From contig JBCNUU010000006.1 of the NCBI GenBank assembly GCA_039630545.1, positions 39,949 through 103,948 of the forward strand: a DNA stretch of 64,000 nt, written 5' to 3'. Source of the stretch: Endomicrobiia bacterium. Its GTDB lineage: Bacteria; Elusimicrobiota; Endomicrobiia; DTEH01. Below are positions 1 through 64,000 of the stretch, piece after piece. The translations under genes were made by a program, and so were the position numbers. Within the stretch, counting starts at the first letter, position 1; each line of letters opens with the position of its first letter. Under the pieces are notes generated by a model that was not told where the DNA came from, ran no database searches, and saw nothing but the letters and a program-made list of their open reading frames with translations.

Positions 1-673
1 GATTATCATACAGTTCAATTGGTTTATCTACTTGCTGAATAACACCGTCTTTCATTACACAGATCTTATCCCCTAAAGTCATAGCTTCTACTTGATCATG
101 TGTAACATATATTATTGTTGTTTGAAGACGTTCATGTAATTTTTTAAGCTCGGCACGCATTTGAACTCTTAATTTAGCATCTAAATTTGAAAGTGGCTCA
201 TCAAACAAAAATACTTTCGGTTTTCTTACTATTGCTCTACCAACAGCAACACGCTGTCTCTGGCCACCTGAAAGTTCTTTAGGATATCTATTAAGTAAAT
301 GTGAAATACCTAAAATTTCAGCAGCTTCTTTTACTCTCATATCTATTTCATGTTTAGAATACCCACGAATTTTTAAACCAAAAGCCATATTGTCATACAC
401 TTTCATATGAGGATACAAAGCATAGTTTTGAAAAACCATAGCTATATCCCTGTCTTTCGGATGAAGGTTGTTTACAACTTTATCGTCAATATAGATTTTT
501 CCTTCTGTAATTTCTTCAAGTCCAGCAATCATTCTTAAAGTTGTTGTTTTTCCACATCCCGATGGTCCTACAAGCACAGCGAATTCTTTATCTTTTATTT
601 CTAAATTAATTCTTTTTACAACTTCATGATTACCAAACCTCTTTGTAACATTTTCTAAAACAACTTTTGCCAT
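1..673 (-). CDS. Sugar ABC transporter ATP-binding subunit (MalK/UgpC/MsmX family), 3' end outside window
   Basis: Manual translation [14 protein letters not shown]...GPSGCGKTT...[11 protein letters not shown]...LSGGQRQR...FDEPLSNLD...YVTHDQ; GGAGGAG SD upstream. Confidence 0.93.
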
Positions 674-704
674 ACTTTCTCCTCCGTTGGTTTTAAGACT
701 AAAA

Positions 705-780
705 CGGGCTCGACGGGATTTGAACCCGCGATCTCTGGCTTGACAGGCCAGCGTGTTGAACCAGGCTACACCACGAGCCC
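705..780 (-). tRNA. tRNA-Asp(GTC)
   Basis: Cloverleaf GGGCTCG...CT GTC AA...GGTTCAAATCC...CGAGCCCG; CCA not encoded. Confidence 0.96.
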
Positions 781-793
781 ACCACCCAAAATA

Positions 794-865
794 TGGGCGG
801 TAGAGGATTTGAACCTCTGACCTTCCGGGTGTAAACCGGGCGCTCTCCCGCTGAGCTAACCGCCC
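794..865 (-). tRNA. tRNA-Val(TAC)
   Basis: GGGCGGT-TAGCTCAG...TT TAC AC...GGTTCAAATCC...ACCGCCCA. Confidence 0.96.
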
Positions 866-899
866 TTGTTATTTAATCAATCAAATAAAAACTTTCCTG

Positions 900-974
900 G
901 GTGGTTGACGGGACTTGAACCCGCAACAACCTGGGCCACAGCCAGGTGCTCTATCCAGTTGAGCTACAACCACC
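900..974 (-). tRNA. tRNA-His(GTG), encoded G-1 and C73
   Basis: G-GTGGTTG-TAGCTCAA...CT GTG GC...GGTTCAAGTCC...CAACCAC-C. Confidence 0.95.
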
Positions 975-1002
975 ACAAAACAAACCTTTTTCAAATTCAA
1001 AA

Positions 1003-1076
<74 letters not shown>

Positions 1077-1083
1077 ATTAAAA

Positions 1084-1156
1084 TGAGCCCGGAGAGATTC
1101 GAACTCTCGACACCCGGCTTAAAAGGCCGGTGCTCTACCGACTGAGCTACGGGCCC
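1084..1156 (-). tRNA. tRNA-Lys(TTT)
   Basis: GGGCCCG-TAGCTCAG...CT TTT AA...AGTTCGAATCT...CGGGCTCA. Confidence 0.96.
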
Positions 1157-1179
1157 TTTTTTTATCAAAATTTTTACTC

Positions 1180-1251
1180 AGCCGGCGAAGGGATTTGAAC
1201 CCCCGACCTGACGCTTACAAGGCGCCTGCTCTACCACTGAGCTACGCCGGC
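1180..1251 (-). tRNA. tRNA-Thr(TGT)
   Basis: GCCGGCG-TAGCTCAG...CT TGT AA...GGTTCAAATCC...CGCCGGCT. Confidence 0.96.
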
Positions 1252-1267
1252 ATTTTTTGAAAAAATA

Positions 1268-1296
1268 AAAATATAAAAATGAATTCTAAAAGTCAA
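1268..1296 (-). promoter_or_regulatory. Putative sigma70 promoter of the tRNA cluster
   Basis: TTGACT-17 nt-TATTTT just upstream of tRNA-Thr. Confidence 0.5.
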
Positions 1297-1299
1297 TAA

Positions 1300-2583
1300 T
1301 TATTCTCTAAAATCAAATTCTACATCTGAGATTATAACTTTATCTCCTTCTTTTATTCCCTTTTCTTTTAGAAATTTTTCTATCTTCAATTTTTTAAATA
1401 TTTTCTGAAGACGCGCAATACTTTCTTCGGAATTAAAATCTGTCATTTTTACCAAATCTTCTAATTTTTTATTCTTAATTATAAATTTGTTACCTGCTTT
1501 CTCTATCACAAACTCATCTTCGTATTTATATATTTTCTGCTCCTCTGAAATTTCTATTTCAACTTCTGTATTTTTTAATTTTTCTAACATATTACAAATC
1601 TTTTTTATTAATTCTTTAAGACCTTCTCTTTTTAAAGCAGAAATTGCTAAAATTGTATACTCTGACTTTATTTTTTGTTTTAATTTTCTTATCAGCTGAT
1701 TTTTGACATTCTCAGGGATCATATCAATTTTATTCAAAACTACTATCATTGGTTTTTTCGCAAGTTTTTCAGAATAATTTTTAAGTTCTTTCATAATTAT
1801 TTTATAATTTTTATATATCTCATTTTCATCAGCACTACTTACATCAATCAAATGAATAAGCATTTTTGTTCTTTCAATATGTCTTAAAAATTCAACTCCC
1901 AGTCCTTTACCTTTATGAGCATCTTCTATAATACCAGGAATATCTGCTATTACAAACTTTTTGTCAGAATATACCAATGTCCCTAAATTTGGTGACAATG
2001 TAGTAAAAGGATAATCTGCAATTTTAGGTTTAGCAGGTGTCAAAACAGCTAAAAGTGTAGACTTTCCTGCATTAGGAAGTCCAACTATTCCAACATCAGC
2101 TATAAGCTTTAGTTCTAAAATTAAAGTAACTTTTTGAGACGGTTGGCCTAATTCAGCTATTTTGGGCGCACGATTAGTTGAGGATTTAAAATCAGCATTG
2201 CCTCTTCCGCCTCTACCACCTTCTGCAACTAATACTGTATCATATGGTTTTACTAAATCTTTAAGAAAAATTTTATTCTGGTTTTCATCTAATTTATATA
2301 CAACTGTCCCGCAAGGAACATCTATATAAAGATCTTTCCCATCTTTACCATACATATTTTTACCCTTACCATGCTGCCCGTCTTCTGCTTTAAAATGGGG
2401 TTTTAAAGTAAAGTCATAAAGAGTAGTAATATTGGGGTTAGCTCTTAAGTAAACATCTCCACCTTTTCCGCCTCTTCCACCATCAGGTCCACCAAAAGGT
2501 ACAAACTTTTCTCTTCTAAAACTTACACAACCATTACCTCCTTTTCCTGATTCTACATATATTTTTACTCTGTCAATAAACAT
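1300..2583 (-). CDS. obgE: GTPase ObgE/CgtA with C-terminal OCT domain
   Basis: MFIDRVKI...GGPDGG Obg fold; GLPNAGKS, YPFTT, DIPG, NKID motifs. Confidence 0.98.
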   Translation of the reverse strand: MFIDRVKIYVESGKGGNGCVSFRREKFVPFGGPDGGRGGKGGDVYLRANPNITTLYDFTLKPHFKAEDGQHGKGKNMYGKDGKDLYIDVPCGTVVYKLDENQNKIFLKDLVKPYDTVLVAEGGRGGRGNADFKSSTNRAPKIAELGQPSQKVTLILELKLIADVGIVGLPNAGKSTLLAVLTPAKPKIADYPFTTLSPNLGTLVYSDKKFVIADIPGIIEDAHKGKGLGVEFLRHIERTKMLIHLIDVSSADENEIYKNYKIIMKELKNYSEKLAKKPMIVVLNKIDMIPENVKNQLIRKLKQKIKSEYTILAISALKREGLKELIKKICNMLEKLKNTEVEIEISEEQKIYKYEDEFVIEKAGNKFIIKNKKLEDLVKMTDFNSEESIARLQKIFKKLKIEKFLKEKGIKEGDKVIISDVEFDFRE

Positions 2584-2590
2584 AATTTTA

Positions 2591-2827
2591 CTATAGAGGA
2601 TAAACCTCTACTATCTTTTTCTGTTTAGTAAGATTTTTAAAAATAACTTTACCAGTAATTTTTGAGTGAATAGTAAAATCTTTAGAAAGATAAGTATTTC
2701 TGCCAGCTAAAAACTTTGTCCCTCTTTGTTTTAAAATAATTTGTCCCGGTTTTACTATTTGTCCTTCATAAATTTTTACGCCAAGATATTTTGGATTACT
2801 ATCTCTTCCATTAACAACATGTGCCAT
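2591..2827 (-). CDS. rpmA: 50S ribosomal protein bL27 (short N-terminal tail)
   Basis: NGRDS..LGVK, QRGTK motifs; AGGAGG SD; directly upstream of obgE. Confidence 0.95.
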   Translation of the reverse strand: MAHVVNGRDSNPKYLGVKIYEGQIVKPGQIILKQRGTKFLAGRNTYLSKDFTIHSKITGKVIFKNLTKQKKIVEVYPL

Positions 2828-2845
2828 TTGGTTGCTTCCTCCTTT

Positions 2846-3979
2846 CTATTCAATTATAGTCTTATCATAGTTTAATATCTGAGAACTACCTTCTTCTGAA
2901 AACCATAAAAATTTGTTATCTATATAAAAACTTGAAATGTTTTTGTTTGCCAAAAAACTTAATTTAAAAGAATTTGATATTTCTTTGAGTCCTTTAAGCA
3001 TATAAAGATTATAATCATTATCTAAAATCCATATTTTGTTTTTATAAGAAGACGCATAAATTGTATTTTTTATCAGATAAGAAAATTTTTCTACAATTCT
3101 ATTTAAATCTTTATCATAAAGTATGACTTCTTTGGCTTTATTATTAAACACTAAAATATTTCCTCTATAAGCTACAATACATATTGGCTCAATTTGAGAT
3201 AAATCAAGTACTTTAAGCAAAATATTTTTATTTTTTATTATCGCATATTTGTAAATTTTTTTATTCCAGCCATCTAAAATATACAAAAAATTAGATATAA
3301 AACAAACAGAAGTAGGTACTATATTATCTTTAGCAAATTTAAAAGAAGTTACCAATAATAAAAAATCACCTTTCATTTTATAAAATGCTACTTCTTGAGA
3401 AGACCAACTGCTTAATACAAGTTTATTATCAATTTTATTTATAGAGGAAATAGTTTCTAATGTAGTGTCATAGATCTTTGGGATTGGAATTTTTTCTTTT
3501 GAAATAAAATTTTTATAAAAAAATAAAACACCCACACTAACAACAAAAATTCCACCAAAAATAAATAAAAAATTTTTTATTTGAAAATTTAATTTAAAAC
3601 CTAAAGATTGAAGATGTTGGATTTCTGCTTCATGAGATTTAACAATCTGTAGATTATCAACTGGCATTTGAGAAGAGATTGTTTTGTTTTCTTTTGAAAG
3701 AATACTTATTTTTGTTAACAGCTCATTTAAATTTTTTTGAGCCTCAAAATATCTTGGATTGAGCCTGAGTGCTTTTTCAAATTCCATCCTTGCTTCTTCT
3801 AAAAAACCCTTTTTCGCTAGAGCTTTTCCTAAAGAGTTATGAACATCTGCGTAGTCAGCTCCATATTCTATTGCTTTTTTATATTCCTCTATGGCTATAT
3901 CTAACTCTCCAGTAGCTTCAAAAACTCTTCCACGATAATAATGCCTCATCGCATCAAATGAAACATCATATTTAGACAT
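2846..3979 (-). CDS. TPR-repeat membrane protein with C-terminal beta-propeller-like region
   Basis: N-terminal TPRs (YADVHNSLG...ALRLNPRY), central hydrophobic helix, beta-rich C-terminus. Confidence 0.7.
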   Translation of the reverse strand: MSKYDVSFDAMRHYYRGRVFEATGELDIAIEEYKKAIEYGADYADVHNSLGKALAKKGFLEEARMEFEKALRLNPRYFEAQKNLNELLTKISILSKENKTISSQMPVDNLQIVKSHEAEIQHLQSLGFKLNFQIKNFLFIFGGIFVVSVGVLFFYKNFISKEKIPIPKIYDTTLETISSINKIDNKLVLSSWSSQEVAFYKMKGDFLLLVTSFKFAKDNIVPTSVCFISNFLYILDGWNKKIYKYAIIKNKNILLKVLDLSQIEPICIVAYRGNILVFNNKAKEVILYDKDLNRIVEKFSYLIKNTIYASSYKNKIWILDNDYNLYMLKGLKEISNSFKLSFLANKNISSFYIDNKFLWFSEEGSSQILNYDKTIIE

Positions 3980-3991
3980 AAGTTTTTCTCC

Positions 3992-5164
3992 TTAAGCTGG
4001 AAATTCTAAAGTTACAACTGTTCCTTTATTAAATACAGAGGTTATATCTATTTTAGCATCGAATAATTTTAAATACCACTTTGCTTTAAACAATCCTATA
4101 CCAAAATGTCCCTGTTCAAATTTTGTGGTAAAAAACAATTCAAAAACTTTTGGCAATAAATGTTCAGGTATTCCACAACCATTATCTTCTATCATTATTC
4201 TTTTAGACAACTCAGAGGAATATAACCTGATAGTTATTCTGTTGCCTGTAAGCTGTAAAAATGCTTCTAATGAATTTTGAATTATCTCAGAAATAATATC
4301 TATTAAAATTTGAAAATCTGCTTCTACAATAAACTCTACATCTGGCGACAAAATTTCTTGTACAACTTCTACATTTTTAAAAGAAATTTCATTTTGAAAT
4401 TTATTTAAAACAGAAACTAAAACTGATTTTAAATCTACTTTCTGGATATTTATAGCAGTTGGAGGTTTTAAGCGTTCAGATGCAGTACGAATTATATCTC
4501 TTATTCTATATATCTCTTTCTGTACTAATGAAATTTTTTTAAAAGAAGGATGGCCATCTATTTCATCTTTTACTAAATTAAAAGCTTCATCTATGATTCC
4601 AATTGGGTTTCTAAAATATCTTAAACATTCATTCATACAAGTAGTCAACAATTTCATATGTGACAACACATACTCAATTTTATCCTGTTTTATGACTTCT
4701 TTAAGAGATTTTTCTTTTTTAGAAATGCTTTCTATTTCATTTTTTAAATTTTTATTTTCTGCCTCAAGTTCTGTTATTTTTTTTATAAGTTCTAAAAAAG
4801 ATTTATCCTGTTGAACAGACAAAGCTGAAACTTTAGCTATCTGTTGTTCTTGTGTAGATTTAATTTGTTCATATTTTGCAATTATGTCTTCCATTTCTTT
4901 TTGTAATTTTTGAATTATTTTCTCTTTTTCTTGTAGAATTGTTTCATAACCTTTTTTTATTGTTTCAAGTAACATATTTTGAACTTCAGAGAAAAAAGAT
5001 GGAGATACAACGCCAGATGATATAATCTGTGGTTGAATATTTAAAATTTGTGTTGAGATGTTATCTTTTTTATTTTGTATTTCTTCAGTAAGTTTTTTTA
5101 TTCTTTCACGAATTTTTGTTATTTTTTCTTTTTCTTGTTGTGATAGTTTTTCTAAATCTTTCAT
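3992..5164 (-). CDS. Coiled-coil histidine kinase-like ATPase (HATPase_c) lacking the H-box His
   Basis: N box EIIQNSLEA, G1 DNGCGI, F box FELFFTTK, G2 GIGL; H-box-like segment reads RYFRNP. Confidence 0.85.
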   Translation of the reverse strand: MKDLEKLSQQEKEKITKIRERIKKLTEEIQNKKDNISTQILNIQPQIISSGVVSPSFFSEVQNMLLETIKKGYETILQEKEKIIQKLQKEMEDIIAKYEQIKSTQEQQIAKVSALSVQQDKSFLELIKKITELEAENKNLKNEIESISKKEKSLKEVIKQDKIEYVLSHMKLLTTCMNECLRYFRNPIGIIDEAFNLVKDEIDGHPSFKKISLVQKEIYRIRDIIRTASERLKPPTAINIQKVDLKSVLVSVLNKFQNEISFKNVEVVQEILSPDVEFIVEADFQILIDIISEIIQNSLEAFLQLTGNRITIRLYSSELSKRIMIEDNGCGIPEHLLPKVFELFFTTKFEQGHFGIGLFKAKWYLKLFDAKIDITSVFNKGTVVTLEFPA

Positions 5165-5169
5165 AGGGT

Positions 5170-6516
5170 TTATGGTATCTCAAGCACACTTCCAGGAACT
5201 AATTGCCCCCTTATGATTTTTTCTTTGTTTGCTTCATAAATTTTTCTCCATTGGGAAGCATCTCCATAGTATTTTTCAGCTAATTTTGGTAAAGTGTCAC
5301 CCTCAACAACAGTATGATATCTTTTTTTGGGAATCGTAACAGGTTGTGGTTGTGATGGTTTTGGTTTTTCTTCAATTCTTTTTGTTTCGGCTTCTTTAAG
5401 TTTTTTTTCTAATTCTTCTATTTTTTTTAACAACTCCTCTTGAAGAAGTATTTGCTGAGACTGCAAAATTTGTGGTTGTTCTTTTTTTTCAACTTCTAAC
5501 TTAGAAGATAACATTTTAAGTTCTTCTTCAAGCTTTTGTTTTTCTAAAAGAAGTTTTTCATATTCTTTTTTTGAAATCTTTTCTTCTTCAACTTCTACAG
5601 GAAAAAATTTATAACTTAAAGAAATACACTGTTGTCCACCTGTGTCAATTTTATTTATCAAAGAAAACTTATAACCATAGTTAAATGTTATTCTAGAAGT
5701 ATATAAACCAAAACCTAAAGAAATACTGTTGTAATCTTTGTTTCCATAACATATACCAAAGGATGGAGTAAATTTTAATTTTTTGTTAAAGAATAACATC
5801 TTGTATTCAAACACTAAGGAGACAAAATAATCCGTCAAAGAAGAAAATTCAAATTTTATATCAGGTAGTATTTTTATATTTTTATAATTGTATCTATATC
5901 CAAAACTCATCCTTAATGGCATTTTCTCTTCAGTATATAAACCTATAGATGGCTGTAGTATATTGTCTATTGTAAATGCTCCTGTATGAATTTCATTAAA
6001 CATATATAAACTACCTAATGAAAATGAAAAATAAGATATTTCTTTACTTTTTAAAAATACAGGATTGTTTTTTATATACTCATCAAGAGTATAGGCTTCT
6101 TTGTCATATGTAAGCTTTAATCCAAAAGCTATCTTTGAGTTGATTTCTTTTAGTTGTCTACCGTAAGACAGCAGGATTTTGTTTTTAATGTACCAATCTG
6201 TAATTCCAAATTGATTAAATCCTAAACCTAAACTTCCACCCAGAAATTTCTGTGTAACTGCTAAACTATTATTAATAAATTTAGTTCCATCTGTCAAGTT
6301 AGGATAAATGAGGTTATAAGTAACAACCACTTCAGCTACTTTTATGTTCCATAAACCAGAAGGGTTTAAAAACATACATCCTGCTGAACCATCTTCAGCA
6401 GCTGGTTCTAACTTTCTTAAGTTCTCAGCAGAAAAATTTTCAGAAGGAGAATATCCACATAAAAAGTTGTAGATAAACAAAAAAACGACTATTATTGTTC
6501 TATTTAAATACTTCAT
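5170..6516 (-). CDS. Secreted PorP/PorV-like outer-membrane beta-barrel fused via coiled coil to a C-terminal LysM domain
   Basis: Signal peptide; NPSGL motif and alternating beta-strands; LysM YHTVVEGDTL..LAEKYYGD...IYEAN. Confidence 0.75.
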   Translation of the reverse strand: MKYLNRTIIVVFLFIYNFLCGYSPSENFSAENLRKLEPAAEDGSAGCMFLNPSGLWNIKVAEVVVTYNLIYPNLTDGTKFINNSLAVTQKFLGGSLGLGFNQFGITDWYIKNKILLSYGRQLKEINSKIAFGLKLTYDKEAYTLDEYIKNNPVFLKSKEISYFSFSLGSLYMFNEIHTGAFTIDNILQPSIGLYTEEKMPLRMSFGYRYNYKNIKILPDIKFEFSSLTDYFVSLVFEYKMLFFNKKLKFTPSFGICYGNKDYNSISLGFGLYTSRITFNYGYKFSLINKIDTGGQQCISLSYKFFPVEVEEEKISKKEYEKLLLEKQKLEEELKMLSSKLEVEKKEQPQILQSQQILLQEELLKKIEELEKKLKEAETKRIEEKPKPSQPQPVTIPKKRYHTVVEGDTLPKLAEKYYGDASQWRKIYEANKEKIIRGQLVPGSVLEIP

Positions 6517-9500
6517 TTTGCTACAATTATTGTCCCAGTAAATGTTTTATTACCAACTTTTATTTTATAAATATAAACACCTTTTGGCACAAAGTTTCCG
6601 TTGGTATCTTTCCCATCCCAGGTAAGTTCTACACCTTCTAATTTTAACCTGGCAATATATCTTAAGTTTAAATCATAAACTTCACCTTCAGGTGTAAACA
6701 AAGTAGGATTGAAAATCACAAAATGAATTTTGTTGTCTTGTGACGCTGTTGGTGTAAAGATTTTTTTTGGATAAATATTTGTAATCACAGGTTCTTGAGT
6801 TGAAATGACTTTTCTTACTACATATTCTCCTGTAGACCTTAAAGTACATCTCAAAATACTTTTTTGTTCATCATAAAAACTTGGAACAAGCACATATTCA
6901 ATATCATTATTAAAAAATACTAAAGGTTTTACTTTAACTAAATTTTTTTCTTCCACGAAATTATCGGATGAATAATCTTCATTTTCTTTCTGAAGAAAAA
7001 TTTCTAAGTTTATTGGCTGTTTAAACTTATAGGAGACAGGTTTATTATTTCTAACAAGTTCTAATTTATATTTCATAAATGTACTGAAATTAATACTTTC
7101 ATTTTCTTCAACAGGTACTGTTGTAATGTTAAGTTTATAGCCATAAAATGAAATTTCTTCTTCTACACCTTTTGGAATAACGATCTTCATTGTATCTAAA
7201 AAGGGAATAATTCTACTTCCCGAATTAAAGGAAGAAACTACATCTGACGGTAAACTTTCTATTCCAGTTTCTGTTACAACCTTTATTAAATAATAATAAG
7301 TGTTAAAATAAATATAGTCGGTAAATGTCGTAGCCGGAGTTGAGACAAATTTATAAAAAGACGAAGGGTTTAAAACACCTTCATAGTCCTGACTGCGATA
7401 AATGTTATAGCCTTTAATGTCGTCAGCTAAAGAACCATCTGTATATGTTTGCACTTTTTCCCATGATAAAATAAATCTATAATCAGGATTATCATAATTT
7501 ATTTTTTCTATTCTTGAAGGAATATTTATTACTCCTATAAAGAAAGTATTTTTAGTAGGTTCACTAAAAATATCTTCCTCATCTATTGCTATCACTTCAT
7601 AATAATATGTCATATTCTGTGTTAAGTTTATTTGGGGCTGATATGAATTAGATGAAACTTCTACATCAATTACTGGAGAATAAAGATTTTTATTGGAAAA
7701 AATTTTGAGTCTATATTTTTTAATGCTAGTGTTGGGTTCCGGGTGTGGTAAAGGTTCCCATTCAAAAACAGGTCTTCTTAATAAAATTTCTCCTTCGGGA
7801 TTTAAAATTTTTACACCTTGAGGTCTAAAATATGGCACATAAAAGCTTAAAACTGAAGAATCTCTCCACAGGCCTCTTTTATCATAAGCGCGTATTTTCC
7901 AATAATAAGTTGAATTCATTAAGAGCTTAAAATTGATTGTGTAGACAGTAACTGAAGATGAAACCACAATGGATGTTGTAATGTTTAGCTGAAAATTTTG
8001 TTTTGTTGAAAGTTTAATTTCATAATAGTTTATACCATCGTCTTTATCAAAACCTATCTCCCATATAAACTGAGGCTTTCTTGTAAAAACTGTACTTGAC
8101 GGGGAAAATATTCCAAATGGTTCTGGTGGATCGTTTTGGGAGTCAATGAATAAATAATTAGTTGTAGATATTTTTTGACTAACTTGATTTTTAGCAACTA
8201 CATACCAGAAATATGTTGTGTTTTCTTTTAAGGTTGAAGTAGAATATGAAATAGGTTGTAGTTCTTTGTAGTTTTCATAAGGACCTAAAAAAAATTCTAC
8301 TTTATTGGGTGGTTTTCCTAGTTCACCTATGTATAACTCATACGTTATCTGTTTCCACCACTCTGTAATATTTGCGGGTGCCCAAATTAGATTTAAAGGT
8401 TGTGTTGCCCGAGTAAAAGTATAGGATGAACCTGGACTAAGTAGATAAATATCATCGGGAGGATCATCCTGTAGGTCTACTATAAACATGTAAGATGAAA
8501 TGCTTTTTGTATAGTTTGATTTTGTATCATAAGCTTCAACCCACCAGTAGTAGGCTGCATTTTCTTTTAATTTTGATAAATCTATATTATAACTTAAAGT
8601 TGTACTTCCTAAAATAACTATATATGTTGAATCACCTACTATATAGCTTTCTGCTGATGAAATTACTACTTTATATTGTTCTACATAATCCTTTGGATCA
8701 GAGTCATAACTTTGTTGCCAGCTTAAATTTATATATCTTTCTTTTATTACTCCAGAAGTGATATTGAGATAAAAACTTTTTGGATTTTCTTCATAAAAAT
8801 TTACCCAGAAAGAACCAATAGTAGAACTTGAAATCCCTCCATAGTTATCATAAGCCACCACCTGCCAGAAATATTGAGTGTTTTCTTTAAAATCAAAAAA
8901 GATTTCTGCCTCTATAGTTTCTCCTATTTGTTTTCCTATGTTTGTTCCGGCAGAAAATTTTTCATAAACAGAAAAATTTTGAAAACTTGAAATATATAAA
9001 GTATAGTATAATATATCTCTATCCAAATCTCCATTGTTTTTAAACTTAAATTTAAAAGAAGATAAAACTATTTCATCATTTAAAGGATATACTAATTCAA
9101 AATTGTTTGGATCAAAATTTGTAGTTTGAAAATAAAATGTAGAGTAGGGTGTCTCAAAATTTCCAAATTTATCATAAGCTTTTACATACCAGTAATAAGT
9201 GGTCCTAGGATGCAGATCAAAATTTAAAATAAATTTTGTATCTGAAGAATAAAAAGTATAATAAGAAGAAAAATTAGCAAAACTGCTTATTATAATTACA
9301 TAACTTGAAACAAAAGAATCATAGTTGTCTGGATCGTATACTTGTTCCCAGTAAAATGTTGGTCTAAAAGTTTTAATTCCTGATGCAAAAGGATGACTTA
9401 TGCTTACTCCAGGAGACAAAAGATTAAACTTTAATGGCCTCTGGTTTGAAACTATAAATCTTCCGGTACTTAAAGCGACACCATATGGTTTTACTAAGTA

Positions 9501-12263
9501 TGGTTGCGATGTAGAAGGATTTAGTGCAAAATCCCATTCATTTTTACTCCAGCAATGAACCTGCCAGTAGTAAGTTACAGAAGGGCAAAGCTTAGAAAGT
9601 GTAAACATAACTGTAGTAGAACTTATATCTGAATTTTCTAAATATACATTTATTTTCCAAAAAGGTAAAGTATACCAATGATCGGAATTCTGAATTAAGA
9701 CCGTAGAAATATTTAAAAAATAATGTTTTACAGAATCAAAAGGATCTGGATCTTTAGGTTTTGACCATTCAAAATATATTGGCCCTTCCAGAGATGCTGG
9801 ATTTACTATACCGGTAGGTGTAATTATGGTATAGTTAGAAGGTGGTTCTTTAATAAAATCTATACAAAAACTTAAAGGATTTTCATTTAAAGGTGGAGAA
9901 AATGTTTCTGTTGAACTCCATATCCAGTATAGATTTTGAGGAGCATCAATTGCTCTAATCCTGAAAAAATATGTGGTATTTTCTACAAGCTCAAGTACAT
10001 ATCCTTCTTGGGTACCTTCTTCTATGTTTTTTACTATAACTGTGGAAACAAAAAAATCCCATTTTTTAAACCAGTCATCATATTCAAATGGTGGAGCATT
10101 AAATGTCGGATTTGTAACATATCTCCAGGCATTTGGTTCTGTTTTTGGTTCACGCCAGCTTGAAATAAAAACTGCATATTCATATACTCCGTCTTCAGGA
10201 TCAGGATCCCATGTAGGCTGCCAACATAAAACTATAGGAGTTGATTTAGCAATAAATATCTTTTTACCATCAACAACTTTTTCCGTTACAGGATAATAGG
10301 TTGTATCATCCAGTATTACTTTATAGAAAGTTACATTTTTTATTAAAGAAATCATACCAGTAGGGAAAAACACATCAAAACTACAAACAGGTTCATCTAT
10401 TTGGTTTACCCAAAAACTTGCAACTGGAGTTTGAGTAGAAAGTTGACTAAATCCAAAAGGAGCTCCTGAATCATATGCTACAACATACCAGTATATTTTT
10501 TGGTTCTCATAAAAAAGCAATTCATTAGAAGAAGGTTGAGTATATGGTGTCATCAAAAAATATGAATTAGTAAGTAAACCTTCCTGTGGAATTGTAATGT
10601 AGCTTTCAAAATTTTCTGAAGTAGAAAGATAAATTTTATAACCAACAACATAATCAAAAGGATCTATCTCATATGCATCTTTAAAATCAAAAATTAAACT
10701 ACCATCTTTAGTATGCACTACAGTATTTGAAGGTGAAATTAAAGGATTTAAAGGAAACTTTGGAGCTGTATTTTGAAAGTTTACTGTAAACCTAAAAATA
10801 GCAGTGGTTGAAGAAGCATTTTCTGAATCATATACAGAAAGACTCCAGAAGTATGTGATATTGTCTTGTAAGTCCTTAACAACTATAGATGTAGCAGAAG
10901 TAGACACTTCAACCAAAATCGCTCCTAAAGTGTTACCAATGGTATAGCTTGAGATTTTTAATGTGTAGGTAGATATATAATCTCCGTAATCAGAATCGTA
11001 ACTGTTATCACTGAAAGAGAAACCAGCATGCCACACTGCATCAGACCAATCAAATTTTACTGTTGAGGAAGAAATAATGGTTGAAGTGGTATTTTTTACT
11101 GGATCATATACAAAGTGTTTGTGAGGATAAAAACATGAAGGAGAAGAATTAAAAGCTCTGCAAAAAGGAGATGAAGAAGAAATTAAAGACCAGTTTAATT
11201 TTTCATCTGCTATTTTTATAGAAAAATAATAAGGACTACTATTAACTAGATTATTTACTACTATATTTGTAGAAATATAAGGAGTAATGTTTACATTAGT
11301 TATAAAAAAAACTTCCGTAGCTTGGTTCCATAAAGTTTCATTATATATTTTTTGGGTGTGATATTTTATCTTATAACTTCCTGTATAGGTAGAAGAATTG
11401 TATAAGAAACCATCCTCATATGAGTCTTCATATGGAAAAACCCAACTAAGTTTTACATGTCTAAATCCAGCTGAAACAAAAATTGATGTAATACTTTTTG
11501 GAGGTGAAATATCAGGCTGAGCCCACATTGTTGTTTTGTTAGACATCTCAGAAAGATTACCTAGTTCATCTTCTGCCCAAATTCTTAAATAATAAGTTAT
11601 CCCACCAGATAATCCTGTAATCAAATATCCTGCAGACCATATATAAGATGGGTAAGAAAAAGTAGATATTACAATCTGGGCAGCAGAAGTACTCCAATTG
11701 TTAAAATACTCTATATCTGTATACTGAATATAATAATAACCAGAAAGAATACCGGTCATCGTATTGTTGATATAATCATCACTTCCTTGAAATTTTAATT
11801 CAACTTCTCCCTCATGAACTCCGGGATTTGCTTCTATAATCTCTACATAAGGCAACCATAGAGTCATCCAGCCGGTTGCAATATTTGATAAGGATAAATC
11901 ACCCTGAGATCCTGAAGAAATAAATACAACAAAATAAAATGTTGTAAACCTGCTTAAAGAATTCTCAAGCACAAAATTATCTAACCCTGTAAGCACAAAC
12001 AATTGTTGTTGAAGAGGATTGACGGGACCCGTGGATACTACTATGGAAGAAGAAGTTGACCAGTTAACTTCATAAAAACTACTGTATTTTATGTAGTATG
12101 CACTTCCTTCAGGTAACACATCCGGACCAGGATAAGTCCATATTAGCTTTACACTGCCTTCTTTTAGTTCATCAATTCCTGAAATCGAAAATAAATCGGA
12201 AACAGGATTAGGTTGAGCAAAAACTTTAAAAGTAAATAAACTTAAAAATAAAACAATATACAT
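6513..12263 (-). CDS. Large secreted FN3/Ig-like repeat protein with T9SS type-B/FlgD-like C-terminal domain
   Basis: Signal peptide; repeated L..P...F.W...D.D...Y...N.TYYW.V.AYD units; C-terminal IFTP...WDGKD..G..VPKGVYIYKI. Confidence 0.8.
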   Translation of the reverse strand: MYIVLFLSLFTFKVFAQPNPVSDLFSISGIDELKEGSVKLIWTYPGPDVLPEGSAYYIKYSSFYEVNWSTSSSIVVSTGPVNPLQQQLFVLTGLDNFVLENSLSRFTTFYFVVFISSGSQGDLSLSNIATGWMTLWLPYVEIIEANPGVHEGEVELKFQGSDDYINNTMTGILSGYYYIQYTDIEYFNNWSTSAAQIVISTFSYPSYIWSAGYLITGLSGGITYYLRIWAEDELGNLSEMSNKTTMWAQPDISPPKSITSIFVSAGFRHVKLSWVFPYEDSYEDGFLYNSSTYTGSYKIKYHTQKIYNETLWNQATEVFFITNVNITPYISTNIVVNNLVNSSPYYFSIKIADEKLNWSLISSSSPFCRAFNSSPSCFYPHKHFVYDPVKNTTSTIISSSTVKFDWSDAVWHAGFSFSDNSYDSDYGDYISTYTLKISSYTIGNTLGAILVEVSTSATSIVVKDLQDNITYFWSLSVYDSENASSTTAIFRFTVNFQNTAPKFPLNPLISPSNTVVHTKDGSLIFDFKDAYEIDPFDYVVGYKIYLSTSENFESYITIPQEGLLTNSYFLMTPYTQPSSNELLFYENQKIYWYVVAYDSGAPFGFSQLSTQTPVASFWVNQIDEPVCSFDVFFPTGMISLIKNVTFYKVILDDTTYYPVTEKVVDGKKIFIAKSTPIVLCWQPTWDPDPEDGVYEYAVFISSWREPKTEPNAWRYVTNPTFNAPPFEYDDWFKKWDFFVSTVIVKNIEEGTQEGYVLELVENTTYFFRIRAIDAPQNLYWIWSSTETFSPPLNENPLSFCIDFIKEPPSNYTIITPTGIVNPASLEGPIYFEWSKPKDPDPFDSVKHYFLNISTVLIQNSDHWYTLPFWKINVYLENSDISSTTVMFTLSKLCPSVTYYWQVHCWSKNEWDFALNPSTSQPYLVKPYGVALSTGRFIVSNQRPLKFNLLSPGVSISHPFASGIKTFRPTFYWEQVYDPDNYDSFVSSYVIIISSFANFSSYYTFYSSDTKFILNFDLHPRTTYYWYVKAYDKFGNFETPYSTFYFQTTNFDPNNFELVYPLNDEIVLSSFKFKFKNNGDLDRDILYYTLYISSFQNFSVYEKFSAGTNIGKQIGETIEAEIFFDFKENTQYFWQVVAYDNYGGISSSTIGSFWVNFYEENPKSFYLNITSGVIKERYINLSWQQSYDSDPKDYVEQYKVVISSAESYIVGDSTYIVILGSTTLSYNIDLSKLKENAAYYWWVEAYDTKSNYTKSISSYMFIVDLQDDPPDDIYLLSPGSSYTFTRATQPLNLIWAPANITEWWKQITYELYIGELGKPPNKVEFFLGPYENYKELQPISYSTSTLKENTTYFWYVVAKNQVSQKISTTNYLFIDSQNDPPEPFGIFSPSSTVFTRKPQFIWEIGFDKDDGINYYEIKLSTKQNFQLNITTSIVVSSSVTVYTINFKLLMNSTYYWKIRAYDKRGLWRDSSVLSFYVPYFRPQGVKILNPEGEILLRRPVFEWEPLPHPEPNTSIKKYRLKIFSNKNLYSPVIDVEVSSNSYQPQINLTQNMTYYYEVIAIDEEDIFSEPTKNTFFIGVINIPSRIEKINYDNPDYRFILSWEKVQTYTDGSLADDIKGYNIYRSQDYEGVLNPSSFYKFVSTPATTFTDYIYFNTYYYLIKVVTETGIESLPSDVVSSFNSGSRIIPFLDTMKIVIPKGVEEEISFYGYKLNITTVPVEENESINFSTFMKYKLELVRNNKPVSYKFKQPINLEIFLQKENEDYSSDNFVEEKNLVKVKPLVFFNNDIEYVLVPSFYDEQKSILRCTLRSTGEYVVRKVISTQEPVITNIYPKKIFTPTASQDNKIHFVIFNPTLFTPEGEVYDLNLRYIARLKLEGVELTWDGKDTNGNFVPKGVYIYKIKVGNKTFTGTIIVAK

Positions 12264-12294
12264 AAAAATATTTAGCTTCTAAATTTAAATCATC

Positions 12295-12789
12295 TTACTT
12301 ATTAAAATATACTAATTTTTTAAGGATTATTTCAACACAAATTTTAATTTCTTCTGCTGTATTAAGATAAATACTTTCCGGCTGACCAATTGGATCAAAA
12401 ATTTCTGGCTGTGAAAAAAATCCCGCAAATTCTTTTAAGAGATAAACTTTATCAAAAAATTTCTTAAAATTCAGATAGATGAAATCCATTTGGCTTTTTT
12501 CCATTACAAAAACTATATCGGAAATTTCCAATAAAGGAGAATTTATTTTTGTAGGTATATGTTTTGAAAGGTCTTTTTCTTTGATATTATAGATTTTAAA
12601 AAGTTTATTAATACTTTCTGGAATTTTAAAGTTTTGCTGTGCTATTACTCCGCAAGAGTAGACTTTAATATTATCTATATTATATTTAGCCAGAAGATGT
12701 AAAGTATATCCTTCAGCAAAAACACTTCTAAATACATTTCCATTACACACATAAAGTATTGTTTTTATTTCTTTCATAAGTTTATTCAA
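12295..12789 (-). CDS. Low-molecular-weight protein tyrosine/arginine phosphatase
   Basis: CX5RS loop VCNGNVFRS and DP motif (IFDPIG); start may be ATG at 12777. Confidence 0.88.
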   Translation of the reverse strand: MNKLMKEIKTILYVCNGNVFRSVFAEGYTLHLLAKYNIDNIKVYSCGVIAQQNFKIPESINKLFKIYNIKEKDLSKHIPTKINSPLLEISDIVFVMEKSQMDFIYLNFKKFFDKVYLLKEFAGFFSQPEIFDPIGQPESIYLNTAEEIKICVEIILKKLVYFNK

Positions 12790-13336
12790 TAAAAATTGGA
12801 TTTGTGGCTAACATATGCGGAAAATCAAACTCTACCCACAACCTACTTGTAGTAAGAAGGTTTTTCCGGATTTTTGTATGAAGACGCGATTTTTTTTTAG
12901 ATGTTGCAGCTTTTTAAACTTAAAAATCAAAAACTTTACCTTCAAATTTATATTTTGTCCCCAAAATACCTAATTTTTTAGAAATTTCTATATTCGATAT
13001 TTCTAATCTTTTTTTATCCCTCCATACATTATAAAAATTTCAGCTTTTTAAAGAATAAAATAAAGTATATATTTTTTCTTTTTTTATTGCAAAAAGTATA
13101 TTTTTTCTTTCATAAATAGATGTTACTTCTTTACCAATTCAGCATAACACCATACAGGTTTTTCCCTTACAGTATTCAACTAAAATTTTATCCCAGAATC
13201 CTTCTATGCTATCAACTTTTTTAACCTTCAGAAATATAACTGTAGCCATCATAATTATAACGATTAAACAAAGATGAAAAATATGGTTTATTAAGTTTAT
13301 TTTTTCTAATTCCTGTCCATCTATAACCACTTTCAT
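12782..13336 (-). pseudogene. Degraded gene remnant, possibly the C-terminal part of a PHP-like protein
   Basis: Coding-like fragments in shifting frames: WDKILVEYCKG / PVWCYAE / KNILFA / PSYY / LWVEFDFPHMLATNPIFIE*. Confidence 0.4.
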
Positions 13337-13339
13337 AAT

Positions 13340-14464
13340 TTATAAGATATCTATAACAACAACTTCAGATGAGGATAAAAACCTCATAGGAGGACCCCAA
13401 ACCCCTGCACCTGAAGTAACATATAGTGTTGATTTATTTTTTCTAAACAGACCATATAGGTATTTATAAAAAATTCGTGTAAAAATATGAAACGGGAAAA
13501 TCTGTCCATTATGGGTATGACCACTTAACATCATAATATCAAAATTTTTGGAAAGTTCATCAAAAAATAACGGCTGGTGTGAGACAACAATATTAAGTTT
13601 TCCTGTTTTGTAGTTATTATTAATTATACTTACAATTTCTTCTTTGTGTAAGTTTTCTGTCCTAATGTCACCTAAGCCTATAATGTTAACATTTTCAATC
13701 TCAAATGAAGTATTCTGTAACACTATAAAACCAAACTGTTCAAAAATTCTTTTTGATTTCTCAATCCCAAAATAATAATCATGATTGCCTAATACTGCTA
13801 TCTTTGTAGAATATATTTTTTTAATTGTTTCTTCTAATTTAACATCATATACAAAACCAGGATCAAACATATCACCACCAAAAATAAGTATTTGGGGATC
13901 TATATTTTTTATTTTATTAAATAACTCTATTGCTATTTTATTCTTGTATTTGAAATCAAGATGTAAATCAGAAAGGTAAACAATCCTGAAACTATTATTA
14001 CCATCTAAATCAACAACAATCTGTTTTATTTTTGACATTTTTATTCCACGATAAGTTGCCAGAGTTGAAGATATTAAACTTACCAATAAAACTCCTAAAC
14101 CAATATATTTATTGCTTCCTTTGAGGAATAAAAAAGAAATAAAATCACCAATCACACAATATGAAACAAAAATTATAACAATACCCATCCAATAAAAACC
14201 AAAGAAATAAATTGTTTTTAAAACTGCATCTGGTACTACAACAGCTCTCAAAATTAAACTTAAAAATGAAACCGAAAACATTAAAACAAATATAAACTTA
14301 ACTAAATTTTTATAATTGTTTAAAGCTAAATGCCTATTTAAAAAATTAACAATGTATAAATGTGACAAAAAATACCCAAAAATAAGCAAAAGAAATCCAA
14401 CAAGAATAATTACAACTTTTGCCATTATTTTTTTAATTTTTATTGAAATTTTAGTATATACCAC
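13340..14464 (-). CDS. Membrane-anchored metallophosphoesterase (YkuE/YaeI-like)
   Basis: N-terminal TM helices; DLH, GD, GNHD, SHQP, GHTHNGQ motifs; start probably ATG at 14425. Confidence 0.92.
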   Translation of the reverse strand: MVYTKISIKIKKIMAKVVIILVGFLLLIFGYFLSHLYIVNFLNRHLALNNYKNLVKFIFVLMFSVSFLSLILRAVVVPDAVLKTIYFFGFYWMGIVIIFVSYCVIGDFISFLFLKGSNKYIGLGVLLVSLISSTLATYRGIKMSKIKQIVVDLDGNNSFRIVYLSDLHLDFKYKNKIAIELFNKIKNIDPQILIFGGDMFDPGFVYDVKLEETIKKIYSTKIAVLGNHDYYFGIEKSKRIFEQFGFIVLQNTSFEIENVNIIGLGDIRTENLHKEEIVSIINNNYKTGKLNIVVSHQPLFFDELSKNFDIMMLSGHTHNGQIFPFHIFTRIFYKYLYGLFRKNKSTLYVTSGAGVWGPPMRFLSSSEVVVIDIL

Positions 14465-14598
14465 TTAAGATCTGATTTCAACATCATTCTAACAAGTTCT
14501 TCAAATTTTACTTTAGGATACCAACTTAATTTCTTTAGTGCTTTGCTTTAATCATCACACAATTCAAAAATTTCAAAAGCATCTGTAATTTTACGCAT
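14464..14598 (-). pseudogene. gmd: C-terminal remnant of GDP-mannose 4,6-dehydratase
   Basis: Translates D*SKALKKLSWYPKVKFEELVRMMLKSDL, matching the Gmd C-terminus, with an in-frame TAA at 14548-14550. Confidence 0.7.
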
Positions 14599-14983
14599 TA
14601 CAACATTTAAGAAATTTCTTTTTTAAAACTGACAATAAAGATATTGTACTGTCTTATTTTAGTATTTACTGCTAAAAACTCATCTTCAAATAAGAATAAA
14701 TAAACTTAGTACAACAAAAACAAACTCTACTTTGAATAGAGCTAACTGCACTATGATTTTATATAGTCCGGCAGAAATCTTTAACCAGTTTTAATTTTCT
14801 GGCTGTTTTTTCTGCTATGATTGTAGATTTAATAATTTTTACTTCCATGTTTATTGCATTAAACATATCCCAAATTAACATTTCTGTTTGTATACCGGTA
14901 TAATTAACGATGGGTTTATTTTATTACTGTCGTTGCTTGATAAATTGGAATCTATAAATTAGTGTATATTTTCATTATTTTTT

Positions 14984-16060
14984 CTATAAACCAGATTTCT
15001 GCAGTAATTTTTTAAGTTCTTCCGGATCAGAAGAAGCACTTATGGCTTCTTCCAGACTAATTAATCTTCTTTGATACAAATCTGCTAGTGCTTGATTCAT
15101 TGTTTGCATTCCAAATTTTGCACCAGTTTGAATTAAAGTAAATATTTGTTCTGGCTTTCCTTCACGAATTAAGTTCCTTACAGCAGGTGTAGCAACTAAC
15201 ACCTCACAAGCTAAAACTCTACCTTTGCCCGAAATATGCAAAAGAAGCTGCTGTGCCAAAACTGCTTGTAGTACAAAAGAAAGCTGAACTCTTACTTGCT
15301 GCTGTTGATGAGGTGGAAAAACATCCACTATTCTGTTGACAGTAGAAACAGCATCTGTAGTATGAAGAGTTGCAAAAACCAAATGCCCCGTCTCGGCTAT
15401 AGTAAGTGCCGCAGAAATTGTTTCTAGATCGCGCATTTCTCCTATCAAAATAATATCAGGATCTTCTCTTAACACATACTTTAATGCTGTAGCGAAACTT
15501 TCTGTATCTGAACCAACTTCTCTTTGGTTTATTATACAGTTTTTATGATGAAACAGATATTCTATAGGATCTTCTATTGTAATAATATGGGCATTTCTAT
15601 GTTCATTAATAAAATTTATCATAGAAGCTAATGTTGTTGTTTTCCCGGACCCCGTGGGACCTGTTACCAAAATTAAACCCCTTGGAAGATCTACAAGTTG
15701 AGAAACAATTTTTGGAAGTCTTAATTCTTCAAAAGTAGGAGGAGTCGAAGGAATAGCTCTCAAAGCTGCAGCAACTGCACCCTTTTGACGAAAAACATTC
15801 ATTCTTATTCTTCCTATATCTCTTACTCCAAAAGATACATCCAACTCATTAAGTGTTTCAAACCTTTCTTTCTGTTTATCTGTAAGAACAGAATAAATTA
15901 GTTTTTGACACATTTCTGGGGTAAGTTTACCAAAAGAGGTAGGTACTAACTTACCATCAACTCTTAACATAGGAGGTAATCCAGCAGTAATATGTAAATC
16001 TGAAGCTTTTTGTTCATGCATTAAATACAACAAATTTTCCATACTTAAAGACATCTCCAT
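14984..16060 (-). CDS. pilT: Type IV pilus retraction ATPase
   Basis: ASDLH, GPTGSGKTT, EDPIE, LREDPD, GEMRD, AVRNLIRE, GMQTM. Confidence 0.96.
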   Translation of the reverse strand: MEMSLSMENLLYLMHEQKASDLHITAGLPPMLRVDGKLVPTSFGKLTPEMCQKLIYSVLTDKQKERFETLNELDVSFGVRDIGRIRMNVFRQKGAVAAALRAIPSTPPTFEELRLPKIVSQLVDLPRGLILVTGPTGSGKTTTLASMINFINEHRNAHIITIEDPIEYLFHHKNCIINQREVGSDTESFATALKYVLREDPDIILIGEMRDLETISAALTIAETGHLVFATLHTTDAVSTVNRIVDVFPPHQQQQVRVQLSFVLQAVLAQQLLLHISGKGRVLACEVLVATPAVRNLIREGKPEQIFTLIQTGAKFGMQTMNQALADLYQRRLISLEEAISASSDPEELKKLLQKSGL

Positions 16061-16086
16061 ATATCAATCCTCCCTTTAAAAATAAT

Positions 16087-17802
16087 TTAAACACCTGTTT
16101 CTTCACTAACAGTAACTCTTAAAACTTCCTCTATAGTTGTGATTCCAGCAAGCATTTTTCTTATTGCAGATTTTCTTAAAGTAGACATTCCATTTCTTAT
16201 AGCTACTTTCTTTATTTCTATATCTGGTGTGTTTTTCAAAATCATTTCTCTTATTTCATCTGTTATCTCCATAATTTCATAAATACCTATCCTTCCTTTA
16301 TATCCATTATTACATTTTTTACACCCAGCACCTTTATATAGCACTACTTTTTTTTGTCTTTGAACCATATCATCAGTAACTCCTAAAGGATACAACTTCT
16401 CTACAGGAACCTCATATGGCTGTTTACATTCTGAACATATTTTCCTTACTAATCTTTGAGCTTCAACTAAAGTAAGTGTGGAAGAAATTAAAAATGGATC
16501 TATCCCCATATTTACAAGACGCGTTACAGCAGAAGGTGCATCGTTTGTATGAAGAGTAGAAAATACTAACTGACCTGTTAAAGCTGCCTGAATTGCTATT
16601 CTTGCTGTCTCTGTATCACGAATTTCACCTACTAAAATTATATCAGGTGCTTGTCTTAAAAAAGCTCTTAAACCAGAAGCAAATGTTAATCCAACTTCAG
16701 GATTCACATTTACCTGTGTTATTCCATCTAAAAGATATTCGACAGGATCCTCTATTGTTAATATATTGACTTCTGGACGATTTAAAGTTGAAAGAGCAGA
16801 ATATAAAGTAGTTGATTTTCCAGAACCGGTAGGTCCTGTAATCAAAATTAAACCAAAAGGCAACCTAATTGTCCTTAAAAAAATCTCTAGCTGTTCTGGT
16901 TCAAAACCCAATTTTTCAAGATCCAAACACAAGGCAGAAGAATCGAGGATTCTTAAAACTGCTTTTTCTCCATATACCACAGGAAGTATTGAAACGCGAA
17001 AATCTATCTCTCTTTCATCTATGCGCATTTTTATTCTACCATCTTGAGGTTTTCTTGTTTCTGTAACATCTAGCTTTGACATAATTTTTATTCTTGCTAT
17101 CAAGGCATTATAAACATGATGAGGAAAAAATGCTTCCTCTTTTGCTACTCCATCAATCCTGTAGCGCAAACGACATTTCTTTTCAAAGGGTTCAAGGTGT
17201 ATATCAGAAGCTCTTTTGCGAACTGCTGTAATAATAATATTATTTGCAAGCTTAACTATAGGTTCTTCTTCCGCAAGTTCCCTTACTTCAACTGTTTCTG
17301 GTATTGGCTCGACTTCTATTGAAGTTTCTAATTTCTCAAGTTCATTTATTTCTTTCTCTATGTGTGTTGTTTCTTCTTTTAAAAGATACTTTCTTATATT
17401 CTCCTTAATATCTTTGAGAGTGGCAACTACCGGCTTAACATTAAGTCCTGTAGAAAGTTTAATGTCATCTATTATAAACAAATTATAAGGATCAGGAAGA
17501 GCCACCGTTAAAGTATTCGTTTTTTTATCAAAACTTATAGGGAAAACATTATGTTTTTCTATAAACGTCCTAGGCAGTAAATTAATTACAGATTCGTCTA
17601 TTTCAAGTTCTGAAATATAAACAAAATCCAAATTTTGTTGTCTTGCTAAAAAAGACAAAAGAACATCTTCAGTGATATATCCTAAATTTATCAAAGTCTG
17701 CCCTAATTTTTCACCAGTTTGTTTTTGTAAAGTCAAAGCTTCTTCAAGTTGCTTTTGTGTTATAATATTTGCTGAAATTAAAATTTCACCTAATTTTTGC
17801 AT
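16087..17802 (-). CDS. pilB: Type IV pilus assembly ATPase PilB/GspE (paralog 2)
   Basis: MshEN-like N-terminus, ASDIH, GPTGSGKS, EDPVE, GEIRD, two CxxC pairs. Confidence 0.93.
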   Translation of the reverse strand: MQKLGEILISANIITQKQLEEALTLQKQTGEKLGQTLINLGYITEDVLLSFLARQQNLDFVYISELEIDESVINLLPRTFIEKHNVFPISFDKKTNTLTVALPDPYNLFIIDDIKLSTGLNVKPVVATLKDIKENIRKYLLKEETTHIEKEINELEKLETSIEVEPIPETVEVRELAEEEPIVKLANNIIITAVRKRASDIHLEPFEKKCRLRYRIDGVAKEEAFFPHHVYNALIARIKIMSKLDVTETRKPQDGRIKMRIDEREIDFRVSILPVVYGEKAVLRILDSSALCLDLEKLGFEPEQLEIFLRTIRLPFGLILITGPTGSGKSTTLYSALSTLNRPEVNILTIEDPVEYLLDGITQVNVNPEVGLTFASGLRAFLRQAPDIILVGEIRDTETARIAIQAALTGQLVFSTLHTNDAPSAVTRLVNMGIDPFLISSTLTLVEAQRLVRKICSECKQPYEVPVEKLYPLGVTDDMVQRQKKVVLYKGAGCKKCNNGYKGRIGIYEIMEITDEIREMILKNTPDIEIKKVAIRNGMSTLRKSAIRKMLAGITTIEEVLRVTVSEETGV

Positions 17803-17819
17803 ATAAGTTTAAATAAAAG

Positions 17820-19550
17820 TTACTCTTCTTCAGCAAATGTATTTTTAATTACTTCTTCAACAGTAGTGATACCCGCTAATAATTTTTTTAAAGCCGCCTC
17901 TCTTAATGTTATCATTCCGTTTTTTCTTGCTTGTTGTTTTATCTCAAAATGAGAAGCTTTTTTAAGGATTAAATCCTTTATTGACTCATTGCAATCAATC
18001 ACTTCAAATATTCCTGTTCTTCCTTTATATCCACCTTGACATTTACTACATCCTGTTCCTTTGTAAATAACTATTTCCTTCATATTCTTTACCATTTCAG
18101 ATGTAACACCTAATGGTTGAAGTTGTTGAAGTGAAACCCTATATTGTCTACGACACTCTTTACATATTTTTCTTAAAAGCTTTTGAGACATCACAAGTGT
18201 TAAAGTTGAAGCTATTAAAAACGGCTCCACACCCATATTTATCAGCCTTGTTACTGCAGAAGCAGCATCATTTGTATGTAGAGTAGCAAAAACTAAATGT
18301 CCAGTTAAAGCTGCGTTAATACCTATTTCAATTGTTTCTTTATCTCTTATTTCTCCTATCATTATTACATCTGGATCTTGCCTTAAAAACGCACGCAAAG
18401 CAGCAGCAAAAGTAAGTCCAACTTTTTCATTGACATTTACTTGATTTATACCATACATAACCGCTTCAACAGGATCTTCAACTGTCATAATGTTTACATC
18501 TTCAGTGTTTAAAACATTAAGTGCTGAATATAATGTTGTAGTCTTTCCTGAACCAGTAGGACCTGTAACAAGAATCATTCCATAAGGTTGTTTTATAGCT
18601 TTTTCAAAAAGCCTAAGTTGTTCTTCCTCAAAACCTAATTCTGTTAAAGGTAAAGTAAGTGCCTGTGCGTCTATTATTCTTATACAAACTTTTTCTCCAT
18701 GCGCTGCAGGTATAACTGATAAACGAAGATTTATTGGTTTGCCATTATAAGACATCCTGACTCTTCCATCTTGTGGTTTTCTTCTTTCAGTAATGTCCAT
18801 CTTACCCATTATTTTTATTCTTGCCACTACAGAAGGAAGCAATTTTTTAGGTAGAGGTTTTTGATCATGAAAAACACCGTCAATTCTGTACCTTATTCTT
18901 ACTTGTTTTTCCTGGGGTTCAATAAGAATATCAGAAGCATTTAAATTCAATGCTTGTTCTATTATAAAATTTACAGCTTTTACAACTGGAGCAGCATCTG
19001 CTTTAATATCTAATTCAGTGATATCCTGTTCTTCTACTATTTCAGCAGTGCCTGTTTCTATTTCTGTTTCTGCTTTCTTTTCTATTTCTTCTATAGACTC
19101 TTTTTTCTCATAGTATTTGTTTATCGCTTCCAAAATCTCTTTTTTTCTTGCTACAACAATTTTTATGTTATAAGGAGTAGCCAACTTAAGACTATCAAGG
19201 GCTATTATATCTAAAGGATCTGACATAGCTACAGTGAGAGTTTTTGTATTTTTGTCAAACTCAACAGGAATAAACTGAAAAGTTTTTACTAATTTTTCTG
19301 AAACTAACTTAAGAGTATCGGTAGGTATTTCATCAATTTCTGAAAGTGAAATGTAAGGAATATTAAACTGTTTAGCTAAAACAGCAAAAAGGATTTCTTC
19401 GTTAACAAGTCCTTCTTCTATTAACAACTCACCAAGTTTTTTGCCTGTTTTTTTTTGAGTTTCTAACACACTTTGTAGTTGTTCCTGGGTAATTAGTCCT
19501 AATGCTACAAGAAGTTCTCCTAGTTTCTTATGAGGAGTTATTATTTCCAT
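17820..19550 (-). CDS. pilB: Type IV pilus assembly ATPase PilB/GspE (paralog 1)
   Basis: MshEN-like N-terminus, GPTGSGKT, LRQDPD, GEIRD, two CxxC pairs. Confidence 0.93.
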   Translation of the reverse strand: MEIITPHKKLGELLVALGLITQEQLQSVLETQKKTGKKLGELLIEEGLVNEEILFAVLAKQFNIPYISLSEIDEIPTDTLKLVSEKLVKTFQFIPVEFDKNTKTLTVAMSDPLDIIALDSLKLATPYNIKIVVARKKEILEAINKYYEKKESIEEIEKKAETEIETGTAEIVEEQDITELDIKADAAPVVKAVNFIIEQALNLNASDILIEPQEKQVRIRYRIDGVFHDQKPLPKKLLPSVVARIKIMGKMDITERRKPQDGRVRMSYNGKPINLRLSVIPAAHGEKVCIRIIDAQALTLPLTELGFEEEQLRLFEKAIKQPYGMILVTGPTGSGKTTTLYSALNVLNTEDVNIMTVEDPVEAVMYGINQVNVNEKVGLTFAAALRAFLRQDPDVIMIGEIRDKETIEIGINAALTGHLVFATLHTNDAASAVTRLINMGVEPFLIASTLTLVMSQKLLRKICKECRRQYRVSLQQLQPLGVTSEMVKNMKEIVIYKGTGCSKCQGGYKGRTGIFEVIDCNESIKDLILKKASHFEIKQQARKNGMITLREAALKKLLAGITTVEEVIKNTFAEEE

Positions 19551-19561
19551 AATATGTAACT

Positions 19562-20050
19562 TTATCTTGCAAATCTTTTCTCTACAATCGGAATAATATC
19601 TTTTGGAACAAAATCTGAAATATCTCCTCCAAAACTTGCTATTTCTTTTATTAAACTAGAGGATAAATAAATCCATCTTATATCTGGCATAAGATATATA
19701 GTCTCCATTTCAGGAAACATCTTGCGATTTGTTAAAATCATCTGAAATTCATATTCAAAATCACTTAGTGCCCTTAATCCCCTTAATACAGTGTTACATT
19801 TTTTCTTTCTAAGATAATCTACCAACAACCCATCAAAACTATCAATTTCAACTTTTTTATTAAGATTATTTTTTTTAATTATTTTTTTTAGCATTTCTAT
19901 ACGCTCTTCAAGCGAAAAAAAAGGTTTTTTTTGAGGATTGTTAAGGATAGCTACTATAATAAAGTCAAAAATTTTACTTGCTCTAAGAATAAGGTCTACA
20001 TGTCCATTAGTCGGAGGGTCAAAACTTCCTGGATATACTATTTTTTTCAT
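19562..20050 (-). CDS. coaD: Phosphopantetheine adenylyltransferase
   Basis: YPGSFDPPTNGH, RGLRALSDFEYE, SSS. Confidence 0.98.
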   Translation of the reverse strand: MKKIVYPGSFDPPTNGHVDLILRASKIFDFIIVAILNNPQKKPFFSLEERIEMLKKIIKKNNLNKKVEIDSFDGLLVDYLRKKKCNTVLRGLRALSDFEYEFQMILTNRKMFPEMETIYLMPDIRWIYLSSSLIKEIASFGGDISDFVPKDIIPIVEKRFAR

Positions 20051-20082
20051 TAAAATGTAATTATTAAAATTTTACACTTTTT

Positions 20083-21588
20083 TCAAGAATTTTTATAATT
20101 CTTTAAAAATTTCTGGATCAAAGATATAGCCTGTTTTCTTGTAGAAATCTTACCGAGAATTTGTGCTTCTTTTATCAGATTTAATAGTTTTCCTACCAAT
20201 GGACCTTGAGGAATTTTAAAGATATTCATAATATCATATCCGTTTAATAATTTTGGTAGTGTTAACTTAGCTTTGTAATCTTTATATATATCTAGTATTT
20301 TATTTTCAAAATTTATAAACTCTTTTAAAGACGAAAAATTCTTAAAATATTTTCTTCTTTCTTTAACAGGAATACTTTCATATGAAATTCTATCTGCAAG
20401 AGAAAACACTAATAAAAAATATATATTATCGCCTACATCTTTAAACAATCGAAGATAAGCCCTTTGTGTTAGGTTGTCTTTATTAACACAGAGATTTCCT
20501 ATCCTCATATGATGTTTTATTACATTCAAAATAACCGAAATATCATCGTTACTTAATTTTAGTTCACGTAAGATCTTTTCTGAAATCTCATATGATTTTA
20601 TTTCATGATGAAAGAATCTAACTTTTCCTTTTATTTTTTTAGCAACTAATGGCTTTGCTATATCATGCAACAATGAAATAAACTTTAAAATATATTCTTT
20701 CCCTCTTATAGCTGAAAAAATTTCTTTATGATGGCAAGGATAATATTTTTTAATATTTAACAAAATTTTTTCTATACTTCTATAAGTAAGTTTTACATGT
20801 TGCCATAAACCTTCTGGGTGAAAATAAAATTTTTTAAACTGAGTATTTTTACCTTTCTCTTTTATAATTTTTATATCAGGAAAAATTTCTTCTAATATTC
20901 CATTTTTGTCCATCCATTCTAATACTTTATAGGATTCATTGTTAAATATTTTTTTAATTTCCTCTAAAATTCTTTCTTTTGCAACTTGTTTAAGGAAAAC
21001 TTTGGTTTTTTTTATAAGAAGATTTATTTTTTTGTGTGGTTTGAAACCTAATACATAAAATCTTGCTACTCTGATTATTCTTAAGGGGTCTTTTAAAAAA
21101 ACATCTTCTTTTACTACTTTTAATACTTTATCTTTTATATCTTTTTTTGCATTAAGTGGGTCTTCTAAGTTACTAAACAAAATTTTAGTATTAAAAGAAG
21201 ATAAAAACCTTATAAAGTGCGATAATTTTAAATATAGGGTATTAATGGTAAAATCTCTTCTTTGAATATCTTCTTGTAAATTTTCATAATTAGTAAAGTC
21301 TAAGTTTATAAAGAAGTTAGTTTCTTTTATAACGGTTCTAAAAACTAAATTTTCTTCATCAAGGACAACAAACGGAAGACTGTTTTTAAGTATTATTTCT
21401 TTTAGTTTTTCTACTGAAAGATTTTTAACTGCTATATCTATATCAAGCTGGTTTTTTGTTTTAAACAGATTTTTATAAATAAACAGATCTCGCAAAATAC
21501 CCCCGACAACAAAACAATCCTTAAAATTTTTATCTATAGTAGATAAAAAATTCTTTAACTTATATAAACTCGTAGGTTCCATTTTCAT
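20083..21588 (-). CDS. Class II tRNA nucleotidyltransferase with HD domain (probably CC-adding)
   Basis: VGGILRD, DID, RRDFTIN, DPLRIIR, LHDIAKP. Confidence 0.9.
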   Translation of the reverse strand: MKMEPTSLYKLKNFLSTIDKNFKDCFVVGGILRDLFIYKNLFKTKNQLDIDIAVKNLSVEKLKEIILKNSLPFVVLDEENLVFRTVIKETNFFINLDFTNYENLQEDIQRRDFTINTLYLKLSHFIRFLSSFNTKILFSNLEDPLNAKKDIKDKVLKVVKEDVFLKDPLRIIRVARFYVLGFKPHKKINLLIKKTKVFLKQVAKERILEEIKKIFNNESYKVLEWMDKNGILEEIFPDIKIIKEKGKNTQFKKFYFHPEGLWQHVKLTYRSIEKILLNIKKYYPCHHKEIFSAIRGKEYILKFISLLHDIAKPLVAKKIKGKVRFFHHEIKSYEISEKILRELKLSNDDISVILNVIKHHMRIGNLCVNKDNLTQRAYLRLFKDVGDNIYFLLVFSLADRISYESIPVKERRKYFKNFSSLKEFINFENKILDIYKDYKAKLTLPKLLNGYDIMNIFKIPQGPLVGKLLNLIKEAQILGKISTRKQAISLIQKFLKNYKNS

Positions 21589-22282
21589 GTAATATTAACA
21601 AATTATCACAAAAATATTCAGCTAAATTTTTATCATGGGTTATAAAAATATACGAAAGCTTTAAATTTTCTTTTATCTCATTTAAAAAATTCAACATCTG
21701 AGCCTGAAGTGCAACATCCATAGCTGAAAGGGGCTCATCTAAAATCAACATTTTTGGATAAAGACATAACACAAGTAAAACAGCAACTCTCTGCCTTTGT
21801 CCTCCAGAAAGTTGGTAAGGATACATATTTAAAATTTCAAAAGGTAACTTCGTAATGGAAAGAAGCTCTTTGGTTTTTAGTTCTATGTCAGAATTTTTAA
21901 ACTTTAAATTGTTAAGTTTGAAATATTGCTTTATTCTTTCTTTTATTAAATAGCCAACAGTAAACTTTGGATTTAACATTGAATATGGATTTTGAAACAA
22001 AAGCTGCACCTTTAATGCAAATTCCTTAAAAGAATACTCATTTATATTTCTACCTTCTATAAAAATCTCTCCCTCATCAGGAGGTTCTATTTTAGAAATT
22101 ATTTTAACAAGCGTAGTTTTGCCTACACCGGATGGACCAAGTATACCTAAGGTTTTATTGTATTCTAAATAAAAACTTACATTTGAAAGAATTTTTTTTC
22201 TTAAAATTTCTACATGAAGCAATTGAGAATAAACAGGATATGTCTTACTTAAAGATTTTACTTCTAAAATATTATTTTTCAT
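21560..22282 (-). CDS. oppF: Peptide ABC transporter ATP-binding subunit
   Basis: [24 protein letters not shown]; likely start MKNNILEVK at 22282 rather than the ORF-track 22441. Confidence 0.85.
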   Translation of the reverse strand: MKNNILEVKSLSKTYPVYSQLLHVEILRKKILSNVSFYLEYNKTLGILGPSGVGKTTLVKIISKIEPPDEGEIFIEGRNINEYSFKEFALKVQLLFQNPYSMLNPKFTVGYLIKERIKQYFKLNNLKFKNSDIELKTKELLSITKLPFEILNMYPYQLSGGQRQRVAVLLVLCLYPKMLILDEPLSAMDVALQAQMLNFLNEIKENLKLSYIFITHDKNLAEYFCDNLLILHENGTYEFI

Positions 22283-23297
22283 ATAAGAAACATTTAATGA
22301 AATGTTTGTCTTCAAATGAGTAAAATTCTGGTTTTGAAAGCTCACATTTTTTAATTTTTTTATTACATCTATTATAAAAAATACATCTTTTAAAAGTAGC
22401 CTCGTCTGTAAGATCAGGTAAATCATACGGAATTGTAGCAAGTTTTTGGCCTTTTTTTGTTTTATCTACAGTACATTCTAAAAGTAACATAGTATATGGA
22501 TGCAGCGGCTTTTCAAAAATTTCTTTAGTATAAGAGTATTCAATAATTTCACCAGCGTATAGAATAAAAACATAATCCACATAATTTCTAACGAGATTTA
22601 TATCATGGGTAATAAGAATAAAAGTAGAATTGTTTTCAAATACTAATTCATTAAGTAAATCCATAATAACTTCTTTTAAAGAAGCGTCAAGGGAAGTGGT
22701 AGGTTCATCAGCTATTAAAATTTCTGGTTTGTTAACTACAGCAGCTGCTATACAAATTCTTTGAATCTGACCTCCGGATAATTGATGTGGGTATTTATTA
22801 TAGGTTAACTCAGGCTCAGGAAGTTTTACTTTATGAAATATATCAATGACTTTATGATAAACTTCACTTTTTGAAAATTCAAAATGGTTTGTAATTACCT
22901 CTTCAACCTGTTTACCAACTGGTATTACTGGATTTAAAGCACTAAAGGGATCCTGAAATATCATAGAAATATGATTACCCCTTAAGTGTAGCATATGATT
23001 TTCTGAAAGAAGATTATTTTTGTTTTTACTATTTATTATAAAAATCTCTTTACTACAATTACAGGAATCCTTTTGTGGATAAAATTTAATAATACCAGAA
23101 TAGCTTGTGAATTTTTTGTCGTTTAGTAACATTATGGTGTTAGCAAGGGTAGTTTTACCTGAACCTGATTCTCCTACTATTGCTATCTTTTGAGATTGAG
23201 AAATAGTTAAACTAATATCTCTTAATATAAATAACTTCTTATTGTTTTTAAGTAAAAAACAAACATTTAAATTTTTTATTTCTAAAACATCTTTCAT
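22272..23297 (-). CDS. oppD: Peptide ABC transporter ATP-binding subunit
   Basis: GESGSGKT, FQDP, LSGGQ, HPYT and C-terminal Cys cluster. Confidence 0.9.
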   Translation of the reverse strand: MKDVLEIKNLNVCFLLKNNKKLFILRDISLTISQSQKIAIVGESGSGKTTLANTIMLLNDKKFTSYSGIIKFYPQKDSCNCSKEIFIINSKNKNNLLSENHMLHLRGNHISMIFQDPFSALNPVIPVGKQVEEVITNHFEFSKSEVYHKVIDIFHKVKLPEPELTYNKYPHQLSGGQIQRICIAAAVVNKPEILIADEPTTSLDASLKEVIMDLLNELVFENNSTFILITHDINLVRNYVDYVFILYAGEIIEYSYTKEIFEKPLHPYTMLLLECTVDKTKKGQKLATIPYDLPDLTDEATFKRCIFYNRCNKKIKKCELSKPEFYSFEDKHFIKCFLYEK

Positions 23298-24100
23298 TTT
23301 TCTTTAGGGCTAAACATAATTCTAAAACCTTCAGCTAAAAAGTTAAATCCTATAACAGTGAAAAATATTGCAAGTCCTGGAAATAAAGAAAGCCACCACG
23401 CTATATGAATATAATCCTTCCCAGATGTAAGAATATTTCCCCATGAAGGCTGTGGAGGCTGAACTCCTAAACCTAAAAAAGATAAAGCTGACTCTGTCAA
23501 AATAGCTGAAGCTATACCTAAACTGAATGTTACAAGAATTGGAGCTAAGACATTTGGTAAAATATGAACAAATATTATCTTAAAGGAAGAAAAACCTGCA
23601 AGTTTACATGAAAGTATAAATTCCATGTTTTTAATTTTTAAAACTTCTGCTCTAACATATCTTGTAAGAGAAGGCCATGAGGTAAGACCTATTACTAACA
23701 TTATGTTATAAACACTTGGTTTGACGAATGCAATTACCAATAAAATAAGAAAAAAAGTTGGAAAACAAAGCATTATATCGACCAACCTCATTATTGCAGT
23801 ATCTATCCAGCCACCATAATAACCACTTAAAAGTCCTAAACAACTTCCTATAATAGTAGCAACTCCTACTGCTATAAAACCAACACTTAAAGAAATTTTA
23901 GTAGCATGAATCATTCTTGAAAATACATCTCTCCCAAGTTCATCTGTCCCAAAAAAGTGTTTAAAAGATGGTGGTTTTAATCTATTAAGTAAATCTTGCT
24001 GATAAGGATCATATGGTGAAAAAAACTTAGCAAAAACTGCTATTACAACAAAAAATGAAACTATAATTAACCCGACTATAAAATAAGTATTTCTTTTCAT
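23294..24100 (-). CDS. oppC: Peptide ABC transporter permease
   Basis: FGTDELGRD, ESALSFLGLG, PSWG. Confidence 0.92.
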   Translation of the reverse strand: MKRNTYFIVGLIIVSFFVVIAVFAKFFSPYDPYQQDLLNRLKPPSFKHFFGTDELGRDVFSRMIHATKISLSVGFIAVGVATIIGSCLGLLSGYYGGWIDTAIMRLVDIMLCFPTFFLILLVIAFVKPSVYNIMLVIGLTSWPSLTRYVRAEVLKIKNMEFILSCKLAGFSSFKIIFVHILPNVLAPILVTFSLGIASAILTESALSFLGLGVQPPQPSWGNILTSGKDYIHIAWWLSLFPGLAIFFTVIGFNFLAEGFRIMFSPKEK

Positions 24101-24101
24101 A

Positions 24102-25070
24102 TCACTTATACCTTACTCTTGGATCTACATAGACATAAAGAATATCAGCTAAAAAATTTCCTAATAGTGTAAGAAATGCAGTTATTACGCTTATTCCCAT
24201 TATTAAAGGATAATCTCTTGACATTATAGCCTCATATCCTAGGCGCCCCATTCCTGGATATGCAAAAATTGTTTCAAATATAAAAGCGCCACCGATAATT
24301 TCTGGCAAAGATAATCCTAAAATTGTTACAACTGGAATAAGAACATTTTTAAAAGCATGTTTAAAAATTACTTTGTTTTTTGGTGTCCCTTTGCTAATTG
24401 CAAATTTTATATAATCACTGTTTAGTTGTTCTATCATAGTTGCTCTTATATATCTTGTAAGTCCAGCTAATCCGCCAAAAGCAGAAATTAACACAGGCAA
24501 AATTAAATGTTTAATGATATCTATAAATTTTTCTGTAAAACTTAGATATTCAAAATTTACACTTCTTATTCCTGAAATAGGCAAAAGTTTTAATTTTATT
24601 CCAAAAATTATCATGCATAAAATTGCTAACCAATATTTAGGAATTGAATATCCCAGAAACACAAAAACAGAAATTATTTTATCTAATAATTTATTTTGAT
24701 ATACTGCACAGATAACACCCAGAAATATCCCACCAAAAAAAATTAAAAAAAGAGAAGATATATTAAGAACCAATGTAGCTGGAAGTCTTTCTAATATTTT
24801 TTTTATCACGGGTCTGTCATCTTTGAAAGAATTTCCAAAATCTAATTTAATAAATCGCACAAGCCAATCGAGATATCTTAAATGAAGCGGTTTATCTAAT
24901 CCATAAATTCTGGCAATTTTCTGTTTTGCTTCATAGGTAATTTTTGAACTAAAATCCATCATATCCTGAGGTTTTCCAGGAGATATATTAATAACAAAAA
25001 AAGTTATAAAACTTATTCCAAAAAATGTAATAATTAAAATCAGTATTCTTTTTAAAACTATCTTAAGCAT
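24102..25070 (-). CDS. oppB: Peptide ABC transporter permease
   Basis: GLDKP, DFGNS, ETIFAYPGMG, RDYP, DPR. Confidence 0.92.
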   Translation of the reverse strand: MLKIVLKRILILIITFFGISFITFFVINISPGKPQDMMDFSSKITYEAKQKIARIYGLDKPLHLRYLDWLVRFIKLDFGNSFKDDRPVIKKILERLPATLVLNISSLFLIFFGGIFLGVICAVYQNKLLDKIISVFVFLGYSIPKYWLAILCMIIFGIKLKLLPISGIRSVNFEYLSFTEKFIDIIKHLILPVLISAFGGLAGLTRYIRATMIEQLNSDYIKFAISKGTPKNKVIFKHAFKNVLIPVVTILGLSLPEIIGGAFIFETIFAYPGMGRLGYEAIMSRDYPLIMGISVITAFLTLLGNFLADILYVYVDPRVRYK

Positions 25071-25139
25071 ATCTTTTTGCCAGATAGAGTTTTCTTAGTT
25101 ATTTATTTAAAAACTATAAAAATTAAAAATTTTTTTCTA

Positions 25140-25168
25140 TTGATAAATAAAAAAATTTTTATTAAAAT
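25140..25168 (+). promoter_or_regulatory. Putative sigma70 promoter, probably leaderless transcript
   Basis: TTGATA-17 nt-TAAAAT ending 8 nt before ATG 25177; no SD. Confidence 0.55.
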
Positions 25169-25176
25169 TTTGAACT

Positions 25177-26316
25177 ATGAAAAAATTTTTATGTTTTACA
25201 TTTTTTTGTTATTTATTTACAACCTGCTGTACCTTACAAACTACAGAACATAAATCAGAAAATCCTCAAACAAAAAATAAAATAAAAGTAGAAAAACCAA
25301 AATATGTAAGAGGAATACATCTTTCTGCCTGGGTTGCTGGGTTAGACAAATTTAAAAAAAGATTCGAACCATATTTAGGAAAAGAAAAACTAAATTCTAT
25401 TGTAATTGCAATAAAAGAATATGAAGGGCAGGTATATATTGATGTACCAGAAATTAAAAATAAATATAACACACCAATAATTCCAATCCCAAAGATTGAA
25501 GAATATCTTGAAGAATTAAAATCAAAGGGAATATATCCCATAGCAAGAATAGTTGTATTTAAAGACAACCATTTAGCAAAAAACTTTCCTCACCTGGCAG
25601 TCAAAACTCCAGATGGTAAAATATGGAAAGATTACAAAGGAAACTCATGGACAGATCCTTACAACAAAGAAGTCTGGGACTACAACATTGCGGTTGCAAA
25701 AAGAGCAGTTGAACTTGGATTTGAAGAAATACAGTTTGACTATATAAGATTTCCATCTGACGGTAATACAAAACTTTGCAGATACTCACAACATCACACC
25801 TCCACCTCAGCTACCAAAGCTCTGGTTGACTTTTTACAATATGCTAAAGAAAAACTCTCGCCAACATTTATTTCTATAGATGTTTTTGGATTAACACCCT
25901 CAGTAAACCATGATATGGGAATAGGACAGAGGTTTCTTCAAATGGCAGAAGTTGTAGATTTTGTATCACCTATGATGTATCCTTCACATTATAGAAAAGG
26001 AGAATATGGTATTCCTGATCCCAACAGAGAACCCTACAAAACAGTTTTTAGAACAGTTTCTGACGCAAAAAAACTTTTAGCAGAACAATATCATAAACTA
26101 AGACCGTACTTACAGGATTTTTCTTTGGGCTACAAGTATGGCCCTGAAGAGGTAAAAGCACAAATTAAAGCTTGCTATGATAATGGTATCTTTGAGTGGC
26201 TTTTATGGGATCCTAAATGTTTATATACTTTGGAGGCAATTGAAGAAATGATAAAATTTAAACCTGAAAACTATTCTGTAGAAATGTCTACGATTGAATC
26301 TCAAAACAATAAATAA
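25177..26316 (+). CDS. Putative glycoside hydrolase (DUF4015-like), probable lipoprotein
   Basis: IARIVVFKD, W.DPY...VWDYN, GFEEIQFDYIRFP, PMMYPSHY; signal peptide with Cys. Confidence 0.85.
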   Translation: MKKFLCFTFFCYLFTTCCTLQTTEHKSENPQTKNKIKVEKPKYVRGIHLSAWVAGLDKFKKRFEPYLGKEKLNSIVIAIKEYEGQVYIDVPEIKNKYNTPIIPIPKIEEYLEELKSKGIYPIARIVVFKDNHLAKNFPHLAVKTPDGKIWKDYKGNSWTDPYNKEVWDYNIAVAKRAVELGFEEIQFDYIRFPSDGNTKLCRYSQHHTSTSATKALVDFLQYAKEKLSPTFISIDVFGLTPSVNHDMGIGQRFLQMAEVVDFVSPMMYPSHYRKGEYGIPDPNREPYKTVFRTVSDAKKLLAEQYHKLRPYLQDFSLGYKYGPEEVKAQIKACYDNGIFEWLLWDPKCLYTLEAIEEMIKFKPENYSVEMSTIESQNNK

Positions 26317-26883
26317 TTAATCTATTAATCTAAACTTATCAATCACTATATATTCTGGACCTTCTGGTTTTAAGATGCTTTGAAAGAATGTAATATGGGT
26401 TACTTTGTTTGTTCCAAAAATTTGATTTTTATATTTTTCAATATAATCGACAATTTCATTTATTCTTTTTATTTGTTTAACTCTTGCAATTGTAAGGTGA
26501 GCTGTAAATTCTTTTGTTTCTTTAGGAAAACCCTCTTTTGAAAGCTCACTTTCTATTAAATCTGCAAGGGTTTTAAGTTTGTCTTTGCCTTCTTTTATTC
26601 CTATCCATATAACTCTAGGTGAGTTTATTTTTGGAAAAACTCCTAATCCTTCAAAGGATATATTAAAACTTTCTTTGCTTTGTAGAATTTCTTTTAAGAC
26701 ATTTTTTACAGTTAAAACCTGTTTTTCGTCAATCTCACCTAAAAACTTCAATGTTATATGAAGGTTTTCTTTTTTTACCCAGGAAATTTTATTTTTGTCT
26801 ATTTCACGATAAGTTTTAAATATAAATGTGTCTATTTTCTGCTTGACTTCTTCATCAAGTTCTACAGCTATGAATGTTCTCAT
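26317..26883 (-). CDS. thpR: RNA 2',3'-cyclic phosphodiesterase
   Basis: MRTFIA, two HxT motifs (HITL, HLTI); follows cinA. Confidence 0.93.
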   Translation of the reverse strand: MRTFIAVELDEEVKQKIDTFIFKTYREIDKNKISWVKKENLHITLKFLGEIDEKQVLTVKNVLKEILQSKESFNISFEGLGVFPKINSPRVIWIGIKEGKDKLKTLADLIESELSKEGFPKETKEFTAHLTIARVKQIKRINEIVDYIEKYKNQIFGTNKVTHITFFQSILKPEGPEYIVIDKFRLID

Positions 26884-26886
26884 ATT

Positions 26887-28155
26887 TTATTTAATTGTTT
26901 TTCTTAACATATCTAATGCTGCATTTACTGCTTGCTCTTTTACTTCTACTCTTGAACCAAAAAATCTAAAACACTTTGTATTGAAGTTTTTCCCATCATA
27001 TATACAAATCCAAACTGTCCCTATCGGTTTTTCTTTTGTAGCACCTGTTGGACCTGCAATGCCTGAAATAGAAACACAATAGTCAGCATAAGTAATGTTT
27101 TTAAGTCCAACACACATCTCTTTTACTGTTTCTTCAGAAACAGCTCCATATGTATCTAATGTCTCTTTTTTTACTCCTAAGAGTTTCATCTTTAAGGCAT
27201 TTGAATAAGCTACCACTCCTCCTAAAAAATAAAAAGAACTACCTGGAATGTTTGTGATTCTGTTTGCCAAAAGTCCACCTGTACACGACTCTGCAACAGC
27301 AACTGTTTTTTTATGTCTGCCCAAAGATAAACCCACCACCTGCTCCAGGCTAACTTTTCCCTCAGCAAAAACAGCATCCTTGTTGTCTGAGTTTATAAAG
27401 CAATCATAAATTTCTTTTTTTATGAGTTTTAGTTCTTCATCAACTTTTAGTTCGTCTTCTCCTGAAACAGTTATTACTATATCTACAACATTTAAATGAG
27501 GGAGTATCCCAAAATCAACCTCTGAGGAGTATTTTTTTTGTGTCTCCACAACTGGTTTTATTATTTCTTCAATTTTTGATTCTGGGATATTACAAACCTT
27601 AAGTATTTCTTCTTTTGTAATTTTAGTTTGAAATTTTGTAAGAAAAGGAAACACATACTCATCAAACATCGGTTGAAGTTCTCTTGGAGGACCCGGTAAG
27701 ACAAAGATTATTTTTTGCTTTTTATCTTTTTTAGTTATTATTTTTTCTCCTGGAGCATGACCTACTTTATTAAACAAAACTTCAGCTCCCTCTACTACAT
27801 ATGCTTGCCTTTCAGCAAGTTTTGGAACTTCTTGATTTTTCTCAATAAAGTGCCTCACTATGTTTTCATATACTTCTTTTATAAAAACTGTTTTCCTATC
27901 TAAAACATAAGCAACGGTTTCTACTGTTATATCGTCAAGTGTAGGACCAATACCACCTGTAATAAAAATAACATCCGATACCTCAATATGATAATTTAAA
28001 ATTTCAGCAAGAGTATCCTTATCATCAGGAACAGTAGAGCAAAAATTAATTTTTAAGCCTATCGATGATAGTTTTTTTGCAATATAAAAAAGGTTAGTGT
28101 TTGGTTTTTCTTTTAACAATTCAGAGCCTGTTGAGATAACTGAAATTTTAACCAT
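26887..28155 (-). CDS. cinA: Competence/damage-inducible protein CinA (MoCF-like + NMN deamidase)
   Basis: GGIGPTLDD, LPGPP, AESCTGG, GAVS, GIAGP. Confidence 0.95.
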   Translation of the reverse strand: MVKISVISTGSELLKEKPNTNLFYIAKKLSSIGLKINFCSTVPDDKDTLAEILNYHIEVSDVIFITGGIGPTLDDITVETVAYVLDRKTVFIKEVYENIVRHFIEKNQEVPKLAERQAYVVEGAEVLFNKVGHAPGEKIITKKDKKQKIIFVLPGPPRELQPMFDEYVFPFLTKFQTKITKEEILKVCNIPESKIEEIIKPVVETQKKYSSEVDFGILPHLNVVDIVITVSGEDELKVDEELKLIKKEIYDCFINSDNKDAVFAEGKVSLEQVVGLSLGRHKKTVAVAESCTGGLLANRITNIPGSSFYFLGGVVAYSNALKMKLLGVKKETLDTYGAVSEETVKEMCVGLKNITYADYCVSISGIAGPTGATKEKPIGTVWICIYDGKNFNTKCFRFFGSRVEVKEQAVNAALDMLRKTIK

Positions 28156-28170
28156 ATTAATTAAAAATTT

Positions 28171-28470
28171 TTAGTGCACAAACCCTATTTTAGGTACTTG
28201 TTTTGGTTCTGTTTTTATTTCTCCAAATTTTTCTTCGTATTTTTTAATATTATCTTGTAAAGCAGACAGAAACCTTTTTATATGCCCTGGAGAAGTAATA
28301 ACTCTTGCTCTAACTTTTGCTTTTGGAACTTGTGGTTGAATAAATATAAAATCTAAGATAAACTCATCAGGTGAGTGACTTATAATTGCTAAGTTAGAAT
28401 ATACTCCCTGAGCAGTTAAATCGTCAATTTCTATTTGTATTTGTTGATCTTTTATTTCTTTTTCTTCCAT
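28171..28470 (-). CDS. DUF3467 family protein
   Basis: GVYSNLAII.HS..EFILDF...SP.H.KR...YE..FGEI. Confidence 0.85.
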   Translation of the reverse strand: MEEKEIKDQQIQIEIDDLTAQGVYSNLAIISHSPDEFILDFIFIQPQVPKAKVRARVITSPGHIKRFLSALQDNIKKYEEKFGEIKTEPKQVPKIGFVH

Positions 28471-28500
28471 AAAAATCCTCCATAGATTATTAATTGGATA

Positions 28501-29385
28501 CTAACTTTTTCTAAAAAGATAAACCATAAGTGCTTTTTGTACATACAATCTGTTTTCTGCTTGTTTTATTACTATTGAATTTTTACCATCTAAAACTTCA
28601 TCTGTTATCTCCAAACCACGATTTGCTGGTAGACAATGCATCACTATACAATCAGGCTTTGCCAGAGATAAAAGTTTAGAATTTACTTGATATGGTTTAA
28701 AAATCTTTATTCTTTTTTTCTTTTCTTTTTCTTGTCCCATTGAAATCCACACATCTGTGTAAATCACATCTGCATTTTTTATAAATTCTAAACTTTCAGA
28801 AATTACTATATTTTTAGAAAAATTTCCTTTTGGTTGAAATTTTTTAGGTATAATAAAATATGACTGCATACCTAAAATTTCAGATATATATATTAAAGAT
28901 AAACATACATTGTTAGCGTCACCTATATACACAAACTTAATTTTGTTTATATTATCCAATGAAACTTTTTTTTGTTCTAATATACTCCAAACATCAGATA
29001 GAACCTGACAGGGATGTTCTTTGTCACTTAGTGCATTTATTACAGGAATTTTTGAATATTTTGTAAATTCTAACAAAGTTTCATGCTTATTTACTCTTAA
29101 AATCAATCCATCTAAATAACAGTTAAAAATATTTGCAGTATCTTTTATTGTCTCTCCACGAGAAAGTTGCAGTTGTTTTTCATCCAGTTCTATAGGCATT
29201 CCCCCCAACTGTCGAATTCCTACTTCAAAAGAAATCCTTGTTCTTGTTGACGGTTTTTCAAAAATTAAACCAATATATTTGTTCTTTAGTTCTAAAGTTA
29301 GCTCTTTAGTTGTGTACACAGGTACTAAATCATAAATTTCTTTTATTTGCTGTTTTGTTAAATCTTTTATACTTATGAAGTGCAT
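28501..29385 (-). CDS. argF: Ornithine carbamoyltransferase
   Basis: STRT, HPCQ, DVWISMG, HCLP, QAENR. Confidence 0.96.
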   Translation of the reverse strand: MHFISIKDLTKQQIKEIYDLVPVYTTKELTLELKNKYIGLIFEKPSTRTRISFEVGIRQLGGMPIELDEKQLQLSRGETIKDTANIFNCYLDGLILRVNKHETLLEFTKYSKIPVINALSDKEHPCQVLSDVWSILEQKKVSLDNINKIKFVYIGDANNVCLSLIYISEILGMQSYFIIPKKFQPKGNFSKNIVISESLEFIKNADVIYTDVWISMGQEKEKKKRIKIFKPYQVNSKLLSLAKPDCIVMHCLPANRGLEITDEVLDGKNSIVIKQAENRLYVQKALMVYLFRKS

Positions 29386-29391
29386 AATAAG

Positions 29392-30291
29392 TTACTTTAT
29401 TTTTACTCCTTCGTTTACAAATGATAAAATTTTTAATTCACAATTAAGTATGTTTGTAATCTTTTGTTTAACTTTTTCTAATAAATTTTCATCTAAATCA
29501 GCTTTTTTATAAAGTGCTACAACTGTTGAACCAGAACCACTTAACATACAACACAAAGCTTTGTTTTCTAAACATATCTTGAATACAACATTCATCCATG
29601 GCATAAGTTTTTTTCTATATGGTTGATGCAAAAAATCTTCTGCTGCAAATTTAAGAAATTCATATCTTTTAGCAACTAATGAAGATACAAGCATTGCTAC
29701 ATTAGAAACATTTTTTACAGCATTTTTGAAATTAATATTATTGGGCAAAACTTCTCTTGCTTTCTGTGTAGAAATCTTTTTTTGCGGGATAATAGCTAAA
29801 ACCAAAAGTTCTTTTGGAATAGGTAATTTCACAAACTTAACTTTACCGTCTATAACACTACTTACACACAATCCACCAAACATACAAGGCACAACATTGT
29901 CAGGATGCCCTTCAAGTTCACAAGCAATGTTTATTAACTCATATTCAGATAACGGTTCTCCACATAAAATGTTTCCAGCAACTACACCTGCAACATATGC
30001 TGTAGCAGAAGAACCAAGTCCACGCTGCAATGGGATGTTGTTTTTAATATAAATTTCTAAAGAAGGTAAAGCATTTTTTGTTAATTTAAAAATTTTTTTG
30101 ATCGCTCTGTATACTAAATTATTTTCATCTTTTACAACTAAATCTGCGTCTATACCTTCTACTTCGATTTTTAACCTGGCTTTATTACTTACAACATTTA
30201 TCTCAAATTCATTATATAAAGACAAAGAAGCTCCTAAACAGTCAAATCCTGGTCCTAAGTTTGCAGTTGTCGCTGGAGTTTTTATTTTCAT
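29392..30291 (-). CDS. thrB: Homoserine kinase
   Basis: PATTANLGPGFD, GLGSS, EGHPDN, HQPYR, SGSG. Confidence 0.96.
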   Translation of the reverse strand: MKIKTPATTANLGPGFDCLGASLSLYNEFEINVVSNKARLKIEVEGIDADLVVKDENNLVYRAIKKIFKLTKNALPSLEIYIKNNIPLQRGLGSSATAYVAGVVAGNILCGEPLSEYELINIACELEGHPDNVVPCMFGGLCVSSVIDGKVKFVKLPIPKELLVLAIIPQKKISTQKAREVLPNNINFKNAVKNVSNVAMLVSSLVAKRYEFLKFAAEDFLHQPYRKKLMPWMNVVFKICLENKALCCMLSGSGSTVVALYKKADLDENLLEKVKQKITNILNCELKILSFVNEGVKIK

Positions 30292-30308
30292 ATAGTAAAA
30301 TGAATAAT

Positions 30309-31595
30309 TTATATACCCAGTTTAGTAGACTCTTTCATTGCACAGTAGGAACCACACATTGAACATACTTTTTTTGTTTTACTTTGAATTTTTTTTCTTT
30401 CTTGCTCAAATTTAATTTTGTCAATAGCATATTTTTGCTGGAGAGCCCAGTTAAGGGATTTTCTTGCTTTTGACATCTCTAAATCAACTTTATCATCACC
30501 GAACTTTCTTCTTTTGACAATATCTGCTGCATGCGCTGCTATGCGTGCTGCTATTACTCCCTCATATACATCTTTCGGCGTAGGTAATCTTAAATGTTCT
30601 GCTGAAGTTACATAGCATATAAGATCTGCACCTGCTTTAGCAGCTATTGCTGCTCCTATTGCTGAGTTTATGTGATCGTATCCAGCAGCTATATCTGTAA
30701 CGAGTGGCCCCAAAAGATAGTATGGCTTTTCGCAAGTTAACTTTTTTTGCAATTTCACATGATCTTCAATTATATCCATTGGCATATGACCAGGACCTTC
30801 TATCATCACTTGGACGCCTTCTCTATTTGCAATTTCTGCTAATTCTGCCAATGTTTTTAATTCAGCAATTTGTGCTTTATCGTTTGCATCAAAAATGCTA
30901 CCAGGCCTTAAGGCGTCTCCTAAGCTAAGTGTTAAATTATATTTTTTAGAGATGCTTAACAATCTATCAAAATGTTCATAAAGTGGATTTTCTTTTTTGT
31001 TTTCAATTATCCACTCAGCAAGAAAAGAACCACCTCTACTTACTATTCCGCATACTCTTTTGTTTTTCTTTAATAGATCTATATTTTTTCTTGTTATTCC
31101 ACAATGAACAGTAATAAAATCAACACCATCTTCAGCATGTTTTTGTATTGTTTCAAATATGTGTTCTACCGATATGTCTTTTATTTTTTTGTTTTTTCTC
31201 AATGTCTCACAAACAACTTGATATATAGGTACTGTCCCTACAGGAACAGTTGAGTGTGATATAACCTGTTTTCTTATGTAATCCAGATCACCGCCTGTTG
31301 ATAAATCCATTACAGTGTCTGCTTTTGCTTTTATAGCAGCTTTTAGTTTTTCTAATTCGAACTTTATATCAACTTTATCTGGAGATGTACCTATGTTTGC
31401 GTTTACTTTTGTTTTTAAGTTTTTCCCTACAGCAGAAGGTTGTATTTTTGATTTTACATTTTTTAAAATTACTACTTTACCATCAAGTATATTTTTTATT
31501 AAATCTTTAAAACAAACATTTTCTTCATCAGATATTTTTTTTATCAACTGATAAGTGTTTTTATCTTTTATTTTTAGTTTCTCTATTATACTCAT
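30309..31595 (-). CDS. thiC: Phosphomethylpyrimidine synthase
   Basis: KVNANIG, MDLSTGG, SRGGS, EGPGH, C-terminal CSMCGSYC. Confidence 0.97.
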   Translation of the reverse strand: MSIIEKLKIKDKNTYQLIKKISDEENVCFKDLIKNILDGKVVILKNVKSKIQPSAVGKNLKTKVNANIGTSPDKVDIKFELEKLKAAIKAKADTVMDLSTGGDLDYIRKQVISHSTVPVGTVPIYQVVCETLRKNKKIKDISVEHIFETIQKHAEDGVDFITVHCGITRKNIDLLKKNKRVCGIVSRGGSFLAEWIIENKKENPLYEHFDRLLSISKKYNLTLSLGDALRPGSIFDANDKAQIAELKTLAELAEIANREGVQVMIEGPGHMPMDIIEDHVKLQKKLTCEKPYYLLGPLVTDIAAGYDHINSAIGAAIAAKAGADLICYVTSAEHLRLPTPKDVYEGVIAARIAAHAADIVKRRKFGDDKVDLEMSKARKSLNWALQQKYAIDKIKFEQERKKIQSKTKKVCSMCGSYCAMKESTKLGI

Positions 31596-31657
31596 CTTTT
31601 CTCCTTAAAAAGCAGCTAAGTTTTTATACCAAAATATACTAAAGGAATTCAACATAA

Positions 31658-32416
31658 TCAATAAAATTCGGATTTAAACCAGTTGTTGAGGGTTGTTTTA
31701 AAAAGATTAACTAATAAAGTATGTGTTGTTAGATTAAGTTCATCTTGCCTTATTGGCGGGAAAATTTTTATATAGAGGGAATTTCCAGGGTTTACTTTGC
31801 CAATATCTTTTATTATTTTGCCCATTTCTAAAAAATCTGTTTTTACACATATCGGAAGTAATTCTACTTTAAAGATCCTTGCAAGCTTAATACCAATTTT
31901 ATTGAATTTTTTTTCGTTTATAAATTTAGTTCTGGTAGCTTGAGGGAATACAATTATTGAAATTCCTTTATTGAATAATTTTTTTGTGTTTTTTAAAACG
32001 ACTTCAAAATCTTTTTTGGGATTTTTTCTTGTAACAGATATTGGCTCAAGAAATTTTATAAGTTTACCTAAAATAGGATACCTAAGCAAGCTCTCTTTTA
32101 CAACAAACGAAATTTTAAAGTATTTACCTATTAAATAACCAAAAAGTAAAGTCTCTAAACTGCTCATATGATTGCTTACAATTACTGCTGGAGGAGAGAC
32201 TTTTTTAAGATTTTCCTGGCCTTCTATATATACTTTTGCACCTAACTTGTAAACTAAATTTAAAATTTTCCTGGAATAATATATATAATATCGCCATGAA
32301 TAGGTTTTAAATAAAATTCTAAAATAAGCTATCAAAAAAATTAAAAATAAATTTGTATAAAAATAAATAGATGCAAAAAAAGGAATTTTAAAGATTAATT
32401 TTAGCAAATTACTCAT
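31658..32416 (-). CDS. Lysophospholipid acyltransferase (PlsC family)
   Basis: NHMSSLE, FVVKESL, FPQATR. Confidence 0.85.
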   Translation of the reverse strand: MSNLLKLIFKIPFFASIYFYTNLFLIFLIAYFRILFKTYSWRYYIYYSRKILNLVYKLGAKVYIEGQENLKKVSPPAVIVSNHMSSLETLLFGYLIGKYFKISFVVKESLLRYPILGKLIKFLEPISVTRKNPKKDFEVVLKNTKKLFNKGISIIVFPQATRTKFINEKKFNKIGIKLARIFKVELLPICVKTDFLEMGKIIKDIGKVNPGNSLYIKIFPPIRQDELNLTTHTLLVNLFKTTLNNWFKSEFY

Positions 32417-33033
32417 TTAAATATGGATTTTAATTTGAAAACTTCTCTTTTAAGATCAGCAATTTTTAGCGCGCTAATTACAGCTATTGCTGAAGGCTTT
32501 ATCTCTTTTAGCAGTTCAACATTTTTAGAGTTTATCCCTCCTATAGCCACAACCGGCATTTTATTTTTAGCAAGCAAAACCACCTCTTTAACTGTTTGTA
32601 AACCTACTGGCTTATAGTCTTTTGTGCTGGTAGGAAAAACCGGTCCAATTGAAATATAATCTACAGGCATCTTCAAAGCTTCTTTGGCTTGCTGAAATGA
32701 GTGAGTAGAAACCCCAATAATAAAATTTTTGCTTTTTATTTTTAGTAATTTTCTTACTACTTCTGCAGGAAGATCATCCTGTCCAAGATGAACACCATCT
32801 GCTTTTACTAACAAAGCAATATCTACCCTATCATCAATTATAAAAGGAATTTTTTTAGAAGCAAGAATTTTTTTTATATTTAAAGCAACAGAGTAAAAAA
32901 ACTTATCTGAAAAATTTTTAATTCTTAATTGAATAACATCTGGATTAAATTTTATAAGCTTTCTTGTAAAGCTTATGTACTCCTGTAAAGTTTCAAACTC
33001 TGGCAAAATACAATACAAACCTTTTATTTTCAT
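32413..33033 (-). CDS. thiE: Thiamine-phosphate synthase
   Basis: QLRIK, DDRVD, GVHLGQDD, STH, PTSTK, AIGGI. Confidence 0.95.
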   Translation of the reverse strand: MKIKGLYCILPEFETLQEYISFTRKLIKFNPDVIQLRIKNFSDKFFYSVALNIKKILASKKIPFIIDDRVDIALLVKADGVHLGQDDLPAEVVRKLLKIKSKNFIIGVSTHSFQQAKEALKMPVDYISIGPVFPTSTKDYKPVGLQTVKEVVLLAKNKMPVVAIGGINSKNVELLKEIKPSAIAVISALKIADLKREVFKLKSIFK

Positions 33034-33431
33034 TTGAAAATTTTTTTTATGATTTCCTTTTCTAAATCATATATCTTATATCTTATTTTTTTTAACTTTA
33101 ACACATTTTTTATATCAACCAACTTTGATAGTTCCTCAAGAACTCTCAAAGATTCACTTACCCGATGGAAGTTCGAAATTAAAAGCTGATTTATATTTTT
33201 ATATTTTTTTTCTTTTGCAGAAATTCCTGGATCAGAAATACTGTTTCTCTGGAATACAGTTGAAGGATAAAATTTTAAAAAAAGTTTTGGTATTTTGTGC
33301 CTTATTTCTCTTAAAGCTTTATATTTTGATTCAAACCTATAAACAAATCTTAAAGTTTCTTCTATCACTCTTAAACCTTCTGTGATTCTGTTAATGTTAG
33401 CATCAATTATTCTTAAAATTTTTTTATTCAT
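33030..33431 (-). CDS. ThiD2-like protein (stand-alone N-terminal domain of cyanobacterial-type ThiE)
   Basis: RIIDANINRITEGLRVIEE...N..RVSESLRVLEE...RY.IY.LE. Confidence 0.85.
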   Translation of the reverse strand: MNKKILRIIDANINRITEGLRVIEETLRFVYRFESKYKALREIRHKIPKLFLKFYPSTVFQRNSISDPGISAKEKKYKNINQLLISNFHRVSESLRVLEELSKLVDIKNVLKLKKIRYKIYDLEKEIIKKIFK

Positions 33432-33889
33432 AAACTTTGGAGTTTTAATATTTTTTTAATAATGTTAGTAGTAGATTTTCCTTTTTTAAGCTTTATTCTT
33501 ACAACTTCTGGCACAATACCCCAGCCTACTATATCTTTTACTTTATAGTCTGCGCCTTTTACTAAGATATCTGGTTTTATCTCTGCAATAAGTTTATAGG
33601 GAGTATCCTCTTTAAACAAAATCACATAATCAACATATCTTATACTGTCTAAGACTTCAGCACGATCTTTCTGAGAGTTTATAGGTCTCTGCGGACCTTT
33701 GATTCTTTTAATTGATTTATCTGTGTTTAAACCAACTATCAAAACATCTCCTAGATTTTTTGCTTCTTTTAAAAGTTTAATATGTCCAGAATGAATAATA
33801 TCAAAACACCCGTTTGTAAAAACTAATTTCTTGTTTTCTTTTTTTAGTTTTTTTAGTATCTTTTTAAATTTTTTAAGAGTTACTATCAT
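33428..33889 (-). CDS. rfaE2: D-glycero-beta-D-manno-heptose 1-phosphate adenylyltransferase
   Basis: FTNGCFDIIHSGH, KGPQRP, LVKGADY, STT. Confidence 0.93.
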   Translation of the reverse strand: MIVTLKKFKKILKKLKKENKKLVFTNGCFDIIHSGHIKLLKEAKNLGDVLIVGLNTDKSIKRIKGPQRPINSQKDRAEVLDSIRYVDYVILFKEDTPYKLIAEIKPDILVKGADYKVKDIVGWGIVPEVVRIKLKKGKSTTNIIKKILKLQSL

Positions 33890-33903
33890 AGGTTATATAA
33901 TTA

Positions 33904-34476
33904 CTAAAAAAGCTTTTTTTCTACTAATTCACATATTATGTGAATAATGGTAATATGCATCTCTTGTATTCTTGGAGTATCATTTGATGGAACACAGATG
34001 CAATATTTCACCATGTCTTTTAACTTTCCTCCACTTAAACCTGTAAGTCCCACAGTTACACATTTAAGCTTGTTAGCAGTTTCAATAGCTTTTAATACAT
34101 TTGGTGAGTTTCCACTGGTAGAAATTCCAACAACTATATCACCTTTTTCAGCACATGCCTCAATTTGACGACTAAAGACAATCTCATAAGCATAATCATT
34201 GCCTAAAGCTGTAATAGTTGAAGTATTAGTTGATAAAGCAACTGCATTTAAGGCTTTTCTTTCTTTTTTATATCTTCCAACAAGTTCTGCAACCATATGT
34301 TGTGCATCTTCAGCAGAACCTCCGTTTCCAAAAACTATAATTTTTTTGTCTTTTTTAAAAGCATATATTATTTCTTCTACAACTCTGGATAGAACTTTAA
34401 TCTGCTTTTGATTTTTTAAAAAATTTTGTTTTATTGTTATACTCTCTTCTATAAGCGATTTTATTTCTTTTTGCAT
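33904..34476 (-). CDS. gmhA: Phosphoheptose isomerase
   Basis: GNGGSA.DAQH, GNDY, STSGNS, RIQEMH. Confidence 0.96.
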   Translation of the reverse strand: MQKEIKSLIEESITIKQNFLKNQKQIKVLSRVVEEIIYAFKKDKKIIVFGNGGSAEDAQHMVAELVGRYKKERKALNAVALSTNTSTITALGNDYAYEIVFSRQIEACAEKGDIVVGISTSGNSPNVLKAIETANKLKCVTVGLTGLSGGKLKDMVKYCICVPSNDTPRIQEMHITIIHIICELVEKKLF

Positions 34477-34547
34477 ATTATGACTCCTTTAAAAAAGAGG
34501 CTCTTTTTGGTATTACTAAATTATTCCTGCCTTTTTCAATACTATTG

Positions 34548-34576
34548 TTGATTTAGAGAATTTTTTATTATATATT
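34548..34576 (+). promoter_or_regulatory. Putative sigma70 promoter, probably leaderless transcript
   Basis: TTGATT-17 nt-TATATT ending 6 nt before ATG 34583; no SD. Confidence 0.55.
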
Positions 34577-34582
34577 TACAAT

Positions 34583-35398
34583 ATGAACAGAAAATCACAA
34601 TTTGCAGGTAGCTGGTATCCTTCCAGCCTAAAAGAAGCAAAAAGTTATCTGTCTCCTGTAGCAAAAGATAAAAAAATAGATGTATTTGGATGTATATGCC
34701 CCCATGCAGGCTGGCTTTATTCTGGAAAAGTTGCAGGAGAAGTTTACTCTATTATAACCCCAGCTGATGTATATATTCTGCTTGGGCCAAATCATACAGG
34801 ATTAGGAGAAAACATTGCAGTTTATCCAGAAGGAAAATGGGAATTTCCTTTTGGAGAAGTAGAAATAGAAAAAAATCTTGTAGATTTGATAGTAAAAAAT
34901 TCTGAATTTGCAAAAAAGGATACAAAGGCTCACCAAAGAGAACATTCTTTAGAAGTTCATATTCCATTTCTTCAACTTATTACAGACAGAGAATTTAAAA
35001 TAGTACCTATAACTATAAAAGTAGAAGATTATGAAATGTGCAAGGACCTAGGGAATAGTATATTTTTTTCAATAAAAGAATATCTAAAAACAAACAAAGA
35101 CAAAAAAATAATAATAATTGCCTCAACCGATATGACCCATTATGAATCACAAAGTTATGCTTATAAACTTGATACACTTGCCATTGAAGAAATTTTAAAA
35201 CTTTCACCAAAAGGTCTTTATGACATTGTGCTCTCTTACGGAATAAGTATGTGTGGAGTTTATCCTACGGTTTCTGCATTAATAGCATTAAAACTTCTTG
35301 GCGCAAAAAAGGCAGAGGTAATAAAATATCAAACAAGTGGAGATGTTACAGGAGAATATGACTCTGTAGTGGGATATGCTGGAATAATAATTTACTAA
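34583..35398 (+). CDS. amrB: MEMO1-family protein (AmmeMemoRadiSam system protein B)
   Basis: AGSWYP, PHAG, GPNH, EHSLE, STDMTHY, SMCG, VGY. Confidence 0.93.
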   Translation: MNRKSQFAGSWYPSSLKEAKSYLSPVAKDKKIDVFGCICPHAGWLYSGKVAGEVYSIITPADVYILLGPNHTGLGENIAVYPEGKWEFPFGEVEIEKNLVDLIVKNSEFAKKDTKAHQREHSLEVHIPFLQLITDREFKIVPITIKVEDYEMCKDLGNSIFFSIKEYLKTNKDKKIIIIASTDMTHYESQSYAYKLDTLAIEEILKLSPKGLYDIVLSYGISMCGVYPTVSALIALKLLGAKKAEVIKYQTSGDVTGEYDSVVGYAGIIIY

Positions 35399-35402
35399 AA
35401 AT

Positions 35403-36605
35403 ATGATAAAGCGAGTTGTTCTTGTTGTACTGGACGGTTTAGGAGTTGGTTATTTAAATGACGCAAAAGAATACAATGATGAAGGTACAAATACCTTAAC
35501 TCATATCTACCAACAAATTCCAAATTTTTCTCTCCCAAACCTGGCTAAGTTAGGTTTGTATAATCTTATTGAAAATTGCAAGTTTAAATATAAAAACTGC
35601 ATTGGAAGTTATACCAAAATGGCTGAGTTATCAAAAGGCAAAGATACTATTACAGGACACTGGGAAATCACAGGTATAGTTGTAGAAACACCCTTTCCTA
35701 CATATCCTAAAGGGTTTCCAGAAGAGATAATTAAAGAATTTGAAAAAAGAATAGGCACAAAAACACTTGGCAACATTCCAGCTTCAGGAACAGAAATTTT
35801 AAAACTTTTAGGTGAAAAACATCTTAAAACTGGATATCCTATAATATATACTTCTGCTGACAGTGTCTTTCAAATAGCAGCTCATGAAAAGGTTATACCT
35901 GTAGAAAAACTTTATTACTACTGTCAAATAGCAAGAGAGATGTTAGGAAATCCTCCTTTTGAAAAACACAAAGTAGCAAGAGTAATAGCAAGACCTTTTA
36001 CAGGCACAAATAAAAAAAATTTCACAAGAACATCGAAAAGAAAAGACTTTAGTCTTAAACCTCCCACTAAAACTATACTTGACTACATACAAGAATCTAA
36101 AGGAAAAGTTGTAGCTTTAGGGAAAATAGAGGATATATTTGCAAATCAGGGAATCAGTGTTTCTTTTCATACAACCAATAATACTGAAACCTTAAAAGAA
36201 ATTTTGAGTGTTTTAAAAAACTTCAAACAAAACAAAACTCTAATCTTTGCTAATCTTGTTGACTTTGATACACTGTGGGGACACAGAAGAGATGTTTCAG
36301 GATACTATGAAGCTCTTAAATTTTTTGACAATAAATTAGTAGATATTATTAATTACCTAGATGAAAACGATTTGTTAATAATCACATCGGATCACGGAAA
36401 TGATCCCACCTACAAAGTTCACACAGATCACACAAGAGAATTCGTTCCTTTGATTTTATTCTCTAAAAGTAAGAAGTTTAAAACAAATATTAAGCTTAAA
36501 ATAAGAAAAACATTCGCTGACATAGCAAAAAGTATAGAAGAAATCTTCCAACTAAAAACAAAACTTCAAACCGGAGAGAGTTTTATTAAAGAAATTTTTG
36601 CCTGA
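35403..36605 (+). CDS. deoB: Phosphopentomutase
   Basis: VLDGLGVG, GKDTITGHWE, YTSADSV, RVIARPF, GHRRD, DHGNDP, DHTRE. Confidence 0.97.
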   Translation: MIKRVVLVVLDGLGVGYLNDAKEYNDEGTNTLTHIYQQIPNFSLPNLAKLGLYNLIENCKFKYKNCIGSYTKMAELSKGKDTITGHWEITGIVVETPFPTYPKGFPEEIIKEFEKRIGTKTLGNIPASGTEILKLLGEKHLKTGYPIIYTSADSVFQIAAHEKVIPVEKLYYYCQIAREMLGNPPFEKHKVARVIARPFTGTNKKNFTRTSKRKDFSLKPPTKTILDYIQESKGKVVALGKIEDIFANQGISVSFHTTNNTETLKEILSVLKNFKQNKTLIFANLVDFDTLWGHRRDVSGYYEALKFFDNKLVDIINYLDENDLLIITSDHGNDPTYKVHTDHTREFVPLILFSKSKKFKTNIKLKIRKTFADIAKSIEEIFQLKTKLQTGESFIKEIFA

Positions 36606-37450
36606 TGAAAGAAGAGTTGATTAAAAAAATAACAGAAGCCATAAATTTTATAAAAAAAGAGACCATAAACATTTCTCCTCAATATGGCATAATTTTAGGT
36701 TCTGGTTTAGGAAATATTGCAGAAACTGTAGAAGAAAAAATAGTAATTCCTTATCATGAAGTCCCAAATATGCCGGTTTCTAATATTAAAGGGCACAAAG
36801 GAAATTTTGTTTTTGGTTATCTCGAACAAAAACCTGTAGTAGTAATGAATGGAAGAATACATTACTATGAAGGATATTCTATGCAAGAAGTTACTTTCCC
36901 TATAAGAATTATGCATAAACTTGGCGTTAAATACTTAATAATCACAGCTGCTGTTGGAGCTATCAGGAAAAGATTATTGTTAAAACCATCTGATATTGTT
37001 ATAGTGAAAGACCACATAAACTTAATCGGAGATAATCCATTAAGAGGAATTATTTTTGAAGAATTTGGAGAAGTTTTTGTAGATTTATCAAATGTTTACG
37101 ATAAAGAATTAATAAAATTAACAAAAACTATAGCTAAAGAAAAAAACTTAAAAATATATGAAGGCATATACCTTGCTACCTGTGGACCTTCTTACGAAAC
37201 ACCAGCTGAAATAAAAGCCTTTAAAAAATTAGGAGCAGATGTGGTAGGAATGTCGTTAGTTCCAGAAGCAGTAGTAGCAAAACAGGCAAATATGAAAATT
37301 TTAGGAATTTGCTATGTAACAAACTTAGCAAGTGGATTTTCCTCAAAACCACTTTCACATGTTGAAGTGTTAGAAATTGCTACTAAAGTAGCATATAAGC
37401 TAAATATGTTGATAAAAGAACTTATTAAAAGATTACCTGATTATCAATGA
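36605..37450 (+). CDS. punA: Purine-nucleoside phosphorylase (trimeric type)
   Basis: ILGSGLG, GRIHYYEG, GPSYETPAE, VGMS, TN. Confidence 0.94.
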   Translation: MKEELIKKITEAINFIKKETINISPQYGIILGSGLGNIAETVEEKIVIPYHEVPNMPVSNIKGHKGNFVFGYLEQKPVVVMNGRIHYYEGYSMQEVTFPIRIMHKLGVKYLIITAAVGAIRKRLLLKPSDIVIVKDHINLIGDNPLRGIIFEEFGEVFVDLSNVYDKELIKLTKTIAKEKNLKIYEGIYLATCGPSYETPAEIKAFKKLGADVVGMSLVPEAVVAKQANMKILGICYVTNLASGFSSKPLSHVEVLEIATKVAYKLNMLIKELIKRLPDYQ

Positions 37451-38754
37451 GAGCATATGATATAATTCTTAAAAAAAGAGATGGATATTCACTTACTAAA
37501 CAAGAAATAGATTTTATGATCCAAAATTATACCACTAACAAAATTCCTGATTATCAAATGGCTGCTTTTTTGATGAGTATATATTTTAGAAGCATGTCAA
37601 AGAAAGAAATAATTTGGCTGACTGAATCAATGATTAAAAGTGGTGATGTTTTAGATCTAAAAGATATAGATAAACCAAAGGCAGACAAACACTCAACTGG
37701 AGGTGTAGGTGATGGAATTTCATTGTCTTTAGCTCCACTTTTAGCTTCATTTGATATAGCAGTACCTATGATGTCAGGCAGAGCCTTAGGCCATACCGGA
37801 GGAACTTTAGATAAACTTGAATCTATTGATGGTTTCAATATCTACTTAACTCAAACACAAATCAAAAAACAGCTAAAAAAAATTGGATTAGCTATTTTTG
37901 CTGCAAATAAAAATATTGTCCCAGCAGATAAAAAAATATATGCTTTAAGAGATGTAACTGCTACGGTAGAAAGTATTCCATTGATATCTGCTTCAATCAT
38001 GAGTAAAAAAATTGCAGAATCAATAGATGCCTTGTTACTTGATGTAAAAACAGGAAATGGAGCATTCATTGAAAAATTTTCACTTTGTCTGCAACTTGCT
38101 AAAACTATGGTAGAAATAGGTAAAAATTTTGGTATAAAAACTTTAGCTTTAATTACTGATATGAATCAACCTTTAGGAGAATATGTTGGCAACTCTTTAG
38201 AAATTTATCAAACTATAAAGATTTTAAAAAATGAAGGACCTGAAGATATAACAGAGCTTGTACTTATAGAAACTGCAAAACTGCTACAGCTTTTAGGTAT
38301 AGAAAAAAATTTTGAAAAAGCAAAACAAAAAGCTAAAGATAATTTATCTAAAGGATATGCTTTAGAAAAGTTTAAAGAACTTATTATAGCACAAAATGGA
38401 AATTATAAGATTTTAGACAAACCTCAGATTCTCTTAAATGCTAAATATCAAACACCGATAATGTCAAAGAAGTCCGGTTATATTACAAACATTAATACAA
38501 AACTTTTAGGATTGACTTTAGCAAAATTAGGAGCTGGTAGACAAAAATTAACCGATAAAATTGATCATTTAGTTGGCATAAAAGTTTTAAAAAAGTTAAA
38601 CCAGTATGTGGAAAAATCTGAACCGTTGATTTATGTGTTTTATAATGATAAAAATAAATTTGAAGAGTTACAATCTTTCTTTTTATCTTGTTTTTCAATC
38701 ACAGAAAAATTAAATTTTAAAACTCCTCCTTTAGTTTATAAAGAAATAAAATAA
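37447..38754 (+). CDS. pdp: Pyrimidine-nucleoside/thymidine phosphorylase
   Basis: DKHSTGGVGD, SGRALGHTGGTLDKLE, SIMSKK. Confidence 0.96.
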   Translation: MRAYDIILKKRDGYSLTKQEIDFMIQNYTTNKIPDYQMAAFLMSIYFRSMSKKEIIWLTESMIKSGDVLDLKDIDKPKADKHSTGGVGDGISLSLAPLLASFDIAVPMMSGRALGHTGGTLDKLESIDGFNIYLTQTQIKKQLKKIGLAIFAANKNIVPADKKIYALRDVTATVESIPLISASIMSKKIAESIDALLLDVKTGNGAFIEKFSLCLQLAKTMVEIGKNFGIKTLALITDMNQPLGEYVGNSLEIYQTIKILKNEGPEDITELVLIETAKLLQLLGIEKNFEKAKQKAKDNLSKGYALEKFKELIIAQNGNYKILDKPQILLNAKYQTPIMSKKSGYITNINTKLLGLTLAKLGAGRQKLTDKIDHLVGIKVLKKLNQYVEKSEPLIYVFYNDKNKFEELQSFFLSCFSITEKLNFKTPPLVYKEIK

Positions 38755-38757
38755 CCA

Positions 38758-40986
38758 ATGAGAATGCCGTATAAATGGATATTAAAAGAAAACAACAATA
38801 TAGATATTGAACTTCTTTCAGAAAAACTTAATCTTCCTAAAATTTTAATAAAGATTCTTGTGAATAGAGGATACGACTCAGAAGAAAAAATCAAAAAGTT
38901 TTTGTTTAATGAGCTTTTTTATTTAAAAAACCCTTTTTTGTTTAAAGATATGCAAAAAGCAGTTGAAACTACAAAAAAACACATAGAAGAAAAAAATAAA
39001 ATCCTTATCTGGGGAGATAGAGATGTGGACGGAGTTACGGCTTTAAGCGTGCTTCTTTTTACTTTGGAAAAACTAGATGCTAATGTTATGTGGTATATTC
39101 CTCAAACAGAGGGTTATGGTTTAAATATTAACACTTTAGAAAAATTTATAAATGAAATAAAACTTTTAATTACAGTAGATTGTGGCATTTCTTCTTTTGA
39201 AGAAATAAAGTATTTGATAGACAAAGGGATAGATGTAATTGTAACTGACCATCATACTCCAAACTTAGAAATAGTTCAAAACATTAAATCTTTAAATGTT
39301 CCTGTGATAAATCCACACTTAGAAGAGTTTGATTTTAAAGATCTTGCTGGAGTAGGGGTTGCTTTAAAATTTTGTTGTGGGCTTTTAATGTCATATGATG
39401 AAGAATATTACAACAAAGAATTTATAGTAATAGATTTGGAAACAACGGGTATTTCTGCAGTGGTGGATGAAATATGTGAAATAGCAGCTGTGAAGGTAAA
39501 AAACTTTGTACCTTATGAAATATACACTACATTAATTAAACCTACAAAAGCAATACCGGAAAGTGTATCTAAAATCCACGGAATAACCTCCAAACTTGTA
39601 GAAAACGCTCCAACAATTCAAAAAGTTATTCCTGAACTTTTAAATTTTATTAAAAACAAACCATTGGTTATACACAACTCTGATTTTGATTTGTCTTTCT
39701 TAAATAAATCTTTACAAAATTTAGATTATCCTCCTCTATCTAACAAAGTAATTGACACATTAAAAATCTCACAGGAGTATTTACCAATAAAGTCGCATTC
39801 GCTTAAACATCTCACTGAACACTTTTTGTTTAATGCTAAACCTAACCACAGAGCATTAAATGATGCCCTAGCTACATGCGAGTTATTCTATTTTCTATAT
39901 AACATAAAAAACCACAAATTAAAGTTTTATATAAAAGAAATGTTACCTTTAGTATGTTTAGGTACAATCTCAGATATAGTATCTTTGACTGATGAAAATA
40001 GAATATTTGTTAAAAAGGGAATAGAAGAAATGTATAACTCTGAACTTCCCTTTGCAAGAAGAATTAAAAAATACTTATTAGAAGAAAAAAAACTTTCTAA
40101 ACTAGACTCTGAAACTTTTTCTTGGCAAATTATTCCCATTTTAAATTCAGCGGGAAGATTAAAAAAAGTAGAAATTGCTTTAAATTTATTAACTGCAAAA
40201 ACTTATAAAGAAGCTAATCATTATTTTGAACAACTTTTAGAAATAGACAAACAAAGAAAAAATCTTCAAGAAATTAATTTTTCAGTCTTTTATGAGTTAG
40301 TGGAACAGCAATGTGACTTAGAAAAAGATTTGATTCTTTTGGTGGTAGCAGAAAATATAGAACATGGAGTCACAGGTATTGTGGCTAATTATATGTTAAG
40401 AGAATTTAATCGTTGCGTTATACTTCTTATTGTGGAAAATGACACAGCAATTGGAGCTGCTCGCTCACCTGATTATGTTGATATATACCAACTTCTCAAG
40501 AAATGCGATTATCTTTTTGAAAAATTTGGAGGACACAAAAATGCTTGTGGGATTACTATAAAAAAAGAAAAAATTCCTCTGTTTAAAGATGAGCTTAAAA
40601 AATTAGAAAAAGAAATTTCGTTAAAAACTCCAGAAATAGAAATTGATACAGAAATAACACCAGAAGAGATAACTTTGGAACTTTATCAAAAACTTAACCT
40701 GTTAGAACCATTTGGTCCACAAAATAACTATCCTGTATTTCTTTTAAGAAATTTAAAAGTAATTGATTGGAAATATTTTGGAAAAACTAATAAATATACT
40801 CAAATAGTTTTTGAAACACCAGCCTCCACAATTTTAAATGCTGTATGCTGGGATATACCTGAGTTGGGAGATATTTTAAGAAATTTCTCTTATTTTAATG
40901 TAGTCGGTGAATTAGAGTTAGACCCCCAAAGCAAAAATTCATTAAGATTGACATTGTTAGACATACAACCAGTAATTCATATTTAA
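38758..40986 (+). CDS. recJ: ssDNA exonuclease RecJ with an internal DEDDh (DnaQ-like) exonuclease domain
   Basis: GDRDVDG, TVDCG, TDHH, GTISD, NSAGR, FGGH; insert with DLETTG/HNSDFD/HRALND. Confidence 0.93.
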   Translation: MRMPYKWILKENNNIDIELLSEKLNLPKILIKILVNRGYDSEEKIKKFLFNELFYLKNPFLFKDMQKAVETTKKHIEEKNKILIWGDRDVDGVTALSVLLFTLEKLDANVMWYIPQTEGYGLNINTLEKFINEIKLLITVDCGISSFEEIKYLIDKGIDVIVTDHHTPNLEIVQNIKSLNVPVINPHLEEFDFKDLAGVGVALKFCCGLLMSYDEEYYNKEFIVIDLETTGISAVVDEICEIAAVKVKNFVPYEIYTTLIKPTKAIPESVSKIHGITSKLVENAPTIQKVIPELLNFIKNKPLVIHNSDFDLSFLNKSLQNLDYPPLSNKVIDTLKISQEYLPIKSHSLKHLTEHFLFNAKPNHRALNDALATCELFYFLYNIKNHKLKFYIKEMLPLVCLGTISDIVSLTDENRIFVKKGIEEMYNSELPFARRIKKYLLEEKKLSKLDSETFSWQIIPILNSAGRLKKVEIALNLLTAKTYKEANHYFEQLLEIDKQRKNLQEINFSVFYELVEQQCDLEKDLILLVVAENIEHGVTGIVANYMLREFNRCVILLIVENDTAIGAARSPDYVDIYQLLKKCDYLFEKFGGHKNACGITIKKEKIPLFKDELKKLEKEISLKTPEIEIDTEITPEEITLELYQKLNLLEPFGPQNNYPVFLLRNLKVIDWKYFGKTNKYTQIVFETPASTILNAVCWDIPELGDILRNFSYFNVVGELELDPQSKNSLRLTLLDIQPVIHI

Positions 40987-41002
40987 TTACAGGAGGAATC
41001 AA

Positions 41003-41893
41003 ATGAAAAAACAAAAATCAAAATTACCAACCAATATAAAAATTGGAATTATAGGTGGTAGTGGAGTATATAACATAGAAGATCTTAAAAATATAAAGGA
41101 ATACAATATTGTAACTCCTTTTGGAAAACCATCTGATAAAATAATTGTAGGCGAACTGGAAGGAAAACATGTGGCGTTTCTACCACGACACGGGAAAGGT
41201 CATTTTATTTCACCCACAGAATTAAACTCTCAAGCAAATATTTACGCTTTTAAACTTTTAGGTGTTGAGTTTTTATTTAGTATATCAGCCTGTGGTTCAT
41301 TAAAAGAAGAAATAAAACCCAGAGATTTCGTAATACCTGACCAGATCTACGATAGAACCAAACATAGAAACCCAACTTTTTTCAGAGATGGTTTTGTGGC
41401 TCATGTGGCGTTTGCCCAACCATACTGTGAAAATTTAAGAAAGTTAGTTTTTGAATGTTGTAGAGAATTAAATCTGACCACTCATTTTGGTGGAACTTAT
41501 GTTTGTATAGAAGGACCACAGTTTTCAACCAAGGCAGAATCAAAAGTATATAGACATCTTGGTTTTGACATAATAGGAATGACAGCCTTACCAGAAGCTA
41601 AATTAGCAAGAGAAGCAGAAATCTGTTATGTTACAATTGCCCTAGTAACAGATTATGATGTATGGAAAGAAGGTCATGAAGTTACTGCAGATGAAGTTTT
41701 AGCTAATTTAAAAGCAAATACAGAAAATTCTAAAAAACTCATAAAACTTATAATAAAAAAATTAAATCCAGATATAAGAGAATGTAGTTGCAAAGATGCA
41801 TTAAAATATGCTATTTTTACACAAAAAGAAAAAATAAACAAAAAGACTTATCAAAAACTTAAAATTTTTGTTGAAAAATATATAAAATTATGA
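41003..41893 (+). CDS. mtnP: S-methyl-5'-thioadenosine phosphorylase
   Basis: GIIGGSG, PRHG, EGPQFST, GMT, VTDYD. Confidence 0.94.
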   Translation: MKKQKSKLPTNIKIGIIGGSGVYNIEDLKNIKEYNIVTPFGKPSDKIIVGELEGKHVAFLPRHGKGHFISPTELNSQANIYAFKLLGVEFLFSISACGSLKEEIKPRDFVIPDQIYDRTKHRNPTFFRDGFVAHVAFAQPYCENLRKLVFECCRELNLTTHFGGTYVCIEGPQFSTKAESKVYRHLGFDIIGMTALPEAKLAREAEICYVTIALVTDYDVWKEGHEVTADEVLANLKANTENSKKLIKLIIKKLNPDIRECSCKDALKYAIFTQKEKINKKTYQKLKIFVEKYIKL

Positions 41894-42936
41894 ACAAAAG
41901 AAAGGAAACCATAAAAGTAAGGATAAGAGACATCATAATAGGTGGAAACTCTCCTGTTGTGGTACAAACTATGACTAAAACTGACACAAAAGATATAAAC
42001 TCAACCATTTCACAAATAAAACAAATACAACAAGCTGGATGCAACCTGGTAAGAGTGGCTGTTCCTGATATGGAAGCAGCAGAAGCATTCAAGAAAATAA
42101 GAAAATCAGTAGATGTTGCATTAGTAGCAGATGTTCATTTTGATTATAGGATTGCTATAGAATGTATAAAAAACAAAGCAGATAAAATAAGAATAAATCC
42201 AGCAAATATAAAACAAAAACAAAAAATAGAAGAAATTATAAAAGCAGCAAGAGACTATAACACTCCTGTAAGGATAGGACTAAATTCTGGTTCTTACAAG
42301 GTTAAAATTTCTAACCCTAAAGAAAAAATTTTATCCCAGGCAGAAGAATACATATCTTTGTTTGAAAAACATAACTTTAATATGCTCGTTCTTTCTGCTA
42401 AAAGTTCTGATGTAAACACAACAATAGATATCTATCAAGAATTATCACAAAAATATAAGTATCCACTGCATATAGGTATCACAGAAGCTGGCCCTCTTAT
42501 TGAAGGCACAATAAAATCTGCATTAGGAATAGGAATTCTGCTATGGCAAGGAATAGGAGATACTATAAGGGTTTCTTTAACTTCCTCTCCTGTTGATGAA
42601 GTTAAAGTTGGTTATTATATCCTTCAATCCTTAAATCTGTTAAAATATGGAATAGACCTTATATCCTGTCCAACTTGTGGAAGATGCCAGGTAAATCTTA
42701 TTAGTCTTGTTTCAAAATTTGAAGAAGAAATTGAAAAAAGAAAACTTCAATATAAAAATTTAAAAGTAGCTATAATGGGATGTGAAGTAAACGGTCCTGG
42801 AGAGGCATCTTCAGCAGACATAGGAATAGCCATGGGGAAAAACACTGGCGTTATTTTCCTAAAAGGAAAAATTATCAAAAAAGTAGATTTTGAGAATTCT
42901 ATTAAAGAGTTAATATCTTATATAGAAAAAATTTAA
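41890..42936 (+). CDS. ispG: HMBPP synthase
   Basis: VQTMT, ADVHF, RINP, HIGITEAG, CPTCGR, MGCEVNGPGE. Confidence 0.97.
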   Translation: MNKRKETIKVRIRDIIIGGNSPVVVQTMTKTDTKDINSTISQIKQIQQAGCNLVRVAVPDMEAAEAFKKIRKSVDVALVADVHFDYRIAIECIKNKADKIRINPANIKQKQKIEEIIKAARDYNTPVRIGLNSGSYKVKISNPKEKILSQAEEYISLFEKHNFNMLVLSAKSSDVNTTIDIYQELSQKYKYPLHIGITEAGPLIEGTIKSALGIGILLWQGIGDTIRVSLTSSPVDEVKVGYYILQSLNLLKYGIDLISCPTCGRCQVNLISLVSKFEEEIEKRKLQYKNLKVAIMGCEVNGPGEASSADIGIAMGKNTGVIFLKGKIIKKVDFENSIKELISYIEKI

Positions 42937-43241
42937 TCTTTCCTTGTTAACAGATATATTATTGAACCCACAAGGAAAATTCCTAAAAGTTCCGTAAGAA
43001 TAGAAATTTCCTGCGGTAGGAGTTTTATTACCTTACCGCATTCGCTGCAGTAAAATTTTGTAGAGGATAACCTTGAAATTTTCTGATGTTTACAGTATTT
43101 CTGTTTGACCTGCGTTATTTTCTCGTAATAATTTTTTTCTTCTTTAACTAAAAATAATTTCAATAAACTTTTCAATCCTGCATGAAGCATTTTTTGAAAA
43201 TAATTAAGTTCATATAGTAGTATTTTTATTATTTTTTTCAT
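42933..43241 (-). CDS. Hypothetical protein with CxH..CxxC motif and C-terminal TM helix
   Basis: ORF in operon context; CKH and CSEC; hydrophobic C-terminus. Confidence 0.6.
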   Translation of the reverse strand: MKKIIKILLYELNYFQKMLHAGLKSLLKLFLVKEEKNYYEKITQVKQKYCKHQKISRLSSTKFYCSECGKVIKLLPQEISILTELLGIFLVGSIIYLLTRKD

Positions 43242-43252
43242 AATTTTGCCTT

Positions 43253-43636
43253 TCAGATGCTATGCATCATAATACAAGTTTCGTAAACAACTTTTATGGA
43301 ATTATCTTTACAAAACTTAATAACCTCCTTACTTTCAGCACCTGGTTGAAGCCATATATTTTTTATTCCCTTTTTAAAACATTGTTTAACAATTTCTAAT
43401 GAAACCTCAGGTGGCGTTACAACATCTACAACTTCAACATCCTCAGGTAGTTCTAAAATAGACTTATAACATTTAACACCATCTACTTCTTTAGCAGAGA
43501 TACTTACAGGATATACATTATAGCCTCTTTCTTTAAGATTCCTAAATATCTTATATGCAATTTTTTGCTCATTTCTAAAAGAACCAACAACAGCAAAATT
43601 TTTTTTAGACAAAAATTCTTTAATTAAATCTTCCAT
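43253..43636 (-). CDS. CoA-binding protein (YccU-like)
   Basis: AVVGS, GY.VYPV, WLQPGAES, CIM. Confidence 0.9.
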   Translation of the reverse strand: MEDLIKEFLSKKNFAVVGSFRNEQKIAYKIFRNLKERGYNVYPVSISAKEVDGVKCYKSILELPEDVEVVDVVTPPEVSLEIVKQCFKKGIKNIWLQPGAESKEVIKFCKDNSIKVVYETCIMMHSI

Positions 43637-43639
43637 ATA

Positions 43640-44467
43640 TTACTTTATAAGCTTATTTATTAAATTATACATAAATTTAATATCTGGTTTTATACCCGTC
43701 CATAAAAAGAAAGAATTTGCAGCTTGATATACAAACATATCTTTACCATCTATAACATATCTACAGTTAATTTTTTTAGCATACTTTATAAGCTCTGTTT
43801 CTCTATTGTAGACCACATCGTAAACTATATGGTCTTTTGTAATTAACTCTAAATCTATAGGTAAAGGATCGTTTTCTTTCATTCCTAAAGGTGTAGCATT
43901 TATTATAATTTTTGCAATTTTTGTTATTTTTTCTATATCATTCTTTTTAACAGGAACTACATATTTACCAAATTTATCTTTTAAAAATGACATTTTTTCA
44001 GCGACTATATCATATACATATACTTTTTGTACACCAAGCTGGTCTAAACCACAAATTATAGCTTTGCTTACTCCACCGCAACCTATAACAAATGCTGTTT
44101 CGTTGTTGATATTTATTTTTTCTATAGATTTAATAAATCCATAAATATCTGTATTATAACCTATTAATTTGTTATCTTTGTTTACTATAGTATTCACTGC
44201 ACCTATATTTTTTGCTAAACTTTCTATCTCATCTATATATAGCATTATTTTTTCTTTGTAGGGTACAGTGACATTTAGTCCACATATATTAAAAGTAAGA
44301 ATAGCTTCTTTTATATTTTTAAACATAGAAGGAGAAACTTCAAATGCTAAATAAACATAGTTTAGACCATATTTTTTAGCCAGCATACTATGAAGCACAG
44401 GAGATAAAGAATGACCTATAGGATAACCAATTATACCTAAAAGTTTAGTTTTTGCATCAATTTTCAT
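43640..44467 (-). CDS. aroE: Shikimate dehydrogenase
   Basis: HSLSP, NVTVPYK, AVNT, NTD, NATPLGM. Confidence 0.95.
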   Translation of the reverse strand: MKIDAKTKLLGIIGYPIGHSLSPVLHSMLAKKYGLNYVYLAFEVSPSMFKNIKEAILTFNICGLNVTVPYKEKIMLYIDEIESLAKNIGAVNTIVNKDNKLIGYNTDIYGFIKSIEKININNETAFVIGCGGVSKAIICGLDQLGVQKVYVYDIVAEKMSFLKDKFGKYVVPVKKNDIEKITKIAKIIINATPLGMKENDPLPIDLELITKDHIVYDVVYNRETELIKYAKKINCRYVIDGKDMFVYQAANSFFLWTGIKPDIKFMYNLINKLIK

Positions 44468-44924
44468 TTTTTTTATACTTTGTGTCTATAAGTTGTATAA
44501 ATTTCTCCACATATTGTTTTTTTTCAGGAGACATACTTGCTACTCTTAAAAAAGTAGCTTTCGCTAAAAGATATTTTTCAGAAGAAAAATAAATTTTTCC
44601 TAAAAGCAGCATGCTATCTATGTCATTTGGCTTTTTGTTTAATAAATCTAAACATATTTTTTCTGCTTTGTCAAAATTTCTTAAATAGTATTCTCTGTAG
44701 GCGTTGTAAAGCTCATTTTTTATAAAAATTTTTCTTGTAGAAACCAATATAAAAATAACTCCTGCTGATATTAAAAATAAACCTATTTTTTTGTTATTTA
44801 GAATTACTACTTTCTCATTAATTATGTATTTTTTTATGATTTGAAATACACCTATAATTATATGTGGAAAATAAAAATATAGTAATCCTGTTAATATAAA
44901 AACAAATCCAAGAACTATTATCAT
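44457..44924 (-). CDS. Small membrane protein with TPR
   Basis: Two TM helices followed by TPR-like helices; ATG at 44924 (alternative TTG 44930). Confidence 0.65.
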   Translation of the reverse strand: MIIVLGFVFILTGLLYFYFPHIIIGVFQIIKKYIINEKVVILNNKKIGLFLISAGVIFILVSTRKIFIKNELYNAYREYYLRNFDKAEKICLDLLNKKPNDIDSMLLLGKIYFSSEKYLLAKATFLRVASMSPEKKQYVEKFIQLIDTKYKKNEN

Positions 44925-44926
44925 AA

Positions 44927-45664
44927 TCAAGCAAAGACCACCTTTTTAGCAATTTTGTCTTTTGACAAATCTAAATTTTGTCTTATAGCATTTCTTGTAT
45001 CTACAACAAAGTTTAGAACAAAATATCATCCTGTAGTTATAGAAAGAATGATCTGTAATTATTACAACTTCTATTAAACAACATTTTTAATTAATTAACC
45101 AGTGCTATTATTTATAGCACGAAAGGTATTTTCTAAAATTTTTGCTGCTTCTGCTACTTTGCCAGGATCCTCTCTTTCTGGAGAAAATGCTAAAAAAAAA
45201 TCCTTGCCACATATCAGTCCACTTTTTTCTAAAATTGGTTTTACAACATTTCTGGTTGTGGTAGGATAAGTAGTTGATTCCAGTATAATTATCTGACCTT
45301 TTGTAAGATACTTCATGATAGTATGAGAAGTTTGAATAATCGCTGTCAAATCTGGTTCATTTGTTTCTGTAGTAGGAGTAGGAACGCATATGATAATTAC
45401 ATCACACACTTTAAGTTTTGAAAAATCTTCTGTTGGAAAAAAATTTAAAGATTCTTTGATTTGATTGGATGATATGTGAGGTATATAAGATTTTTTTTCT
45501 TTCAAATTCTTTATTTTTTTGATATCTATATCAAACCCATAAGTAGTAAATCCTTTCTTAGAAATAAGTAAAGCCAAAGGAAGTCCTACATAACCTAAAC
45601 CTATAACTCCAACCTTTACTTTTTTATCTAAAATTCTTGATTTTATAGTTTGTATGTTTATCAT
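44927..45664 (-). pseudogene. Nucleotide-sugar dehydrogenase (WbpA/WecC/Ugd family) pseudogene with internal deletions
   Basis: GLGYVGLP, CVPTP, ESTTYP, then SPEREDPG joined directly to VAEAAKILEN; frameshift; downstream remnants ITDHS and VVDTRNA ending at TGA 44927. Confidence 0.88.
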
Positions 45665-46392
45665 ACTTTAATCAAACCCATAAAAAAAACACCTAAAACA
45701 AAAAGTAATAAAGAAATAATAGATCTATAAAAATTTTTTTCTCTATGTAATTCAGGAATTAAATCACAGGAAGAAATATAAATAAATCCTCCTGCCACCA
45801 CAGGAAGAATATAATCTGGCAGTTCTTTAATTTGATCACTTAATAAATATCCACATATCGTGCCTGCTAAAGCAAAAAAAGAGACTAAAAAATTTATCAT
45901 AAGAGCTTTCAATCTACTAAAACCACTATGGATTAAAACTCCAAAATCTCCTATTTCTTGCGGAATCTCATGCAACAGAACAGCTAAAACCGAAATAAAA
46001 CCTGTCCGAGTGTCCACATAAAAACTACTGCCTATAAGAATTCCATCAATAAAGTTATGTAATCCATCACCTATAAGATTAAGATAACTTACTGGATGAA
46101 ACTCACAATTTTTTCCTCTATGACAATGCCTCCAGTGAAAATATTTTTCAAGAATAAAAAATAAAATAAAACCAAAAACTACATAATAAAAAACATGGAT
46201 ACTTTCTTTATCTTCTACAATTTCAGGAATGATATGCAAAAATGAAGCACCTATCAAACTTCCAGAAGCAAAACTTATTAGCATAAATATCAATTTGTCT
46301 AAAATTTTTTCATTTATTAGCAAACTAAAAATACCAACAAGTGAGACAGCACTTACAAAGAAGGTAGTAAATATAGCATATGCAAAGTTCAT
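45661..46392 (-). CDS. ZIP family metal transporter
   Basis: HWRHCH, DGLHNFIDG, HEIPQEIGDF, PELH. Confidence 0.93.
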   Translation of the reverse strand: MNFAYAIFTTFFVSAVSLVGIFSLLINEKILDKLIFMLISFASGSLIGASFLHIIPEIVEDKESIHVFYYVVFGFILFFILEKYFHWRHCHRGKNCEFHPVSYLNLIGDGLHNFIDGILIGSSFYVDTRTGFISVLAVLLHEIPQEIGDFGVLIHSGFSRLKALMINFLVSFFALAGTICGYLLSDQIKELPDYILPVVAGGFIYISSCDLIPELHREKNFYRSIISLLLFVLGVFFMGLIKV

Positions 46393-46440
46393 AATTAATT
46401 TATCTATATAAAACTTTTAAAAAAATCAACATTTTAAAGT

Positions 46441-47025
46441 TTACATTTTTTTACCCACAGCTATAATATATATTGGATAAATATCTCCTTTAAGGTCTAA
46501 AATTTTCTTTACTTTTTCATCGTAAAAAGCACCCACACATACACTATCCAATCCCAGAGAGATTGCCTGAAGTGAAATATTCTGTGCACAATGGCCTGCT
46601 TCCATATAAACATATCTATATCCACGTTCTCCATAATATAATGTCGTTCTCTCATATACAGCACAGATTATTATATCTATAGCAGCCTCTGTAATAAACT
46701 GCTGATTTAAAGCAGCCTCTGCAAGTTCCTTTCTTAAATCTCTTTGAGACAAATTTTTTACTGAATGTTCATAAGGAAGATAATAAAATATTCCTTCAGA
46801 AGTAAAATAATAAATTTCTAAAGGATAGGTAGCTCCTGCCGAAGGAGTGGTCTTAAACTTGTTTGTCTCTTCGGTAACTCCATATGCAGCCCATAACAGT
46901 TGAGAAATTTCTTTTAAAGAAATCTTATATGATTTAAATTTTCTTACAGATCTGCGGTTCTTAAGTGCTTCTTCTACAGATGCAGGACCTTTAAAATCAG
47001 GAGCTGGAAGTTTTATTATTGTCAT
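46441..47025 (-). CDS. SagB/ThcOx-type nitroreductase family protein
   Basis: RRSVR, PSAGATYP, YGERG, EAGH.AQN. Confidence 0.9.
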   Translation of the reverse strand: MTIIKLPAPDFKGPASVEEALKNRRSVRKFKSYKISLKEISQLLWAAYGVTEETNKFKTTPSAGATYPLEIYYFTSEGIFYYLPYEHSVKNLSQRDLRKELAEAALNQQFITEAAIDIIICAVYERTTLYYGERGYRYVYMEAGHCAQNISLQAISLGLDSVCVGAFYDEKVKKILDLKGDIYPIYIIAVGKKM

Positions 47026-47034
47026 TAAATTATT

Positions 47035-47598
47035 TTATATACCAAAATTTTTAGAATAAAAATAAAAAATTAAAAAAAGCACTGGCAATAAGATTAAAAA
47101 CATAATGAATAAAGCAGGTAAACCTATTACAAAAAACATATGAAGGTTATTAAATTTAAAATAAATTTTTGTATATTTTAAAATTCTTTTTACTACTATT
47201 AAAAATAATAAAAACTGTAAAAATGAAAACAAATAATCTAAGTTTAACCTGTAACAAATCAAACTAAAAGGTAACAACAAAAAATAACTGGAATGCGAAA
47301 GAAACACAAGAGCCAAAAATTTACCTAAAGAGGCACTTTTTTTAAAAACACCAGAAATAAACGATGTCCAGATCAAAAACAAAATTAAAACAAAAATAGA
47401 AAAAATCAAATTAGTAACCATTAAAGAAAACCAATCAAAAATGTTTAGCCCAAAGATAATACTGTAGGCTAAAGAAACAGTTAATAGCGCCAATAAGTAA
47501 ATAATAAATGCAGAACTTAAAGAAATTTTAAAATTCTCATCTATGATTTTTTTATTTAAATCTATTATATACTCATCCAGAATAGTTTTTATATTCAT
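47035..47598 (-). CDS. Hypothetical multi-pass membrane protein (Yip1-like)
   Basis: About five hydrophobic helices; operon context. Confidence 0.6.
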   Translation of the reverse strand: MNIKTILDEYIIDLNKKIIDENFKISLSSAFIIYLLALLTVSLAYSIIFGLNIFDWFSLMVTNLIFSIFVLILFLIWTSFISGVFKKSASLGKFLALVFLSHSSYFLLLPFSLICYRLNLDYLFSFLQFLLFLIVVKRILKYTKIYFKFNNLHMFFVIGLPALFIMFLILLPVLFLIFYFYSKNFGI

Positions 47599-48039
47599 TT
47601 ATCCCTCTATCAAAATTGTCACTGGTCCATCATTATGGATTTTCACTAACATATGTGCTTTAAACTTTCCTGTTTTTATGTTTTTGGAAGGCACATATTT
47701 AGCAACTTCATTTATAAACTCATTATAAAGGTGTTCTGCTATTTTAGGCTCTGCAGCCTCAGTAAAATCTGGTCTGTTACCACCTTTGCAGTCTCCATAT
47801 AAAGTAAACTCAGAAACGATCAACACTTCTCCTGAAATATCCAGAACGCTTTTATCCATTTTGCCTTTTTCATTTTCAAAAATTCTTAGATTTGAAATTT
47901 TTTTTGCTATATATTTAACATTTTCAATTGTATCGTATTTAGAAATACCAACAAAAACAACCAATCCTCTGGAAATTTCTTTTTTTATCTCTTCATATTC
48001 TACCGATGCATAATTTACTCTCTGAACAACTACTTTCAT
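47599..48039 (-). CDS. dtd: D-aminoacyl-tRNA deacylase
   Basis: VVQRV, LRIF, SEFTL, G.F.A.M.V...NDGPVT. Confidence 0.96.
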   Translation of the reverse strand: MKVVVQRVNYASVEYEEIKKEISRGLVVFVGISKYDTIENVKYIAKKISNLRIFENEKGKMDKSVLDISGEVLIVSEFTLYGDCKGGNRPDFTEAAEPKIAEHLYNEFINEVAKYVPSKNIKTGKFKAHMLVKIHNDGPVTILIEG

Positions 48040-48974
48040 TATTCAAAAATATATTCAAATCTAAATTTTTTTTCAGTGAATTTTGTAAGTGACGAATTTA
48101 AATTTAGCATTTCTGTCATAAATTGTCTAAAAATGTCTAAAGGAGTAGCAGAGTCTTTTATTATTTCTACATCTTGTGTAATTTTTGCTAATTTTTTAAG
48201 CTCCTCTATTGCTCTATCTTCATTTCCCACTTCATCTATCATGAAAAGTTGCTTTGCTTGGGAAGCAATAAAAATCCTTCCATCTGAAAATTGCAAAACC
48301 TGTTCTTTAGAAAGGCCTCTTCCTTTAGCTATAGCGGCTATAAATTGTTCATAGGCGGAGTTTACAATATTTTCTAAAATCTGTTTTTCTTCTGGTAACA
48401 TATCTCTATATATAGAACCTATATCCTTATATCTGGAAGATTTTATTACTTCTATTTTCACACCTATTTTTTTTAATAATTCATTGATGTTTCCAACCTG
48501 TAAAATTACTCCTATCGATCCTATCACACTGCCTTCAGAAGAGATAATTCTATCACAAGCAGATGCTACATAATACCCTCCAGAAGCACATAACTCCTGT
48601 ATATAACAAACAAATGGTTTATTATATTTTTTCTTTAACTCCATTATATAGTTGTAGATATCCTGCACTGCTGCTACTGAGCCTCCAGGAGAGTTTATTT
48701 TAATTAAAATACCTTTAACATCCTCTCTTTCCGTTAAACTTTTAAGACGAGAAATTATATAAGAAGCATCTTTTCTTAAAAAACTTTGAGTACCAGGAGC
48801 ATAAAAAATTTCTCCACTTATTTCTATTAAAGCAATTTTTTCTTTTGGAGATATATATTTGGAAATTGGTTTAGTTTTAGAATAAAAAGGGCGCTGAATT
48901 ACTATTATAAATCCTAAAATTGTGCTTAAAAGAAAAAGCAGTATTATAAAATAATAATAAATATTTTTTTTCAT
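48039..48974 (-). CDS. sppA: Signal peptide peptidase SppA (36K type)
   Basis: INSPGG, ASGGYY, GSIGV, YKD, DGRIF. Confidence 0.94.
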   Translation of the reverse strand: MKKNIYYYFIILLFLLSTILGFIIVIQRPFYSKTKPISKYISPKEKIALIEISGEIFYAPGTQSFLRKDASYIISRLKSLTEREDVKGILIKINSPGGSVAAVQDIYNYIMELKKKYNKPFVCYIQELCASGGYYVASACDRIISSEGSVIGSIGVILQVGNINELLKKIGVKIEVIKSSRYKDIGSIYRDMLPEEKQILENIVNSAYEQFIAAIAKGRGLSKEQVLQFSDGRIFIASQAKQLFMIDEVGNEDRAIEELKKLAKITQDVEIIKDSATPLDIFRQFMTEMLNLNSSLTKFTEKKFRFEYIFE

Positions 48975-49435
48975 TCTAATTTCTCCTCAAAAATCAAATT
49001 ATAAATTTGTTTACTTGGAAGCCATACATCATCTATATAATTTAAATGGTATTTTTCTGTTATTTCTTTTAATGTTTTATTTCTTTTTCTATCTTCCAAG
49101 ATAGGTTTTATTGAAACATTAGCTTTTTTACTTATTAACAGCAATCTTATTGTTTCTAATCTACCAAAGCCATAAAAGTAATTTTTAAGCTCATTAAGCT
49201 TAAAAGTAAAAGAAGAATCTATTATTACATATTTTAGATTTGTATCTGTGGAAGCCTCAATTGTAAAAAAATATGAAAAAATTTTTTCCATATAATCTTC
49301 TGTTTCTATTTCTGTTTCAATTTTTGTAAAAGTAGAGCTACCTATATCATAAGGTGCAAAACCTATACCAATTTCTATTGATTGTGAAAGACATTTAACA
49401 GATAATATGGAAATTAAAACTATTATTTTGCACAT
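48971..49435 (-). CDS. Hypothetical exported protein
   Basis: Signal-peptide-like N-terminus; stop overlaps sppA start. Confidence 0.6.
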   Translation of the reverse strand: MCKIIVLISILSVKCLSQSIEIGIGFAPYDIGSSTFTKIETEIETEDYMEKIFSYFFTIEASTDTNLKYVIIDSSFTFKLNELKNYFYGFGRLETIRLLLISKKANVSIKPILEDRKRNKTLKEITEKYHLNYIDDVWLPSKQIYNLIFEEKLE

Positions 49436-49966
49436 TTATTCATTTAAAAGATCTATGTAGTTTTTAATATCATTTTCTGCAGATTTCATAACAAGTGTAA
49501 GAATATAAACAAGTAAAGAAAACTGCCATATATCAGGAATACTAATTATAAGCCCTGTTTCTGTATCTTCTATTCTTTGAAAAATTTTCTTATAATGGTT
49601 GATTACATCTTCTAGAGGTTTATTCAACACTTCAAGTTTCAACTGAGTGTTATCATATTTAAGAGATGGTAGATGTACTCCTCTTATTAATAAAAAAGAC
49701 TTCACTATTTCATCACTATATTCTGTTGTTTCTTTAAAATTAAAACCTCTTAGTTCAAAACCACCATAGGGAAGATGGATTAAAGCAGGTGTTACTTCTA
49801 CTTTTCCTCTTCTTACAACAGTAGCACCTTTGTTAACTAAAGAATTACTCACAAGAACATATGGAACTATTGTTTTTTTGAATGTCTCAAGTTTATTATA
49901 TCTACTTTTTATAATTTTTGTATTTTTTAAAGCTTCATCCCATTTTTTATTGAGATCTATACTCAT
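49436..49966 (-). CDS. Hypothetical protein
   Basis: 176-aa ORF tightly packed in operon; no family recognised. Confidence 0.7.
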   Translation of the reverse strand: MSIDLNKKWDEALKNTKIIKSRYNKLETFKKTIVPYVLVSNSLVNKGATVVRRGKVEVTPALIHLPYGGFELRGFNFKETTEYSDEIVKSFLLIRGVHLPSLKYDNTQLKLEVLNKPLEDVINHYKKIFQRIEDTETGLIISIPDIWQFSLLVYILTLVMKSAENDIKNYIDLLNE

Positions 49967-49968
49967 AG

Positions 49969-50421
49969 CTACTTAAAATCTCTTTCAAAAATATCAAGTG
50001 CTTCTTTTGCATCGGAAACTTTTATCATCCCTTCTATATTCCAACTTTTAATTCCGAAAACTGGTTTATTTATTACTTTTGCAAGTGCTATTTCAGAAAG
50101 AGTACCATATTCTCCATCTATAGCAATAACACAACAAGCAGTTCTAACAATAATAGCATTTCTTGCATGGGACATAGCAGTAACTATTGGAATATCTATG
50201 TAAGGATTGGCTTCTGAAATATCCTTTCCTGGAAGAATACCAACAACTATTCCTCCTACACTTTTTGCTCCTCTTGAAGCTTCTTCCATTACACCACCCA
50301 TTCCACCACACACCAAAACATAACCCCTCTTTGCAATTTCTACACCAGCTTCAAAAGCTAAATTTTTTATTTCTTCTGATTTAATCACAGAACCACCAAT
50401 TACTGCTATTAATTTTTTCAT
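49969..50421 (-). CDS. TIGR00725 family (LOG/SLOG-like) protein
   Basis: IAVIGG, CGGMGGVMEEA, ARNAI, GTLSEIALA; start moved to ATG 50421 so it does not overlap the tRNA. Confidence 0.9.
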   Translation of the reverse strand: MKKLIAVIGGSVIKSEEIKNLAFEAGVEIAKRGYVLVCGGMGGVMEEASRGAKSVGGIVVGILPGKDISEANPYIDIPIVTAMSHARNAIIVRTACCVIAIDGEYGTLSEIALAKVINKPVFGIKSWNIEGMIKVSDAKEALDIFERDFK

Positions 50422-50433
50422 AATTTTAATCTT

Positions 50434-50507
50434 TGCGCCCGGGCAGACTCGAACTGCCAACCTACTGGTTCGTAGCCAGACGCTCTATCCAATTGAGCTA
50501 CGGGCGC
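50434..50507 (-). tRNA. tRNA-Arg(ACG)
   Basis: GCGCCCG-TAGCTCAATTGGATAGAGC...CT ACG AA...GTTCGAGTC...CGGGCGCA; CCA not encoded. Confidence 0.96.
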
Positions 50508-50510
50508 TTT

Positions 50511-50831
50511 TTATATAGCTTTTTCTTTTTTCAAAAGTTTATATTTTTTTTCTATTCCTTTCGAATATCCTCCAAGTTCTCCAGATGATCTTATCACTCT
50601 ATGACAAGGAATAATCCCCACTAATGGATTTTCTTTCAAAGCTTTACCTACTGCTCTATAAGCATATGGACTTTTAATTTTGTTTGCTATCCATTTGTAA
50701 GTTCTAACTTCTCCTTTTGGAATTTTAAGCACCTCTAACCATACCTGCTTGTAGAATCTTGAATAATTCTTAACTATTTTATAATTTTTCTTTCCCAAAA
50801 TCTTATATAGCTTTATATCAACTTCATCCAT
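50511..50831 (-). CDS. ogt: Methylated-DNA-protein-cysteine methyltransferase (single domain)
   Basis: RAVG.AL..NP...IPCHRV, GGY. Confidence 0.9.
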   Translation of the reverse strand: MDEVDIKLYKILGKKNYKIVKNYSRFYKQVWLEVLKIPKGEVRTYKWIANKIKSPYAYRAVGKALKENPLVGIIPCHRVIRSSGELGGYSKGIEKKYKLLKKEKAI

Positions 50832-50841
50832 TTATATTAAC

Positions 50842-51591
50842 TTAACAAGATATAATGGTCCCATTTTTTCTTAAATTATTTGTTATTACTATTTCATGAA
50901 CTCCTTTTTTAAACATCTCTTTTATGGATGTAAGCTTTGGTATCATTCCTTCTGTTACTACTTTTTTTTCAATCAACCTGTCTATTCCTTTTAGATTTAA
51001 ACTTTTTATCAATTTACCATCTTCATCCAAGACACCTTCCTTGTCTGTCATAAATATAACTCTATCAGGTTTTATCGTAGTTGCTAAAGCATATACTATT
51101 TTATCAGCATTTATATTTACAATATCAAATTTACTGTCCTTAACTTTACCTAACCCAACAGAAGAGATTAAAACTAGATATTTATTTTTTAGAAGTAAGT
51201 TTATTAAACTAGTGTTTACTTTTATTATGTTTCCTCCAACAAATCCTAATTTACTCTCTATCTCACATAAAACTAATCTATCGTCTACACAAGACAACCC
51301 AACTGTTTTTTTTACCCCATTATTAATAAACTCACCAACCAAACTTTTATTTATTAAACCACATAAAACACTTATAACCACTTCTAGTGTTTTTTCATCT
51401 GTAAATCTTAAACCATCTACAAACTTTGGCTCTAAAGAAAGTCTTTGCATCCATTCAGAGATTTGTTTTCCTCCACCATGAACTACAATAACTTCATTGT
51501 TATTTAGTATTTTTTTCACATCCAAAACGAACTTTTTAAGTAAAGACTCGTCGTTAATTATTTTTCCACTTAATTTTATGATAATTTTCAT
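50842..51591 (-). CDS. argB: Acetylglutamate kinase
   Basis: IKLSG, VHGGG, GLRFTD, NINAD, GMIPK. Confidence 0.93.
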   Translation of the reverse strand: MKIIIKLSGKIINDESLLKKFVLDVKKILNNNEVIVVHGGGKQISEWMQRLSLEPKFVDGLRFTDEKTLEVVISVLCGLINKSLVGEFINNGVKKTVGLSCVDDRLVLCEIESKLGFVGGNIIKVNTSLINLLLKNKYLVLISSVGLGKVKDSKFDIVNINADKIVYALATTIKPDRVIFMTDKEGVLDEDGKLIKSLNLKGIDRLIEKKVVTEGMIPKLTSIKEMFKKGVHEIVITNNLRKNGTIISC

Positions 51592-51633
51592 AAATTTTTA
51601 TTATATACAAAAAACTAAACTGAATTTCTATAT

Positions 51634-53820
51634 TTAAATTTTGACAAAAGTCCCACTGCCTGTAAAATTTAACTTTTTTATTTTATGTGAAGAAGAAAAA
51701 GTTATTTTTATATCTTTGCTGCTATGTGTAGACAACACCAAAAAATTAAGTTTACCAAAAGAAAAATCATATCTGTCTGTAGAAACTATCCCCAAAGTAA
51801 TACTGGTTGTTAAGTTTTTTGTCCATTTATAAATATATCTTATATCTTCAAGATATTTGCCATGCCTTGGTATTTGTAGAACAAGTATTTTTTCATCTTT
51901 ATGTAGATTTTTCATTACTTCTTTAGCTGGTAAGTCATTTGTTAACACGATTGTTTTCCCTTTATAGTTAATTTTAATAAGTAAGCTATTCAAATCAGCA
52001 AGAAGTTCTTTAGGTAGTCTGTTATCGTTCCAAGTATTTTTTATTACCTCAATTTTCCCATTTTTAAAATTAATAATTTTTACTAATTTTACAGGAGTTA
52101 TTTTTATATTTTGTTGCTGAATTTTGTTTAATAGCTCTTCATATGTATAGTCTTCATAAAAGAAATCAGGAATTACTATATGCCTTACAGAAAAGTTTTT
52201 TAAAATTTCCTCTAAACTTTCATAATGAAGATAGTGTGGATGAGTAACTATTAAAAAGTCAATTTTTTTTATATTATTTTTAACTAAAGAAGAAAAAACT
52301 TTTAGAATATATTTTTTTTCATTTTGTGGAGTATCCACTAAAAATGTAGTGTTATCTTCGGTTTTTATAAAAATACAATCTCCAAGTCCCACATCAAAAA
52401 ATGTTATTTCAAATTTTCTAAATAATCTGTCTTTTAAAGGAAAAACTGGCAGAATCAGAAATAAACAAACTAAGAATATTTTAAGCATTCCGCGTTTTGT
52501 GAAATTTACCAAAAGAAAAAGCAAAAAATAATATATAAAAATATCAAACAAATCCATACTAAAGGAAATACTACCGAACGGTATTCTGGCAAAAAATTTT
52601 ACAATATCAATGTAAAATAGAACAAAAAACTCTAAAATTCTCCACAACAACGAAAATATGTCTTTAAATATAAAGTTAAAAACATAAAATAATAAACTTA
52701 TCCATAAAAGAAAAGCACTAAGAGGAACAACTATAATGTTTGAAATAAAGCTTACTGTAGAAAATTTTCCAAAATAATAAACCGTAAGTGGAAAAATCAT
52801 AACCTGCGCAGAAGCTGTTACTAAAAATATTTCTATTACATATCTTATAAGTCTTTTTTGTTTTTTTAACCATTCTTTAATGATATTTTTTAAAAATTTA
52901 TAAAAATATAAAATACCAAAACACGCTAAGAATGACAACTGAAAAGAAACTGTAAATAAACTTCTTGGATTAACTAATAAAATGATAATGCTTGCCACAA
53001 ATAATGAATGTAAAGAATTACTTTTTCTTGATAATAAAAAAGAAATACCAAAACAGCAAATCATAATAGTAGCTCTAACAACAGGAATATTAAATCCTGT
53101 AATAAACATATAAAAAAATATAGCTAAAATACCTGGAATTACTTTAAGCCTTATAGGTAAAGGGAAAAACTTAAATAGAGAATAAACAAGTAAATACACA
53201 AAACTTACATGTAAACCACTTACAACCAGAACATGCATGACACCTGCTTCTTGAAAATAAAATTTTAGTTCATCTATGTCTAACATTTCATACCCTAAGG
53301 ACAATTTAGCAATCACACTTTTAGAATATTGAGATGATAGGTTTTCATTAATTATTTTTATTATTTCTTCCTTTACTATTTGAGCTTTTTTAAAAAACAA
53401 TCTGGTTAATTTATCAAATAAACAATCGGAAGAAATTACTTCTAAAACTTCTTCAATTTCTGCTATTGTGTTTACAAAAAATTGACTATAAATATAACGC
53501 TCATAATTATTGTTTATATTTAGCTCCTTTTGTCTGACTACCGCTTTTATCTTATCATTTAATTCAAAATTTATTTGTTTATCTGTCTTCAATAAAATTT
53601 TATCTTTAGAATTTGATGAAAGAATATAAAAGTTTTGATCTTTATTTTTTTTATACCACTTAATTTTGCCTGAGATTTTTTTAGTTTTGTATTCATCAAT
53701 CAAAAATATAGACCAATTTTTGTGAATAGTTTCTTCAATAAAGATATAGGAAAGATATAAGAAATGTATTAGATATACCAAACTAAAAAATAATTTACTC
53801 GAAAAAGTAAGATTTTTCAC
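51634..53820 (-). CDS. comEC: DNA uptake channel ComEC/Rec2 with degenerate metallo-beta-lactamase domain
   Basis: HVLVVSGLHV, RA.IM, SFQLSF, DVGLGD, THPH. Confidence 0.92.
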   Translation of the reverse strand: MKNLTFSSKLFFSLVYLIHFLYLSYIFIEETIHKNWSIFLIDEYKTKKISGKIKWYKKNKDQNFYILSSNSKDKILLKTDKQINFELNDKIKAVVRQKELNINNNYERYIYSQFFVNTIAEIEEVLEVISSDCLFDKLTRLFFKKAQIVKEEIIKIINENLSSQYSKSVIAKLSLGYEMLDIDELKFYFQEAGVMHVLVVSGLHVSFVYLLVYSLFKFFPLPIRLKVIPGILAIFFYMFITGFNIPVVRATIMICCFGISFLLSRKSNSLHSLFVASIIILLVNPRSLFTVSFQLSFLACFGILYFYKFLKNIIKEWLKKQKRLIRYVIEIFLVTASAQVMIFPLTVYYFGKFSTVSFISNIIVVPLSAFLLWISLLFYVFNFIFKDIFSLLWRILEFFVLFYIDIVKFFARIPFGSISFSMDLFDIFIYYFLLFLLVNFTKRGMLKIFLVCLFLILPVFPLKDRLFRKFEITFFDVGLGDCIFIKTEDNTTFLVDTPQNEKKYILKVFSSLVKNNIKKIDFLIVTHPHYLHYESLEEILKNFSVRHIVIPDFFYEDYTYEELLNKIQQQNIKITPVKLVKIINFKNGKIEVIKNTWNDNRLPKELLADLNSLLIKINYKGKTIVLTNDLPAKEVMKNLHKDEKILVLQIPRHGKYLEDIRYIYKWTKNLTTSITLGIVSTDRYDFSFGKLNFLVLSTHSSKDIKITFSSSHKIKKLNFTGSGTFVKI

Positions 53821-56800
53821 CTAAGAAAGATTCCAATTCTGATAAAAATTTTTTAGATGGTAAGATTTTATATTCTGTTTCTATTATAAACTCCTCTAAA
53901 TTTTTTGTGATAATTTTAAAATAAACTTGAGTATTGCCAGGGTGTTTTTCTATTAGTTTTTTAAGATTATTTATATACTCATCATCAACACCTATATCAG
54001 AAATAGAAATATAAATTTTATTTTTGTTTTTATAAATTTTTTCTTTTATTATCTCAAATAATTCAATATCATCAGCAACAATAAATTTTTTCTCTTCTCT
54101 TAAAGCAATTTTACCTTTAAGATAAATTATACAATTTTTATGAAGTAAGTGCTTTTTTTCTTCATATAGTTTATTAAATACTGAAACTTCTATCTCACCA
54201 GTCAAATCTTCTAACATAATTTTAGCCCAAGATTGTCCAGATTGTGTAGTGTGCTTTTTTACAGAAGTAATCATTCCAACAATCTCTACTTCATAGTTTT
54301 CCTCTTCTGGTAATGTTTCTATTGAAAAACTTATTATATTTTTTATCTCATCTATGTATTTTTCCAAAGGATGACCAGACCAATAGACTTCTGTCAACAT
54401 ATGTTCATAGGCTAATATTTCATGTTCAGTAAACTTTTCAATCTTTTCTTTCTCATAATTTTTATCATTTAAAGCAGAAAATAAAAATTGTGGTTCTTTT
54501 TTTATTTCTTTTTTATTTTCTAAAAAATTAATATATTTTTTTCTAACAAAACATTTTTCTTCTAAAGAGAGTTCACCTTTTCCTGCCAAAGAGTCCATGC
54601 TACCCGACAGAATTAAAGACTCTATTGCTCGTTTGTTAACTTCTTTAGCCCTCTCCAGAAAATCCTCAAAAGACTTAAACTTTCCTGTTTTTTTTCTTAC
54701 ATTTACTATAAACTCAGCAGCATTTTCTCCTACATTTTTAATTCCAACAAGTCCATATCTTATGGCTTTTTCGGTTTCTTTTTTAAAATATACATCTGAT
54801 TCATTAATGTCTGGGGGTAAAAGCTCATACTTCATGTTTTCTACTTCCAAAAGAAATCTCTTGTAATTTTTTTCATCTTTTGTTTTGACATTAGCACCTG
54901 AACGCAATTCAGCATTTATTAAAGCGATCAAATATTCAACAGGATAATTTGCTTTAAGATATGCACATTTATAAGAAGTTACGGCATAAGCAGTAGCATG
55001 AGATTTATTAAAACCATATCCTCCAAAATTTAATATCTGTTGATATATTTTTTTAGCAATAGATAATTCTATCCCATTTTTTTTAGCACCATCAAGAAAT
55101 TTGCTTTCCATTTTTTCTATTTTTTCTGGAACCTTTTTAGCAACCGCAGCTCTTAATTCATCTGCTTCTTCAGGAGTAAAACCTCCTATTACCTGTCCTA
55201 TTTTCATTACCTGCTCCTGGTAGACTAAAACTCCGTAGGTTTCTTTAAGTATATCTTCAAGAAGAGGATGTTCATATTTTATTTCTTTCCTTTTATGTTT
55301 TCTTTCAACGAATTCATTTACCATTCCACTGCGGATAGGACCTGGCCTAAACAATGCTATACAGGCAATTATATCCTCAAATGTAGTTGGCTTTAGTTTT
55401 CTTAAAAGATCTTGCATGCCTGTCGATTCTAACTGAAAAACGCCTGTTGTTTTTCCTTCTTGAAGCAGTTTAAATGTCTTTTTGTCATCTAAAGGAATAT
55501 CTTCTATGTTTACTTCTATGTTATAATTCTGCTTAATAAGATTCAGAGTTTCTTCGATTACAGTTAATGTTTTAAGACTTAAAAAGTCTATTTTTAACAA
55601 TCCTAATTTTAATAAAATCTCATCATAATACTGTGTAGTAATAGCATCATCTTTGCTTCTCCTGTACAAAGGTGTGTGATCTGTAATATCTCCTTTAGAT
55701 ATAATCACACCCGCAGCATGAATACCAGTGTGTCTTACTCTTCCTACTAGGTCTCTAGTAAAATCCAAAATCTTTTTTACATTTTCATCGTTTTTATAAA
55801 GTTCTTTTAACTCTGATGAACTTCTGATAGCTTCATCTACATCCATATCTGCTGAAGGAATAAGTTTTGAAATTTTATCTGCTAAACTTACAGGCAATCC
55901 CATGACTCTTGCTACATCTCTTACAGCATTTTTAATTTTTAAAGTATTAAATGTAATAATTTGTACCACATTTTTTTCTTTATATTTTTGTTTTACATAT
56001 TCTATCACTTTGTCTCTGCCATAATCAGCAAAATCTATATCTAAATCTGGAAGTGTTTTTCTTGACGGATTTAAAAATCTTTCAAACAAAAGACCATATT
56101 TTATAGGATCTATGTCTGTAATTCCCAAACAATAACTGACAAGTGAACCGGCACCAGAGCCTCTTCCGGGTCCTATGGGAATTTTTTGTTGTCTGGCATA
56201 ATTTATAAAATCATAAACAATTAAAAAATATGATGAAAAACCCATCTGTTTTATTATTTCTAATTCGTATTCTAATCTTTTTGTTACCTCAATACTTATA
56301 TGTGAATATCTCTTTTTTATACCTTCGTAACACAATTTTCTTAACAGAGAATCTGCAGTTTCACCTGCTGGCAATTCAATTTCTGGTAAATATATTTTGC
56401 TAAAGTCAATAATTAAATTACATTTTTCTGCAATTTCCAGTGTATTCTTTAGTGCTTCAGGAAAATCTTTGAAAACTGCATACATCTCCTGTGGTGATTT
56501 AAAATAAAACTCATCAGATGAAAATCTTAATCTATCAGGGTCATCTAATGTTGTCCTTGTAGAAATACACAACAGAATTTCCTGGAGTTTAGCATCTTCC
56601 TTTTTAACATAATGCACATCATTAGTTACAACTGTTTTTATATTCATTTTTTTAGCTAATTCATAAGATTTTTCTAAAACAATTTTTTGCTCAGGAATCT
56701 TATTATACATCAGTTCTAAATAAAAATTTTCCTTACCAAATATATCAAGATAAAATCCCACTATGTCTTTGAGTGTTTCTTCACTTTTATTTTCTAATAT

Positions 56801-57250
56801 ATTGTAGGAAATCTCTCCTTCAAGACATCCAGATAAAGCAATTAATCCATCCTTATATTCAGCAAGCCAACTCTTTTTAATTTTTCCCTTACTGGCTATA
56901 AGATTTTCAACATAGCCTTTAGATAAAAGTTTCATTAAGTTTCTATATCCAATTTCGTCTTTTACTAAAAGAGTAAGATGATAACTTTTTCTTTGGTCCT
57001 GTATTTGTTCTTCAGGATCTATATATACCTCACAGCCTATGATAGGCTTTATACCACAACTCATACATGCCTCATAAAATTCAATAGCGCCAAACATATT
57101 ACCATGATCTGTTATTGCTAATGCGGGCATTTTATATTTTTGAGCAACCTCAAATAAAATATCAGGCTGATTTTGAAGGTTGTAGATTTTGCAGACCCCA
57201 TCTAGCAAAGAATACTCTGTATGAAGATGCAAATGAACAAATTCATTCAT
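53795..57250 (-). CDS. dnaE: DNA polymerase III alpha subunit
   Basis: HLHLHTEYSLLDG, TDHG, GRGSGAGS, PDLDID, HAAG, FNKSH. Confidence 0.98.
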   Translation of the reverse strand: MNEFVHLHLHTEYSLLDGVCKIYNLQNQPDILFEVAQKYKMPALAITDHGNMFGAIEFYEACMSCGIKPIIGCEVYIDPEEQIQDQRKSYHLTLLVKDEIGYRNLMKLLSKGYVENLIASKGKIKKSWLAEYKDGLIALSGCLEGEISYNILENKSEETLKDIVGFYLDIFGKENFYLELMYNKIPEQKIVLEKSYELAKKMNIKTVVTNDVHYVKKEDAKLQEILLCISTRTTLDDPDRLRFSSDEFYFKSPQEMYAVFKDFPEALKNTLEIAEKCNLIIDFSKIYLPEIELPAGETADSLLRKLCYEGIKKRYSHISIEVTKRLEYELEIIKQMGFSSYFLIVYDFINYARQQKIPIGPGRGSGAGSLVSYCLGITDIDPIKYGLLFERFLNPSRKTLPDLDIDFADYGRDKVIEYVKQKYKEKNVVQIITFNTLKIKNAVRDVARVMGLPVSLADKISKLIPSADMDVDEAIRSSSELKELYKNDENVKKILDFTRDLVGRVRHTGIHAAGVIISKGDITDHTPLYRRSKDDAITTQYYDEILLKLGLLKIDFLSLKTLTVIEETLNLIKQNYNIEVNIEDIPLDDKKTFKLLQEGKTTGVFQLESTGMQDLLRKLKPTTFEDIIACIALFRPGPIRSGMVNEFVERKHKRKEIKYEHPLLEDILKETYGVLVYQEQVMKIGQVIGGFTPEEADELRAAVAKKVPEKIEKMESKFLDGAKKNGIELSIAKKIYQQILNFGGYGFNKSHATAYAVTSYKCAYLKANYPVEYLIALINAELRSGANVKTKDEKNYKRFLLEVENMKYELLPPDINESDVYFKKETEKAIRYGLVGIKNVGENAAEFIVNVRKKTGKFKSFEDFLERAKEVNKRAIESLILSGSMDSLAGKGELSLEEKCFVRKKYINFLENKKEIKKEPQFLFSALNDKNYEKEKIEKFTEHEILAYEHMLTEVYWSGHPLEKYIDEIKNIISFSIETLPEEENYEVEIVGMITSVKKHTTQSGQSWAKIMLEDLTGEIEVSVFNKLYEEKKHLLHKNCIIYLKGKIALREEKKFIVADDIELFEIIKEKIYKNKNKIYISISDIGVDDEYINNLKKLIEKHPGNTQVYFKIITKNLEEFIIETEYKILPSKKFLSELESFLGEKSYFFE

Positions 57251-57266
57251 AATTTTTAAATAAAAG

Positions 57267-58466
57267 TCAGTATAATGGAGAGATTTTTCTTATTTTTTCT
57301 ACGATTTTAGGAAAGACATCCAACACATAATCAATATCTTCTTCTTTGGTAAATCTACCAAGTGTAAATCTGATAGACCCTCTTGCCAACACAGGATCCA
57401 AACCTAATGCAGCTAACACATGCGAAGGTTCTAAACTGCCAGAACTACATGCACTTCCTGAAGAAACACAGATATTTTCTCCATCAAGAGCTATAAGTAA
57501 AGATTCACTTTCTACGCCTACAACTGAAATATTTAGATTATTTACTAACCTGTTTTCTAAACTTCCATTGATAATTACATCTGGTACTTTTTTGAGAATA
57601 CCATCTAATAGTTTATCTCTTAATAATTTTATTTTCTTATTTTCTTCTTCCAGCTGTTCATATGCTATCTGCGTGGCTTTATAAATCCCCATAATACCAC
57701 TTAAATTTAGAGTAGATGATCTCTTGTTAAATTCGTGCCCTCCACCATGCAAAAGAGGTTCTATTTCTGTGGTTTTTCTTATGTATAAAAATCCAATTCC
57801 TTTCGGTGCATAAAACTTATGACCACTTGCTGAAAGTAAATCCACATTTATTTCTTTAAGATCTATTTTTAAATGACCGAATGTTTGTACAGCATCTGTA
57901 TGAAAATATATTTTTGGTTTGTTTTGTTTTTTTCTTTCTTCGTTTACTATTTTTAATCTATCTGCGATTTCCTTTATTGGCTGAATTGTACCTATCTCAT
58001 TATTTGCATGCATAACAGAGATTAAAATTGTATCATCAGAAATACTCTCAAAAATTTTTTCTATTTCCACTATTCCATTTTTATTTACAGGAACATAAGT
58101 TACCCTTGCACCTTCTTCTTTAAAATTTTCTACTATAAATTTTACAGGTTCTAAAACTGCGTGATGTTCTATAGTAGTAGTAATAATATGTTTTCCTCCC
58201 CGTTTTCTATTCGCAAAATAAATGCCTTTTATCGCTGTATTATTTGACTCTGTCCCACCAGAGGTAAAAATTATTTCTTCTGGATGACAGTTCAAAACTT
58301 CGGATATAAACTTTCTTGACTGCTCTATAGCTTTAAAACTTTCTTGACCAATAGAATGGATACTTTGTGAATTGCCAAAAATTTCAAAAAAATAGGGTTG
58401 AATAAAATCTTTTACTCTAGGATCTACAGGAGTTGTAGCTGCATAATCAAGATAGATTTTTTTCAT
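57267..58466 (-). CDS. iscS: Cysteine desulfurase (canonical)
   Basis: YLDYAATTP, HTDAVQ, SGHKFY (PLP Lys), SSGSACSS. Confidence 0.95.
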   Translation of the reverse strand: MKKIYLDYAATTPVDPRVKDFIQPYFFEIFGNSQSIHSIGQESFKAIEQSRKFISEVLNCHPEEIIFTSGGTESNNTAIKGIYFANRKRGGKHIITTTIEHHAVLEPVKFIVENFKEEGARVTYVPVNKNGIVEIEKIFESISDDTILISVMHANNEIGTIQPIKEIADRLKIVNEERKKQNKPKIYFHTDAVQTFGHLKIDLKEINVDLLSASGHKFYAPKGIGFLYIRKTTEIEPLLHGGGHEFNKRSSTLNLSGIMGIYKATQIAYEQLEEENKKIKLLRDKLLDGILKKVPDVIINGSLENRLVNNLNISVVGVESESLLIALDGENICVSSGSACSSGSLEPSHVLAALGLDPVLARGSIRFTLGRFTKEEDIDYVLDVFPKIVEKIRKISPLY

Positions 58467-58473
58467 TTTAAAA

Positions 58474-59016
58474 TCACCTTATTTTTTTACCACAATTACT
58501 ACATGTTTCTTTAAACTCAACTAATTTCCCACAATATGGACATTTGGTAATCTGTTTTTCACACTTTTCGCATTCCATAATTTCAGCGCATGGCAAATCT
58601 TTGTCACAAAATGGACATTTACATAACAGTGGATGTATTTTCTTTTTTGTGAGATAATCTTCTATTGCTTTATGTAAAGCATCAACTCCTAAATTGGAAC
58701 AATGCATCTTCTGAGGAGGCAAACCACCTAGATTTTCTGCTACCATTTCCCGTGTAAATTTTAAAACCTCATCAATCGTTTTCCCCTTTGCCATTTCTGA
58801 AACCATAGAAGAAACAGCTATAGCTGCACCGCAACCAAATGTTTTATATTTTACATCTTCTATTGTCTTTCCATCAGAGCTGATTTTTATATAAAAAGTC
58901 ATAAGATCCCCACAAACCGGATTGCCAACTGTTCCTATACCATCGGCATCCGGAATCTCACCTACATTTTTAGGATTCATAAAATGCTCCATAACTTTTT
59001 CTGAATATTGACTCAT
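58474..59016 (-). CDS. iscU: Fe-S scaffold IscU/NifU-N with C-terminal double zinc-ribbon extension
   Basis: NPVCGD, TFGCG, LPPQKMHC; C-terminal CPFC/CEKC/CPYC/CSNC. Confidence 0.93.
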   Translation of the reverse strand: MSQYSEKVMEHFMNPKNVGEIPDADGIGTVGNPVCGDLMTFYIKISSDGKTIEDVKYKTFGCGAAIAVSSMVSEMAKGKTIDEVLKFTREMVAENLGGLPPQKMHCSNLGVDALHKAIEDYLTKKKIHPLLCKCPFCDKDLPCAEIMECEKCEKQITKCPYCGKLVEFKETCSNCGKKIR

Positions 59017-59052
59017 ATAGTTCTCCTTATTTTGAATATCAAAAATTATATT

Positions 59053-59081
59053 ATATTATATTAAAAGATTTTAAAAATCAA
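59053..59081 (-). promoter_or_regulatory. Putative internal sigma70 promoter upstream of iscU
   Basis: TTGATT-17 nt-TAATAT; AAGGAG SD before the iscU ATG. Confidence 0.45.
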
Positions 59082-59103
59082 GAAAAGAAAATTCCAAAAG
59101 AAA

Positions 59104-60378
59104 TTAAATCATCTCCTTATTTATATGGCTGTGATCATCTTCATAATCAGTTCCAGGACCCGCTTGCATTCGCTTCCCCGTCTTTAAAAAATAAGAATAT
59201 AATGGTGAAAGGCTTCTTAAACGTTCAATTATTGGGGGTAACTCTTTCAATAAATACTCAACCTCTTCATCTGTAGTGTATTTAGAAAGTGTAAATGTTA
59301 CAGAACCCTGTGCCACAGCAGCGTCTACCCCAATTGCCTCAAGCACATGAGAAAGTTTTAATGCTTTAGATGTGCAAGCAGAACCACTTGTTACATAAAT
59401 ACCTTTCTGATTAAGAAGCAACAAAATACTTTCACCTTCAATAAATTCAAAAGAAAAATTTATATTATTAGGTAGTCTATTCACAGGATGACCATTTAAA
59501 TACACATATTGAATTTTTTGGGGAACATCATGTATAATTTTATCTCTTAACTTTATCATTTTTTGAAAGTTTTCTTCAAGATGATTTTTAGCAATTTCTG
59601 CTGCTTTCCCTAAACCTACAATACAAGCAACATTTTCAGTCCCAGCGCGGCGTCCATCTTCTTGAATTCCTCCATCAATTTGTGGAACAATTTTCGTACC
59701 TTTTTTTAAGAATAAAGCTGCTGCTCCTTTAGGACCATAAAACTGGGAACCAGCTAATGACAACATATCAACTCCTAACTGTTGAACATCAACATCTATA
59801 ATACCACAAGCAGCAACTGCATCTGTATGTAACAAAGTTTTTATTTGCTTATTTTTTCTTTGATTGTTAAACTCTCTTATAATTTCTGCAATATATTTTA
59901 TCGGCTGAATTGTGCCAATTTCCGGATTAGCAAGTTGAACAGAAACTAAAATTGTGTCCTCTCTTAAAAGATTTTTAAGCTCATCTAATTTTACAACACC
60001 ATAGCTATCCACCGGTAACAAAGAATACTCAATACCAAAGAGCTGTTTCATTCTTTTTGCAGAATATAAAACTGATAAATGTTCTATAGATGATACAATA
60101 ATGTGTTTAGAATTAGTATTATTATTTAACATAATACTACCTTTTATAGCAAGATTGTTCGCCTCAGAACCACACGAAGTAAAAATAATTTCTTGAGGCG
60201 AACAATTTATTAATTTTGAAACCCTTTCTCTTGCTATATCTATCGCTTCTTTTGCTTTCTGACCTAGCTCATGTAAACTCTGAGCATTTCCATAATTATC
60301 TTTAAGATAAGGCAACATCTCCTCTAAAACTAAATCGTCAATCTTTGTAGCTGAATGATTATCTAAATAAACCTTCAT
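59104..60378 (-). CDS. IscS/NifS paralog lacking the PLP lysine (AGSQFYGPKG)
   Basis: Full-length IscS-like sequence, HTDAVA, SGSACTS Cys retained; HK replaced by SQ. Confidence 0.9.
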   Translation of the reverse strand: MKVYLDNHSATKIDDLVLEEMLPYLKDNYGNAQSLHELGQKAKEAIDIARERVSKLINCSPQEIIFTSCGSEANNLAIKGSIMLNNNTNSKHIIVSSIEHLSVLYSAKRMKQLFGIEYSLLPVDSYGVVKLDELKNLLREDTILVSVQLANPEIGTIQPIKYIAEIIREFNNQRKNKQIKTLLHTDAVAACGIIDVDVQQLGVDMLSLAGSQFYGPKGAAALFLKKGTKIVPQIDGGIQEDGRRAGTENVACIVGLGKAAEIAKNHLEENFQKMIKLRDKIIHDVPQKIQYVYLNGHPVNRLPNNINFSFEFIEGESILLLLNQKGIYVTSGSACTSKALKLSHVLEAIGVDAAVAQGSVTFTLSKYTTDEEVEYLLKELPPIIERLRSLSPLYSYFLKTGKRMQAGPGTDYEDDHSHINKEMI

Positions 60379-60618
60379 TTTTTCTTCCTCACATAACCTA
60401 TGTAAAAATTTTTCTCTTTTTTAATCCTAAAAATTCTTCTCCTGCTGTGTTACACCAAGCAGGAAAATCTTTTTCAAAACCAGAATCATCAGAAATAACT
60501 TCTAAAATTTCTCCTTTATTCATTTTTCTAATTCCAATTTTGTTTTCACAACAGGCATAGGACAAAAAAGTCCTATACAATCTAATGTTTTTGTTGGTTT
60601 TATATCAAAACTATTCAT
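60375..60618 (-). pseudogene. tusA: Sulfurtransferase TusA with two single-base frameshifts in A-runs (pseudogene or assembly error)
   Basis: LDCIGLFCPMPVVKTK...LEK / MNKGEILEVISDD...DFPAWC...GEEF / YIGYVRK; corrected stop overlaps the next ATG (ATGA). Confidence 0.85.
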
Positions 60619-61541
60619 AAGTTACCAAAAAATGTATTAAATAAATAACCACTTAATAATGAAAATGAAATTATCAATGTAAGATATAAAATGAGTATTT
60701 TTGTACCAAATTCTTTTTTTACAACAAGAATTGTAGCATAACTAGTAAGTGGACCTAAAATCAACAAAACCAAAGAAGGCCCCAACGCAAGCCCTTGTTT
60801 ATTCAAAGCATAAACTAACGGAACAGAAGCTGTTGAACAAATATACATCAAAACTCCAAATACTACTGAAAAAATATATCCATAAACCCCGTATAAAAAA
60901 TTTTCTACAAAAAATTTTACAACATTTAAACTACTTATAAAACTTGCTAACACTAAACCAATAAAAATTTCTAAACCAATCTCTTTAGGTAAATATATAA
61001 AAGAATATCTTAAAACTAATAAAATTTTTTGCCATAACGTTTTTTTAGGAATAAACTGTGATATAAACTCCATCATATCTGGTGTTAATTCTTCTTCTTT
61101 AACATAATTATTAGAAGTATCTATTAAATTTCCTATTATACCAATTAAAAAACTTAAAGCTATAACACTTAAACATAAAAACAATGTAAATTTTACACCA
61201 AAAAATTTTACAGATATTAAAATTGAAGATATAGAAGTTGCCGGTGTTGCAACAATAAATCCCAAAATATTACCTAACTTAACACCTTTTTGCCTAAATC
61301 CAACAGCCATAGGTAAACTACCTATACAACATATAGGTAATATCATTCCTATTACTATTATAGAAAATAAGGTAAAAAAATTTTTCTTCACTAGGTATTT
61401 TCTAACTAAATTTGCTGGTATTAATTCATAAAAAATACCACTTAACAAAAATCCAACTACTAAAACTGGAAAAATCTCTATGATATAATGTTTTAAATTA
61501 AATAAAAAACTTTTAAAAAATTCAACAAAATTTATATTCAT
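60615..61541 (-). CDS. Permease, ArsP/DUF318 family
   Basis: LPICCIGSLP, ATPATS, MYICSTASVP, LGP; multiple TM helices. Confidence 0.85.
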   Translation of the reverse strand: MNINFVEFFKSFLFNLKHYIIEIFPVLVVGFLLSGIFYELIPANLVRKYLVKKNFFTLFSIIVIGMILPICCIGSLPMAVGFRQKGVKLGNILGFIVATPATSISSILISVKFFGVKFTLFLCLSVIALSFLIGIIGNLIDTSNNYVKEEELTPDMMEFISQFIPKKTLWQKILLVLRYSFIYLPKEIGLEIFIGLVLASFISSLNVVKFFVENFLYGVYGYIFSVVFGVLMYICSTASVPLVYALNKQGLALGPSLVLLILGPLTSYATILVVKKEFGTKILILYLTLIISFSLLSGYLFNTFFGNL

Positions 61542-61996
61542 TATATAAAATATTCTAACCTTTTTTGACTACTTAAATATTTATTAACTATATCTTCAAA
61601 ACTTATATTGTTGACTATCTCTTGCAGTTGTTTATCTATTTGTTGCCAAATTGGAACAAAAACACAATTTTTTTCTTTACATTTTTTTGAAAAATTCTCT
61701 TCAAAGCATACAATTTGGAGAAGATTACCCTCTAAAAGTTTTATAACATCACCCAGAATAATCTGTTTAGGATGTTTTGCTAAACATATTCCACCTTTTA
61801 CACCCTGTATAGTACGTATATAACCAAATTTTTTTAGTTGTAAAACAATTTGTTGTAAGAATTTGTAAGGAATGTTATGCTTTTTAGAGATATCTTTCAT
61901 CCTTAATATATTCCCATATTTCAAAAATTTATCATAATTTAAAGCAAGTTCTAAAAGTAATCTAAAAGCATAATCTGTTTTAGTTGATATTTTCAT
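61541..61996 (-). CDS. Rrf2 family transcriptional regulator (IscR/CymR-like) with three Cys
   Basis: STKTDYA, FLQQI, G.KGG..LA, C....C....C. Confidence 0.92.
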   Translation of the reverse strand: MKISTKTDYAFRLLLELALNYDKFLKYGNILRMKDISKKHNIPYKFLQQIVLQLKKFGYIRTIQGVKGGICLAKHPKQIILGDVIKLLEGNLLQIVCFEENFSKKCKEKNCVFVPIWQQIDKQLQEIVNNISFEDIVNKYLSSQKRLEYFI

Positions 61997-62029
61997 ATTA
62001 AAATATATAATAAAAATTTTTTAATTTTA

Positions 62030-62780
62030 TCAATTTTTTATTTTATAGAACAAATTTTTATGATGTTCACAGAACAACTTTGAAAATTTCAATTTTTTGT
62101 TTATATTATTTACTTGTTCGTAAACTTCTGAAAACCAATGATTGTTAAAATGTAAACAAAAACTATAATTGCAAAACCCTTCATCAAAAAATATGTAGAA
62201 AATACACTGAATAACATATTTTAACAAAAACTTAAATAAATTTTTATTGACAAGATTGTAAATATCTTCTTTAATTCTTTCTCCAACTTCCGGCATTATA
62301 TTTTTTATATTATAGTAATCTTTATATAAAGCTAATGCTTTTGTTAACCCTTTAATAGATATTATACATGGGTATCCTAATACAACAACTCTACTGTGAT
62401 ATCTTTTATCTGTATCATCAAATGTCGCTACAATCCTTTCAGTAAACACAATATGACACTCTTTAAACTTAGGTTTTATACAATTAAAATAAACTTCTTG
62501 TAATCTAAATCCATCATATAAATGATTATTGTTTAGCTTATTATACAAATATTTATTTTCAAAATTTCTTTCTTCATCAAACCAAAAGTCAGGAATTTTA
62601 TTAGAATAAATATCTATTTATTTTACAAAGCAAAATATTATCAACCTCAACAATTTTACCCCACCATAACTCCCTATAATAAAAACTCAAATTTAGTATA
62701 TCAAAAATTTTTTTAACTGTCGCAGCCAAATCTTTTGTTTCCCAGAAAGTGTCTGTTAAATAACAAAAAACTTTATACAT
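62030..62780 (-). pseudogene. Putative metallopeptidase-like protein (DUF6775-like), frameshifted near 62620
   Basis: MYKVFCY...CKI / IDIYS...LYDGFRLQ...HIVFT...RYH...C.L....FCEHH; removing one A joins the frames. Confidence 0.5.
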
Positions 62781-62784
62781 ATAT

Positions 62785-63564
62785 CTAAAAAAATACTTGT
62801 TTATCAAAACCTCAGCTGCTTTCTTTCCAGATAAAAGCATAGCACCAAAAGTAGGACCCATCCTAGGCAAACCAAAAACCGTTGAAACAGCCATACCACA
62901 CACAACTAACCCGGGATAAATCTCAGATGTATATTCAACTATCATATCTTCAGATTCTTCAACCCACATAGCACCAAAACCTTTCGTCTTAATAAGACCT
63001 CTTTCTTCTAATTTTTTTACTACATAAGCATCATGCCCTGATGCATCAACTACAACTTTAGATTCAAGCCCTACAGGATCAACACAGGTTATTTCTCTTG
63101 GCAAAGAATGAACTGGTGTTCAGTTTACAACAACGCCAGCTATTCTATTTTCTCTAATTATTATATCATCAAAAACTGTCATATTAGCAAATTTCACACC
63201 AGCATCACAAGCTGTAGCTATAAGTTTAGAACAAGCATGAGGGCCATCTGCTACAATACAAACCTTTTGCTGCTTTTTCATATGGTATTTTAAGCTCATC
63301 TAAAATTTTTTCTGAAGGTTCCCTTACTGTAATTTTATTCATTAAATAACCACCAATCCAAAAACCACCACCTATATAGTTGTTTCTTTCTATTAAAACT
63401 TTAAGATTTCTTAAAGCAAGCTCTTTACCACACATAAGACCAGATGGACCTCCACCTACAATTATAACATCACTTTCAGCATATAAAGAAAATTGTTTTA
63501 AAAAACTTTCTGTTATTGCTTTTGTAATATCTTTTTCTGTAACCTTTGCAAAAATTTTCCCCAT
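62785..63564 (-). pseudogene. thi4: Thi4-type thiazole synthase, disrupted
   Basis: [41 protein letters not shown]; +1 frameshift near 63255, TGA at the Trp codon 63120-63122, stop codon lost in a T-run. Confidence 0.9.
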
Positions 63565-63592
63565 ACTTATCCTCCTTTTTATCAAAAAAATA

Positions 63593-64000
63593 TCAAAAAC
63601 AAAAACCTAAAGATAACCCAGCCCACATTTGAAAGTCATATCTCAATTTCTTTTCTTCTCTAACTCCAACACCATATTCTATATAAGTATATATCTCTTC
63701 TTTTACTAAAACGAAAGGTGTAAGAGACGCCTTAAATAAAAAACCTCCTTTTAATGGTTGATATCTATAACCAAAAATCAAGCCCGGTATAAAAGTTTCT
63801 TTTGCCTCTCCTCCAAAAATTGATGCTATACTAAAACTACCTAAAGAAAAACCTAACTCAAGATGATGTGAAGATTGTTTATGTGTCAAATAACTCAAAG
63901 ATGTGACAAAACCACCACCAAGAAGTAAAAATGATGCGCCTATCCTCGCAGTTAAAGCTGGAGAAAATCTATAGTCAAAATTTAAAGAGCTTACAATACC
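63593..64000 (-). CDS. Hypothetical outer-membrane beta-barrel-like protein, 5' end outside window
   Basis: HHLELG, GYRYQP..GGFLFK...TP, C-terminal WAGLSLGFCF ending in Phe. Confidence 0.6.
   Translation of the reverse strand, partial: GIVSSLNFDYRFSPALTARIGASFLLLGGGFVTSLSYLTHKQSSHHLELGFSLGSFSIASIFGGEAKETFIPGLIFGYRYQPLKGGFLFKASLTPFVLVKEEIYTYIEYGVGVREEKKLRYDFQMWAGLSLGFCF

Follow-up and report, generated by a model that had tools for sequence, protein, structure and literature searches.

A conserved IscS homologue lacking the Schiff-base lysine as a probable partner of the IscU scaffold

Introduction

In the window, which is the whole stretch of 64,000 nucleotides analysed here, an iscU gene lies between two iscS genes, one of which encodes a protein (hereafter IscS*) without the lysine that holds PLP as a Schiff base. 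This raises the question of what a desulfurase-like protein does beside IscU once this lysine is gone. A Lys-less IscS beside iscU has already been published for Archaeoglobus fulgidus (Af) and for the isc1 locus of Methanosarcina acetivorans, and a passage of PMC8918507 poses as a question why the Af IscS is inactive and where the sulfur of such IscS-IscU pairs originates. For the bacterial Lys-less clade, which carries Gln, Thr or Val instead, no description was found in a literature search that had most subscription journals outside its reach. The original prediction for this locus envisaged an active desulfurase paired with a non-catalytic IscS and coupled to TusA, a DUF318 permease and an Rrf2 regulator.

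Active site and fold of IscS*

The intact ORF with a glutamine at the PLP lysine was confirmed, as were the DAVA motif, the cysteine of SGSAC and the GTDYEDDHSH tail described for it (Table 1). Gln212 is surrounded by SLAGSQFYGPKG, the counterpart of which is SASGHKFYAPKG in the canonical neighbour, and the two proteins share 43% identity. Alignment to E. coli IscS also revealed three replacements that had gone unmentioned, namely Arg354 by Thr361, Asn155 by Pro152 and His205 by Ser211. The residues kept are His104 (His100 in IscS*), Asp180 (Asp186), Thr243 and Cys328 (Cys335).

Table 1. Features of the iscS* locus (positions in the window)
Feature	Position	Strand	Remarks
Canonical type I cysteine desulfurase	57267..58466	minus	keeps His, Asn, Asp, Gln, His, Lys, Thr, Cys, Arg
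iscU	58474..59016	minus	between both iscS genes; passes TIGR03419; ligands GNPVCGD, FGC, KMHC all present
8-Cys double zinc-ribbon-like domain	58477..58644	minus	C-terminal fusion on IscU; separate small ORF in many relatives
iscS*, Lys-less IscS/NifS-fold protein, 424 aa	59104..60378	minus	intact ORF; profile, sequence and fold matches
C-terminal extension, TGxR...AGPGTDY and Glu/His-rich end	59107..59181	minus	low pLDDT from residue 408
Thr361 for E. coli Arg354 (substrate carboxylate binding)	59296..59298	minus	Arg in 0/120 best homologues
Mobile loop, Cys335 (SGSAC) to Lys341	59356..59376	minus	alignment; Cys335 invariant (120/120)
Gln212 (CAG) for E. coli Lys206 (PLP Schiff base)	59743..59745	minus	alignment to E. 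coli IscS and homologues
Ala189 for E. coli Gln183	59812..59814	minus	alignment
Pro152 for E. coli Asn155	59923..59925	minus	Pro 108, Ser 7, Thr 5 of 120
Cys69 (SCGSE; E. coli Gly74, beside phosphate-binding loop)	60172..60174	minus	116/120 best homologues
tusA pseudogene	60375..60618	minus	two single-base deletions versus intact relatives; stop overlaps iscS* start
ArsP_1 (PF03773) permease	60615..61541	minus	linked to iscS* only within family f1 loci seen
Rrf2-family regulator, three Cys	61541..61996	minus	superfamily model only; under IscR, CymR and NsrR cut-offs

The overall architecture is that of an aminotransferase of class V (PF00266 match), and the predicted model of IscS* (pLDDT 85.5) matches IscS/NFS1 structures with TM scores of 0.83–0.89. 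No curated NCBIfam model is passed by IscS*, the best being TIGR03402 with 474 bits against a cut-off of 531; the canonical neighbour also stays under this cut-off (502 bits) and passes NF002806 as its sole model. In the protein-cluster atlas, IscS* falls in generic desulfurase clusters. A promoter scan performed at chance level (34 found versus 32.8 expected), and no RNA run was among the matches in a sequencing-run search.

Published variants of E. coli IscS bear on the replaced residues. According to passages of PMC9978102, desulfurase activity is absent from K206A and from Q183E, R354K is still active, and K206A still binds some PLP. Because R354K is active, the loss of Arg354 is by itself weaker evidence; in the IscS* family, the residue is Thr, Leu or Val instead. 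Since five such active-site residues are absent (Asn155, Gln183, His205, Lys206 and Arg354), desulfurase activity is very unlikely and IscS* is very likely non-catalytic, although it resembles E. coli IscS in its fold, in the Cys loop of type I and in the helices that contact IscU. Judged from its residues, IscS* stands outside the family of active cysteine desulfurases.

Conservation and phylogeny

A sequencing error or a decaying pseudogene would explain the missing lysine too, and the adjoining tusA gene is indeed broken while the upstream thi4 gene is split in the assembly. Against this, lysine occupies the Schiff-base column in none of the 120 best homologues, query included (Gln in 92, Thr in 24, another residue in 4), as the follow-up of the predicted conservation of the loss showed. 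The letters of the gene are identical in contigs of three DNA runs, which belong to one study and are possibly the source of the window DNA. Across 14 loci checked, the Gln codon is both CAG and CAA. Neither Arg354 nor Asn155 occurs in any of the 120 proteins, whereas His100, Asp186 and Cys335 are invariant and Thr243 is retained in 115.

The same pattern holds in a class sample of 41 genomes (the class being probably Endomicrobiia), in which related genomes do not count as independent and fragmented assemblies are frequent. Asn155, His205, Lys206 and Arg354 are lost in 34/34 IscS* orthologues and all retained in 34/34 canonical paralogues. The dN/dS of IscS* is 0.10–0.21 (seven pairs, with dS near saturation), indicating purifying selection, and over the 34 genomes the mean pairwise identity of IscS* is 62% versus 57% for the canonical paralogue, the pairs not being independent. 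Within family f1, to which the window belongs, dN is instead lower for the canonical gene (7/7 pairs). Based on the homologues, the class-wide conservation and the dN/dS, we reject error and decay, whose probability is close to nil, as the original prediction had expected for error.

The closest relatives among the best 120 are Endomicrobia/Endomicrobiia by source name (68–76% identity), which makes this class the probable origin of the window; sequences at a greater distance bear the names Elusimicrobia, WOR-3, Thermodesulfobacteriota, Planctomycetota and Latescibacteria. In a phylum sample, a score at the IscS* level was reached in 66/69 class genomes versus 6/82 others, new genomes being assigned by score alone. 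A GTDB-wide contig scan, in which 80 of 572 stretches were kept, yielded 35 Lys-less loci; it is a sample and not a census. The hosts of these listed loci include Aminicenantes, Chloroflexota, Nitrospirota, Bacillota, Thermodesulfobacteriota, Bathyarchaeia and others. We gathered 336 near-full-length proteins after dropping rows below 85% coverage and duplicates. Of the 95 proteins without the lysine, 91 have also lost Arg354, while Arg354 is retained in 236 of the 241 that bear it.

The residue in the lysine column is not Gln throughout: it is Val or Ser/Met in family f4 (L017-L029, L177, L184, L196, L202-L206). Seven genomes (G006, G051, G059, G064, G066, G067 and G071) have two Lys-less IscS copies each, of differing subtypes in several of them. 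In the Bathyarchaeia genomes G062 and G070, a degenerate IscS (L165:2793-4013 and L167:1499-2722) keeps the lysine, lacks His104, Gln183 and Arg354, and adjoins IscU and a SufS-like gene.

Trees were built from 75 (free) or 74 (constrained) hand-picked rows drawn from the 336 proteins. After exclusion of the active-site columns, 25 bacterial Lys-less proteins cluster together with an SH-aLRT support of 96. Eight Asp-type proteins resembling that of A. fulgidus, for which they are stand-ins, branch elsewhere in the free tree on a weak backbone. A constrained tree joining the bacterial Lys-less and the archaeal Asp-type proteins scored 27 lnL above the quick free search (p-AU 0.75), so that a single origin of both groups would be compatible with the trees. 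No Archaeoglobus-named protein is among the best 120 homologues of a Bathyarchaeia Asp-type protein.

Features gained by IscS*

Beside these losses, IscS* carries a basic residue on the mobile loop, a cysteine near the phosphate-binding loop and a C-terminal tail. In 82/83 bacterial Lys-less proteins, a Lys or Arg stands at position 341 (Glu334 in E. coli), compared with Lys in 20/236 canonical ones; Lys is present there in 120/120 best homologues, and Arg replaces it in 8/47 tail-less members. Cys69 is less specific: it is present in 32/236 canonical proteins, in 12/34 canonical class paralogues and in 9/47 tail-less members. The TGxR...AGPGTDY motif, a trait of the subgroup that includes IscS* of the window, is found in 115/120 best homologues versus 0/34 canonical paralogues, and the approximately eight residues after it, predicted to be disordered, are 34% Glu and 30% His. 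In family f4, the tails often gain Cys (HCxIC, for example), a composition that would be suited to binding metal.

Two simple readings of these residues were ruled out: Lys341 is not a general substitute for the Schiff-base lysine, as eight members have Arg there, and Cys69 is not a trait of IscS* only, as 12/34 canonical paralogues carry it. A broader form of this idea, in which IscS* is an enzyme of altered chemistry that uses non-covalent PLP or PMP, a lysine moved to the loop, or a metal/thiol site formed by Cys69, His100 and Cys335, would fit the invariance of His100, Asp186 and Cys335 and the presence of Lys341 in 120/120 and of Cys69 in 116/120 of the best homologues. Cofactor binding without the lysine also has precedents in PMP bound by Af IscS (in a passage of PMC8918507) and in the PLP of E. 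coli K206A (PMC9978102, in part). However, the Arg at position 341 in tail-less members indicates that a charge, not a nucleophile, is kept; Cys69 is rare in these members and is shared with canonical proteins; and the lysine column is free to accept Gln, Thr, Val, Ser and other residues. We consider an enzyme of this kind very improbable.

Linkage of iscS* to iscU and to the canonical iscS

IscS* and canonical IscS are each present in 40/41 class genomes (the IscS* copy of G021 is ended by its contig and was assigned by score), but they differ in their relation to iscU. In 35/41 genomes the scaffold gene lies at most 700 nt downstream of IscS*, and in 7/41 it lies no farther than 700 nt from the canonical gene; it neighbours IscS* alone in 30 genomes, the canonical gene alone in 2 (G006 and G009) and neither in 4. 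The iscU of the window is the sole NifU_N match in its genome (G000), and most of the 41 class genomes likewise have a single full-score match. SufB/D matches are found in 6/41 class genomes and not in G000 (95% complete), which also has no match to HscB or IscA at 1e-5. The canonical gene has mnmA within approximately 2.5 kb in 10/35 canonical loci fetched.

The IscU-facing surface is conserved in both proteins. Segments Glu309-Ala316 and Arg379-Lys391 of E. coli IscS contact IscU (PMC2854127, in part). Glu309, Gly310, Glu311, Arg381 and Ser384 are kept in 34/34 class IscS*, and Glu309, Glu311, Arg381, Ser384 and Pro385 are kept in the canonical paralogues as well (33–34/34). Neither paralogue retains Trp45 and Arg237, through which E. 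coli IscS contacts TusA. The family name of the zinc-ribbon domain on IscU comes from the protein-cluster atlas at scores below 0.8 and is a lead, and a predicted complex of this domain with IscS*, run without controls, had a score of 0.00. Four canonical-type desulfurases in the protein set (P0164, P0168, P0174 and P0204; 506–526 aa) have approximately 125–135 extra N-terminal residues, possibly regulators or scaffolds fused to the enzyme.

Beyond the class, the flanks of the 35 listed loci extend up to 6 kb, many being shorter. Within 3 kb of these loci we found iscU at 26, TusA at 23, a zinc ribbon at 16, DsrE at 11, NifU-C at 8, NadA at 7 and Rrf2 at 4, and neither the permease nor a canonical iscS at any. 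At the nine loci from which iscU is absent, some of them with short flanks, several have TusA only. An intact canonical type I enzyme is encoded elsewhere in 27 of the 35 genomes and a frameshifted copy in one more, and three of the others encode a Lys-bearing protein that resembles SufS. In G051, G056, G058 and G069 the search revealed no desulfurase with the lysine, and in G062, G070 and G074 no intact type I copy; the completeness of these genomes is not given.

These distributions bear on the main rival, an obligate two-IscS system in which canonical IscS makes a persulfide and passes it to Cys335 of IscS*, within a heterodimer or by trans-persulfidation, for delivery to IscU. The predicted placement of two iscS genes around iscU is true of the window, yet the genes lie within 3 kb of each other in just 9 of the 39 class genomes that have both, the window's included, and at none of the 35 listed loci; they are unlinked in the other 30 and more than 350 kb apart in G023, G026 and G030. 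The two proteins could still cooperate in trans, because canonical IscS is present in 40/41 class and 27/35 listed genomes. The retention of Thr243 in 115/120 homologues favours the relay as well; this residue completes the PLP site of the partner subunit. The case is strongest in genus g6, whose small genomes have no match to TusA, DsrE or SufB (0/7 each), so that no persulfide donor other than canonical IscS is apparent in them. On the other hand, a canonical IscS is expected regardless, for tRNA thiolation, the listed genomes in which no Lys-bearing desulfurase or no intact type I copy was found would lack a donor of this type, and both A. fulgidus copies are inactive (in an excerpt of bioRxiv 2024.03.20.586028). 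We therefore regard the relay as unlikely.

TusA, DsrE and other neighbours

The tusA gene in front of iscS* in the window is a pseudogene with the same frameshifted letters in all three DNA runs (one study, possibly the window source), and DsrE (PF13686) has no match in G000. Across the class, TusA is matched in 24/41 and DsrE in 18/41 genomes, several of the matches being merely domains in long unrelated ORFs, and all seven g6 genomes that match neither keep IscS*-iscU. The coupling to TusA therefore did not hold up, and TusA as an obligate partner is ruled out. The conserved core is IscS*-IscU, with TusA and DsrE as common but dispensable companions. The DUF318 permease matches Pfam ArsP_1, and neither it nor the Rrf2 regulator (near 0/35 and 4/35 listed loci, respectively) can be counted as a conserved part of the system. 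What stands of the original two-IscS reading is a conserved, very likely non-catalytic Lys-less IscS; the linked unit of two IscS proteins, TusA, permease and Rrf2 does not.

In family f4 (G025, G028, G030, G034, G035 and G037), TusA and DsrE domains are fused in an ORF of approximately 800 aa, which we take to be possibly NAD(P)H persulfide reductase-like and a candidate source of sulfane sulfur. In close relatives of family f1 (L188 and L218-L221), the operon comes with nadA and sometimes with cysK and a ThiI-like PP-loop gene; G000 has nadA and cysK together at the start of contig C5. The window also contains thi4 (TIGR00292-like, a sulfide-dependent thiazole synthase), split into two ORFs (62601-63585, minus strand). 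All three DNA runs have seven extra letters at 63120, so the split may be assembly- or strain-specific, and a second thi4 match of G000, making two family matches in total, is on contig C1. A DUF6775/DUF7001 gene (62030-62548, minus strand) encodes 172 aa compared with 274 aa in the relative L187, and the DNA runs lack 62067-62112 and have one base added at 62130. More than one relative has this gene placed with thi4 on one side and the sulfur operon on the other.

Genes for stress and iron handling often adjoin IscS*, including those for flavodiiron protein, rubrerythrin, desulfoferrodoxin, Fur, ferritin, rubredoxin and thioredoxin reductase. Such neighbours would suit a holdase or regulator, with canonical IscS loading IscU and IscS* capping the cluster by its cysteine to store or protect it under oxygen or iron stress. 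The lack of HscB and IscA matches in G000 fits this role, as does the IscS cysteine that serves as a cluster ligand in the Af complex (PMC13066941, in part). It would nevertheless leave unexplained the genomes in which no canonical type I enzyme was found, as well as the TusA (23/35) and DsrE (11/35) neighbours of the listed loci. Moreover, Fe-S operons of anaerobes lie near redox-stress genes anyway, and such a setting is usual for them. A holdase function is accordingly quite unlikely.

Comparison with known IscS-IscU systems

The comparison with A. fulgidus IscS made in the original prediction was apt: IscS2 of this archaeon is the best PDB match of IscS*, with an E value of 4e-111 by sequence and 47–49% identity at an rmsd of 1.6–1.9 Å by fold. 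The structures compared were those of IscS2-IscU (PDB 4EB5, 4EB7 and 4HVK) and the D199K variant (4R5F). Both proteins lack the Schiff-base lysine, His205 and Arg354 and have Ala for Gln183; both keep His104, Asp180 and the loop cysteine and are paired with an intact IscU. They differ in the lysine column (Gln in IscS*, Asp in Af IscS2), at Asn155 (lost in IscS*, kept as NNE in Af) and at loop position 341 (Lys in IscS*, Gln in Af). Cys69, the 25-residue AGPGTDY-His/Glu tail and the zinc ribbon on IscU are on the side of IscS*. The hosts differ too: the genome studied here has an active-type IscS and lacks a SufB match, while both IscS copies of A. fulgidus are inactive and SufBC is present (in an excerpt of bioRxiv 2024.03.20.586028). 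Af IscS2 is described as inactive, as binding PMP and as giving a Cys ligand to the [2Fe-2S] cluster of IscU (passages of PMC8918507 and PMC13066941). In the bioRxiv excerpt, iscS2U2 of A. fulgidus did not complement E. coli without ISC and SUF, even with added sulfide; since the canonical iscSU of Methanothrix also failed, this test does not discriminate.

The isc1 locus of M. acetivorans, comprising IscS1 (MA0808), IscU1, DrsE (MA0809) and a SirA-like protein (MA0810) in a passage of PMC7585200, is likewise a Lys-less IscS beside iscU with an active IscS elsewhere in the genome, and many relatives of the present locus have DsrE/TusA-type neighbours as well. By contrast, the tusA of the window is frameshifted and G000 gave no DsrE match; the intact pair occurs in many relatives. 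IscS1 has lost His104 and kept Arg354 (EDF, SAHT, GSVRF), a pattern that differs from that of IscS*, and is, too, an uncharacterised protein.

The minimal MIS system of MisS and MisU, described in part of PMC13066941 as a two-component IscS/IscU pair without chaperones or carriers, resembles the present case in the one NifU_N match and the lack of HscB and IscA matches in G000. MisS is, however, a cysteine desulfurase by definition, whereas the class-wide companion of iscU here is the Lys-less gene; iscU of the window adjoins both types.

Discussion

The sequences give a consistent outline, in which the Schiff-base lysine and both substrate-carboxylate residues are lost, the fold, the loop cysteine and the IscU-facing helices are kept, and the gene travels with iscU. 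We consider it probable, though well short of certain, that IscS* does not act as an enzyme but serves the cell's sole IscU scaffold as a dedicated partner, of the same kind as Af IscS2. IscS* would dock IscU via the conserved contact helices, and Cys335 would swing towards the IscU cluster to act temporarily as the fourth ligand of [2Fe-2S], to carry sulfur, or both. The sulfur carried by Cys335 would not be extracted from cysteine by IscS* itself. It might arrive as sulfide or sulfane sulfur, with TusA and DsrE as optional carriers; the basic loop (Lys338 and Lys341) might steady anionic sulfur or grip IscU, and the His/Glu tail and the zinc ribbon might handle metal or electrons. Canonical IscS would then serve mainly tRNA thiolation and other acceptors. 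A sulfide supply has a precedent in E. coli, where sulfide rescues cells without iscS only if IscU is present (PMC13015791, section 3.4), and G000 has the two matches to the sulfide-dependent thiazole synthase family.

Several observations count against a dedicated partnership. The canonical paralogues keep the contact residues and could feed IscU directly, and iscU stands with the canonical gene only in G006 and G009 and beside neither gene in four genomes. In E. coli, sulfide-fed assembly on IscU proceeds with no IscS (PMC13015791). The preferred reading thus leaves unexplained why IscS* is needed.

A bolder proposal, possible but doubtful in our view, is that the class builds Fe-S clusters independently of cysteine. 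A pseudo-desulfurase with parts of its own (the basic Cys loop, Cys69 and a His/Glu metal-binding tail) would work with IscU and the 8-Cys zinc ribbon, fed by sulfide or sulfane sulfur, and the active desulfurase would serve tRNA and cofactor thiolation only. If true, genes annotated as "cysteine desulfurase" would conceal a distinct Fe-S assembly system, which would be the ISC-type equivalent of the SMS system that uses sulfide. As one operon encodes all three proteins, the sulfur source could be addressed in one reconstitution with a natural internal control.

The Af protein is treated as exceptional in the cited papers; here, almost every genome of a bacterial class encodes such a protein, alongside a single IscU and a separate canonical IscS, and SufB is mostly missing from these genomes. 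Many genes of anaerobes labelled as cysteine desulfurase or MisS are therefore probably inactive, which bears on surveys of the distribution of Fe-S systems.
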